64,000 nt of DNA from Eledone cirrhosa (GCA_964016885.1 OZ024746.1:63550001-63614000), one strand, 5' to 3'; shown: positions 1-64,000, counted from the stretch's first letter. Translations and numbers: made by a program. The notes: generated by a model from the letters alone, not told the origin.

Positions 1-300
1 CAGGATAGATGCTATCAAATCCTGCTGCCTTGCCTGCTTTGGTGGATGAAAGGCCAGTAACCATCTCACTTATGTGCAAGGTCTAGCAAGTGGGGTACTC
101 TTTGGTGAAGATGAGTAGGTTGCTGAGAGATTCTTACAGACTTCTTGACATGTCTCCTTGGTTGAAGGTGCTTTGGAGTTGAGAAGTAGGTGTGATGCAA
201 CTGCATTAGCAGTTACTTCTGGTGGCTGGTGTTGAATGAGAGATGCTGCACCAAGTCGCCAAAGGAGATTCCATGCTTTCCTAACTGAGTGACAACTCTT
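1..300 (-). mobile_element. Decayed non-LTR retrotransposon fragment (Ingi/Vingi-like ORF region upstream of the RT)
   Basis: Minus-strand peptides HSVRKAWNLLWRLGAAS, VTANAVASHLL and GKAAGFDSIYP resemble the pre-RT motifs of I-group LINEs; the reading frame is broken. Confidence 0.5.
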
Positions 301-738
301 CCACTATTTAGCTCTCGACATATCTTATGCATTGATCTGTAGGATACATAGAGTTTTCCCGATGTGTCTGGAAGGTTGGCCTTTAGAAGGGCCGTGGCGG
401 TGATGACTCATAAGAGTCATGAGCAAAAGGATTTTGACAATAAAGCAAGTTGATTGTACAAGCTGTGCATATATCGAGCAATGGCATTAGCTGGAATGAA
501 TTCCATACAGGGTGGACCACATAAAGGTTGCCATTTCCCACCCCAACAAAACTCTTCAGCTATACCAAAGATATGACAACTTGCTTAGTGTTGGTGCTAT
601 GATAAAATGTACTTGCTAGAGCACATGGTTGTATATTGGGCCTTCAGTCCACCTTGAGGTCAAAATCTCTGCTCCAGTACTGACTGGTCAGTGATAACAT
701 ATCCAACCCTTGCTAGCAGGGAATAACAGACATTAAAC

Positions 739-940
739 AATGATGATGATGAACGATAGTGGTTGTGATGTTGTTGTTGTTGTTGTGGGTGGTGTTGGTG
801 GCGGAGGTTATGCTGCAGGAAATTGTGGTGATTATGATGGCAATGGTGGAGATGGTGGAGTTGGGTGGTCATAGTGATGATGATAAGTTTGGTTGGTGAT
901 AATGATGAGAATGACAATGATGATTATGATGATGATGATG
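739..940. repeat. Mixed trinucleotide low-complexity tract (GAT/GTT/GGT)
   Basis: Seen directly in the sequence. Confidence 0.85.
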
Positions 941-967
941 AAAGGAAAGTACTGAAAGATTACTTAC

Positions 968-1072
968 CAGAGAGATAACAGCAGCTAAGTGGTCTTTGCT
1001 TACTGAATAATGTAAAGCTGTCCATCCTCGATGACCCTTTAAATTTGGGTCAACATCATATTCAAGTAAAGT
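968..1072 (-). CDS. TRPA1: TRPA1-like ankyrin-repeat channel, coding exon 4 (TLLEYDVDPNLKGHRGWTALHYSVSKDHLAAVISL)
   Basis: ttctctcAG acceptor at 1074-1073 and CTG|GTAAGT donor at 967; 105 nt, phase 0/0; ankyrin GWTALH motif; in frame with the exon at 5448-5623. The gene continues beyond the left edge. Confidence 0.85.
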
Positions 1073-1325
1073 CTGAGAGAAAAGAAAACAGAAATCTGTA
1101 GAATTCTTTATTTTGATAATGTCCAATTGTTTTATGCTTCAAATTTATTCCAATGATTTTGTTATCTTTTTGTATGGGATAAGTTATTATGAGGAACATA
1201 AAGAACCTTTAAAAAAAACAACAGGTAGCAAAAACTGACTTGACAAGGACTCAATACTAGAAGTAGAGTGTAAATAATTTATTCAAGTGAAATGTGGGAG
1301 AACTATGACTACAAAGTTTCACTAT

Positions 1326-1427
1326 CAGCAGCAGCAGCAGCAGCAACAACAACAACAACATCACCATCAGCAGCAACATCACCAGCAGCAACAACAGCAA
1401 CATCACCAGCAGCAACATCAGCAGTAG
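1326..1427. repeat. (CAG/CAA)n intronic triplet tract
   Basis: Seen directly in the sequence. Confidence 0.85.
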
Positions 1428-1549
1428 CATGTCAGACTGTCTGATGGGCTTTTCCTAGTGTAACCTTGTTGTCACAGCAGCATCACATATCACTTGAATA
1501 AATTATGTATAAACCACCAAACAGAAGGATTTGCAGAATTATTAGAACA

Positions 1550-1735
1550 TCAGACATTATGGTATTTGTTCTGGTTCTTTACATTCTCAGATCTAATCCT
1601 GCTAAGGTCAACTTTGCATTTCATCCTTCAGGGGTTGATAAAATAAAATACCAATCAATTACTGGAGTTGATATAATCAATTTTTCCCTCCCCTCAGATT
1701 GCTGACTTGAACTGCATAAATCAGAAACAATTCTT
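1550..1735 (+). mobile_element. Degenerate tRNA-derived SINE (family with the GCCTTTCATCCTT..GGGGTCGATAAAATAAAGTACCAG core)
   Basis: Similar to cleaner copies at 56540 and 57286. Confidence 0.7.
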
Positions 1736-1822
1736 ACAAGTAAATGAAAAAATGAAAATTTTAACATTATAAACTACTAATGAGTATTTGTGTATTTCAC
1801 ATGAGTGATATATATATAATAA

Positions 1823-2165
1823 GGCACATAACTTAGTGGTTAGAACATTGGTCTTGCAATCGAAAGGTTGTGAGTTCAATTCTCAGACCGGGTGATGTGT
1901 TGTGTCCTTGAGCAAGACACTTTATTTTTTCACATTGCTCCAGTTTACTCAGCTGTAGAAATGAGATGATAGGGACTGGGGTCCATATCATTCCACTGCA
2001 AAGTGGTCGTGGAGGTGCCACAGCAAAAAAGCACCCAGCACTCACTGTAAATGAGGTTGGTGTTAGGAAGGGCATCCAGCTGTAGAAATCAAGCCAGAAT
2101 CAGTTCCCGTCCCACCCTTGCAAGCAGGGAAAAAGCGGACGTAAAATGAAATGATGAAATGAATG
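1823..2165 (+). mobile_element. tRNA-headed CORE-type SINE with an RTE-derived 3' tail
   Basis: tRNA-like A/B boxes (TAGTGGTTAG..GAGTTCAATTC), CORE-like GTGTCCTTGAGCAAGACACTT, and a tail matching the 3' end of the LINE at 23340-23398. Confidence 0.8.
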
Positions 2166-3157
2166 AGTGTAACCGAAGATGCAGCTGCGAGTAGCAGATT
2201 CGCAATCGATTTTCGAACGCTGTCACAAAGCACTCAGTAAAAGAGTAATAAATAAATTACACCACAGGGTAATCACAATAAGTTAGGTAATAGTGACACA
2301 ATGAAAAATGCCACCAGAGGCGTGTTGCCACCTTAATACTACAACAATGAAAAATATATATTTTGGGTTGTCAAGTATGAAATTTGAGGAAAAAAACAAA
2401 TTTATACAAATTTCATACTTGGCGACCCAATATATCAAGTTTAATAGAGAAATGGATTCTACAGGACTAGAGCTGTTTCATTCAAAAGAAATCATCAGGA
2501 ACTTGATGTTTACACTCTACTAATATATTGAGTACATTACTTACTCACAGACACACCATACAACTGATCTAATTTACTCTTCTTTTGACGGCACTGATGT
2601 AAGGGCCATACTCACATATATCTACATATATTTGAAAAAAAGAGTGGTGGTTGGTGTTCTTTAATAATTCAAATCTTTACAGTAAATCATATTAGATATA
2701 AAGACAAACAAAGAATCTTCCAACCAATCTCTGAGTTCTTGAAAAGAGTCAGAGTGAGGAACAGCCCTTTCTGTCCCAGACTAAACAGTAAAAAACAAAA
2801 CAAGACAAAAAGTAAAATAAAACAAGAACAAAGGTGGTTATTAACATCAAAAACTTCTATAGTATTTTTAAGAGAGTGTTTCCTTCTCCAAGTTATATCT
2901 ATGGTGAAATAATTCAATGAAACAGCCGACAATTAGACAGAGCAGCCAGCTGTATCTCATTATTACAGAACCTATTTACAGCTAAGTTAGGTCAAGAAGT
3001 GCTCCCTTTGTTATGGACACAAGGGTGATAGAAACTGATGACCTTTCAGCCAGCAGAACACAGGAATCTCTATACAGTTGAGCAATATGCTAGAAATAGT
3101 AGTCGAAAGTCCCTCAAATAACATCTTGCTTTTAAAAAAGAATTGGCAGTCATTTAA

Positions 3158-3377
3158 CCCTTTAGCATTCACATTACTCTATATATACTATTATATTTTC
3201 ATAGTAAAGGCTTTATCTCGGATAATTATCTCACATAATATCGAATCTATGAGATTTTGAAAGTATTTATTTTGAGAACAGTACCTTAACATCAGTTTGA
3301 GTGACCAGTTACAGCCAGTTTCAAAAGAAAAAAGTAGAGAATTGTGGCCGGTTTTGGCCGGTTTGAACATTAAAGGG
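3158..3377 (+). mobile_element. piggyBac-type MITE, family 1
   Basis: TTAA|CCCTTTAG...TAAAGGG|TTAA: TTAA target duplication and CCC/GGG termini; several copies in the window. Confidence 0.85.
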
Positions 3378-3604
3378 TTAATACTGGAGTTGATTCTCTC
3401 TCTCTCTCCCCCCAAAATTGCTGACCTTGTGCCTAAATCAGAAACCATTATTATTATAGCAACTCTGTGTTTGGGTGTCAACATTTTCAAATTTATATTT
3501 TTACTTATATTTTACTAATATACTTTCACATCATTTAAGAACTAAATTAGAAGAGATGAATTCATAACAATATATAGTTCCTCAATTATCAAACTAATTC
3601 TAAA

Positions 3605-3772
3605 TTGAATACATATGAGAAAATGAGAAAACTCATCATTGTCTCTCTGTTGACCACTGGCCGCTGGTCTCTATCCTCTGAGGCATTTTTGCCCATCACT
3701 GTCTCTGACAGCATTTAGCTGCTTTAACGGCTGTTTCTAGTGATGAGTTTTCTCATTTTTACATGTATTCAA
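3605..3772. repeat. Imperfect ~33 bp inverted repeat with a ~100 bp spacer
   Basis: TTGAATACAT..AAAATGAGAAAACTCATCA (3605-3638) versus TGATGAGTTTTCTCATTTT..ATGTATTCAA (3741-3772). Confidence 0.7.
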
Positions 3773-4871
3773 TCAAATACACTCTCGCTTCGTCTCAATC
3801 AGAGACAGTCAGAGACAGAGACAACATTGTTATAATTCTAAATAATTCAATTTAATGATTTAATTATATTTTCAATAATTTTTGCCATTTTACTACCAAA
3901 TTTCTGTGTTGGTATGGTTTCAGTGACTGTAAATCACAATTTCTCATTTTCTGGAATATAAATATAGTTAGAATACAGTTGTTTAAAAATATCAGATGCA
4001 TTTAGTAAGGAGAGTACGTTGAAGTTTTAACATTCACCATATAATGTTTCAATACCCACAACGCACTCCTAGAGAGGCCAGTGATTACATTACAATATAG
4101 TGTAAAAGATCTACCAACTATAAAGAAAAACAAAACAAAATCTTTGGGTATAGGGGTTCTGAAAAGTTTCAATAGAACTTTCTAGCTGCTTTTAGCTTCC
4201 TTTGCTTTTTATTTTTTTAATTTATTTTTTTAATTTATCTTTTTTTTATGCTTATTTTGCCTCCCTTTGGTTTTCCTTATTTGAATTAATTTATTTTTTT
4301 CAATTTGATTTTTTTACATTCCTTTAAATCTGACTATGTTTTTTTTTTGTTTGTTTCTTAATTGTAAAAAGTACTAGATACTTCCCCTAATCGGTCATGG
4401 CTTACTAGCTCTATATAGACGTTTAAATTGATTAAATAAATAAATAAGCAACGTTATTTACTCTAAATGTTTTAGCTGGTGTGTTTAGGAATTTAACTAA
4501 TAACATTTCCAGAGAAGAAGGCTTTATCTTAGATTAGAAGGGTAGTATTCATTGGTGGCCTTGTGACACATTTAGGATTTAAGGGGAACTAAATATAAGG
4601 AGCAGAAAGTTAAGAATATATATTTTGTGACAATATATCTATTGAAATATACTATAGGTTTTCATTAATTATGGGGAAAAATAAAAAAATTTGGCATGAT
4701 TTAATAGAATCAACTAACTTTTATGTTAATAAGCTGTTATATAGGTCATCATCAAGATTGGATGTGTTAGACGAGTTGTCACAGTATGAGACAAGTCAGG
4801 TCAGGTGACCTGATCTGGTTTTAGCTTGGTTTCTATAGCTGGATACCTTTCATAATGCCAACCATGCTACA

Positions 4872-5222
4872 GTATGGACTTTTTACCATGGCACCAGTAT
4901 AACCATCTGTTGAGGTGGACTGGGTGTTTTTTATCATGGCACCAGCATAACCATCTGTTGAGGTGGACTGGGTGCTTTTTATCATGGCACCAGCATGACC
5001 ATCTGTTGATGTGGACTGGGTGCTTTTTATCATGGCACCAGCATGACCATCTGTTGATGTGGACTGGGTGCTTTTTATCATGGCACCAGCATGACCATCT
5101 GTTGATGTGGACTGGGTGCTTTTTATCATGGACCCGCATGACCATCTGTTGATGTGGACTGGGTGCTTTTTATCATGGCACCAGCATGACCATCTGTTGA
5201 TGTGGACTGGGTGCTTTTTCAT
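4872..5222. repeat. 48-bp minisatellite, about 7 units, derived from a SINE/LINE 3' UTR motif
   Basis: Unit TTTTATCATGGCACCAGCATGACCATCTGTTGATGTGGACTGGGTGCT; more diverged relatives at about 8530-8750, 9190-9410 and 15590-15800. Confidence 0.9.
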
Positions 5223-5447
5223 CTAGTGCTATGACAAAAAGCACCCATTCACCCTGTAAGGTAGTAGTGTTGGTGTCACAAAAAAGACCCTGTAAGGCAG
5301 TTGGAAGCCAAAATCAGAGCAAGATGTGGTTGCCTGATCTGTCTTGCCTCATGACATGACAGCCTGTCTAACCCATGCAAGGATGGAAAATAGATGTTAA
5401 AAGGTGATAATGATGATGGTGATGATGATGATGATAGCAAAGCTTAC

Positions 5448-5623
5448 CTGCAAGATATTAATGGCTCTCATATCAGCAGCTACATGAAGAGGTGACACAT
5501 GACAGCTGTTTAAGATTGTAGAGTCAGCATTGTGACAAAGTAAAAAGTCAACACTGAGGTTTTGTCTCATTTTCACTGCAATATGAAGAGCTGTATTGCC
5601 ATTGTTTTCTTGTTTATTGATGT
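5448..5623 (-). CDS. TRPA1: TRPA1-like, coding exon 3 (DINKQENNGNTALHIAVK...VSPLHVAADMRAINILQ)
   Basis: tatacAG acceptor and CAG|GTAAGC donor; 176 nt, phase 1/0; two ankyrin repeats. Confidence 0.9.
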
Positions 5624-5870
5624 CTGTATAAAGAGATGGTGAATCTGACAATCATAACTGTTGTTGTAACAATTGTAATAATAGTATAAATAACATATAT
5701 AGGAGGAAACTGGTAGTGGTAGTTGTGGTGGTGGTGAGCTTCAACACAATTTCCATCTACCAAATGCCACTCCCAAGGTATTGGTTAAACTAGTTTGGCA
5801 AATACTTCCCCAAGAATCTGTGCAGTGGAATCAATCCTGAAATCTCATAATTGTAAAACAAATTTCTTAA

Positions 5871-6079
5871 CCCTTTATCATTTACATTACTCTATATAAA
5901 CTATTATATTTTCACAGTAAATGCTTTAACCTCACATAATATTGAATCTATGAGATTTTGATATTATTTATTTTGAGAACAATACTTTAATATTAGTATG
6001 AGTGGCCAGTTACAGCTGGTTTGAACAGACAGAGGTGAGATAATTCTGGCCGGATATGACCGGTTTAAATGCTAAAGGG
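5871..6079 (+). mobile_element. piggyBac-type MITE, family 1
   Basis: TTAA|CCCTTTA...TAAAGGG|TTAA; homologous to 3158-3377. Confidence 0.85.
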
Positions 6080-6402
6080 TTAAGCTTAACCACACATACA
6101 TCTATAGTATGTTGTATACACTATATATCCATGACTAGTAAAAAATTATATATATATATATATACACACATATATACATATATCAATATGACACTGGTTT
6201 TTAACAGTCAATGTTGGTAGTCATCAGAGAAGCCCAAGGCTTAAGGAGCCGAAACCTATCATCACATGATTGTTATGTAATTAAGAATGGATTTGAGCCT
6301 AATCACTGGTGAAAGATGTATCAAAAAGGTATATATGAAATAAACATATGTTAAACTAATCTCTCTCTCGCACTTTCTCTGTTGGTACTTGGTGTATATA
6401 TA

Positions 6403-6714
6403 TCATCATCATACATCCACTTTTCCCTGCTTGGAACTGATTCCGGCTTCATTTCTATAGCTGGATGCCCTTCCTAACACAAACCTCGTTTACAGTGAGT
6501 GGTGGGTGCTTTTTTCCGTGGTGCCTACATATCCACTTTGCAGTGGAATGATAGGGACCTCAGTCCCTATCATCTCATTTCTACAGCTGAGTAAACTGGA
6601 GCAATGTGAAATAAAGTGTCTTGCTCAAGGAAACAATACATCACCCGATCTGAGAATTGAACTCACAACCTTTTGATTGCAAGGCCAATGCTCTAACCAC
6701 TAAGCCATGTGCCT

Positions 6715-6717
<3 letters not shown>
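6403..6717 (-). mobile_element. tRNA-headed CORE-type SINE (same family as 1823-2165)
   Basis: Reverse-complement homolog with a (GAT)n tail. Confidence 0.8.
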
Positions 6718-6774
<57 letters not shown>

Positions 6775-6800
6775 GCACACACACACACACATATACATAT
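6718..6800. repeat. (TA)n/(CA)n microsatellite
   Basis: Seen directly in the sequence. Confidence 0.95.
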
Positions 6801-6918
6801 ATAGGAAAAAGTATGACCCCGACGGCAGAGCTCAAGCCGTTTCGACGGCTATTTCTGAGTCCAGGAATAGCCGTCGAAACGGCTTGAGCTCTGCCGTCGG
6901 GGTCATACTTTTTCCTAT
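6801..6918. repeat. Near-perfect 118-bp palindrome (53-bp perfect arms)
   Basis: 6801-6853 is the exact reverse complement of 6866-6918; the stem extends with one G-T pair to a 4-nt loop. Confidence 0.95.
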
Positions 6919-7305
6919 TTCCCACTCTACTAACCTAAGTATTGAGTACTCTGGTGCGTTATGGTCCATCTGGTTCCTTACCACATTTCCTTTGTTTTAT
7001 ATATATATATATATAATTGCCGGCTTAGTAAAATTGAATCTTTGGCGGTGTGCAAGCAAATTCGACCTACGATATGAATGAGTTAGCAAAGCACTCGACA
7101 AGGCAGGTCCTTAGAGTAATAACATACGTTTAAATAGCTTGACAAATTGAACATTGTGGTAGGCAAAATCTAACACACAATACCAAAGTAACGAAAGAAC
7201 TAACAGGTTGAAAAAACACACCTGGACAAATCAAACGTTATACGTTTAAAGTGATTCTATGAATCTGAAATCAAATATCAGACTTATGTAACTGGCAAGC
7301 CCGTG

Positions 7306-7308
<3 letters not shown>

Positions 7309-7360
<52 letters not shown>

Positions 7361-7408
7361 ACACACACACATACACACACACACACACATACACACACAC
7401 ACACACAC
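7309..7408. repeat. (CA)n microsatellite
   Basis: Seen directly in the sequence. Confidence 0.95.
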
Positions 7409-8037
7409 GTGAGGAATCAAAACATCATATATGTTTGATTTTTGTGGTTCTCAATAAAAAAGCTCAATAGACTTTGTTCAGAATTATAATAATTCAAAGG
7501 TAAAAGTTATATATATATATATAGAGAGAGAGATAAAGGACCATATATCAAAGAGAATACACAACATATTGTATATATACAAAGCACATATTTCAAAGAA
7601 TAATATGTTCTCTAGATCATTGTGTATATGTATATATGTGAGTGTATATAAATATATATGTATGTATAAATATACATGTGTGTTTTTACATATTTTACAG
7701 TTACTTCTTGTGTTATACATACATACAGTTACTTTACAGTTACTTCTTGTGTTATACATACATATATATATATATATATTTAATATAGAAAGGCTTCTAC
7801 AGGACTAGAACTGTTTCATGCTTTGTATTGAGTACCTTACTTACTGTGGTTACTCCCGATTGAACCCGGGATAAACATATATATATATATATATATGTAC
7901 ATATATATATATATGTACATATATACACGTACATATATACACATACATATATGCGCGCACACACACACACACAGCAAAGTATGTCAATAAAATTAAACTG
8001 TTAAAGCTGTAATTTCTTTTTTGTATAAAATACTTAC

Positions 8038-8194
8038 CACCACCATGTCCAAGTATATATGCCATAATAGAGACATGTGAATGTGCTGCAGCCAAATGGA
8101 AGGCATTTTGACCAATTGAATCACAAGCATCTAAAATATTTGGCTGGCAGAGGTATAGTCTATCAAACTCTTGAGTGTCACCATTCTGGGCTGC
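8038..8194 (-). CDS. TRPA1: TRPA1-like, coding exon 2 (AAQNGDTQEFDRLYLCQPNILDACDSIGQNAFHLAAAHSHVSIMAYILGHGG)
   Basis: taatacAG acceptor and GTG|GTAAGT donor; 157 nt, phase 0/1. The peptide resembles the first ankyrin repeats of invertebrate TRPA1 (AAxxGxxxEFxRLY...HxAAxxxxVxIxxxIxxxGGD), recognised from memory. Confidence 0.85.
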
Positions 8195-8363
8195 CTGTAT
8201 TAAACAAAAATAATAAGAAATAAGCTAAGGTTTATTGAATTTAACTTCTTCATTACCAAGTAGTTTGTTATTTCATGGCTATGGCAATGCGATATTAAAG
8301 ATAAATCTTGAAAGATTGAAGGCAACGAAGGTGTTCAGTGTTATCTGATAGTTTATATATTGG

Positions 8364-8401
8364 TCCTTATATTTCGGGATTAAAATCCCTTCATCAGAAG
8401 A
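8364..8401 (-). ncRNA. Minimal type I hammerhead ribozyme motif inside a ~200 bp dispersed repeat
   Basis: Minus strand TCTT-CTGATGA-A-GGGATT-TT-AATCCC-GAAA-TA-TA|AGGA: catalytic core, 6-bp stem II, tiny palindromic stem III, 4-bp stem I. Confidence 0.65.
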
Positions 8402-8872
8402 TTAAAATAAAAAATTGGTTCAAAACTGTGCATTTTGGTTGTTATAGAGTCACCATCTTACTGCTTATGTATAACAATTAATTTTGAAAATTTTAAGAAT
8501 GAAATGAAATAGCTAACCTTTTCATTACATCCAGCAAAATGCATCCAGTCTACCCTGCAAAGTGGTAGAGCTAGTGTCACAAAAAAAAGCACCCAGCCCA
8601 CTGAGTAAGGAGGTAGTACTGGTGCCATAACAAAATGCACATAGCCCACCTTGTAAGGTGGTAGTACTCGTGCCATAAGAAAAAACACCTAGTCCACCCT
8701 GTAAAGTAATAGTGGTGGTGCCATAACAAAACACTCAATTTACTCTGCAAGGTAAGGTGTCCAATTTTCCTTGTCACCAGGAGATAAAATGTTTGACTTG
8801 TTAGACTATTTTTCATAGTCAAAAACGTATGTTGAAGCTGTTAAGTTTAAATTAGCATATATTTAAAATACG

Positions 8873-9010
8873 TTAACCTTGGTCTTCTTCTTCTAGTGTG
8901 TCCATGTAGGGGCTCCCAAGGGAGCACTGAGTGCAATGTCAACTCTGGATGTCGGTGAGCATGTCCAGCTAACCTCAGTCTCCTCTGTGTCACTTTTGAG
9001 CCCTAAGGAC
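8873..9010 (-). mobile_element. RTE-clade LINE C-terminal fragment
   Basis: Peptide SKVTQRRLRLAGHAHRHPELTLHSVLPWEPLHGHTRRRPRLT is typical of the RTE ORF C-terminus. Confidence 0.7.
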
Positions 9011-9429
9011 AGACACTGGTCTGTTGGAGACGCAGGACATGGCAGCGATAATGAGGGACAGAGACCGCTGGAGAGAACTCGTCCATGGATCTCGGGAATT
9101 TTACCCGCCTTAGATAGATAGATATTTAAAATACATAACCTGCTTAACATCATCATTTAAAGTTGATTTTACAGGGTGTACTCTTTTGTCTTTACACCAG
9201 AATGATCACCTTGCAGGGTTGACTGGGTGCTTTTTTTTTGTCATGGTACCAGTATGACCACCTTACAGAATGAACTGAGTGGTTTTTGTTATGACAATTA
9301 CTGGGTGGACTGGGTGTTTTTTGTCATGTCATCAGCATGATCACCATTACAGAGTGGACTGAGTGTTGTCATATAGAACAGACTGGATGTGTTTTGTTGT
9401 CATCAGCACCACTGTCTTATGCCTTATAG

Positions 9430-9635
9430 CAGGCATGTCAAACTGAGGGTCCCCAAAGGATCACAGGGGTCACATATGTGTTGTCTGAGGGCCACACATG
9501 ACAACTAATTGCACACATTACAACTAATATTTTTTATTTTATATTACGTTTGCGCTGCGAAAACCTTTGTGCAGGCCGCAGGGGTGCTTGTAAAGGACCA
9601 CATGCAGCCCACGGGCAGCATGTTTGACATGTCTG
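9430..9635. mobile_element. hAT-superfamily MITE (206 bp)
   Basis: 14-bp TIRs CAGGCATGTCAAAC / GTTTGACATGTCTG; 8-bp TSD ccttatag/ccttttag. Confidence 0.85.
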
Positions 9636-9807
9636 CCTTTTAGCATAGACTGGGTGTTCTTTTTTTTGTCATCAGCACAACCACCTTTCAGTAGTTATAG
9701 TGACATAACTGTGGGAGAGCAGGTATGGAGCATGTCCAGTTTTCAATTCAACACTTCTAAAAATAGATTGCATATATTTATATATAATTATAATTAGACA
9801 AACTTAC

Positions 9808-9993
9808 CAAAAGAGCTTTTGTGGTATTGCTGACCAGGTCATCCAATTGTTGATCAATATCTACAAGAGTAGAATCTGTTTCTTGGTTCTGTACGTTGAC
9901 TTCTAAACCAATATACTCTTCATTATATCTTACTGCTTTGAAACATTGATTTTTGACAGAAGGTACAATTCGGGGTAAATTATTTAGATCCAT
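9808..9993 (-). CDS. TRPA1: TRPA1-like, first coding exon (MDLNNLPRIVPS...LVSNTTKALL)
   Basis: ATG at 9993; TTG|GTAAGT donor, phase 0, joins exon 8038-8194 in frame. A polypyrimidine/AG acceptor at 10015-10014 implies an upstream exon. Confidence 0.75.
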
Positions 9994-10297
9994 GATAAGA
10001 CATTGAAAGAAATCTAGTAGAGAGAGAGAGAAAGTGAAATTGGAAAAGGTGAAGTGAATTGTTTAAAATCAATCCAATATCTGAATAGCAAGAATCAAAG
10101 ATGAAAAGTGGCAAACATTTGGAAATCTTTCAAGCCTAGATATAAAAGTAACAACAGTCAATGAGCATCATAAAATAAACAGTGATGACATGTAGTTAAG
10201 GAAATAATATCTTTGTGACTGTTTACTGAAGAGATTAATAAAAAGATTAAAAATATTATATATATATATCATCATTTTTTTTTCAAAGTGGACGTAA

Positions 10298-10710
10298 AAT
10301 GATGATGATGATGATGATGATATATGTGTGGGGGTGGGATGAAGTGGTGTGAATGTGTGTGTGTGTGTGTGAATGTGTTTGTGTATGAGTGTGTGAATGT
10401 GTGTGTGTGTGTGTGTATGTTTGTGTGTGTGTATGTGAATGTGTGGATGTGTGTGTTAATTAGTGTGTGTGTAAATGTGTAAATGAGTGTGTGCTTGTGC
10501 ACATGTGAATGTGTGTGTGTGTGTGTGAATGTGTGTGTATGTGTAAATGAGTGTGTGCTTGCCCACATGTGAATGTGTGAATGTGTGTGAACACGTGTGA
10601 ATGTGCGTGTGAATGTGTGTGAACACGTGTGAATGTGTGTGTGAATGTGCGTGTATGTATGTGAATGTGTGTACCTGTGAATGTGTATGTGTAAATGAGT
10701 GTGTACTAGT
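10298..10710. repeat. Degenerate (GT)n/GTGAAT microsatellite
   Basis: Seen directly in the sequence. Confidence 0.9.
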
Positions 10711-10859
10711 GTACCTGTGAAGGAGTAGACCTTATTTATATCTGTATTAGTCAACAATAAATAGCAGCCATCTTAACAGTTGACATCCACTGAACCAGAC
10801 ATGGAGGAAGTTAAATACAATATTTACTAATAATTGAATAGATATAAAACCAAAATAAA

Positions 10860-11533
10860 ATGATGATGATGATGATGATGAGGGTGGTGGTGGTGGTGGT
10901 AATGGTGGGGGTGGGGGTGGTGGTAATGATGATGGTGGTGGCGGTGGTAATGATGATGGTGGTGGTAATGGTGGGGATAGTGGTGGTGGTGGTGGTGGTG
11001 GTAATGATGATGGTGGTGGCGGTGGTAATGATGATGGTGGTGGTGGTGGTGGTGGTAATGGTGGGGGTAGTGGTTGTGGTGGTGGTGCTGGTAATGATGA
11101 TGATTAGGGTGGTGGTGGTGGTGGTGGTGGTGGTGGTGGTGATGATGGGGTTAGTGGTAGTGGTGGTGGTATTGGTGATGGTGGTGGTAGTGGTGGTAAT
11201 GATGATGACGTTGGTGTTGGTGGTATTGGTGATGATGGTGGTTGGTGTTAATGATGATGATGGTGGTTGGTGTTAATGGTGATCTTGATGGTAATGATGA
11301 TGATGATGATGAGGTTGGTGAAGGTGGTGGTGTTGGTGATGATGGGATAGTGGTGTTAATGGTGATGATGATGGTGGTGGTGGCAATGATAACAATGAGG
11401 ATGGCAGTGGCAGTGGAGGCGGTAATGATGAAGATGCTGATGATGATGATGAGGTGGTGGTATTGGTGATGATGGAGTAGTGGTGTTAATGATCATGATG
11501 GTAGTGATGGTGGTGATGATGATGATGATGATA
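10860..11533. repeat. (GGT/GAT)n low-complexity tract
   Basis: Seen directly in the sequence. Confidence 0.9.
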
Positions 11534-11614
11534 TGAAGGAGGAGAATGGGAAAGAGGGGAACGCTATGAAATAATTATAACATTGATAGATTATTTTTAA
11601 ATTGACACAAGGTT

Positions 11615-11750
11615 GCATCTGCACACATGGATTGTAGAACCATTGGCAACTGCCAAAGGTTGACCTTGTTCTCTATAATGGAGGTCAAGTGCAGATGTCG
11701 GGATCACACTGATTTTTGCTCCTATGTCAATTAGGAATCTTTGACTGGAA
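11615..11750 (-). mobile_element. Ty3/Gypsy retropepsin remnant
   Basis: RFLIDIGAKISVIP...QPLAVANGSTIHV matches the FLxDTGAxxSVIP...LxxANGSxI protease signature, with the catalytic T changed to I. Confidence 0.7.
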
Positions 11751-11752
11751 AA

Positions 11753-12802
11753 ACTATGAAGCTGTGAAATCTTGCATGCATTAATTTCAACTCTCAGTTG
11801 AATTGGCAGTATCGGTAGAGGGTCGGACGCCATGCTTTCCAGCATAGTTACGTCCCTTTACAGTCTGAGTTCAAATTCCGTCGAGGTCATCTTTGCCTTT
11901 CATCCTTACGGGGTCGATAAAATAAAGTACCAGTAATGCACTGGGATAATTGCTGGCCTTGTGCCAAAAGTAGAAGCAATTGGCAGTATCGGTAGAGGGT
12001 CGGACGCCATGCTTTCCAGCATAGTTACGTCCCTTTACAGTCTGAGTTCAAATTCCGTCGAGGTCATCTTTGCCTTTCATCCTTACGGGGTCGATAAAAT
12101 AAAGTACCAGTAATGCACTGGGATAATTGCTGGCCTTGTGCCAAAAGTAGAAGCAATTGGCAGTATCGGTAGAGGGTCGGACGCCATGCTTTCCAGCATA
12201 GTTACGTCCCTTTACAGTCTGAGTTCAAATTCCGTCGAGGTCATCTTTGCCTTTCATCCTTACGGGGGTCGATAAAATAAAGTACCAGTAATGCACTGGG
12301 ATAATTGCTGGCCTTGTGCCAAAAGTAGAAGCAATTGGCAGTATCGGTAGAGGGTTGGACGCCATGCTGTCCAGCATAGTTACATCCCTTTACAGTCTGA
12401 GTTCAAATTCCGTCGAGGTTATCTTTGCCTTTCATCCTTACGGGGGTCGATAAAATAAAGTACCAGTAATGCACTGGTATAATTGCTGGCCTTGTGCCAA
12501 AAGTAGAAGCAATTGGCAGTATTGGTAGAGGGTCGGACGCCATGCTTTCCAGCATAGTTACGTCCCTTTACAGTCTGAGTTCAAATTCCGTCGAGGTCAT
12601 CTTTGCCTTTCATCCTTATGGGGGGTCGATAAAATGAAGTACCAGTAATGCACTGGGATAATTGCTGGCCTTGTGCCAAAAGTAGAAACAATTATTAATA
12701 ACTGCATTGTTTCTGTCCAGGGACTATATTGAAAAATAAACCTCATTTGGTCATTCCATGAGAGTATCTTGGTCAGCCTATAAACTTTTCAGCTGCCACT
12801 CG
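11753..12802 (-). mobile_element. Mariner-type MITE split by the SINE pentamer
   Basis: Flanks 11753-11795 and 12692-12802 join into the reverse complement of the uninterrupted MITE at 48867-49057. Confidence 0.75.
11801..12693 (+). repeat. Head-to-tail pentamer of a 177-178 bp tRNA-SINE
   Basis: Units start at 11801, 11978, 12155, 12333 and 12511, are nearly identical, and closely match the monomer at 57286-57476. Confidence 0.95.
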
Positions 12803-13130
12803 TACATTTCAAATGCAGTTATATTAGAATTGAATTAGACAACTAAAGTGCAATAGATTAAAACAACAACAACAACAACTTCAAAGCGAGTTTATATTTA
12901 CTCATTATATTGCATATATATTTTCCTTTTATTAATTCCTGGAAGCAACATTTAATAAAAAGATTCAGGCATTAAGTACATTAAACCTTGATTTTATTGT
13001 TTTAAAGATAGCCACTATATTGTTGCTGATGAGAAAGTAATAATGGTTTCTGTGCGAGGAATAAGGTCATAACTATATGTTGTCCGATGTTCTACCGATT
13101 CTGCTAATCCACTACCCTACTATATGCCGA

Positions 13131-13320
13131 TAATAATAATTGTTTCTACTTTTGGCACAAGGCCAGCAATTATCCAGTGCATTACTGGTGCCTTATTTTA
13201 TTGACCCCCGTAAGGATGAAAGGCAAAGCTAACCTCGGTGGGATTTGAACTCAGAGCGTAAAGGGCCATACCTCTATGCTACAAAGCATAGTGTCCGGCA
13301 TTCTACCAATCCACTGCCCT
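13131..13320 (-). mobile_element. tRNA-SINE monomer
   Basis: Reverse-complement homolog of the pentamer unit with a (TTA)n tail. Confidence 0.85.
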
Positions 13321-13329
13321 TAATAACAA

Positions 13330-13854
13330 CTAGGAGAAAAACCACCCTTCGGGTGGTTTTCTGCTAGCATATGTAGTGTGTATGTTGATATTATACGCAA
13401 GTATATATGCATGTAGATATGATACATCAAATAAAATCGTAATTGACAATATACACAGAAATTGAACGAAGACGTTGTTACACTGTCTTATGTTATCAGT
13501 AACGTAATCTATGATACATTAAAAAAGACGATATTATATATAAACTGCATTAGGAGAAAATTAGTATGTTTATTTAAGTGATCGCCACTGGAAGTGTTGA
13601 CATCACACACTCTCTCTTTCTATATATATATGATAGTTGAAGTGGTTGTGGTGGCAACGATATACCGGAAGTCAATTTTAAATTATTTTTAATTATTTAT
13701 TTTTACGAAATTATTTTTGTTTACGAAATTTAGTAGATAAATTATGTAATATTCATTAATTATTTATTCAAAGTAATCCAACTTATTTTACTAATGGGAT
13801 TTAAAAAAAAAAACCATACGCAGTCCCGCAGACCTTCCTTTATTATAGTTTAGA
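13330..13854 (-). mobile_element. Non-autonomous Helitron (525 bp)
   Basis: Minus strand begins TCTAAACTATAATAAAG and ends with hairpin AAAACCACC-CGAAG-GGTGGTTTT then CTAG. Inserted between A and T with no TSD; removing it restores a SINE tail (taataacaa|ttgtttctacttttggcac). Confidence 0.85.
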
Positions 13855-13899
13855 TTGTTTCTACTTTTGGCACAAGGCCAGCAATTATCCCAGTGTCCT

Positions 13900-14124
13900 T
13901 AATAATAATAATAATGATTTCTACCTTAAGCACAAGGCCAGTAATTATTTTTGGGGAGGGGAAATTCGATTAAATAGACCCCAGTGCATTACTAGTGCTT
14001 TATTTTATCCACCTCATAAGAATGAAAGGCAAAGGTTGCCTCAGTGGGATTTGAACTCAGATCGTAATTTTATGCTGCAAAGCGTGTTGTCCGATGTTCT
14101 ACCAATACTGTCAATCAACCGCCT
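13900..14124 (-). mobile_element. tRNA-SINE monomer
   Basis: Same core in reverse complement. Confidence 0.8.
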
Positions 14125-14413
14125 GATGAGAAAGTAATAATGCTTGAAGGTATAGTCCAGCCAATCCCTCTTTTCCAGTTTATAGTGAAATTGTATAAAC
14201 AGAAGGCCAATGTTTAACCCATTTAATTAATTTTAATTAAGAGGGTGTTGTAGTTTGCTTGAAGAATTGTGTGTAGTGTAGAAAGTAGTGCATTATTTGA
14301 AGACAACGATAATGCAAAATGATGGTAAATTAAAAAAAAATTGCAGGTACAAAGTAAGATGTTGACTCTATAACAACCAAAACACACAGCTCCAAACCAG
14401 TTTCTTATTTTAA

Positions 14414-14451
14414 TCTTCTGATGAAGGGATTTTAATCCCGAAATATTAGGG
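14414..14451 (+). ncRNA. Second minimal hammerhead motif (inverted paralog of 8364-8401)
   Basis: TCTT-CTGATGA-A-GGGATT-TT-AATCCC-GAAA-TATT-AGGG; flanks 14360-14500 are homologous to about 8310-8455. Confidence 0.6.
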
Positions 14452-15929
14452 AAGATACATAAACTACCAAGTAATTACACAAACATCTTTGTTGCTATCA
14501 TCATCATCATCATCATCTTCGTTTAACGTCCATCTTCCATGCTAGCATGGGTTAGACTATCAATAATTTAAAATTTACTGTCCATCTCACATTGTTGTAG
14601 CCTTCAAATAAACTACATTTTTAATTTGTTTGTGTCAAGGGCATGACAACTTCTCTATTGTTTGTGAACTACATGATAAATACACCCAGTACACTCTGTA
14701 AAATGTTTGGTGACAGGAAGGATATCCAGCCATAGGAAACTTGTCAAACTAAGGGCTGAGAGGACTCCAGTTGTGTCAAAAACATGACAACCTTCCCAGA
14801 TTAGGCTCACAAAAAAAAAAACATTCTATAAAATAAATCTATGCTATAAAAATATCAAGATTAAATAGAAATAAAATTGTATTTTACTTACTTCTGTATG
14901 TTGATCACAATAAGTAATCCACTCTTTAATTCTTCTTGAAATAGAAAATTATTTGTATTTTCTTTTTTTAATTCTTTCTAAGTATCTTTTGTTTGCAGCT
15001 CTTTCTGCCAAGTCTTTGATTAATTCTTTTCTGAGTTCCCATGAATTACAAAAGTTAAATTAGTCATAAAATTGGATAAGAAATTAAATTCTTTATTATG
15101 AAGTCCATCATTTATGGTATTTAACTAGTACAAATATTCAGGAATATTTTCTACAGAAATCAGTTAACTATCTTTTGGTAAACAACATTTAATGAGCAGC
15201 TGACAGAATTACATATATATATGAGATATGTTGAAATCATGAGCTACCTTTGTATCTAATATCTTTAGTTTAGTATCACACCGATCTTTACTTAAAAGAA
15301 ACCATTCTTCTTTGTATACAAAGTTTCCTTCAGAATTTCAATCAGTTTTAAATCCTCGAAAATTATTTTCTACCAATAAATTAATTAATTAAATGTGTTG
15401 TTACTTTAATCCAAGGTAAACAATCAATATTTTTTTTATAGTTTTATTGATTAATTTCTGATAATTTAGTGGTCTTTAGTAATTTATATTTCATAAAAAA
15501 CTCAATATATTTTTTGTATACTTTTTTATTTTGATATTAATTACATGAAACACCTGCACATACTCCACATCTGTACATTACACCTTGATAAAAAAAACAC
15601 CATGATAAAAAACACATACAGTCCACCCTGTAAGGTGGTTGTGCTGGTGCCATGACAAAAAAAGCACCCAGTCCACCCTGGAAGATGGTCATACTTGTGC
15701 CACAACAAAAAGCACCCAGTCCACCCTGTAAAGTGGTCATGCTGGTATGACAAAAAGCATCCAGTCCACCCTATAAAGTGTAAGGTGCCACAGCAAAAAA
15801 TGTAGAAAATAGCATCTTTGTTCTGAAATTATTTAGTATGTTATACATTTTCCTGGTGCCATCAATTTTGCCAAATTCCAATTCAATTTGGAAATGAAGA
15901 AGTAAAATATCAAATTGTTCAAATAAATA

Positions 15930-16250
15930 AAAAAGGTAACGACCCCCTTCGGTCACAAATAACCATGGGATTTGCACCTAGAAATTTCCCCTCCGAGGCA
16001 CAAAACTGGGCAAGGTTGTTTGCGGAAGACCAGCAGTTGCCCATGCATACCAGTCTCCCCTTTCCATGCCACGGATGTTGTCCAAGAGAAAGACGAAGGT
16101 CAATACAGCCTGGCACCAATGACGTCGAAACTCATTTCTACAGCTGTGTAAAGTGGAGCAACGTGAAATAAAGTGTTTGGCTCAAGAACACAACACAAAG
16201 CCCGATCCGAGAATCAAACTCACAACCTCATGATTGTAAGCCTGACACTG
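15930..16250 (-). mobile_element. CORE-type tRNA-SINE with a different body/tail
   Basis: Head and core are homologous to 1823-2165; the 3' half differs. Confidence 0.7.
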
Positions 16251-16820
16251 TAATAACTGTTTTTCTAGAAAGCTACCTTGTTTTGTGCAAGTTTAGATAT
16301 AATATTGTAAGTTGTTGCAACCACTTCCTGGATAAGTGTGAATGAGTCTTGGCTATTGCAGCAGCAGCAAGAAAGTAAGGTATTAAATCTCAAGGAAGTC
16401 TCTAAATATTAGACCAATATGCTGACAGAATAAGTAACTTAAAAAGTATAACAATGAGTGAGAGAAGCAGCCATTAAGACAAATACAAGGCTGATCATTT
16501 TCCAGTAATTTTTGGAACCCACTTTTAGTACCCATCTTTTTTGAATCCAATATTTTCTAAGGAATAAGCCAGTCACTTGTAGCCCTTTTTTTCATTCACA
16601 GTTAGCTTTTTCTTCTATGTTGGACAATATCAACTTTAAACTTAACTACATTTATTGTTTTAAATTAACACACACATATATATACATACAAACACATATA
16701 TATACATACATACACACACACATATATATATACACACACATATATATACATACATATACATACAGACACACACATATATATACACACACACATATATATA
16801 TATATATATACATACATATA

Positions 16821-18962
16821 GGATTCCGGAGGCTGAGTGTGTAAATATGTGGTGGTACGCACGTGTGTGTGGTGTTTATATGTATTGTGGATGTAGGTGG
16901 CGGGTGGGAAAACATTTTTTTTTAGTGTATGTCCGTCCGTGGGTAAGTTCCTAAGGTAGTTCCGTAGAGGATGTGGTGAGTTGCCGGATAATTTCCTTGC
17001 GATGGAGTTGATTCGTGGGAGCGATGTCCAATGTGTGTAATCCGTGGTTGGGTTGGTCGGAAGAGGGGAGATGTGGGGGTGCGCGCGCAACAGGAAGTGG
17101 TCAGAGGGTCAAGGCAGGAGGAGGGTTGTGTGTCTGTGTGTGCGGGGAGGTGGTCAGAGATAAGGGCATAGCAGCAGTCGGGGAGAATGGCAGGTGGAGA
17201 AAGTCGGTGTGTCAGTGTGTGCGGAGGTGCGGGGGACAGGGGAGAGGATGGGTAGGTGTGAAAGGTGGAGTGGGGAGAGGGAGGGGGAGAGAAAGGAGTG
17301 GGGACTGGTGGAGAGAGTGTAGTGTACTGGTGTGTGTGTGCATGTTTGGATGTGTGTGTGTGTGTGTGTGGTGAAGGGGGTGTTAGTGGGTGTTAGTATA
17401 CTGGTGGTGGGGAAAGGGTTGAATGCGGGTGTTAGTGGGGGTTAGTGGTGGTAGGGTGTGTAGAGTGGGTGGTGTAAATGGGTGTGGTGTGTGTTCGTGT
17501 GCGTGGGGTCGGGGGGGGAAGGGTAGTGTTATTAGTTGTGGGGTGGTGGGAGTGGATGTGTGGGTGAGAGTTAGTGGTGGTAGTGGTGTGTGTGGTTAGT
17601 GTGAGTGTGTGTATATATGTACCGGTGGGTGTGTACGTGATAAGGGGAGGGGGGGAGAAGAAAGGATGTTATTTGGGGAAGGGTGGTCGGGTGTGGGGTA
17701 GGGGTGTTAGTATTGTTAGTTGTGGGGTGGGCGGTGAAAAGGAGGAGTATGTTAGTGGGGGATATGTGTGTGTGTGTGGGGGGGAACAGGGCGGTCGAAG
17801 GCTAAAGGAATAGGGGTGGGGAGTTCAGGCCGAGAGGAGTGTGGGTCTGTAGGGTGAAGATGGTGCGTTGTTCGGCCCTGAGGAGGGTGGCGGGTGTTCC
17901 GTGGCATTGCAGTAGGCCACAGACTGTGGGGTGGTGCGCGGAATGTCCAGGGGAGCCAAAGTGGCGGGCGATGGGGGAACTACCGCCGAGATGAATATCC
18001 TGGAGGTGTTCGGTAAAACGGTCCGCCAGGCGACGTCCAGTCTGTCCGACGTAGGTTGTGCTACACTCCGTGCAGCGAAGTCCATAGACTAGGTTGGAGG
18101 AGGTGCAGCGGAAGGCGTGGCGGACAAAGAGAGAGTGTGGCCGTTGGGACCCTGGAAGGTGGTGGTGTTGGTGATGTGGGGACAGGTGTTGCAACGAGGC
18201 CTGGAACAGAGAAGGAAACCGGGGGGGGGGGAGCTGCGGACGAGGAGGGTGCGGAGATTGCGTGTGCGTTTGAAGGAGGGGAGTGGTGGGGGTGGGAAGA
18301 TGTGGGAGATGGCGGGGTCGGACTGGAGGCGTCAGAAGAGGCGGAGGATGGTGTGGGGTAGGGGTAGGGTGGAGGGGTAGGGTGGAGGGGTGGTAGGTGA
18401 TGGGGAAGGGGAGACGGTGGGTGGGTGGGCGGTGGCGTGGGGTGAGGGTGGTGGAGCGGTGGACAACACGGGTGCGAGTGAGTGCAGTGTGGACGAGAGA
18501 GGGGGAGTAACCTCTGAGGATGAAATGGCTGACTAGGGAAAGGGCCTAGGACTCAAAGTCAGCATCTCGGCTACAGAGGCAACGGATCCTGAGGAGTTGG
18601 GAGTAGGGAATAGAGTGTTTAGTGTGTGTAGGGTGGGAGGAGGTGAAGTCGAGGTAGGAGTGGGAGGAGGTGGATTTGAAGAAGGCGGAGGTGACGAAGG
18701 ATTGGTTGGAGGGGTCGAGGGCGACGGAGATGTCTAAGAAGTGGACGTGGGTGGTGGAGATAGAGGTGGTGAAGTGGAGGGAGGGGTGGAAGGAGCAGAA
18801 GCAAGAGAGAAAGGAGTCAAACTGTTCTCGGGTGAGGGTCATGGCTCCGATACAGTCGTCGATGTAACGACCGTACAGTTCGGGCGTGGGGCCGGTGTAC
18901 TGGGCAAAGATTTAGGCCTCAACATGGCCTACAAAAAGGTTGGCATAGTTTGGGCCCATTCT

Positions 18963-18967
<5 letters not shown>
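16821..18967 (-). mobile_element. Penelope-like retroelement, 5'-truncated (RT plus GIY-YIG endonuclease, disrupted)
   Basis: RT motifs MGPNYANLF, RYIDDC and HFLD (about 18546-18965); GIY-YIG CTSSNLVYGLRCTECSTTYVGQTGRRLADRFTEH...PLGLN (17802-18194); in-frame stops; microsatellite on both sides. Confidence 0.9.
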
Positions 18968-19015
<48 letters not shown>

Positions 19016-19017
19016 AT

Positions 19018-19430
19018 CCGAGAGAGATGACTCCTTAGCCTTTGTCAAGGCAGAATTCTAGGAGAAGGAAAACTCTGATATAGCACCTGCAACTCTGATG
19101 GTATCCAATGATGTTGACTTGTTCTTCTTTTTGGTAAATATCATTTTGGTTAAGAGAGTGGGACTGGCTCTGTGCAGTGCCTTTGCTCACTATAAAAGCT
19201 TCATGGCACAGGCATTGCTTTATATCTGGAGATCTCTCTGCACTTGTTGTCACGTGGTACCATGGGCCCAGCACTATGTGTCAATAATTGTCACAAGTGT
19301 AGTGTTTGTACCAGAGTTTTCAAGTCGTTGGCTGGACTAAGAAGTCACACTCGTTCAGCGCATCGGTGGGGGTTCTCCTACATGGATATAAAGTAGTGGC
19401 TGTACTTGAAAACGAGTTGGCAGCCACCAT
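19018..19430 (+). mobile_element. Non-autonomous RTE-derived element, copy 1 (5'-truncated)
   Basis: Contains TAGGAGAAGGAAAACTCTGA (RTE 5'UTR-like motif) and ends GGCAGCCACCAT followed by microsatellite. Confidence 0.75.
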
Positions 19431-19439
19431 ATATGTATG

Positions 19440-19471
<32 letters not shown>

Positions 19472-19510
19472 TGTATGTATGTATGTATGTATGTATATAT
19501 GTATATATAT

Positions 19511-19850
19511 CTGGGAGAGATGACCCCTTAGCCTTTGTCAAGGCAGAATTCTAGGAGAAGGAAAACTCTGATATAACACCTGCAACCCTGATGGTATCCA
19601 ATGATGTTGACTTGTTCTTCTTTTTGGTAAATATCATCTTGGTTAAGAGAGTGGGACTGGCTTTGTGCAGTGCCTTTGCTCACTATAAAAGCTTCACGGC
19701 ACAGGCATTGCTTTGTATCTGGAGATCTCTCTGCACTTGTCGTCAGATGATACCATGGGCCCAGTCATATTCGTTCAGCGCATCGGTAGGGGTTCTCCTA
19801 GATGGATATAAAGTATTGGCCGTACTCGAAAACGAGTTGGCAGCCACCAT
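19511..19850 (+). mobile_element. Non-autonomous RTE-derived element, copy 2 (5'-truncated, internal deletion)
   Basis: Homologous to copy 1 with essentially the same 5' breakpoint and the same 3' end. Confidence 0.75.
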
Positions 19851-19895
19851 ATATATATGTATGTACGTATGTATATATGTATGTATGTATATATG

Positions 19896-19927
<32 letters not shown>

Positions 19928-20020
19928 TGTATGTATGTATGTATGTATGTATGTATATGTGTATGTATGTATGTATATGTGTATATAGATGTATGTATAT
20001 ATATATATGTATGTATATTA

Positions 20021-20629
20021 TGTCAGGTCACCAGTTGGTGCTACTGGTAACATGTATCCCAGTACAAGCTGTCTCATGGTCGGGTCGTTGGCGACTAAAC
20101 TGGCAACCCCACCAAGGTTTCTTGGTGAGGAGGGTGACTTTGGACATCCTGCAGGACTAAAAACAAAACCTGTCAAAGGGCAAAGGAGCTCTTAAGAGTC
20201 AATGGCCATCCAAAATCACTGGAAGAGATGACCCCTTAGCCTTTGTCAAGGCAGAATTCTAGGAGAAGGAAAATTCTGATATAACACCTGCAACCCTGAT
20301 GGTATCCAATGATGTTGACTTGTTCTTCTTTTTGGTAAATATCATCTTGGTTAAGAGAGTGGGACTGGCTTTGTGCAGTGCCTTTGCTCACTATAAAAGC
20401 TTCACAGCACAGGCATTGCTTTATATCTGGAGATCTCTCTGCACTTGTCGTCACATGGTACCATGGGCCCAGCACTGTGTCAATAATTGTCACAAGTGTA
20501 GTGTTTGTACCAGAGTTTTCAAGTCACTGGCTGGACTAAAAAGTCACACTCGTTCAGTGCTTCGGTAGGGGTTCTCCTACATGGATATAAAGTAGTGGCC
20601 GTACTCGAAAACGAGTTGGCAGCCACCAT
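20021..20629 (+). mobile_element. Non-autonomous RTE-derived element, copy 3 (longest, about 610 bp)
   Basis: 5'UTR-like half plus a remnant C2H2-like RTE C-terminus ([19 protein letters not shown]); no RT. Confidence 0.75.
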
Positions 20630-20707
20630 GTATATATATATATGTATGTATATATATATATGTATGTATATATATATATGTATGTATATATATATATGTA
20701 TGTATGT

Positions 20708-20993
20708 ATCATCACCATCGTTTAACGTCCATCTTCCACGCTTGCATGGGTTTGGATGGGAATTTTCCCACTTGAGGCAAGATTGGTTGTCTTGCTCGTA
20801 TAGGACTGTCTGGCAGGTTTTCTACGGCTGGATGCCCTTCCTAACACCAACCACGTTTACAGTGTGGACTGGGAGGTTTTTACTGTGTTACCTACACGGC
20901 CACATTAGAGCGTGGACTGTATGTTTTTTTGTCGTGACACCTAGTCCGAAACAAATGAGGTCGTGTAGATGTTGTGGTATCAACATAACTTTA
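20708..20993 (-). mobile_element. 3' UTR-only fragment of RTE LINE family A
   Basis: (GAT)n tail and UTR homologous to 21073-21365. Confidence 0.8.
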
Positions 20994-21072
20994 CATACAT
21001 ATATACATATATATACATATACACATATATATACACATACATATATACATATATATACATATACACATACAT

Positions 21073-22386
21073 ATCATCATCATCATCAACGTTTAACGTC
21101 CGTGTTCCACGCTTGCATGGGTTTGGACGGGGGTATTCCCACTTGAGGCAAGAGTGATTGTCTTGCTCGCATAGGACTGTCTGGCAGGTTTTCTACAGTT
21201 GGATGCCCTTCCTAACACCAACCACATTTACAGTGTGGGACTGGGAGGTTTTTACCGTGTTGCCTACACGGCCACATTACAGCGTGGACTGTGTGTTTTT
21301 TTGTCGTGACACCTACACGATCTCATTTGTTTCGGCCTGGATGTTGTGGCACCAACATAACTTTACATAGGAGGGGTGGTGTGGATGGGGGTGTGGGTGG
21401 GGGTGTGGGTGGTGGGACGGGGGTGTATTTTGTTAGAGATGCCTACTGGCTGTAGTAGGTTTTACTATGTATTTAGGTAAGGCGGGTCTTCTCTATTACT
21501 GAGTACCGCCAAAGGTCTCGGTCCAGTGACATTGTCTTGGAGAGGTGTAAGTGTGTGAGGTCGGAGTTTATCAGCTCGTCCCAGGATTTTCTAGGTCTGC
21601 CTATTCCGTGGCTACCGTCTATCTTTATTGCCCTGCACTTTGTTATACAGCTATCGACTTTCATGCGCATCACGTGTCCGTACCAACGTAGCCTTCTCTC
21701 GAGTAAACAACATCTGATCCCTCTTATTTCTAATTTTCTCCTTAGTTCGTTTATGCTTTGCCGTTCACGTATATTACTATTACACATCCAGCGGAGCATG
21801 CAAGCTTCGTTCCTCTCTAGTCTGCGTATATCCTCTGCGCACAATGCCCAGGTCTCACTGCCATGCAACATTGCTGTTCGTATGCAGGCATCATACAACC
21901 TGCCTTTCATTTTTAGGGAGAACCCTTTAGCGGCTAATAGTGGTATAAGCTCTCTGAACTTTTCCCATCCAGTTCTGACTCTAGCTACTGTACTTTCGGA
22001 GCACCCTCCCCCACTGCTGATTTTGTCACCCAGGTAACGGAAGCTGTCCACTATTTCTATAGAGCCCTCTGCGCAATTGAAAGAGTTAGTATTTTGTGGG
22101 CACTCGCTGCTACTTATTGCACCAGAACACCGGCCACATGTAAAATCTAAGTTCTTAGTTAGCTTACCTGTGATCCCACTACATCTTTTATGCACCCATA
22201 CTTTGCATTTGGAACATAAAATGGAGTTTCTACCTACGCCTTTCCTACACACTGAGCATGGCCATTTCCCGGAAGGGACCGCCGCCTTATTTTCTTTCCT
22301 ACAAACTAGAACTTTAGTCTTAGCCAGGTTAATTTTAAGGCCTTTTGATTCTAGGCCGTGCTTCCATGTTTGGAATTTCTTCTCTA
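21073..22386 (-). mobile_element. RTE-type LINE family A, 5'-truncated
   Basis: Coding part 21473-22386 ([11 protein letters not shown] finger..[16 protein letters not shown]), 3' UTR and (GAT)n tail. Confidence 0.95.
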
Positions 22387-22556
22387 TATATACATATATA
22401 TACAAATATATACATATATATATACATACATATATACATACATATATACAGACATATATACATACATACATATATATATATACATACATATATATATATA
22501 CATACATATATATATATATACATACATATATATATACATACATATATATATACATA

Positions 22557-23398
22557 CAGGGAAATGGCCATGTTCGATATGCAGAAAAGGAACTGGCATA
22601 AATTCTATAAAATGCACACAATATAGGTCCTGGGTACACAAGAGATGTAGCGGGATAGCAGGCAAACTAACAGGTAGGGAGAAATATGTATGCAGTAGAT
22701 GTACAGGGAAATTAGACAGTAGAAGTCGCACTGATAGACACATTTTTCAAATGCGAGAGGGCGCTATAGAAGTGGTGGATAGCTTCCGGTACCTAGGAGA
22801 TCAGATTAGCATGGGAGGAGGGTGTTCCGAGGCCATAGTATCTAGAATAAGGACGGGTTGGAAGAAGTTTAGGGAGCTGCTTCCTCTGTTGACAAAGAAG
22901 GGTTTCTCCCTGCGTACGAAAGGCCGGTTGTATGATGCCTGTGTGAGGAGCGCGATGCTGCATGGTAGTGAGACATGGGCAGCAACTGCAGAAGATATGC
23001 GACGGCTGGAGAGAAATGAGGCAAGCATGCTCCGTTGGATGTGCAGTGTAAATGTGCGTGAACGACCCAGCATAAATGTGTTGAGAAAGAAACTGTGTCT
23101 GAGAGGGATAGAATGTAGTGTACGGGAGAGGAGACTGAGGTGGTATGGACATGTGATGCGCATGGAGGATGACCGATGGGTGAAGAAGTGCCAGGAAATG
23201 CCAGTTGAAGGAAGACGTGGTAGAGGTAGACCACGAAAAACATGGGCGGAGGTGGTGAGAACAGACCTCAGATCATTGAAGCTCACGGTGGAGATGACGA
23301 GGGACCGTGACGAGTGGAGAGATGCTGTGCTGAATAAGACCCGTCCCACCCTTGCAAGCAGGGAAAAGCGGACGTAAAATGATGATGATGATGATGAT
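22557..23398 (+). mobile_element. RTE-type LINE family B, 5'-truncated
   Basis: Open frame from [11 protein letters not shown] to ..[13 protein letters not shown] (stop 23377), followed directly by a (GAT)n tail. Confidence 0.95.
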
Positions 23399-23455
23399 AC
23401 ATATATATATACATACATATATATATATACATACATATATATATATACATACATA

Positions 23456-25598
23456 CAATCAAAGATATGAAGACGGGTAAGGCGGCTGGGCCTTCGGAAA
23501 TAGTTGCTGAGATGCTGAAGGCATCTGGTTCGGTGGGACACACCATGGTCACCCGGATAGTTAACCAAGTCGTACAGAATGGGGTTGTTCCGAAGGAATG
23601 GCGTAGCAGCATCATCGTTAACTGCTATAAGGGAAAAGGAGATGCCCTAGATAGGAGTAACTATAGAGGCATTAAATTAATCGACCAGGTCATGAAGGTC
23701 ACGGAAAAAGTAATAGCGCAACTAATCAGAGAGAGAATTGATCTAGATGAAATGCAGTTCGGGTTTGTGTCAGGCAAAAGTACCACAGAAGCTCTTTTCA
23801 TTGTACGACAACTACAGGAGAAGTACCTAGCTAAAAGTAAACCCCTATACTTAGCTTTTGTCGACTTGGAGAAAGCCTTCGACAGAGTCCCCCGTTCCAT
23901 TATCTGGTGGTCTCTTAGAAAACTAGGTGTTGACGAATGGCTTGTGAGAGCTATACAAGCCATGTATAAAGAAACAGTCAGTAAGGTTAGAATTAACAAC
24001 GAATATAGTGAAGAGTTTAGCGTAAAAGTTGGTGTCCATCAGGGCTCTGTACTTAGCCCCCTACTATTTATTATTGCCCTTCAGGCTATAACAGAGGAGT
24101 TCAAGACCGGCTGCCCATGGGACCTCCTATACGCAGATGATCTAACGCTCATAGCTGAATCAATGACCGAACTAGAGAAGAAATTCCAAACGTGGAAGCA
24201 CGGCCTAGAATCAAAAGGCCTTAAAATTAACCTGGCTAATACTAAAGTTCTAGTTTGTAGGAAAGAAAATAAGGCGGCGGTCCCATCGGGGAAATGGCCA
24301 TGCTCAGTGTGTAGGAAAGGCGTAGGTAGAAACTCCATTTTATGTCCCAAATGCAAAGTATGGGTGCATAAAAGATGTAGTGGGATCACAGGTAAGCTAA
24401 CTAAGAACATAGATTTTACATGTGGCCGGTGCTCTGGTGCAATAAGTAGCAGCAAGTGCCCACAAAATACTAGCTCCTTCAACTGCGCAGAGGGTTCTAT
24501 AGAAATAGTGGACAGCTTCCGTTATCTGGGTGACAAAATCAGCAGTGGGGGAGGGTGCTCTGAAAGTACAGTAGCTAGAGTCAGAACTGGATGGAAAAAG
24601 TTCAGAGAGCTTATACCACTATTAGCCGCTAGAGGGTTCTCCCTAAAAATGAAAGGCAGGTTATACGATGCCTGCATACGAACAGCAATGCTGCATGGCG
24701 GTGAGACCTGGGCATTGTGTGCAGAGGATATACGCAGACTAGAGAGGAACGAAGCTTGCATGCTCCGCTGGATGTGCAATAGTAATATACGTGAACGGCA
24801 AAGCATAAACGAACTAAGGAAAAAATTAGAAATAAGAGGGATCAGATGTTGTTTACTCGAGAGAAGGCTACGTTGGTACGGTCACGTGATGCGCATGAAA
24901 GACGACAGCTGTATAACAAAGTGCAGGGCAATAAAGATAGACGGTAGCCACGGAGTAGGCAGACCCAGAAAAACATGGGACGAGCTGATAAATTCCGACC
25001 TCACACGCTTACACCTCTCCAAGACAATGTCACTGGACCGAGACCTTTGGCGGTACTCAGTAATAGAGAAGACCCGCCTTACCTAAATACAAAGTAAAAA
25101 CCTACTACAGTCAGTAGGCACCTCTATCAAAACACACCCCCGTCCCACCACCTCCACCCCACCCACACCGCCCCTCTCAATGTAAAGTTATGTTGGTCCC
25201 ACAACATCCAGGCCGAAACAAATGAGATCGTGTAGGTGTCACGACAAAAAACACACAGTCCACACTGTAAATGTGGCCGTGTAGGCAACACGGTAAAAAC
25301 CTCCCAGCCCCACACTGTAAATGTGGTTGGTGTTAGGAAGGGCATCCAGCTGCAGAAAACCCGCCAGACAGTCCACGCTGTAATGTGGCCGTGTAGGCAA
25401 CACGGTAAAAACCTCCCAGCCCCACACTGTAAATGTGGTTGGTGTTAGGAAGGGCATCCAACTGTAGAAAACCCGCCAGACAGTCCTATGCGAGCAAGAC
25501 AACCACTCTTGCCTCAAGTGGGAAAACCCCCGTCCAAACCCATGCAAGCGTGGAACACGGACGCTAAACCTGATGATGATGATGATGATGATGATGAT
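23456..25598 (+). mobile_element. RTE-type LINE family A, 5'-truncated, uninterrupted RT ORF (23467-25086, 539 aa)
   Basis: RT motifs NYRGIKL, QFGF, DLEKAFD, GVHQGSVLSP, YADD, FRYLG; embedded PHD-like finger; no endonuclease. Confidence 0.97.
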
Positions 25599-25706
25599 AT
25601 ATATATATATACATACATATATATACATATATATACATATATATATATACATACATATATACATATATATACATATATATACATATATATACATATACAT
25701 ATATAC

Positions 25707-25786
<80 letters not shown>

Positions 25787-25856
25787 ACATATATATATAT
25801 ATACATATATATACATACATATATATATACATATATATACATACATATATATATAC

Positions 25857-25907
<51 letters not shown>

Positions 25908-25976
25908 CATAAATATATATACATACATATATATATATACATACATATATATATATACATACATACATATATATAC

Positions 25977-26024
<48 letters not shown>

Positions 26025-26118
26025 ACATACATATATATATATACATACATATATATATATACATACATATATATATATACATACATATATATATACATAC
26101 ATATATATATATACATAC

Positions 26119-26169
<51 letters not shown>

Positions 26170-26192
26170 CATACATATATATATATACATAC

Positions 26193-26261
<69 letters not shown>

Positions 26262-26302
26262 CATACATATATATATATACATACATATATATATATACAT
26301 AC

Positions 26303-26333
<31 letters not shown>

Positions 26334-26338
26334 CATAC

Positions 26339-26369
<31 letters not shown>

Positions 26370-26392
26370 CATACATATATATATATACATAC

Positions 26393-26423
<31 letters not shown>

Positions 26424-26436
26424 CATATATATATAC

Positions 26437-26467
<31 letters not shown>

Positions 26468-26486
26468 CATATATATATATACATAC

Positions 26487-26531
<45 letters not shown>

Positions 26532-26539
26532 CATACATA
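25599..26539. repeat. (TA/TACA)n microsatellite
   Basis: Seen directly in the sequence. Confidence 0.98.
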
Positions 26540-28344
26540 TAACTTTGAATAACTTTGAAATGTTTTGGCCAGTATTGGCCCAGGCCATGTCTAACTTAAT
26601 AGCACCACCTGGCGAAGTCTTTCAATTCAGGATTTGGGCACCATGGCCCATTCGAGAAGAGAATTACTGTTTGCGGAGACATATCCGGGTGGGGGTGGTT
26701 TGTCCGGGATTACTTGGAGGAATTTGTCCAAAGACTTCTTGAATTTTGTGTGGTCAGTTTCTGTTTTGACGTGTCCTGGTGTGATGTTGAAGAGAGCAGG
26801 GCCGATTGAGGTGAAATAATTGTGCCGTATTGTTGTTATGAGTTGCGATTTAGATTTTTGAATGGGACGGATAGCACGGGGCCCAAGCCTTGGGTGTATC
26901 TTGAAGGCGATGCCAACATCATTTGGGCAGTGATGATGGAACATTTTCCACATCATGCAGATAATATAACGCTCACGGCGACGTTGGAGTGAGTAAAGTT
27001 TCAGGTTTTCCAATCGACCCCAGTAGTCAAGGTCTGACATGCCATCTATCTTTTTCGTGATTGCCCTTTGAGGAGCTTCAAGTTTCATGATACTTTGTTT
27101 CGTGTGGGGAGACCACAGTGGACAACAGTATTCAAGGTGTGGTCGGGCGAAAGTAGAGAAGAGAAGGATAATGGTGCGGGAATCTCTCGACTGGAAGGTT
27201 CTGAGGATCCAGGAACACATTCTGCGGGCCATGTCAACTTTGCTGCTTATATGCGTGGTCCAGCTTATGTTGCTGTCCACGGTTACTCCCAAGTCTCTGA
27301 TGTTGTTAGATGCCACGAGAGTTTCCCCGGAGGGAAGGGAGTACGGGAGTTTCAGAGCATCCTCTTTTCCAAAGTGGATCAGTTCGAATTTGTCTTCGTT
27401 CAGTAACATGTTGTTCTTTTCTGCCCATTGGGTAACAGCCAGTAGGTCTGACTGAAGGCTTATCCGGTCATCCACGCCATTGATGACCTTTTGGAGCTTG
27501 GAATCATCAGCGAAAATTTTAATGTTGCTGTGTTTGATGATGTCAGTGATGTCATTAATATAGATGATGAAGAGAAGTGGGCCCAACACAGTGCCTTGTG
27601 GGACTCCACTACTGACTTTGGCTGGGCTTGATTTGACTCCCTCAACTACAACATGTTGGGTTCTGTTTGACAGGAAGCTCTTGATCCACTGCAGCAGCTT
27701 TCCAGTGACACCAATATTGGACAGCTTTCTCAGTAGAATGTTATGATCAACCCTGTCAAAGGCCTTGCTGAAATCAAGGTAGATAACATCAGTGTTGGAA
27801 CCCTCTCCCAAGGCTCTCAAAATGTCATCAAAGTGATGCAGTAGTTGCGTCAGGCAATCCCTTCCATTACGGAATCCATGCTGGTTGGAGTTCAGCATAT
27901 TGTTACTCTCAAGGAAGTGGGTCATTCGCGATCTCACCACTCGCTCAAATACCTTAATGATATGAGAGGTGAGTGAGATTGGACGGTAATTCACGGCAAG
28001 GGATTTGTTTCCCTTTTTGAAAACTGGGACAACAGACTGGGATAGAAGGTTTTCTGGCACATATCCAGCATCCAGTGAGTTCCGCCACAGATTGGCAAGA
28101 GGAGAAGCAAGTTGGTGTTGACACGCCTTCAAGACACAAGCAGGGAACCTATCGGGACCTACTGCTGAATTATGCTTGATTTCCTTTATTGCCGCCAAGA
28201 CATCAGGGGCGCCAAACGTTATGTCCGATAAGGTGTAATGGGGAGTAACATCGCCGATACAGCCCAGATCGGCCATATCAGGATTGCTGAAAACAGAGCA
28301 GTATTGTTTCTGCAGTATCTCACCCATGGTTTTAGCATTGTCTT
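26540..28344 (-). mobile_element. CR1-group LINE, 5'-truncated, uninterrupted RT ORF (26627-28327, 566 aa)
   Basis: NYRPISLTS, QHGF, DFSKAFD, SGVPQGTVLGPLLF, FADD, RDLGV, RPHLEYC; short (TTCAAAGTTA)-type tail at 26540-26560. Confidence 0.97.
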
Positions 28345-28498
28345 ATATATATACATACATACATATACATACACATATATATATATATACATACATACAT
28401 ATACATACATATATATATATATATACATACATACATATACATACATATATATATATATATATATACATACATACATATACATACATATATATATACAT

Positions 28499-28530
<32 letters not shown>

Positions 28531-28845
28531 ATACATACATATACATATATATATATACATACATACATATACATACATATATATATATATATACATACAT
28601 ACATATACATACATATATATATATTATATATACATACATACATATACATACATATATATATATTATATATACATACATACATATATATATATTATATATA
28701 CATACATACATATACATACATATATATATATATACATACATACATATACATACATACATATATATATATATATACATACATACATACACATACATATATA
28801 TATACATACATACATACACATACATATATATATACATACATACAT

Positions 28846-28880
<35 letters not shown>

Positions 28881-29051
28881 CATACATACATATACATACA
28901 TATATATATATATATATACATACATACATATACATATATATATATATATACATACATACATATACATATATATATATATAAATACATACATATACATACA
29001 TATATATATATATATACATACATACATATATATATATATATACATACATAC

Positions 29052-29083
<32 letters not shown>

Positions 29084-29151
29084 ATACATACATATACATA
29101 TATATATACATACATACATATACATACATATATATATATATATACATACAT

Positions 29152-29184
<33 letters not shown>

Positions 29185-29191
29185 CATACAT

Positions 29192-29222
<31 letters not shown>

Positions 29223-29441
29223 CATACATACATATACATACATATATATATATATATACATACATACATATACATACATATATATATATATATACATACA
29301 TACATATACATACATATATATATATATATACATACATACATATACATACATATATACATACATACATATACATACATACATATATATATATACATACATA
29401 CATATACATACATATATATATATATATATACATACATACAT

Positions 29442-29473
<32 letters not shown>

Positions 29474-30049
29474 ATACATACATACACATACATATATATA
29501 TATATATATATACATACATACATACACATACATATATATATATATATATACATACATACATATACATACATATATATATATATATATACATACATACATA
29601 TACATACATATATATATATATATATACATACATACATATACATACATATATATATATATATATACATACATACATATACATACATATATATATATATATA
29701 TATACATACATACATATACATACATATATATATATATATATACATACATACATATACATACATATATATATATATATATACATACATACATATACATACA
29801 TATATATATATATATATACATACATATACATACATATATATATATATATATACATACATATACATACATATATATATATATATATACATACATACATATA
29901 CATACATATATATATATATACATACATACATACATATACATACATACATATATATATATATATACATACATACATATACATACATATATATATATATACA
30001 TACATACATATACATACATATATATATATATATATATACATACATACAT

Positions 30050-30084
<35 letters not shown>

Positions 30085-30095
30085 CATACATACAT

Positions 30096-30128
<33 letters not shown>

Positions 30129-30139
30129 CATACATACAT

Positions 30140-30174
<35 letters not shown>

Positions 30175-30225
30175 CATACATACATATACATACATACATA
30201 CATATATATATATATATACATACAT

Positions 30226-30316
<91 letters not shown>

Positions 30317-30407
30317 CATACATACATATACATACATATATATATATATATATATACATACATACATATACATACATATATATATATATATATATACATA
30401 CATACAT

Positions 30408-30438
<31 letters not shown>

Positions 30439-30487
30439 CATACATACATATACATACATATATATATATATATATACATACATACAT

Positions 30488-30518
<31 letters not shown>

Positions 30519-30801
30519 CATACATACATACATATATATATATACATACATACATATACATATATATATATATATACATACATACATATACATATACATA
30601 CATACATATACATATATATATATATATATACATACATACATATACATATATATACATACATACATACACATATATATATATATATATATACATACATACA
30701 TATACATATATATATACATATACATACATACATATACATATATATATACATACATATACATATATATATACATACATACATATATATATATATACATACA
30801 T

Positions 30802-30835
<34 letters not shown>

Positions 30836-30843
30836 ATATATAT

Positions 30844-30876
<33 letters not shown>

Positions 30877-30925
30877 CATACATACATATACATACATACA
30901 TACATACATACATACATACATACAT
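28345..30925. repeat. (TA/TACA)n microsatellite, about 2.6 kb
   Basis: Seen directly in the sequence. Confidence 0.98.
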
Positions 30926-32896
30926 CCATCCTCATCCTCATCCTCATCATCATCATCATCAACGTTTCACGTCCATGTTCCACGCTTGCATGGGTTTGGA
31001 CGGGGGTTTTCCCACTTGAGGCAAGAGTGATTGTCTTGCTCGCATAGGACTGTCTGGCAGGTTTTCTACAGTTGGATGCCCTTCCTAACACCAACCACAT
31101 TTACAGTGTGGGTCTGGGAGGTTTTTACCGTGTTTCCTACACGGCCACATTACAGCGTGGACTGTCTGGCGGGTTTTCTACAGTTGGATGCCCTTCCTAA
31201 CACCAACCACATTTACAGTGTGGGTCTGGGAGGTTTTTACCGTGTTGCCTACACGGCCACATTACAGCGTGGACTGTGTGTTTTTTTGTCGTGACACCTA
31301 CACGATCTCATTTGTTTCGGCCTCGATGGCGCGGCACCAACATAACTTTACATAGAACGGGGTGGTGTGGATCGGGTGGGGGTGGTGGTGGTGGGACGGG
31401 GTGTATTTTGTTAGAGATGCCTACTGGCTGGAGTAGGTTTTACTATATATTTAGGTAAGGCGGGTCTTCTCTGTTACTGAGTACCGCCAAAGGTCTCGGT
31501 CCAGTGACATTGTCTTGGAGAGGTGTAAGTGTGTGATGTCGGAGTTTATCAGCTCGTCCCAGGTTTTTCTAGGTCTGCCTATTCCGTGACTACCGTCTAT
31601 CTTTATTGCCCTGCACTTTGTTATACAGCTATCGACTTTCATGCGCATCACGTGTCCATACCAACGTAGCCTTCTCTCGAGTAAACAACATCTGATCCCT
31701 CTTATCTCTAATTTTTTCCTTAGTTCGTTTATGCTTTGCCGTTCACGTATATTACTGTTACACATCCAGCGGAGCATGCAAGCTTCGTTCCTCTCTAGTC
31801 TGCGTATATCCTCTGCACACAATGCCCAGGTCTCACTGCCATGCAGCATTGCTGTTCGTATGCAGGCATCGTACAACCTGCCTTTCATTTTTAGTGAGAA
31901 CCCTTTAGCAGCTAATAGTGGTATAAGCTCTCTGAACTTTTTCCAACCAGTTCTGACTCTAGCTACAGTACTTTCAGAGCACCCTCCCCCACTGCTGATT
32001 TTATCGCCCAGGTAACGGAAGCTGTCCACTATTTCTATAGAACCCTCTGCGCAATTGAAAGAGCTAGTAGTTTGTGGGCACTTGCTGCTACTTATTGCAC
32101 CAGAGCACCGGCCACATGTAAAATCTATGTTCTTAGTTAGCTTACCTGTGATCCCACTACATCTTTTATGCACCCATACTTTGCATTTAGGACATAAAAT
32201 GGAGTTTCTACCTACGCCTTTCCTACACACCGAGCACGACCATTTCCCAGAAGGGACCGCCGCCTTGTTTTCTTTCCTACAAACTAGTACTTTGGTCTTA
32301 GCCAGGTTAATTTTAAGTCCTTTTGACTCTAGGCCGTGCTTCCATGTTTGGAATTTCTTCTCTAGCTCGGCCATTGATTCCGCTATGAGTGTCAGGTCGT
32401 CTGCGTATAGGAGTTCCCATGGGCAGCCTGTCTTGAACTCCTCTGTTATAGCCTGAAGGGCAATAATAAATAGTAGTGGACTGAGAACAGAGCCCTGATG
32501 GACGCCAACTTTTACGCTAAACTCTTCACTATATTCGTTGTTAATTCTAACCTTACTGACTGTTTCTTTATACATGGCTTGTATAGCCCTCACAAGCCAT
32601 TCGTCAACGCCTAGTTTTCTAAGAGCCCACCAGATAATGGAGCGGGGGACTCTGTCGAAGGCTTTCTCCAAGTCGACAAAAGCTAAGTAGAGGGGTTTAC
32701 CTTTAGCTAGGTACTTCTCCTGTAGTTGTCGTACTATGAAAAGAGCGTCTGTGGTACTTTTGCCTGACACAAACCCGAACTGCATTTCATCTAGGTCAAT
32801 TCTCTCTCTGATTAGTTGCGCTATTACTCTTTCCGTGACCTTCATGACCTGGTCGATTAATTTAATGCCTCTATAGTTACTCCTATCTAGGGCGTC
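30926..32896 (-). mobile_element. RTE-type LINE family A, 5'-truncated (ORF 31451-32845)
   Basis: Near-identical protein to 23467-25086; YADD. Confidence 0.97.
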
Positions 32897-32910
32897 ATAT
32901 ATATATATAT

Positions 32911-33996
32911 ATCATCATCATCATCATCACCGTTTTACGTCCGTTCTTCCACGCTAGCATGGGTTAGACGGGTTGTCCTGTTGTGGGCAGTGTCTGGTCG
33001 GCTGACCATGCCTTGCTCATACAGGAACTGATCTGGCTTGATTTCTACAGCTGGATGCCCTTCCTAACACCAACCTCATTTACAGTGAGTGCTGGGTGCT
33101 TTTTCGTGGCGCCTACACGTCCACTTTACAGTGTGGGCTGGGTGCTTTTTTGCCGTGGCACCTCCACGACCACCTTGCGGTGGGGGGGGGGGGGGGCATA
33201 TTGTTTATATGCTTCAGCATGTACCCATGGGAGGTCGGGTACCCTGTATTACTGCGTGACGCCAGAAGTCACGGTCGTGTGTCATTGACTTTGAGAGGTG
33301 TAGTTGGGTAAGGTCGGCTCTTAGCACCTCATCCCAAGTCATCTTGGGTCTCCCCACTCCGCGGTTTCCATCAACTTCTAGTGCTCTGCACCTTTTTATG
33401 CAGCTGTCATCCTTCATACGCATCACATGTCCATACCAGCGTAACCGCCTCTCCTGCACGCAGCATTTGATTCCTCTTATGCTCAGTCTCTCTCTCAATT
33501 CATTTATGCTTTGTCGTTCACGTATATTACTGTTACACATCCATCGGAGCATGCAGGCTTCGTTTCTCTCTAATCTACGTAAGTCTTCCACCTTCAGCGC
33601 CCAGGTCTCACTACCATGCAACATCGCTGTTCGGATACACGCATCATACAGTCTGCCTTTCATTCTGAGGGAGAAGCCTTTTGCAGCTAGCAGTGGTAGT
33701 AGTTCCCTAAACTTCTTCCATCCCGTTCTTACCCTAGTTATTGTACTTTCTGAGCACCCACCTCCGTTGCTAATTCGGTCACCTAGGTAGCAGAAGCTGG
33801 CTACTGTTTCTACAGGGCCCTCCCAGAGATTGGTGGTACTTGTTTCCTGTGGCTGTTTGCTTGCTGTTTCAGCACAGCTGCTGCATGTGAATCCTACATT
33901 CTTAATTAAGCTTCCTGAGATCCCGCTACATCTCTTGTGTACCCATTGTTTGCATTTGGGGCAAAGAATGGAGTTCCTACCTACACCTTTCCTACA
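32911..33996 (-). mobile_element. RTE-type LINE family C, 5'-truncated
   Basis: [39 protein letters not shown], stop at 33214; its own 3' UTR and (GAT)n tail. Confidence 0.93.
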
Positions 33997-34137
33997 TACA
34001 TATATACATATATACATACATATATACATACATATATACATACATATATACATACATACATATACATACATATATACATACATATATACATACATACATA
34101 TACATACATATATACATACATACATATACATACATAT

Positions 34138-34170
<33 letters not shown>

Positions 34171-34537
34171 CATACATACATATACATATATATATATATA
34201 CATACATACATATACATATATATATATATACATACATACATATACATATATATATATATACATACATACATATACATATATATATATATACATACATACA
34301 TATACATATATATATATATACATACATACATATACATATATATATATATACATACATACATATACATATATATATATATACATACATACATATACATACA
34401 TATATATATACATACATACATATACATACATATATATATACATACATACATATACATACATATATATATACATACATACATATACATACATATATATATA
34501 CATACATATACATACATATATATATACATACATACAT

Positions 34538-34570
<33 letters not shown>

Positions 34571-34867
34571 CATACATACATATACATACATATATATATA
34601 TATACATACATACATACGTATACATACATACATATATATATATATACATACATACATACATATATATATATATACATACATACATACATACATATATATA
34701 TATATATACATACATACATATACATACATACATATATATATATACATACATACATACATATACATACATACATATATATATATATATACATACATACATA
34801 TACATACATACATACATATATATATATACATACATACATACATATACATACATACATATATATATAT

Positions 34868-34898
<31 letters not shown>

Positions 34899-35111
34899 CA
34901 TACATACATACATATACATACATACATATATATATATATACATACATACATATATATATATATATACATACATACATATATATATATATATACATACATA
35001 CATATACATACATACATATATATATATATACATACATACATATACATACATACATATATATATATATACATACATACATATACATATATATATATATATA
35101 CATACATACAT

Positions 35112-35143
<32 letters not shown>

Positions 35144-35567
35144 ATACATACACATATATATATATACATACATACATATACATATATATATATATACATA
35201 CATACATACATATACATATATATATATATACATACATACATATACATACATATACATATATATTATATACATACATACAATATTACATACATATATATAT
35301 ATATATATTATACATACATACATATACATACATATATATATATATATATATACATACAATACATATACATATATATATATATATACATACATATACATAT
35401 ATATATATATATACATACATACATATACATACATATATATATATATATATATACATACATACATATACATTATATATATATATATACATACATACACATA
35501 TATATTATATATACATACATACATATACATATATATATATATATACATACATACATATACATACATA

Positions 35568-35612
<45 letters not shown>

Positions 35613-35622
35613 ATACATACAT

Positions 35623-35653
<31 letters not shown>

Positions 35654-35776
35654 CATACATACATATACATACATATATATATATATATATATACATACAT
35701 ACATATACATACATATATATATATATATATATACATACATACATATACATATATATATATATATACATACATACAT

Positions 35777-35807
<31 letters not shown>

Positions 35808-35818
35808 CATACATACAT

Positions 35819-35849
<31 letters not shown>

Positions 35850-36086
35850 CATACATACATATACATATATATATATATATATACATACATACATACATAT
35901 ACATACATATATATATATATATATACATACATACATATACATATATATATATATATATATACATACATACATACATATACATATATATATATATATATAT
36001 ATACATACATACATATACATACATATATATATATATATATATACATACATACATATACATACATATATATATATACATACATACAT

Positions 36087-36129
<43 letters not shown>

Positions 36130-37235
36130 CATACATATACATATATATATATATTACACATACATACATACATATACATACATATATATATATATATATA
36201 TACATACATACATACATACATATATATATACACATACATACATACATACATATATATATATATACACATACATACATACATACATATATATATATACCAT
36301 ACATACATACATATATATATATACACATACATACATACATATATATATATACACATACATACATACATATATATATATATACACATACATACATACATAT
36401 ATATATATACACATACATACATACATATATATATATACACATACATACATACATATATATATATATACACATACATACATACATATATATATATATACAC
36501 ATACATACATACATATATATATATATACACATACATACATACATATAATATATATATACACATACATACATACATATATATATATATACACATACATACA
36601 TACATATATATATAATATACACATACATACATACATATATATATATATACACATACATACATACATATATACATACATACATATATATATATATATACAC
36701 ATACATACATACATACATATATATATATACACATACATACATACATACATATATATACATATACATACATATATATATATATATACACATACATACATAC
36801 ATACATATATATACATATACATACATATACATACATATACATACATATATATACATACATACATATACATATACATACATACATATACATACATACATAT
36901 ATATATACATACATATATATATACATACATATATATATACATATATATACATACATACATATATACATATATATATACATACATATATATATACATATAT
37001 ATATACATACATATATACATACATACATATATATATACATATATATATACATACATATATACATACATACATATATATATACATACATACATATATATAT
37101 ACATACATATATATATACATACATATATATATACATATATATATATATACATATATATATACATACATATATATATACATATATATATATATACATATAT
37201 ATATACATACATATATATATATACATACATACATA

Positions 37236-37267
<32 letters not shown>

Positions 37268-37286
37268 CATATATATACATACATAC

Positions 37287-37355
<69 letters not shown>

Positions 37356-37609
37356 TATATACATACATACATACATACATATATATATATACATACATAC
37401 ATACATACATATATATATACATACATACATACATACATATATATATATACATACATACATACATATATATATATACATACATACATATATATATATACAT
37501 ACATACATATATATATATATACATACATACATACATATATATACATACATACATACATACATACATACATACATACATACATACATACATACATACATAC
37601 ATACATACA

Positions 37610-37643
<34 letters not shown>

Positions 37644-38239
37644 CATACATACATACATATATACATACATATATATACATATATACATACATATATATAC
37701 ATATATACATACATATATATACATATATACATACATATATATACATATATACATACATATATATACATATATACATACATATATATACATATATACATAC
37801 ATATATATACATATATACATACATATATATACATATATACATACATATATATACATATATACATACATATATATACATATATACATACATATATATATAT
37901 ACATATATACATACATATATATACATATATACATACATATATATACATATATACATACATATATATACATATATACATACATATATATACATATATACAT
38001 ACATATATATACATATATACATACATATATATACATATATACATACATATATATACATATATACATACATATATATATATACATATATACATACATATAT
38101 ATATATACATATATACATATACATACATATATACATATACATATATACATATACATACATATACATATATACATATACATATATATACATATACATATAT
38201 ACATATATACATATACATACATATATATATACATACATA
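33997..38239. repeat. (TA/TACA)n microsatellite, about 4.2 kb, with local 30-bp higher-order periodicity
   Basis: Seen directly; a 30-mer repeats in phase at about 34171-34500. Confidence 0.98.
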
Positions 38240-41025
38240 AGAACCCACTAAATTGGAATTGGAAGCGGTGAACGCAATAGCTGGCAATTATCTGAAGGCG
38301 ATACGATCTAAAGGTGTAGAAACGACAGTTAGAGAGACGATTTGGAGATACAAAATTTAAAACTTTGAACTCCAAATTACACCAGTTGAAACAACAACTC
38401 ACAGCTACAACAGAAAGACTAAAATATAAGTCAACAGCACATAAACGACAAGTGCTAAATAGATTGTTTGCCAGAGATCCTAAATCAGTTTATCGCAGCT
38501 TCGGTGGCAAAAGCTCAGTCCCTGTAAACGACACCCCTTCAAAAGAACAGGTTGAGAGCTACTGGAGATCTGTATGGGAAACGGATGACGGATTCAACAG
38601 ACAAGCTAATTGGCTAAAAGAACTGGAACAGGACTACTGCCAACATGTCCAGACAAAACAATATGACATAGATGGGTCAATACTGGAAACAGCTCTACAG
38701 AAAATGTTGAATAGGAAATCGCCAGGCCCAGACCTCATTACAGGATACTGGTTGAAGAATTTCACTTTCTATCGGAAAGATTTCATACGGCTGTTTACAG
38801 AAACCATTAAAGGCACACAAGAACTGCCCAGATGGTTATCAACTGCCATTACTCTCCTCATTCCCAAAAATAGCCAAACCACCCTTGCTAAAAATTACCG
38901 CCCAATAGCCTGCCAAAACATCATGTATAAATTATATACTGGGTGCCTTAACCTGTTCTTACAGGATCACTGTGCTACCAACAACATCATAACACCTGAG
39001 CAAGCTGGTGGAAAGAGGGAGGTGTGGGGTTGCATAGATCACCTACTAACTAACAAAATGATTCAGGAAAAAACAACAAAGAATCGCAGAAACATGACTG
39101 TCGTGTGGCTGGACTATCAAAAAGCATTTGATAGTGTACCTCATGGGTGGATTATTAAGGCTTTACAGTTAGCTAAAGTCCCACAACCATTGGTAGCTGC
39201 TGCTGAACGCCTGACCAAGAACTGGTACACCAATTTGATCCTTAGAGGTGAGAGGAGCAAGTTAAGACTGATAAGATACATTACCAGAAGGGCATCTTTC
39301 AGGGTGATAGCTTGTCACTGCTACTCTTCGTTCTCTCACTGAATCCACTATCTTACCTACTCAGGAAACAAGGTGGACAAAGAAGTGGGCCCAGAAGTAT
39401 CTCCCATCTTTTCTTTGTTGATGACCTGAAGTTGTATGGGCCAAATATCAATGACATCAAGATACAATTGGACCTCATTACACAATTTTCAACCGACATC
39501 AAAATGAAATTTTGTGAGTCCAAGTGCGCATATTTGGCAGTAAAACGTGGAAGAGCTGTGCCCTCCTCTAGAATTCTAGAGATGAACGGCCTGACAATAC
39601 AACCTCTGCAGTCAGGTGACAACTACAGATATCTTGGACAGGATGAGAATGTCAGATATGATGGACCCATAAATAAGGAGAGAACCAGAACTGAATACTT
39701 CAGAAGAGTAAAGAAAATATGGTCATCAGAGCTGTCAGCATACAACAAATACATTGCCCACAATACTTATGCTGTGCCAATTCTAACGCCAACATTTGGC
39801 CTGCTGAACTGGTCATTGCAAGAACTAAGTGAGATGGATGTTAGAACTCGAAAACTTCTCAGTGTTACTGGGAACTTTAACATCAATGGTGATGTGGATA
39901 GGCTATACTTCTCACGCAAGGAAGGTGGCCGGGGTCTAAAAATCAATATTAACAACATATGAGACCCGGATAGTAACACTGAAGCAACACCTTCAACAGA
40001 GGAAAAAGGTTGGCAACCATCTTGCCCAGGTTTATGAGCATGAAAAAAAAATATCATTAGAATAGCGACTGATCTGGAGGAGAGATATGGAATAAAGCCT
40101 GATATAAATCTCTCACCCAGAGAAATCGGAAGATCCTATTCAATGTTCAAACAAGATAAAAAAAATTGACCAATTTACAGAAAAAGTTGTGCATGGATAC
40201 TTGAGGCGTAAAACACAGACCATAGAGGGGATAAACCACTCAAAAAGCCTGGCATGGAGTTCCGACAAGTTTATGACATCACACCTTGAGGGATATCTCT
40301 ATGCAATACAGGAACAAGAACTCCCTACCAAATATCTGCTGCACAAAAGAGGAGGGACAGCAGCTGACAATAAATGTAGGCTATGTAAAACAAAGATCGA
40401 GGATGTAAGCCACATTGTTGCCAGCTGCGAAAGAATGTCATCTCGCTACTACCTCCCCATGAGACACGATGGGATAACTAGAACCTTCTGGAATGCTCTT
40501 CGGAAAACAAAATTAACAACAAACGAGGCGGAATATATTGAGACAGATGACACTAAGGAATACTGGTGGAACCTGAAAATAAAAACTGTCACCAAATTAA
40601 AGCACAACCGGCCTGATATTGTTGTTTGGGACCACACATTGAAAACGTGTTCTGTTGTGGAGATCAGCTGCCCACTTGATGTAAACGTTGTCAGAAAAAT
40701 ACAGGAGAAGGAGGACATCTACGGACCATTGATGAGGAGTTTACAAATCCAGTATCCAAGATACACCTTTAGCTTCATACCCATCATTATTGATGCTACG
40801 GGTTATATACCAACCCGCTTAGACTAAAGTATGACTGAACTTGGATTTGCGGACAAAAAGCGCAGCTCCCTAATTCATAGTCTACAAATGGCTGCGATAG
40901 CTGGCACCTTCAAAATTTGCAAAACATTCTTGCAATTCAAGGGATGACAATTTCTTTTCTTTTACAACCTTACAACCAGGAAGGTGGCCGGCCAAAAAAA
41001 TATACTCGAAATTAAGAGAAAGAGA
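38240..41025 (+). mobile_element. R4/Dong-like non-LTR retrotransposon (RT plus C-terminal restriction-like endonuclease), 5'-truncated and frameshifted
   Basis: KSPGPD, NYRPIAC, DYQKAFDSVPH, HLFFVDDLKLY, RKEGGRGL; CCHC knuckle CRLC..SHIVASC, RHD, RPDIVVWD..VEISCP. Confidence 0.92.
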
Positions 41026-41031
41026 TACATA

Positions 41032-41065
<34 letters not shown>

Positions 41066-41126
41066 CATACATACATACAAACATATACATACATACACAT
41101 ACATACAAACATATACATACATACAC

Positions 41127-41157
<31 letters not shown>

Positions 41158-41838
41158 CATATATATATATACATACATACATACATATACATATATATAC
41201 ATACATACATATACATATATATACATACATACATATATATATATACATACATATATATATATATATACATACATACATACATATATATATACATACATAC
41301 ATATATATATACATACATACATATATATATATATACATACATACATATATATATATATACATACATACATATATATATATACATACATACATATATATAT
41401 ATACATACATACATATATATATATACATACATACATATACATACATACATACATACATATACATACATACATATATATATATACATACATACATATATAC
41501 ATATATATACATACATACATATATATACATACATACATATATATACATACATACATATATATACATACATACATACATATACATACATACATATATATAT
41601 ATACATACATACATATATATATATACATACATACATATATATATATACATACATACATATATATATATACATACATACATATATATATATACATACATAC
41701 ATATATATATATACATACATACATATATATACATACATACATATATATATATACATACATACATATATATATATACATACATACATATATATATATACAT
41801 ACATACATATATATATATACATACATACATATATATAT

Positions 41839-41869
<31 letters not shown>

Positions 41870-42079
41870 CATACATACATACATATATATACATACATAC
41901 ATATATATATATACATACATACATATATATATATACATACATACATATATATATATACATACATACATATATATATATACATACATACATACATATATAT
42001 ACATACATACATATATATATATACATACATACATATATATATATACATACATACATATATATATATACATACATACATA

Positions 42080-42111
<32 letters not shown>

Positions 42112-42386
42112 CATATATATATATACATACATACATATATATATATACATACATACATATATATATATACATACATACATACATACATATACATACATAC
42201 ATACATACATATACATACATACATACATACATATACATACATACATACATATATATACATACATACATACATATATATACATACATATATACATACATAC
42301 ATATATATATATATATACATACATATATATATATACATACATACATATATATATATATACATACATACATATATATATATATACAT
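41026..42386. repeat. (TA/TACA)n microsatellite
   Basis: Seen directly in the sequence. Confidence 0.98.
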
Positions 42387-42965
42387 ATGGTGGCTGCCAA
42401 CTCGTTTTCGAGTACGGCCACTACTTTATATCCATGTAGGAGAACCCCTACCGATGCGCTGAACGAGTGTGACTTTTTAGTCCAGCCAGCGACTTGAAAA
42501 CTCTGGTACAAACACTACACTTGTGACAATTACTGACACATAGTGCTGGGCCCATGGTACCATGTGACGACAAGTGCAGAGAGATCTCCAGATATAAAGC
42601 AATGCCTGTGCCGTGAAGCTTTTATAGTGAGCAAAGGCACTGCACAAAGCCAGTCCCACTCTCTTAACCAAGATGATATTTACCAAAAAGAAGAACAAGT
42701 CAACATCATTGGATACCATCAGGGTTGCAGGTGTTATATCAGAGTTTTCCTTCTCCTAGAATTCTGCCTTGACAAAGGCTAAGGGGTCATCTCTCCCGGT
42801 CTAAGGGGTCATCTCTCCCGGTGATTTTGGATGGCCATTGACTCTTAAGAGCTCCTTTGCCCTTTGACAGGTTTTGTTTTTAGTCCTGCAGGATGTCCAA
42901 AGTCACCCTCCTCACCAAGAAACCTTGGTGGGGTTGCCAGTTTAGTCGCCAACGACCCGACCATG
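42387..42965 (-). mobile_element. Non-autonomous RTE-derived element, copy 4
   Basis: Reverse complement of about 20075-20629, with a 22-bp tandem duplication near 42779-42822. Confidence 0.8.
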
Positions 42966-43679
42966 GTATACATATATATATATATACATACATACATATA
43001 TATATACATACATACATATATATATACATACATACATATATACATACATACATACATATATACATACATACATACATATATATACATACATACATATATA
43101 TATATACATACATACATATATATACATACATACATACATATATATACATACATACATACATATATATACATACATACATATATATATATATATACATACA
43201 TACATATATATACATACATACATACATATACATACATACATACATATACATACATACATATATATACATACATACATATACATACATACATATATATACA
43301 TACATACATACATACATATACATACATACATATATATATATACATACATACATATATATATACATACATACATATATATATATACATACATACATATATA
43401 TATATACATACATACATATATATATACATACATACATATATATATACATACATACATACATATACATACATACATACATATACATACATACATACATATA
43501 TATACATACATACATATATATATATACATACATACATACATATATATACATACATACATACATATATATACATACATATACATACATACATACATATATA
43601 TACATACATACATACATATATATACATACATACATATATATATATACATACATACATACATATACATACATACATACAT

Positions 43680-43712
<33 letters not shown>

Positions 43713-44233
43713 CATACATACATACATACATATATATACATACATACATACATATATATACATACATACATACATATATATACATACATACATACATATA
43801 TATACATACATACATACATATATATACATACATACATACACATATATACATACATACATACACATATATACATACATACATACACATATATACATACATA
43901 CATACACATACATACATACATACATATATACATACATACATACATATATACATACATACATACATATATATATACATACATATATATATATATATACATA
44001 CATACATATATATACATACATACATATATATACATACATACATATATATACATACATACATATATATACATACATACATACATACATATACATACATATA
44101 TATACATACATACATATATATACATACATATACATACATACATATATATATATACATACATACATACATATATATACATACATACATACATATATATACA
44201 TACATACATACATATATATACATACATACATAC

Positions 44234-44268
<35 letters not shown>

Positions 44269-44273
44269 CACAC

Positions 44274-44306
<33 letters not shown>

Positions 44307-44320
44307 CACACATATACATA
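42966..44320. repeat. (TA/TACA)n microsatellite
   Basis: Seen directly in the sequence. Confidence 0.98.
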
Positions 44321-47116
44321 CGAGACAATCACTTGATCACCTACAGGGGAACACGCCAATCAGATAGATTATATCCGTATCAGAAGACGTGATAGAGTGT
44401 CCGTCTTAAACACTAAATCCCTCCCCCATGAAGAATGCACCTCCCAACATAGACTCATAGTCAGCGACCTCGTAGTCAGGACAAGACGTACTCGACAACA
44501 GAGGACTATCCTCAGGAGAAAAATATGGAAGCTAAAGGACCCCACAGCCAGTAATAAATTTAAAAGCATATTACTTGATGCTTTTGACAGTAAGGAAGAG
44601 CAATTAGAGTCGTACAATATAGAGGAACAGTGGGAATTCCTGAAAGCTAACCTGCTGAAGGCGGCAGATGAAGTCTGTGGCTGGAGCAGGCCTATAGGCA
44701 GGAGGAGAGTAACGTGGTGGTGGAACAGTAAGGTGGAGGAGTCAATTAAGGCCAAAAAGCAGGCTTGGAAAGTATGGCAGGATGGGGGAAGTAGAGAAGA
44801 CTATCAAGTGGCCAGGAGGGAAGCTAGGAGACAAGTGTACTTCGCAAGAAGGGAAGCAGAGGAAAGAAAGTTCAAGCATGTTCTACAACGCGAGGACCAA
44901 AAACACGAGGTGTTCAGGATTGTTAGGCAATGTGTCAAGGAAAACCGTGATATTGTCGGGGAGAAGTGTGTCCTTAATGATGATGGTGTACTTGCCATCA
45001 CTGAAGCTGATAAGAAGGTAGCTTGGAAGTGCCACTACGAAATGAGGAGAATAAATGGGAGAAAGACAGTCTCCCCCACATCGATCCAATAGAGGGACCA
45101 GCAGTGCTAGTTAAAGGTAATATAATAAGTAAGGCAATCAAAGATATGAAGACGGGTAAGGCAGCTGGGCCTTCGAAAATAGTTGCTGAAAGCATCTGGA
45201 ATGGTGGGACACACTATGGTCACCCGGATAGTAAACCAAGTCATACAGAATGGGGTCGTTCCGAAGGACTGGCGTAGCATCATCATCATTAACTGCTACA
45301 AGGGTAAAAGAGATGCCCTAGATAGGGGTAACTATAGAGGCATTAAATTAATCGACCAGGTCATGAAGGTCACAGAAAAAGTAATAGCGCAACTAATCAG
45401 AGAGCGAATTGATCTAGATGAAATGCAGTTCGGGTTTGTGTCAGGTAAAAGTACCACAGACTCTCTTTTCATTGTACGACAACTACAGGAGAAGTACCTA
45501 GTTAAAAGTAAACCCCTATACTTAGCTTTTGTTGACTTGGAGAAAGCCTTCGACAGAGTCCCCTGCTCCATTATCTGGTGGGCTCTTAGAAAACTAGGTG
45601 TTGATGAATGGCTTGTGAGAGCTATACAAGCCATGTATAAAGAAACAGTCAGCAAGGTTAGAATTAACAACGAATATAGTGAAGAGTTTAGCGTAAAAGT
45701 TGGTGTTCATCAGGGCTCCGTCCTTAGCTCCCTCCTATTTATTATTGCCCTTCAGGCTATAACAGAGGAGTTCAAGACCGGTTGCCCATGGGAACTCCTA
45801 TACGCAGATGATCTAATGCTCAAAGCTGAATCAATGGCTGAACTAGAGAAGAAATTCCAAATATGGAAGCATGGCCTAGAATCAAAGGGCCTTAAAATTA
45901 ACCTGTCTAAGACTAAAGTTCTAGTTTGTAGGAAGGAAAATAGGGCACCAGTCCCATCTGGGAAATGGCCATGCTCAGTGTATAGGAAAGGAGTAGGCAG
46001 AAACTCCATTTTATGTCCCAAATGCAAAGTATGGGTGCATAAAAGATGTAGTGGGATCACAGGTAAGCTAACTAAGAATATAAATTTTATATGTGGCCAG
46101 TGCTCAGGTGCACTAAGTAGCAGCAAGTGCCCACAGAATACTAGCTCATTCCATTGCACAGATGGTTCTATAGAAATAGTGGACACCTTCCGTTACCTGG
46201 GTGACAAAATCAGCAGTGGGGAAGGGTGCTCTGAAAGTACAGTAGCTAGAGTCAGAACGAGAGGGAAAAAGTTCAGAGAGCTTATACCACTATTGGCCAC
46301 TAAAGGTTTCTCTCTAAAAATGAAAGGCAGGCTGTATGATGCCTGCATACGAACAGCAATGTTGCATGGCAGTGAGACCTGGGCATTGTGTGCAGAGGAT
46401 ATACGCCGACTGGAGAGGAACGAAGCTTGCATGCTCCGCTGTATGTGTAATAGTAATATACGTGAACGGCAAAGCATAAACGAACTAAGGGAGAAATTAG
46501 GAATAAGAGGGATCAGATGCTGTTTACTCGAGAGAAGACTACGTTGGTACGGTCACGTGATGCGCATGAAAGACAGCTGTATAAAAAAGTGCAGGGCGAT
46601 AAAAATAGACGGTAGCTACGGAGTAGGCAGACCCAGAAAAACCTGGGATGGCTTGATAAATTCCGACCTCACACACTTACACCTCTCCAAGACAATGTCA
46701 CTGGACCGAGATCTTTGGCGCTACACAGTAATACAGAAGACCCGCCTTGCCTAAGTACAAAGCGAAACTTACAGTCAGTAGGCACCTCTAACAAAAATAC
46801 ACCCCGGCCCCACTACCCCCATCCGATCCACACCACCCCTTCCAATGTAAAGTTATGTTGGTACCACAACATCCAGTCCGAAACAAATGAGGGCGTGTAG
46901 GTGTCACGACAAAAAAAAAAACACAGTCCACGCTGTAATGTGGCCATGTAGGTAACACGGTAAAAACCTCCCAGTCCACACTGTAAACGTGGTTGGTGTT
47001 AGAAAGGGCATCCAACTGTAGAAAACCCGCCAGACAACCAATCTTGCCTCAAGTGGGACAATTCCCGTCCAGACCCAAACTAGCGTGGAAGGTGGACGTT
47101 AAACGATGATGATGAT
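44321..47116 (+). mobile_element. RTE-type LINE family A, longest copy (end of APE endonuclease, RT, PHD), frameshifted
   Basis: QIDYI..SQHRLIV APE C-terminal motifs; ORFs 44397-45092 and 45183-46754 with frameshifts between them; (GAT)n tail. Confidence 0.95.
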
Positions 47117-47120
47117 ATAT

Positions 47121-47270
47121 AGGTGTTAGGAAGGGCATCCAGCAGTAGAAAACCTGCCAGATAGTCCTATATGAGCGAGACACGGTCACCTGACCAACCT
47201 TGGCTCAAGTGGGACAACTCCCGTCTAACCCATGCTAGCGTGGAAGATGGACGTTAAACAATGATGATGA
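47121..47270 (+). mobile_element. Short SINE/LINE 3'-end fragment
   Basis: GGTGTTAGGAAGGGCATCCAG...GGACGTTAAAC(GAT)n between TA runs. Confidence 0.75.
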
Positions 47271-47571
47271 TATATATATATATATATATATAATCAACAA
47301 ACACACTCTTGAACTCCCCCACTCCCTCTTAATATCCTCATCATCCATGGACTTGGTTCCCAGTTCCACCATTGAAAGACATATGCACCTTGCAGTGTGT
47401 CATCAGATATCATTCTAAAATTCACCTTTCTCCGTGGTCCTTCGCTCTTTTGTTTATTATTATTATAACAAAACTCCGGATTAATATATACCATTGAGTG
47501 CTTGGCATCTGCTATATAAAAGTCGGCTGATTCTAAATCAACTAACTCTCTTTAATTAAACAAATATATAT

Positions 47572-47870
47572 ATCAGGTTGGCCCAAAAAATTTGTTTGGT
47601 TTTTGCCATTACTAAACTTCAGGCGCTCTCATAGTTGTTAACTTTACTTTTTTTCCTTCCGAGTAATCACTCGTTATACTTGATACTTCAAAGTAGTTTG
47701 TAGCAAAACTACAAAAGATTGGTTGTATTTTGTGCATTTATCTTAATCCTCAAAATAAAGAACCAAAATGAACATTATCAACACATTATGCTTTTTATTT
47801 TAAAAAAGGTAAGAAAGTGTCAGAAACTTGCAGGAACATGTGCTGTGTATGGAGAGGATGCTGTTACAGA
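47572..47870 (+). mobile_element. Mariner transposon 5' remnant
   Basis: TIR-like TATCAGGTTGGCCCAAAAAA..GGTTTTTGCC and a frameshifted transposase N-terminus (NEHYQHIML..FKKGKK..CAVYGEDAVT). Confidence 0.7.
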
Positions 47871-48866
47871 AGTGGAGTTTTGACAAAAAGCACTCAGTCC
47901 ACCCCGTGTGGTTGTTGCATTGTTGCCATGATGAAAAGCACCTAGTCCATCCTCTAAGTTGATTGGCATTAAGAAACATCACCCAGTCATAGAAAAACCA
48001 AGTCAATAACAGATCATATGAGCATGATGTGGCAACCTGACTTGTCTAACCTCATAATATGACAGCCATGTAACCCATGGATTATAGACATTAAACAGTC
48101 ATGATGATGATGATGATGATGTTATTTTCAGGAATTTATCTTGGGCATGGAAAAATCTATATTAGAAACTATTCTAACTGTTTTCAAAATATAAACCCAC
48201 ATCTGGGGTGGGGACCCAATAAAGCAGACATTAAATGACGATGACGATGATGATGAAACTGTTACTGTTTTAGAATTTCAAACAATCATCCAAATTTAAA
48301 CGTCAAATGAACATAGACAATATTTAAATTCAATGAAAAAGTAATAAGCAGGAGTTATACCATACAATGTTCGGTATAGATATGGCTGGCAGTGAGTAGC
48401 TAAAAGATTTCTTAATTTGATAACAAACAATTTTTTGCTCTACAAATAAACTGCTGCATTGTATAACAGAATGAATGGACTTTACCAAATTGAATGAACC
48501 AAGGATCATCACCATCGTCACTATTTTACGTCCATTTTTCATACTAGCATGGATTAGATGAGTTGTCCTGTTGTGGGAAATGCTAGGTCTTGTTCATACA
48601 GAACTGATTTTGGCTTGGTTTCTACAGCTGGATGCCCTTCCTAACACCAACCTCGTTTACAGTGAGTACTGGGTGCTTTTTGCCATGACACCTACACAAC
48701 CACTTTACAGCGAGTATAAAAAAAGGGATGGTCATGGTTGGAATGCCTTTGATCAAAGCTTAGTTGGAGCTAAACATTGACAACAACACTTCTATTTCTA
48801 TTGTATAACACTGCTTACAGCAACAAATCTAGAGATACACTACATTCTACAATTACTAGAAACAAA

Positions 48867-49057
48867 TGAGGGTCGGCTGAAAGGTTCATACGCTGACCAA
48901 GATACTCTCATGGAATGATCAAATGAGGTTTATTTTTAAACATAGTCCCTGGAAAGAAACAATGCAGTTATTAATAAGAAAAGTTGAAATTAATGCATGC
49001 AAGATTTCACAGCTCTAGCATCACTCCTTCATAGTCAGCCTTTTCAACTCACCCTCG
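48867..49057 (+). mobile_element. Mariner-type MITE
   Basis: Imperfect TIRs TGAGGGTCGGCTGAAAGG / CTTTTCAACTCACCCTCG followed by TA; second copy at 11753-12802. Confidence 0.7.
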
Positions 49058-49384
49058 TATATTAAGTCAAGTATGACAAAGAATAACAAGCCATGGTTGG
49101 TCAGAATGAACATGAAAAACTGATGGGGTGGGGAGTGTCAAATATAAAATGGCAGTCATCTGGTGCAATATGTCAAATTGTAAAAAAAGTGAAGTGTTTT
49201 TTGTGTGTGTGGGGAGGGGGGGAGGGGAGTGAGAGAACCCAGGTGACAGATTAAATCTACCATCTAGCTTGATCATAATGGGATTTAAATATAGAAAGCA
49301 AATTGGTGGATCAAATACTACAAGGCACCCAATAGAATTCTCTGACTCCAGCTCACTGCTCCAAACTGGGACTTTGATTTCAGG

Positions 49385-49690
49385 AACATGAAAAGTCAAG
49401 TAGACCCCACCAACATGAAAAGTCTTGTTGACCCTAGCAACATGAAAGGCTGTTGACCCCACCAACATGAAAGGCCTTGTTGACCCCACCAATATGAAAG
49501 GCCTTGTTGACCCCACCAATATGAAAGGCCTTGTTGACCCTAGCAAGATGAAAGGCTGTTGACCCCAGCAAGATGAAAGGTCAAGTTGACCCCAGCAAGA
49601 TGAAAGGTCAAGTTGACCCCAGCAAGATGAAAGGTCAAGCTGACCCCAGCAAGATGAAAGGTCAAGCTGACCCCAACAACATGAAAGGCC
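49385..49690. repeat. 26-28 bp minisatellite, about 11 units
   Basis: Unit GACCCCAGCAAGATGAAAGGTCAAGTT. Confidence 0.9.
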
Positions 49691-49789
49691 TTATATATAT
49701 ATATATAAAGTGAAAATAAATAAAATTCAATAATAAATTTTATACAGAAAAATAAATTAAATAAACGAGATATGTCATTAACACACAAC

Positions 49790-50230
49790 AATTAATAAAA
49801 GTTATGACGATTTTTATTCAAAATCAATATAGCTAATGTTAATTAAAAACACCACAACATGAGAATTGCATAAAGTTTGCACAAAAATGAGACGTAAAAA
49901 TGAAAAAATAAAAAATATTCACATTCATTATTTTAAAGATTACAATGAAAAATAAAATAAAATGACCATGTTATGATAAAATTGTTTTGTTAAAATTTTG
50001 TCATTTGTCGATGGATGAAGTAAAAGACAGATTAGATGTTAAATTACTAATACAAATTCACGGAATATATTATGACTGCTAGTTCAGTATTTTTTTTAAT
50101 GTTTGAAACTGAGATAACTAGAAGATAAACCATCCGATGTGACAAAAAACAAAAACTATCACTTCAGTCCAATCACACTAAAACAATGGAAGATGATGAT
50201 GATTGTGGAAGTACAAGAATCTCCTGTCAT
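49790..50230 (-). other. Probable terminal (3' UTR) exon of the chromodomain-TM gene
   Basis: Strong acceptor tttgtttttatttcAG at 50232-50231, matching donor CTT|GTAAGT at 51084, and AATAAA on the minus strand at 49818-49813. Confidence 0.6.
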
Positions 50231-50766
50231 CTGAAATAAAAACAAACCAAAACTTAAAAATAATTTAGAATAAAAAGAAAATGTTATAAATACAAAGTAT
50301 ACAATGACAGAGGGTGAAAATTTAAATTTTATCAAGTGTCTGCTGCAAACTGTCACATTTATATACAAGGTACAGGCTGTTTTATGGACATAAGTTCAAT
50401 TACCGTATATACATGAATATAAGCCATACCTACTATTCTATGAATGAGAAATGAGCAAGAATTCAAACCTTATTTATGTAGAATTTGAAGTTTATGAAAA
50501 TCAAAATATTGATCCTGAATATAAGTTGACCCCTCTTCTATGATCGATATTTTAATCACATATTCCTCAGCTTATATTTGATTACATATAGTATTTGTTT
50601 GTAGACAGATTGCTTTAATACTTTTGATACCTACCCACCCAAAACTGGCTCTGGTTTTAGGAATCAAAGCTACCCATTTTAAAGGGTTCCTACTTAAATT
50701 AAAATCTTCCAACATAATTTGACATAAAAATCTTTTTGTTAAGTTATGTTCCAAATACAATCTTAA

Positions 50767-50959
50767 CCCTTTAGCATTTACATTACTCTATATTTACTAT
50801 TGTATTTTCACGATAAAGGCTTTATCTTACATAATTATCTCACATAATATTGAATCTACAAGATTTTGATGTTATTTATTTTGAGAACAATGTGGCTGGT
50901 TTGAACAAAAAGTGGTGAGAAAGTTCTTACCGGATATGGCCGGTTTAAATGCTAAAGGG
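50767..50959 (+). mobile_element. piggyBac-type MITE, family 1
   Basis: TTAA|CCCTTTAGCATTT...AAATGCTAAAGGG|TTAA. Confidence 0.88.
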
Positions 50960-51114
50960 TTAATATTGAAATAATTTGAGTGAATCCATAACATTTTTCA
51001 TTAATTCAAATACAGTGTATCTCATTAGAAATATGGTAATGAAAGAGTTAAAACAAGAATGAAATAAAATATATATCAACTTACAAGAATGAGAAGTATG
51101 AATTTTTTGGCAGG

Positions 51115-51441
51115 TTATTTGGCGAGGAATTTTCCCAGTAGGAAACTAATGACAACGATTACTAATCCTACTATACAGACAACAATGGGCCAGGTCTTTT
51201 CAGGAGTATTTACTGCAATACTTGGCACCGTGTCAGAAACAGGTTCCTCCTTTGTCTCAGTAACAGGTTCAACTGAATCAACTGAATCAACATCTTCCTT
51301 TTCCTCCTCCTCTTCCCCATTCATTACTTCATCCTCGTCTTCCTCTATTTCAGCAGCTTTCGCAGCTGCTCTCATTTGAATCCTCCGAGTTAACACCGTT
51401 GTTACACTTTCCGATACTGGTGTGTAAACTTCTTTTGTTTC
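51115..51441 (-). CDS. Chromodomain-RS-TM protein, exon encoding the acidic tract and C-terminal transmembrane helix
   Basis: attaacAG acceptor, phase 0; ETKEVYTP...EIEEDEDEVMNGEEEEEKED...TPEKTWPIVVCIVGLVIVVISFLLGKFLAK*. Confidence 0.85.
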   Translation of the reverse strand, partial: ETKEVYTPVSESVTTVLTRRIQMRAAAKAAEIEEDEDEVMNGEEEEEKEDVDSVDSVEPVTETKEEPVSDTVPSIAVNTPEKTWPIVVCIVGLVIVVISFLLGKFLAK

Positions 51442-52139
51442 CTGTTAATCAGATTAAAAAAAAGAAAGAAAAAATTAAAAGGAAAAGTATTTTTATTTTC
51501 TGTAAGAAGCATCTACCTCATTAAATGGTCGTTTGAAAATAAAGCAGAGACCATTATCCTCATTTAATACATCTAACACTCATATATAAACAGCAACATG
51601 GAATTGATACGAAAGAGCCGAACTCCCACTGTCATTGCCTCCATCTCTCCGTATTATGAACAAATGGAGTCCCACGTGCTGGCTGCCCCATGGCCGCGAC
51701 AGACAGAATGGAGAAGGCGTTTCCCTGGAGGATGGTAAGGGAGATGCACTGGAAGAGCCATTCCATCTCACGACGCTCACACCTGCGCCTATGGTGGTAA
51801 ATAGGGAGGTAGCCCTAGAGCCAAGGACAGCAGAAGTCTCCACTGCCAGGGGTACGACCGCAAACCTGACAGAGAGCGACTGATACTTTTATGTCTGTTT
51901 TTCATGCTGGCCGAGATTGGGTTGGATTGGTTGTAAAAGTCTGAGCCAGTCCTTATTTAGAGGTAATGCCCTCCTAGAGGACCATCTCATGCTCATACAT
52001 TCCAGTTTTTGCCATGGTTTCTACAGCTGATTGCCCTTCCTAACATCAGCCACTTTATAGAGTGCACTGGGTGCAATTTATAGAGTCACTAACACTAGAA
52101 AGGTTACTTTATCCACTGCAAAGCTAAAGAGAACTCTCA

Positions 52140-52590
52140 CTATCTTCAAATCGGTGTTTGGGTCTACCCTTAGCTATGGTCATGAATCTTGAATAATAAC
52201 TGAAAGAATACAATTGCAAACACAAGCAGCTGAAATGGGGTTACATCGAAGGGTCTTTTGAATAGTGTTACTCAATAGAGTATGTATCTCAAAGATCAGA
52301 CAGTTGCTCCAGGTAGAGCCACTACTTCTCTGAAGTAGTGGCTCTACCTGGAGATCACAGCTCCAATATTAAGGACATGTGGTTAGAATGTCTAATGAAA
52401 GAATCACTGGACACAGATCTAGAGGTTGACCACAAGCAAGATGGTTGGATAACATCCATAAGCTCAGTTAGTCTTGCTTGGGGATCCATCCAGATCATTT
52501 AGAGAAGGTTGTTTTCGACAGGATTCTTTGCTTGGTGTCTGAAGACTCTGCCACCAACAACCTTCCAAGGAATGAGCCTGACCTGAAGCT
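52140..52590 (+). mobile_element. Decayed RTE/Expander-like LINE 3' fragment containing a 22-bp-arm fold-back (52307-52353)
   Basis: Remnant peptides YGHES.IITERIQLQTQAAEMG, GHVVRM and RWLDNI. Confidence 0.65.
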
Positions 52591-52894
52591 GGAGCCTCTT
52601 TGATTGCAGTTGATTCCAAGGAATCCTATTTAAAGAAAGAAAAAAAAGCTAACCTAATCCCCTTTCCAGAGTTTATTAACCCATTACATTCTTTAATCAT
52701 TTAGTAGAAAATATCTAAAAACGGATTTGTTAATCAAAATGTTTATAGTATCTTTTCTAATGAACAGATTGTTGCAACAATTTGCAGTATTAGAATAAAA
52801 ACTTTAATTTAATGTGATGTAGTCATCTTGTTTTGTACTTTCTTGCTAATGTGGTATCATGTTATACAGATGAAAGAAATTTACAATGGCTTAC

Positions 52895-53224
52895 TGTAGT
52901 TATCCTGGTTGATGTAAAGGAAGTAACAGGAGTTTGTTCGACACCATCATTAGAAAGCTCTGTGACAACTGACTGGCTGTCAACAACTTCTTCCAATTGA
53001 GTTGTACTAGTACTATCTTCTGTAATTTCTTTTGTAACATCATCACTTGGTGGTAGGGTTTCCAAATTTTCAACAGGAGCCGAGCTTTTTTCTTCTTCAG
53101 GTGGAACTATTATTGGTGTGCTTTCTCGAGATGGTTTCTCTGGAGTACCTGTGTCTTTCTTTTGAGGGAGCTTTGTTCTAGTACGAGATCGAGATCGGGA
53201 ACGTGATTTGGAACGACGTCTCTG
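52895..53224 (-). CDS. Chromodomain-RS-TM protein, exon encoding the RS stretch and Ser/Thr/Glu-rich linker
   Basis: TAG/CAG tandem acceptor and ACA|GTAAGC donor; 330 nt, phase 0/0; QRRRSKSRSRSRSRTRTKLPQKKDTGTPEKPSRESTP... Confidence 0.85.
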
Positions 53225-53322
53225 CTAATAAGGGAAGTAGGGAAAATTAAACATAATTTAAATTTAATTTAACATTTAAATACTTCAACTACTATAAAAG
53301 GACTTGAAAGCATCAGTATTAA

Positions 53323-53560
53323 CCCTCTTTTGACCATATTCCTAGTGGAATACACTACCTATGTTTCAATTAATTTTGAAAATATAGTAGTACAAAAACT
53401 AACTTTATTAGTAAACTCATGTTTAGAATATAATTTAATCAAAGGTTCTTATATAAAATTATGATGGCAGATGTTAATCTAAATATGATGTGAACACTTT
53501 AAAATAGACAGTTCATACCCGAATCAGAAATGGTCTTTGGCAAGTTGATGTCAAATAGGG
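53323..53560. mobile_element. piggyBac-type MITE, family 2
   Basis: TTAA|CCCTCTTTTGAC...GTCAAATAGGG|TTAA. Confidence 0.75.
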
Positions 53561-53596
53561 TTAAACAAGAAAATAGGTTTTAGATGCAGTTAGTTT

Positions 53597-53812
53597 AAAT
53601 CTTTAGCATTTACATTATTCTATATATACTATTGCATTTTTGTGGTAATGGCTTTATCTTACATAATTATTTCACATAATATCGAATCTATGAGATTTTG
53701 ATTTATTTTGAGAACAATACCTTAACATTAGAATGAGCAGCCAGTTATGGCCAGTGTTTGAACAGAGAGAGGTGAGAGAATTCTGGCCGGATATGGCCGG
53801 TTTAAATGCTTA
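53597..53812 (+). mobile_element. piggyBac-type MITE, family 1, damaged termini
   Basis: Internal sequence homologous to the 5871 and 50767 copies. Confidence 0.75.
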
Positions 53813-53899
53813 GCAACGGCTAAGAAATTATATTTATACTCCACACTGAAACAAAGTGTTAGAATATAAAGAGAAAAGTTGTTCTTTTCAAGAAGTTAC

Positions 53900-53976
53900 A
53901 GGTGCACCTACATAAATTTATGTTATGTTAGATATGACCAGTGCCAATACTGGCCGAAACCTATCAAAGTTATCAA
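53900..53976 (+). mobile_element. CR1 3'-terminal fragment
   Basis: GCCAATACTGGCCGAAACC.ATCAAAGTTATC resembles the 3' end of the CR1 at 26540-26610. Confidence 0.55.
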
Positions 53977-54809
53977 TTCTTTTAACTAAACATAAGGACT
54001 TTAGGGAGTTGATCCCAGGGTTACTTATTCCAGTAAGCATCACCGGATCCCTACTACTGAATTTAATAAAAATAAGATATAGTAGAATTTTTCATACAAT
54101 TTCATTTTCTGAGAATTATCTCTCACTACATTTGAAGTAATAACTGAGGCATGATAAGCTTCTAGAAACGAGTATCAAAATAACTTGCATTTATTGTAGT
54201 TCGTGTATTACAAATATGGTAACCAAATGTTCCTCGTGGCATGACAAGGTATAATCCTGAATTATAAGATATGGTTGAAAAAAGGTTAGCATGCTTGCGC
54301 TCGATGTGACCAATTTGAGAGGTGCCGCCAAAAGAGTAAGTGAGCAAGAGAGGTCGAGTGACATCAGAACACTCCCTTATATACTGGCCACGGGGAAGTA
54401 ACTCCAATTAGTTTTTTCTCCCCGAGCAAGGTGGCGCTAGTCGTTACAGACAAATTATAAAGAAAATGAAATAAAATTCAGTATATTAGTCATTCTATTA
54501 AACCCAGGGAAAATAAAAGACTTAGCTAACCATGGTAAGATCTGAAGTCACAAACTAAAAGAACAAAACTACACATTGTATATAAAGCATTCTAAATCTA
54601 GTCTCTTCTGTTTTTTTCCAACTATATGATTCATAATATTGGGTGGGCTTTCTTAAATAAAAGTAGTTTCATTAAGTTTAAATCTCGCCGAGGTCAATTT
54701 TACCTTTCATCCTTCTGGAGTCTAAAGTACCAGTAAAGAACTGAGGGAGATATAATTGACCCCCACCCCCCACCTTGTGCCTAAATTAGAAACTATTATT
54801 AAGACTTAC

Positions 54810-54968
54810 TCGAGTAGTTTTACTTTTCTTGTATTCTTCCAGAAGTGGTATTGCACTTGTGAGGTTTGATGCTGGTTCCCAAGAATCTTCTTCAGCGCCA
54901 AAATTCTTCCATCGTATGAGGTATTCTATTTGTCCTCTCTTCTTCCTGTCTTTGAGCACAGCTCCAAT
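54810..54968 (-). CDS. Chromodomain exon (IGAVLKDRKKRGQIEYLIRWKNFGAEEDSWEPASNLTSAIPLLEEYKKSKTTR)
   Basis: Canonical chromodomain pattern EYLIRWKNF..DSWEP..NL; atttacAG acceptor and CGA|GTAAGT donor; 159 nt, phase 0/0. The upstream exon was not found in the window. Confidence 0.9.
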
Positions 54969-55632
54969 CTGTAAATATAACAAAAAAAAATTTTTTTTTT
55001 TTAAATTTTAATATCATGTTTATTTAAAAAAACAGATTTAAACTTAACACCCTGAACCACATAAAACCAAATTAGAGAGACGTGCTCTAAAAATACAAAA
55101 TAGCACCAAGTTGCATCACATTAAAAATTAATCTTTAATAACTGCACATTTTCACTAGTAAAGATACTATAAACATTTGGTACAAAGCAGCACTGACACA
55201 GTTTCACAATATGTCCATTAGTAAAGATAATATAAACATTTGAATTAACAAACCTGTTTCTAGATATTTTCTGCTAAACCATTACAGGATGTTAAGAGTT
55301 ACAGTAACATTTCTGGAAAACATTTAAAAAAATTGTATTGTAAACAACTTGTAAAAACCATAGTTGTCTCTGGATTATATTCTTGTCACTCACTTATGCT
55401 CTGCTAGCATTAAGTTTGCAGACAGGCACTATGACTATAGTACAGTAGATGAACCTCTCTATGGTCACTTGGCCTGCTAGAAACAACAGCCAAATAATCC
55501 TAAACCATACCATTTTAACTCATCACACTATAACGATTTAGCAGAAAAATACCTAAAAACAAGTTTGTTAATTCAAATGTCTATAGTATCTTTACTAGTG
55601 GACAGATTGTTGTGAAATGTTACAATAAATTA

Positions 55633-55818
55633 AAATAATTGTTTCTACTTTTGGCACAAGGCCAGCAATTATCCCAGTGTATTACAAGTACTTTAGTTAA
55701 TCGACCCTGTAAGGATGAAAGGCAAAATTAACCTCGGCAGGATTTGAACTCAGAATGGCAAGGGCCGTAACTCTTTGCTTGGCGTCCGACCCTCTACCGA
55801 TACTGCCAATTCACTGAC
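55633..55818 (-). mobile_element. tRNA-SINE monomer
   Basis: Homolog of the pentamer unit. Confidence 0.85.
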
Positions 55819-56539
55819 TCATTTTTAATGTGATGCAGTCATAGTGATAGTTTGTACTTTATCAAGAAAATTCTGCTAATGTGTTTTGTTAATTTAGATG
55901 TTTATAGTTAATTTACTAAAGGAAAAATCATTTCCAAGACACTTCATCCAGTTATGGTTGGTGGTAAGACTGAAAAATAAGATACGCTTCCTGAAATCAA
56001 ATACTATTCTATTAACCTTCCTTCTTACTAGACTAATACAGAGAACATCTTATCAATCTAAATATTAATCTGGTTGTTATACTAGCTAGTATGTTATCAA
56101 TGATGTAATGTAGCTTTTTATAAATTATGATCGGTTATTTCTCTACTGAAACACCTGCTTAATCTAACATGTCTTTACATTAGTTTACAACTACTGAGCA
56201 CTATATATCTGCTATCATCTCTAACTATTCCAACAAGCATTGCTTTTCTGGACCTATTGACTATATATGCAATCTACCTGTTAACCTATTACATAACATG
56301 CACAGTTTTTTCTTCTCATATATCCTACATGCCTTGCCCTCCTCTCCCAACAGATCCTGTATTTATAAATATAATGTCCACTGAGTTGAAATACAAACTA
56401 CTATACTACAGTCAGTAACATAATAACTGACATTTAATACTAAACTTCCGTCACTGAAATGTCAAATACAGAATATAACAGAAAGATAACTTATTAAAAC
56501 AAGTAACAATAACCAGCTAACACTATTATTATTATTATA

Positions 56540-56763
56540 AGGGTGATGGATTGGCAGTATTGATAGAGCTTCGGACACCCTGCTTCGCTGCAGAGTTATG
56601 GCCCTTCACGTTCTGAGTTCAAATCCCACTGAGGTTAACTTTGCCTTTCATCCTTACGGGGTCGATAAAATAAAGTACCAGTAAGTACTGGGGTTAATTT
56701 AATCGACTTTCCCCTCCCCCAAAATTATTGGCCTTGTGCCGATAGTAGAAATCATTATTATTA
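56540..56763 (+). mobile_element. tRNA-SINE monomer
   Basis: tRNA-like head, conserved core, (TTA)n tail. Confidence 0.85.
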
Positions 56764-57285
56764 ATGATAGAAAAACTAATTTTTTCTTATTTTCTGTTGC
56801 AAAATCACGTAATTCAAGCCTGAAAGAAGATGGTGAATAGTATAGAGTTAAATAAACCCTGAAAGAGTTAATCATTGTTGGGAATGACCACAAGCTCATT
56901 CTTCTAACTACATAACAGACATAGGCCCTATAAACTATAGTGAAGGTAATACATATAAGAGAACAGTCACTTTAAAACTCTCACAGTCACAATAAAAACT
57001 GATACAGAGTAGAAAAGGCTCTAAAGTCCTGTGGTGGTGGTAGGGTCAAGTAAAGTAATGTGGTGGTGATGGTAGGGTCAAATAAAGTAAAATAATATAC
57101 ACTATTTATATAGCTGGGAAACTATAGTTGAGAAACTAAAGCTGGGAAACTATAGTTGAGAAAAACATTCACAACTGTAATGTTTTGTAGTCTATGATAA
57201 TGATTTATTGTTAACAGAACAACAAACATCTGAGACAGGGAAGTCAACCACAGGATGTAGTTTCAATTAACATTATAATACAATA

Positions 57286-57476
57286 GGGCGGTGGATTGGC
57301 AGTATCGGTAGAGGGTCAGACACCATGCTTTCCAGCATAGTTACGTCCCTTTACGATCTGAGTTCAAATCCCGCCGAGGTTGACTTTGCCTTTCATCCTT
57401 ACGGGGTCGATAAAATAAAGTACCAGTAATGCACTGGATAATTGATGGCCTTGTGCCAAAAGTAGAAACAATTATA
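57286..57476 (+). mobile_element. Young tRNA-SINE monomer with a probable TSD (attataatacaatagg)
   Basis: Closest monomer to the 11801 pentamer; the flanking ~15-nt sequence recurs at both ends. Confidence 0.9.
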
Positions 57477-58351
57477 ATACAATAGGGGATTATTGTTATT
57501 ATTATATTTTATTTTTTGGTAAATAGAAGGGGCTACTTTTATACTCTATCCAGTTACAAAACTTCAAAATTAACTGTCAATAGTTTAAAAAATTGGACAT
57601 TTTTCAGATAATCAGGCTTTTTAACTCTTTTGATACCAAACTGCCCTAAACCACCCTGGAGTTAGAGTACAAAATTGCTCATTTTAAAATGTTTATTCTG
57701 ATATTAAAATCATTCAAGGTAATTTTATTTTTAAAAAAGTTTTAAGTAATGTCCTAAATATGAGCTTACTAACAAAAAACTTTTATTATATTTTCTTATA
57801 GTCCTCCAAGTTATTGTCTAACTTCAGGTCACCCTTGATTGAGCAAATTTATTAAATGCTCTCCAAGTGTGACCATCCTGTCTTTTTAGGTGCAAGAAGG
57901 ACTACATTATATAATATACTTTTCTTTTATTTAACATGGTAGATATGATAAAGAAACGCTTGGCTACTATTTCTAGCAAGGCTGCATATAGACTCCCTAA
58001 TAACCTTTTGTCAACAAACATTTCCAGAGTTAATTAAGTCATGCATGTAACAGAATTTACTCATTACAACTGATGACCTTCTTGAGAAGCTGAGGTTTTG
58101 TTTCAATTAAGTTGAAGACAGAGGTTACTACTAACTACTTCTGTATATCATATTTGAAAGTGTGGTTCCCAGTAAATCTGCAGCAGATCCTACAGAATCT
58201 TCCATGTACCCATTGCTTGTACTATCTAAACTATATATGACATTATGGTAAAACTATTTTAAAGCTATTTTATCTCCTACTATAATGGAGGTAATGTTAT
58301 TTCCAGAAAACTACTACTATTGTCGTTAGTGTTACTATTAATATGAAACAA

Positions 58352-58565
58352 GGGCAGTGAATTGGCAGAACCGTTAGGGCGCCACAGAAAATGATTTGTG
58401 TCATTGGTTTTGGCTCTTTACGTTCTGAGGTCAAACCCTGCTGAGGTCAACTTTGCCTTTCATCCGTTCAGGGTCGATAAAATAAAGTACTAGTTAAGTA
58501 CTAGGGTCGATATAGCCCAGCTTTCCCCCTCTCCCAATTTGTTGGCCTTGTACGAATGTTAGAAA
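58352..58565 (+). mobile_element. tRNA-SINE monomer
   Basis: Same core. Confidence 0.8.
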
Positions 58566-59219
58566 AAACTTATACATCATGTCAAAATGGGTAATGCTTA
58601 ATACCACCCTTTCATATTTATAATTATATATAACTCATATATAAGTATAAATAATATTATTAGCATATAAACATGTCATACATTCAATGTATTCCCATCC
58701 ATCAGGGAGATTTGGCTACTAGTTTTAGTAGATTTGAGTGGCCTTGTAGAGGCTCCCTCAGCTCATTACAGTGAACAGTAATGTTTAATGTTTACAACCA
58801 GGTCAGCCATATCAAACTTTAAAAGCTTTCCAGCTGTGATTACACCATAGTTTTTCAACAGCTGATAAAATATCTCAAAACTTCTATTACTACCAAAAAT
58901 ATGTATTTCAAATTAGGCATGAAGCCAGCAATTTTGGGGGAAGGGTAAAGTTGATTAGATCCACCATAGTACTTAACTGTTACTTTATTTAATCAACCCC
59001 CAGGAAGATAAAAGCCTATTTGGTGATAAAAGTAACATATTTTGAATACTCCGATTTTAATAAAGCAAGTTTTTGAATCTTTGTTTAATAAAAATTATAG
59101 TATTTATATAAAAATCTTATTTTAGTATCTGGTGGCTTGTGTCATCATATTGCAATGCCTAGTAGACTGACAAAAAGTAAACGGAAAACAAAACAAACAA
59201 TACAGTACAATGAAAAAAA

Positions 59220-59257
<38 letters not shown>

Positions 59258-59631
59258 TACAGTTCAGGATATTTAAAAAGGACAGCAATTTTATTAGAAT
59301 ATTCTGAAGGTAAAAAACACATAGAAAGAAACATTGCTGGATAGTGAATTTCAAAGCTCCTTTATCAAAACTTTATTTGTATTAACAGGGCTGGGAAGCA
59401 TATTTTTAGTGTAGTGTAATTGTCTGTTTCAAATCAACAAGATTATTCTTGTAACAAAGGATCTTTGTAAGTGTACAGAAGAAAATAACTTATGAAGAGG
59501 TGTGGAAAGGTAGATACTTCAAATAATGGAATTTAAAGCATGTAATAAACATTACTTGATAGAAGAAGAAAAATATCATCTATGAAATAATTACATTTAA
59601 TAACAAATAGATGGCAGTTTAACTATATATA

Positions 59632-59729
59632 CAGGGTGTCCCAAAAATGTATACACACTTTGATTACTTGTACAGGCAATATATATTAGAATGCTTTTGA
59701 AGCGTGCATACATTTTTGGGGACACCCTG
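59632..59729. mobile_element. Tc1/mariner MITE (98 bp)
   Basis: TA|CAGGGTGTCCCAAAAATGTAT...ATACATTTTTGGGGACACCCTG|TA. Confidence 0.88.
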
Positions 59730-62337
59730 TATATATGTGTGCGTGTATGTGTATAAAAACAAATTTTCAAACTACACCACCTTTGTTATTCCATACTCTA
59801 TATTTATGGACAACAACAAAATATAAAGACAATATAAATACCAAATACCCCAATAAAATATAGACTATAGGAGAGGAGAGAGAGAGAAAAGTGGAAAATA
59901 CAAATTTGTTTTACATTGGTCTATTTTGTTTTGACCCTGATAAAGAATGTTAAGGTGTATGAGTGCGTGTGGTGATATTCCATTACAGATATGTATTTTG
60001 ACAAAGGGTGAAATCTGTACAGAGTCTATGGCTGTACAGGACTGAAATATTTGTCCCTTAAAGAGGAAATCCATCATTTGTAATCCAGTTTTAACAAAAA
60101 ACATGGTCAACACAAAACGTTCATTATAACAGGTTGAATGCAAAGCATTTCTAGGTATGGTAATCTTAGTTGTTTACTTTTAATGTTGTAGCTTTACAAT
60201 GCATAATGTGCTCTGTTTTTATAGAGTACTACAGCTAAACTTCATTGTAACACTTTTTTTTAATGCAGGAGACTCAGGGGTAAACCACAAACAAGATGGT
60301 TAGTTAACATCCATGAGTTTGATTATCTGATCTTGCTTGAGGATCCAGCAAGATCAATTGGAGACGATTGCTTCTGGCAGGATCCACAGTGGGAGAAGAA
60401 GAAGAGTACTACAGAAGGAAGCAAAATAATTCAATTGATGATACTAAGTAGTTTATTCTCATGTTCTCTCCACTGTTTATTGAGATTATTCAGACAGAAC
60501 TGATAATTTCAATGGTTACTGGTAGTTGTTGATAAGGTTTGTGTACAGTCGGAGGTGACAGCAGGTAGGCCATTAATGGAGCACAGTCATACACATTCAA
60601 ATATATTTTAACATCTAGTAATCTTCTTCATCCACATATTCTTGAGAGGGTTGTGAGGGCAGAGTCCTCAAAAATGCCTGCCAATGGGTCCTGTCAGGAG
60701 CAATCAGCTTCAATTGAACCGGCTGGCTGCCCAAGCAAGACCAGCCAAGCTCATGGATGTTATCCAACCATCTTGCTCAGTCTACCATTGAGTCTCTTGC
60801 CAGTTGGTTTTGCCCATAAAATCTGTCCAGTGATTCTTTCCTGAGACATTCTAACCACATGTCCATAATGTCGTAGCTGTATTGCAAGTCAAAAAATAAA
60901 CACAAAACATGAACCAGGAGTCAACTCCTTCCTTAGAAGGACATTGGATCAAGTGGCCAAAAGTTTCATCATTGTGTTGTGATGACTTGTGGCTCAGTAG
61001 CCAGCTTCCGAGTAATGGTCAAACAAGAATTCAGGACTCACCAGCGTAACTTTTTTCCTAAAAAATTATGGACATATAGTATTATATAGATTACCATTGG
61101 TGCTATTGTCCATGGTCACTGACCCTCAGCAATGAGGATGGGTAGAGGCCAGACTAAATTCTTATAGATAAAATTATATGGAACACCAAATTCCCAAACA
61201 TTTCAATGTATGAGCTAATAAGTAAATCTGTGTTCTCTCAACCTGCTAAAAATAGCTGCAAACCTTCATCAAATCACATTCCACGTGTCTTAAAAATGGG
61301 AAGGATAAATTTGGGAAGTCATAAACTTTACAATCAGAAATAACATTTCTTTAAAACAAATAGTTATTGGTCCAAGTAATATCTAATAAAACGATACATA
61401 TTATCAGTTACAGTCAAGGATTAGGTTGTAGTTAGGGCCAGAGGCTAATTTTATCTAAAGTGAAATATGTATAGCTTCTGTTCTTTCTTTTAAAATTATG
61501 ATACTGCCTTTCCTCAGCGTTAGGGCTATCCCAGGTGGCTTAAATCAGTTTTAGCTGGGATTATTATCTCTCTTGCCTTGTGGGAAGTGACAGATGTGTT
61601 CAGCTCAAACAACAGTAGCCCTAAATATGTAAATAAGCCATGAAATAGATTAATAAATATTGCAATTTTTATGTCAGAATTAATACCAAAATAACAGCCT
61701 TGCATTCTTGAACCAACACTAGAACCTCTGCATGGTTGCTAGAGCTGCTAAAAACAGCAGCCAAATCTCCCTCAAATCACGCCTTACATATCCATAAAAA
61801 GATGGTTGGAGGTTGGAATGTGTTTGATCATAGGTCTGCTTGATAAAGGCTGGCCTGGGACTAAACAACAACAGATATGCCAGAGAAGGTTTTTTTTCTT
61901 CTTTCTTTTCTGCTCATATCTTTTTTTATTACTCCATTTATCCACCACCTCCAACACCATCACAAACCATTATTTGGAGCAATTCTAGGTAAACATATGT
62001 TTTAATACAATAACCATGACATCAGTTAAGTTTATGGTAATCATGCACTCTGAATCCTAGTTATTAAAATGAGTAAAATAATGTTTGTAGATTTAATTGA
62101 ATATGTATAAAAAAAGAACAAAGATATTTTTTTTTTTAGTAACTGTGTTAATGTGTAAATTTTTGTCACCTTTTACATTAAATGGAACTTCTACGTGGTT
62201 GTTGACATGACAGAATAACTAAATAGCCCTTAAATTCATACTGCATTGTCTTAAAAGTGGGAAGGACACATTGGATAATGCTGTCATAGCTAGATACTCA
62301 TAAAAAGACAGGAACGTCTCATATGGAATACCTTTAA

Positions 62338-62520
62338 CCCTTTAATGTTCAAACCGGCCAAAATTCTCTACCTCTTTCTGTTGAAACTGGCCGCTCAAAC
62401 TGATGTTAAGGTAGTTCTCAAAATAAATACTTTCAAAATCTCAGATTCGATATTATGTGAGGTAAAGCCTTTACCATGAAAATATAATAGTATATATAAA
62501 ATAATGTGAATGCTAAAGGG
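62338..62520 (-). mobile_element. piggyBac-type MITE, family 1
   Basis: TTAA|CCCTTTAA...GCTAAAGGG|TTAA; reverse orientation. Confidence 0.85.
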
Positions 62521-62884
62521 TTAAGTATAGGTCTGTTCAATTGGGGATTGACTTGAAGATAAAAAAACAACACATTTATTTTTACTTAGGTTTAGACACC
62601 ATTGTAGTAAAACAATCTTTTACAAAATTTCTAGTTAATTCTATCCACCAATCTGAGGTGCAGCTTGCTCCAGCTCCTCCTCAACATTTCTACATCTGAT
62701 TTTCAATGCTTGCATGGATGGGACAGCTGGGTTCTCTTTGGGACAGCATCTCTCCACTCAGCATTCCTTCATCATCATGTCAGTTTCAGTGATTTTGAAG
62801 CCATTTCTCACCACTTCCACACAGAAAACCTTCCCTTGGCAACAATACCAGTAGGTATGAGTTTTTTGTTGAGCTTTATTTTTT

Positions 62885-63390
62885 CAAGAAGTGATCTAAT
62901 TAGCAGTGGAGTGGGTGCTTTGAAAGCATAGTAGCTAGAATAAGAACAGTTATAGAAGAGGTTTAGAGAGCTACTACTCCTGTTGGAAACAAAACGTTTC
63001 TCCATATGAACAGAAGGTCGACTGTATGATACTTGTGTGTGATGCTACGTAATAGTGAAACATGGGCAGTGAACAAAGAGAGCATACTTTGATTGATGTG
63101 CAATGTTAATGACAAAACATGGATGAAAGAGGAATCAGATGTAGTCTGCAGGAGAGAAGACACATGTGATGTGTATGAATGATAATTACTGGATGGAGAA
63201 GTACCAAGAAATCCCAGTGGAAGGAAGCTGCAGTAGATGAAGACTAAAGAGACCTGGGCAGAAATGGTGAGAGCTGATTTCATATTGCTGAAGCTCATGG
63301 AAGAGATGGCAAAGAATTGCAATGAGGGAAAAGATGCTGTACTGAAAAAGATCCATCTAAGCATACAGGTGTGGAAAAGTGGATGTAAAA
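62885..63390 (+). mobile_element. Old, decayed RTE LINE 3' fragment (family B-like)
   Basis: Nucleotide similarity to about 22795-23378 (AGAGAGCTACT..CTGTTG, AGTGAAACATGGGCA, ACCTGGGCAGAAATGGTGAGA). Confidence 0.7.
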
Positions 63391-64000
63391 TAATTGTTTC
63401 TACTTTTGGCACAAGGCCAGCAATTACCCAGTGCATTACTGGTACTTTATTTCATCGACCCCGTGAGGATGAAAGGCAAAGTTTAAAATAATGATGATGA
63501 ATCTGAAATGCACTTACTATCTCATACATACAAAGCCAACCCCTTTCTTTAAATATAGATTAACACTACAAATACTTAGTTACCTTCAATTATTTGTCTC
63601 AAGTTTCCACTGTAAGTTAACTCATCTCCAGTCCTGTTCCAGTACAATATTACATTATACACCCCATCTATCCTTTATATGGGAACAACGAAAACTATCT
63701 TCAGCAAAAAAAAGCAGCTACAATTCTCAACTCCTTTCATCTCCTTACCCAACATTCAGAACTTTCAACACTAATTAGGTCACATGTTTTTGATTTTATG
63801 TAGCAACAGCTAAATAAATATGAAACACAGGTCACTTGAAAGAATGGTAACCTTGATTTACTTAAATTAGACAGCAGGACTTGAAACTAAGAATGTATAT
63901 TGTCTATATTTTATTTAAAAGGTTCGTTTAACATTAATGAAATATATATAGAGAGAGGAAAAAATATAGAATGTTCACACACACACAATTATATAAGTTA

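Follow-up and report, generated by a model that had tools for sequence, protein, structure and literature searches.

Can one small protein both read methylated chromatin and hold it at the nuclear envelope? The question is raised by a gene on the minus strand of Eledone cirrhosa OZ024746.1, here called the octopus gene, whose body lies within the stretch of DNA that was analysed (64,000 nucleotides, positions 63550001-63614000; the window). Three exons in the window, with AG acceptors, GTAAG donors and phase 0 at every junction, splice and translate into 271 aa (Table 1). The first-pass annotation read this chain as a chromodomain followed by an RS tract, an acidic linker and a C-terminal helix, an order that splicing, Pfam and Kyte-Doolittle (KD) hydropathy confirm. 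Pfam Chromo matches exon 2 with an E value of 4e-12, the basic/RS stretch carries a net charge of +14 across 27 residues, and the linker (173 residues, 25% S/T, two TPEK motifs) has a net charge of -29. The C-terminal helix is followed by a tail of only five residues. The remainder of the window consists of LINE-like fragments and microsatellite.

Table 1. Features of the octopus gene. Simple ranges are counted from the first letter of the window; the two first exons lie outside it.
Feature	Position	Strand	Remarks
Coding exon 1, alternative A, MSSEEDIYE	L003:3050-3076 = G000:C6:63617050-63617076	-	Supplies cage Tyr8; phase-0 GT donor; isoform of 280 aa
Coding exon 1, alternative B, MMPTPSRLPIACSRTRK	L004:819-869 = G000:C6:63624819-63624869	-	No cage aromatic; SxIP-type motif; phase-0 GT donor; isoform of 288 aa
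First intron, in-window part	54969..64000	-	Continues beyond the window end to the two alternative first coding exons
Coding exon 2	54968-54810	-	53 codons; chromodomain body (cage W29 and F32, full-length numbering) and start of basic tract
Coding exon 3	53224-52895	-	110 codons; RS tract (53224-53171), TPEK, acidic linker, start of coleoid-conserved block
Coding exon 4	51441-51115	-	108 codons and stop; remainder of coleoid-conserved block (predicted helix), acidic stretch, second TPEK, TM helix
Predicted TM helix, WPIVVCIVGLVIVVISFLLG, then KFLAK and stop	51133..51192	-	KD 2.98 (best 19-residue window); helix in the O. sinensis model; conserved
Putative 3'-UTR intron	50231..51084	-	GTAAGT donor 30 nt past the stop; TTTCAG acceptor before 50230; homologous downstream exon in O. 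vulgaris model P0001

We infer the E. cirrhosa exon chain from the RefSeq models of two Octopus species and from Logan contigs. Several of these contigs (1.3-2.7 kb) are intron-free and each encode the entire protein from chromodomain to transmembrane (TM) helix; together with the ortholog RefSeq models, they place the chromodomain and TM exons in one gene, as had been proposed. The exon sequence agrees with three DNA runs from a single sample, with no coding differences listed; the same runs behave as genomic DNA, and no splice joints were seen in them. A search of this genome with the chromodomain exon returned the gene itself and one other locus at 50%, and the chromo-RS-TM gene appears to be single-copy. 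The second chromodomain match in the genome is its CDYL (G000:C173), with an ECH exon ~10 kb downstream. This CDYL has its acceptor at the same codon position, and a phase-0 intron falls just inside its chromodomain, as in the octopus gene.

The upstream exon expected to supply the first aromatic residue of the methyl-lysine cage was found beyond the window, and it is one of two. These alternative first coding exons lie 12.1 kb (A) and 19.9 kb (B) before exon 2; six candidate first exons within the window were dropped once A and B had turned up. The N-termini of the nearest database proteins are mainly of two types, both of which are encoded upstream in this genome. Isoform A has the complete three-aromatic cage, in which Y8, W29 and F32 line up with the cage positions of the top PDB matches CDYL, CDYL2 and CBX5. 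The cage is absent in isoform B, which lacks the cage Tyr; the proposed reading needs correcting to take in this second isoform. Among 22 aligned family members, all three cage positions are aromatic in 19, and one cage aromatic is missing in the other three (Mercenaria X2, Ptychodera and Tubulanus). Mercenaria also has two N-termini that join at the same point, with Tyr at the cage position in one and Leu in the other. In human CDYL1a, the same kind of splice is reported to remove the first cage residue and, with it, H3K9me3 binding (PMC2787366). The clasp residues are reported to set the K9/K27 preference of CDY proteins (10.1101/820647). The corresponding positions, I7 and S47, are mixed in octopods (I/S), and the first is often acidic in bivalves, so that they favour neither K9 nor K27.

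AF2 predicts the chromodomain and the TM helix (pLDDT about 93-95) of the O. sinensis ortholog with confidence; the linker between them is mostly disordered, with one helix in the coleoid-conserved block. The modelled chromodomain superposes at ~1 A on the H3K9me3-bound chromodomains of MPP8, CDY1, Chp1 and HP1. A homodimer prediction for residues 140-274 scored 0.01, too low to be informative.

The nearest proteins come from Octopus vulgaris, O. bimaculoides, O. sinensis, Argonauta and Sepia, and from Logan contigs. Profile searches recovered the combination of chromodomain, RS tract and TM helix in four mollusc classes, including gastropods (Haliotis, Batillaria, Babylonia and Nucella), bivalves (Saccostrea, Solemya, Mercenaria, Potamilus and Tegillarca) and a chiton (Liolophura). 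A TM motif, (D/W)-x-P...(S/T)F-x-x-E, is common to most molluscs. Identity to the cuttlefish-like sequences is 81-82% in the chromodomain, 56% in the TM/tail and 29-37% in the linkers; in these alignments, the chromodomain and the TM/tail are conserved above the linkers. Other features proposed for the octopus protein hold for part of the family. The acidic linker with its TPEK motifs is found in cephalopods, whereas the linkers of other molluscs are basic and S/T-rich. The RS tract is kept in molluscs but is weak in Lingula, Diadema, Ptychodera and Nematostella. The protein is tail-anchored in cephalopods, in the chiton and in several other cases, but in many orthologs from bivalves and gastropods the helix is followed by tens of residues. 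The hydrophobic tail itself is kept in the orthologs; a canonical TM is missing from two automatic gene models (P0001 of O. vulgaris and P0010 of Sepia). In several bivalve, chiton and brachiopod orthologs there are SP[GSA]R motifs resembling the SRPK1 docking site of LBR.

As the first-pass annotation had supposed, no named family with this architecture was found. Pfam identifies Chromo in 14 of 14 members and LBR_tudor in none, and on defining domains the octopus protein belongs to none of the LBR, CDYL, HP1 or LEM families. LBR also runs from a Royal-family reader through an RS tract to a membrane anchor, with CDK and SRPK-type sites. However, it has a Tudor domain and a sterol-reductase domain where the octopus protein has a chromodomain and one helix; the ERG4/ERG24 multi-TM domain is absent, and the chain stops after the single helix. 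The genome's reductases are located elsewhere, and neither the chromodomain profile nor the TM profile is similar to 120 LBR-type proteins. The proposed likeness to LBR is, judging from the sequences, one of analogy and not of membership, because the chromodomain resembles that of CDYL and, like the TM, shows no homology to LBR-type reductases. The CDYL/CDYL2/CDY proteins have the closest chromodomains in the PDB and in this genome, share the phase-0 intron and offer a parallel to the cage-removing first exon (CDYL1a versus 1b), but the octopus protein has a membrane anchor in place of their enoyl-CoA-hydratase domain, and Pfam finds no C-terminal ECH/crotonase domain in the members. HP1, Polycomb CBX and MPP8 are soluble. 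They share the canonical three-aromatic chromodomain fold, but the octopus protein lacks their chromo-shadow, CBX C-terminal and ankyrin domains, as do the other members, although NCBI names one ortholog 'heterochromatin protein 1'. Emerin and LAP2beta resemble it in having a small N-terminal chromatin-contact domain, a disordered linker and a single C-terminal TM, emerin being tail-anchored. LEM proteins contact chromatin via BAF, however, whereas the octopus protein, without a LEM domain (likewise absent from the members in Pfam), would read the mark itself. The proposed functional equivalent is C. elegans CEC-4, another chromodomain protein, which holds H3K9me chromatin at the inner nuclear membrane (INM). 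It is described as associated with the nuclear envelope (NE), and it is not known to have a TM helix. The account of CEC-4 in PMC4783997 gives a precedent for INM anchoring of H3K9me by a chromodomain and states that CEC-4 lacks an obvious mammalian homologue. In how it would work, the octopus protein resembles CEC-4 and the N-terminus of LBR (PMC4783997, PMC7111258, PMC9988841). Full-text searches of the largely open-access literature, six accession numbers included, listed no description of a chromodomain-TM protein of this kind. The chromo-RS-TM proteins are a real and conserved family of membrane-anchored chromodomain proteins that is apparently undescribed.

The same layout, a single chromodomain at the N-terminus and a hydrophobic helix at the C-terminus, is found beyond molluscs in proteins of 170-265 aa from a brachiopod (Lingula), a nemertean (Tubulanus), a priapulid (Priapulus), a centipede (Strigamia), an echinoderm (Diadema), a hemichordate (Ptychodera) and a cnidarian (Nematostella). 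As a control for chance, the best 150 of 3789 matches were scored for a hydrophobic segment (KD at least 1.85) beyond residue 100; one is present in 20 of the 26 single N-terminal chromodomain proteins and in 1 of 123 other chromodomain proteins, where the 20 include one doubtful gene-model tail (P0001) and the profile, built from this family, is biased towards it. No vertebrate protein occurs among the named matches in these best 150 of 3789, which are crowded by multi-chromodomain proteins. ESM Atlas gave no usable match for two family members.

It may be that the non-mollusc look-alikes arose separately and that the octopus gene is a mollusc-specific CDYL offshoot, a possibility that we regard as doubtful and that concerns ancestry, not mechanism. 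The mollusc TM profile is weak on non-molluscs (8 bits for Lingula, 3 for Tubulanus, -1 for Nematostella and -4 for Priapulus). Additionally, in a 55-column chromodomain tree (100 of 169 rows, near-duplicate isoforms and fragments excluded, no named metazoan CDYL, and 68 of 96 branches open), the family label needs nine changes and does not form a single clade, with nine background rows inside the main 30-row group. However, the label is strongly clustered: shuffled labels need 22.7 changes, and 0 of 500 shuffles were as low. A tree constrained to one clade beats the free quick tree by 17.8 lnL, one clade is not rejected (p-AU 0.71), and the N-terminal position of the chromodomain and the layout are shared. 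Common ancestry of the non-mollusc members with the mollusc family is plausible on this evidence.

As to function, the octopus protein is probably, though by no means securely, an INM methyl-lysine reader that holds methylated heterochromatin, probably H3K9me2/3, at the nuclear envelope, both its location and its binding being predicted. The protein would enter the ER membrane by its C-terminal helix, leaving the N-terminal part (28.6 kDa) on the cytosolic or nucleoplasmic side, and would then diffuse past the pore and be retained at the INM by chromatin binding. The size limit on the N-terminal part for INM access is given as ~60-75 kDa, and emerin provides a tail-anchored INM precedent (PMC6359192); the octopus N-terminal part is well below this limit, which should permit access. 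The chromodomain would bind methyl-lysine in ARKS motifs, H3K9me being the likeliest ligand, and the basic RS tract would add DNA/histone affinity and clustering, as in LBR, with avidity coming from the tract and from clustering in the membrane. SRPK/CDK phosphorylation of the RS and S/T-P sites would release chromatin in mitosis, and dephosphorylation may help membranes to re-coat it. The choice of first exon would decide whether methyl-lysine is read, as between CDYL1b and CDYL1a. For LBR, it is reported that the reader and RS tract bind chromatin, that the RS tract is regulated by SRPK1/CDK1, and that the N-terminus together with the first TM is enough for an NE reporter (PMC5617974).

A protein with a chromodomain and a TM could instead sit in the ER or outer nuclear membrane. 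The octopus protein might then act mainly outside interphase nuclei and not as a peripheral heterochromatin tether, capturing chromatin at mitotic exit or in meiosis and so seeding envelope reassembly, or linking the ER to microtubule tips through its SxIP isoform; we consider this unlikely. The sole invariant core of exon B is SRLP[VI]. The nine-residue SxIP rule, which calls for a disordered, basic context (PMC3649978), is passed by exon B here and by all five exon-B database proteins tested, as against 1 of 284 background tiles. The motif is kept in octopods and cuttlefish-like sequences, octopods carry a second passing motif after the RS tract, and STIM1 is a membrane-bound SxIP precedent (PMC3649978). 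By its sequence, isoform B fits the SxIP +TIPs, and its EB1 binding is putative. However, the motif was not found family-wide in the aligned members, credible SxIP motifs often do not bind EB1 according to the same source, and the small N-terminal part should give access to the INM.

Models in which the protein reads something other than a histone are less probable still. For example, the chromodomain could recognize nucleic acid or a methylated non-histone protein, a methyltransferase with an ARKS-like site being one candidate, and the partner would be sequestered or scaffolded at the membrane. CDY-family chromodomains are reported to bind ARKS motifs of non-histone proteins (10.1101/820647), the top fold match is MPP8 bound to a DNMT3A methyl peptide, and some family members tolerate cage loss; against this, the cage and n-2 pocket residues match those of H3K9me readers, and the adjoining basic RS tract suits chromatin. 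It is very improbable that the protein is a latent chromatin factor whose TM holds it off chromatin until a soluble chromo-RS fragment is set free by proteolysis or by a splice that skips the TM. The length and disorder of the linker and the two database models without a TM would fit such a factor, but the skip in O. vulgaris P0001 looks like a mis-splice, and this genome has a poor version of the internal donor that it requires. Among the cuttlefish-like Logan proteins, every full-length one ends in the TM, and no conserved cleavage motif is apparent in the alignments. TM-less isoforms of the octopus gene might conceivably occur.

The LBR-like proteins of molluscs also bear on the preferred reading, the nuclear-envelope tether. 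This genome's LBR-like reductase has 621 relatives; among the 120 listed, LBR_tudor is present in echinoderm, amphioxus and vertebrate rows and in 0 of 23 mollusc-named rows, while in one LBR (P0255) Pfam missed a Tudor-like start. Within 16 named mollusc LBR N-termini, most of those from gastropods and bivalves open straight into an RS-rich stretch. In octopod LBR, the membrane domain is preceded by only 23 residues, without Tudor or RS, and in this genome an in-frame stop lies just upstream. Molluscs appear to lack an LBR-borne reader, which would leave room for the chromo-RS-TM protein. The complementarity is not strict, as Diadema has both a Tudor-LBR and a same-layout chromo-TM protein. 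A search of this genome for LBR_tudor gave no match, nor did its control match anywhere, so that the empty result does not argue for absence. A second, divergent LBR-like paralogue lies on C14, where the search did not find its N-terminus, and LEM-domain matches in this genome represent other possible tethers. Origin by fission of LBR was dropped for lack of support: in this search, which covered proteins of up to 751 aa, the 120 relatives listed include none that joins a chromodomain to a reductase, and the TM profile shows no similarity to them.

More speculatively, these proteins may represent an overlooked, ancestral eumetazoan integral-membrane H3K9me reader, a direct anchor of heterochromatin to the envelope that came from the CDYL chromodomain lineage, was kept from cnidarians to molluscs and echinoderms, and is apparently absent from vertebrates, where Tudor-LBR, HP1 and PRR14 take its place. 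It would be a main tether in cephalopods, in which the chromatin-binding N-terminus of LBR was lost, and the choice of first exon would turn it into an EB1-binding linker between ER/envelope and microtubules. We put this forward tentatively, as a possibility with more against it than for it.

How H3K9-methylated chromatin is retained at the nuclear periphery is an open question, and few direct anchors are known in animals; according to a 2025 paper, it is not known whether lamin A/C and LBR recognise H3K9me2/3 without an intermediary. A separate, membrane-bound group is concealed behind database names such as 'HP1', 'CDYL-like', 'cec-1-like' and 'MPP8-like'. With reader and membrane anchor in one small chain, and same-layout proteins in animals as tractable as Nematostella, sea urchin and oyster, direct tethering becomes testable by single cage mutants, and the octopus-type protein could act as a minimal tether in cell lines.

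The gene under study and the CDYL gene of the same genome have a phase-0 intron in common, placed where the chromodomain begins. Exon 3 of the former begins at a NAGNAG acceptor (TAG CAG, window 53224/53221), and the downstream AG may be used instead, because the Gln at this point is missing from other octopods.

In the single-exon lamin B receptor (LBR)/TM7SF2-like reductase on contig C14, only ~23 residues precede the membrane domain. Octopod LBRs lack both the Tudor domain and the RS tract, whereas most gastropod and bivalve LBRs retain the RS tract. The N-terminus of the second, divergent C14 gene was not found. No further gene is evident in window 10000-46800.

Features in the window and in the Eledone cirrhosa assembly (G000; C, contigs; L, stretches cut from it)
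Feature	Location	Strand	Remarks
Tandem repeat	window 49390-49690		units ~25 bp; downstream of gene under study
Long AT/ATAC microsatellite tracts	window 10000-46800		
Several reverse-transcriptase-like (LINE-type) ORF fragments	window 10000-46800		
LBR/TM7SF2-like sterol reductase	L007:1504-2790, G000:C14	-	single exon
Second ERG24/LBR-like gene	L009-L012, G000:C14:21.3-21.6 Mb		divergent, multi-exon; span ~285 kb
CDYL gene	L002 + L013-L017, G000:C173		chromo exon ~34.3 kb; ECH exon ~23.7 kb

Among the database proteins recovered by profile searches, two gastropods each have two paralogues of the single-chromodomain, membrane-anchored family (Babylonia P0036/P0086, Nucella P0042/P0170). Cimex lectularius P0116 carries a C-terminal hydrophobic stretch (Kyte-Doolittle 2.06) after three chromodomains, and is possibly an insect multi-reader version, or else an independent case. 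The chromodomain of P0050, from the nematode Soboliphyme baturini, groups with the Priapulus family member (SH-aLRT 97, on a long branch) and is followed by a short hydrophobic patch. P0050 is a possible lead to nematode anchors such as CEC-4.
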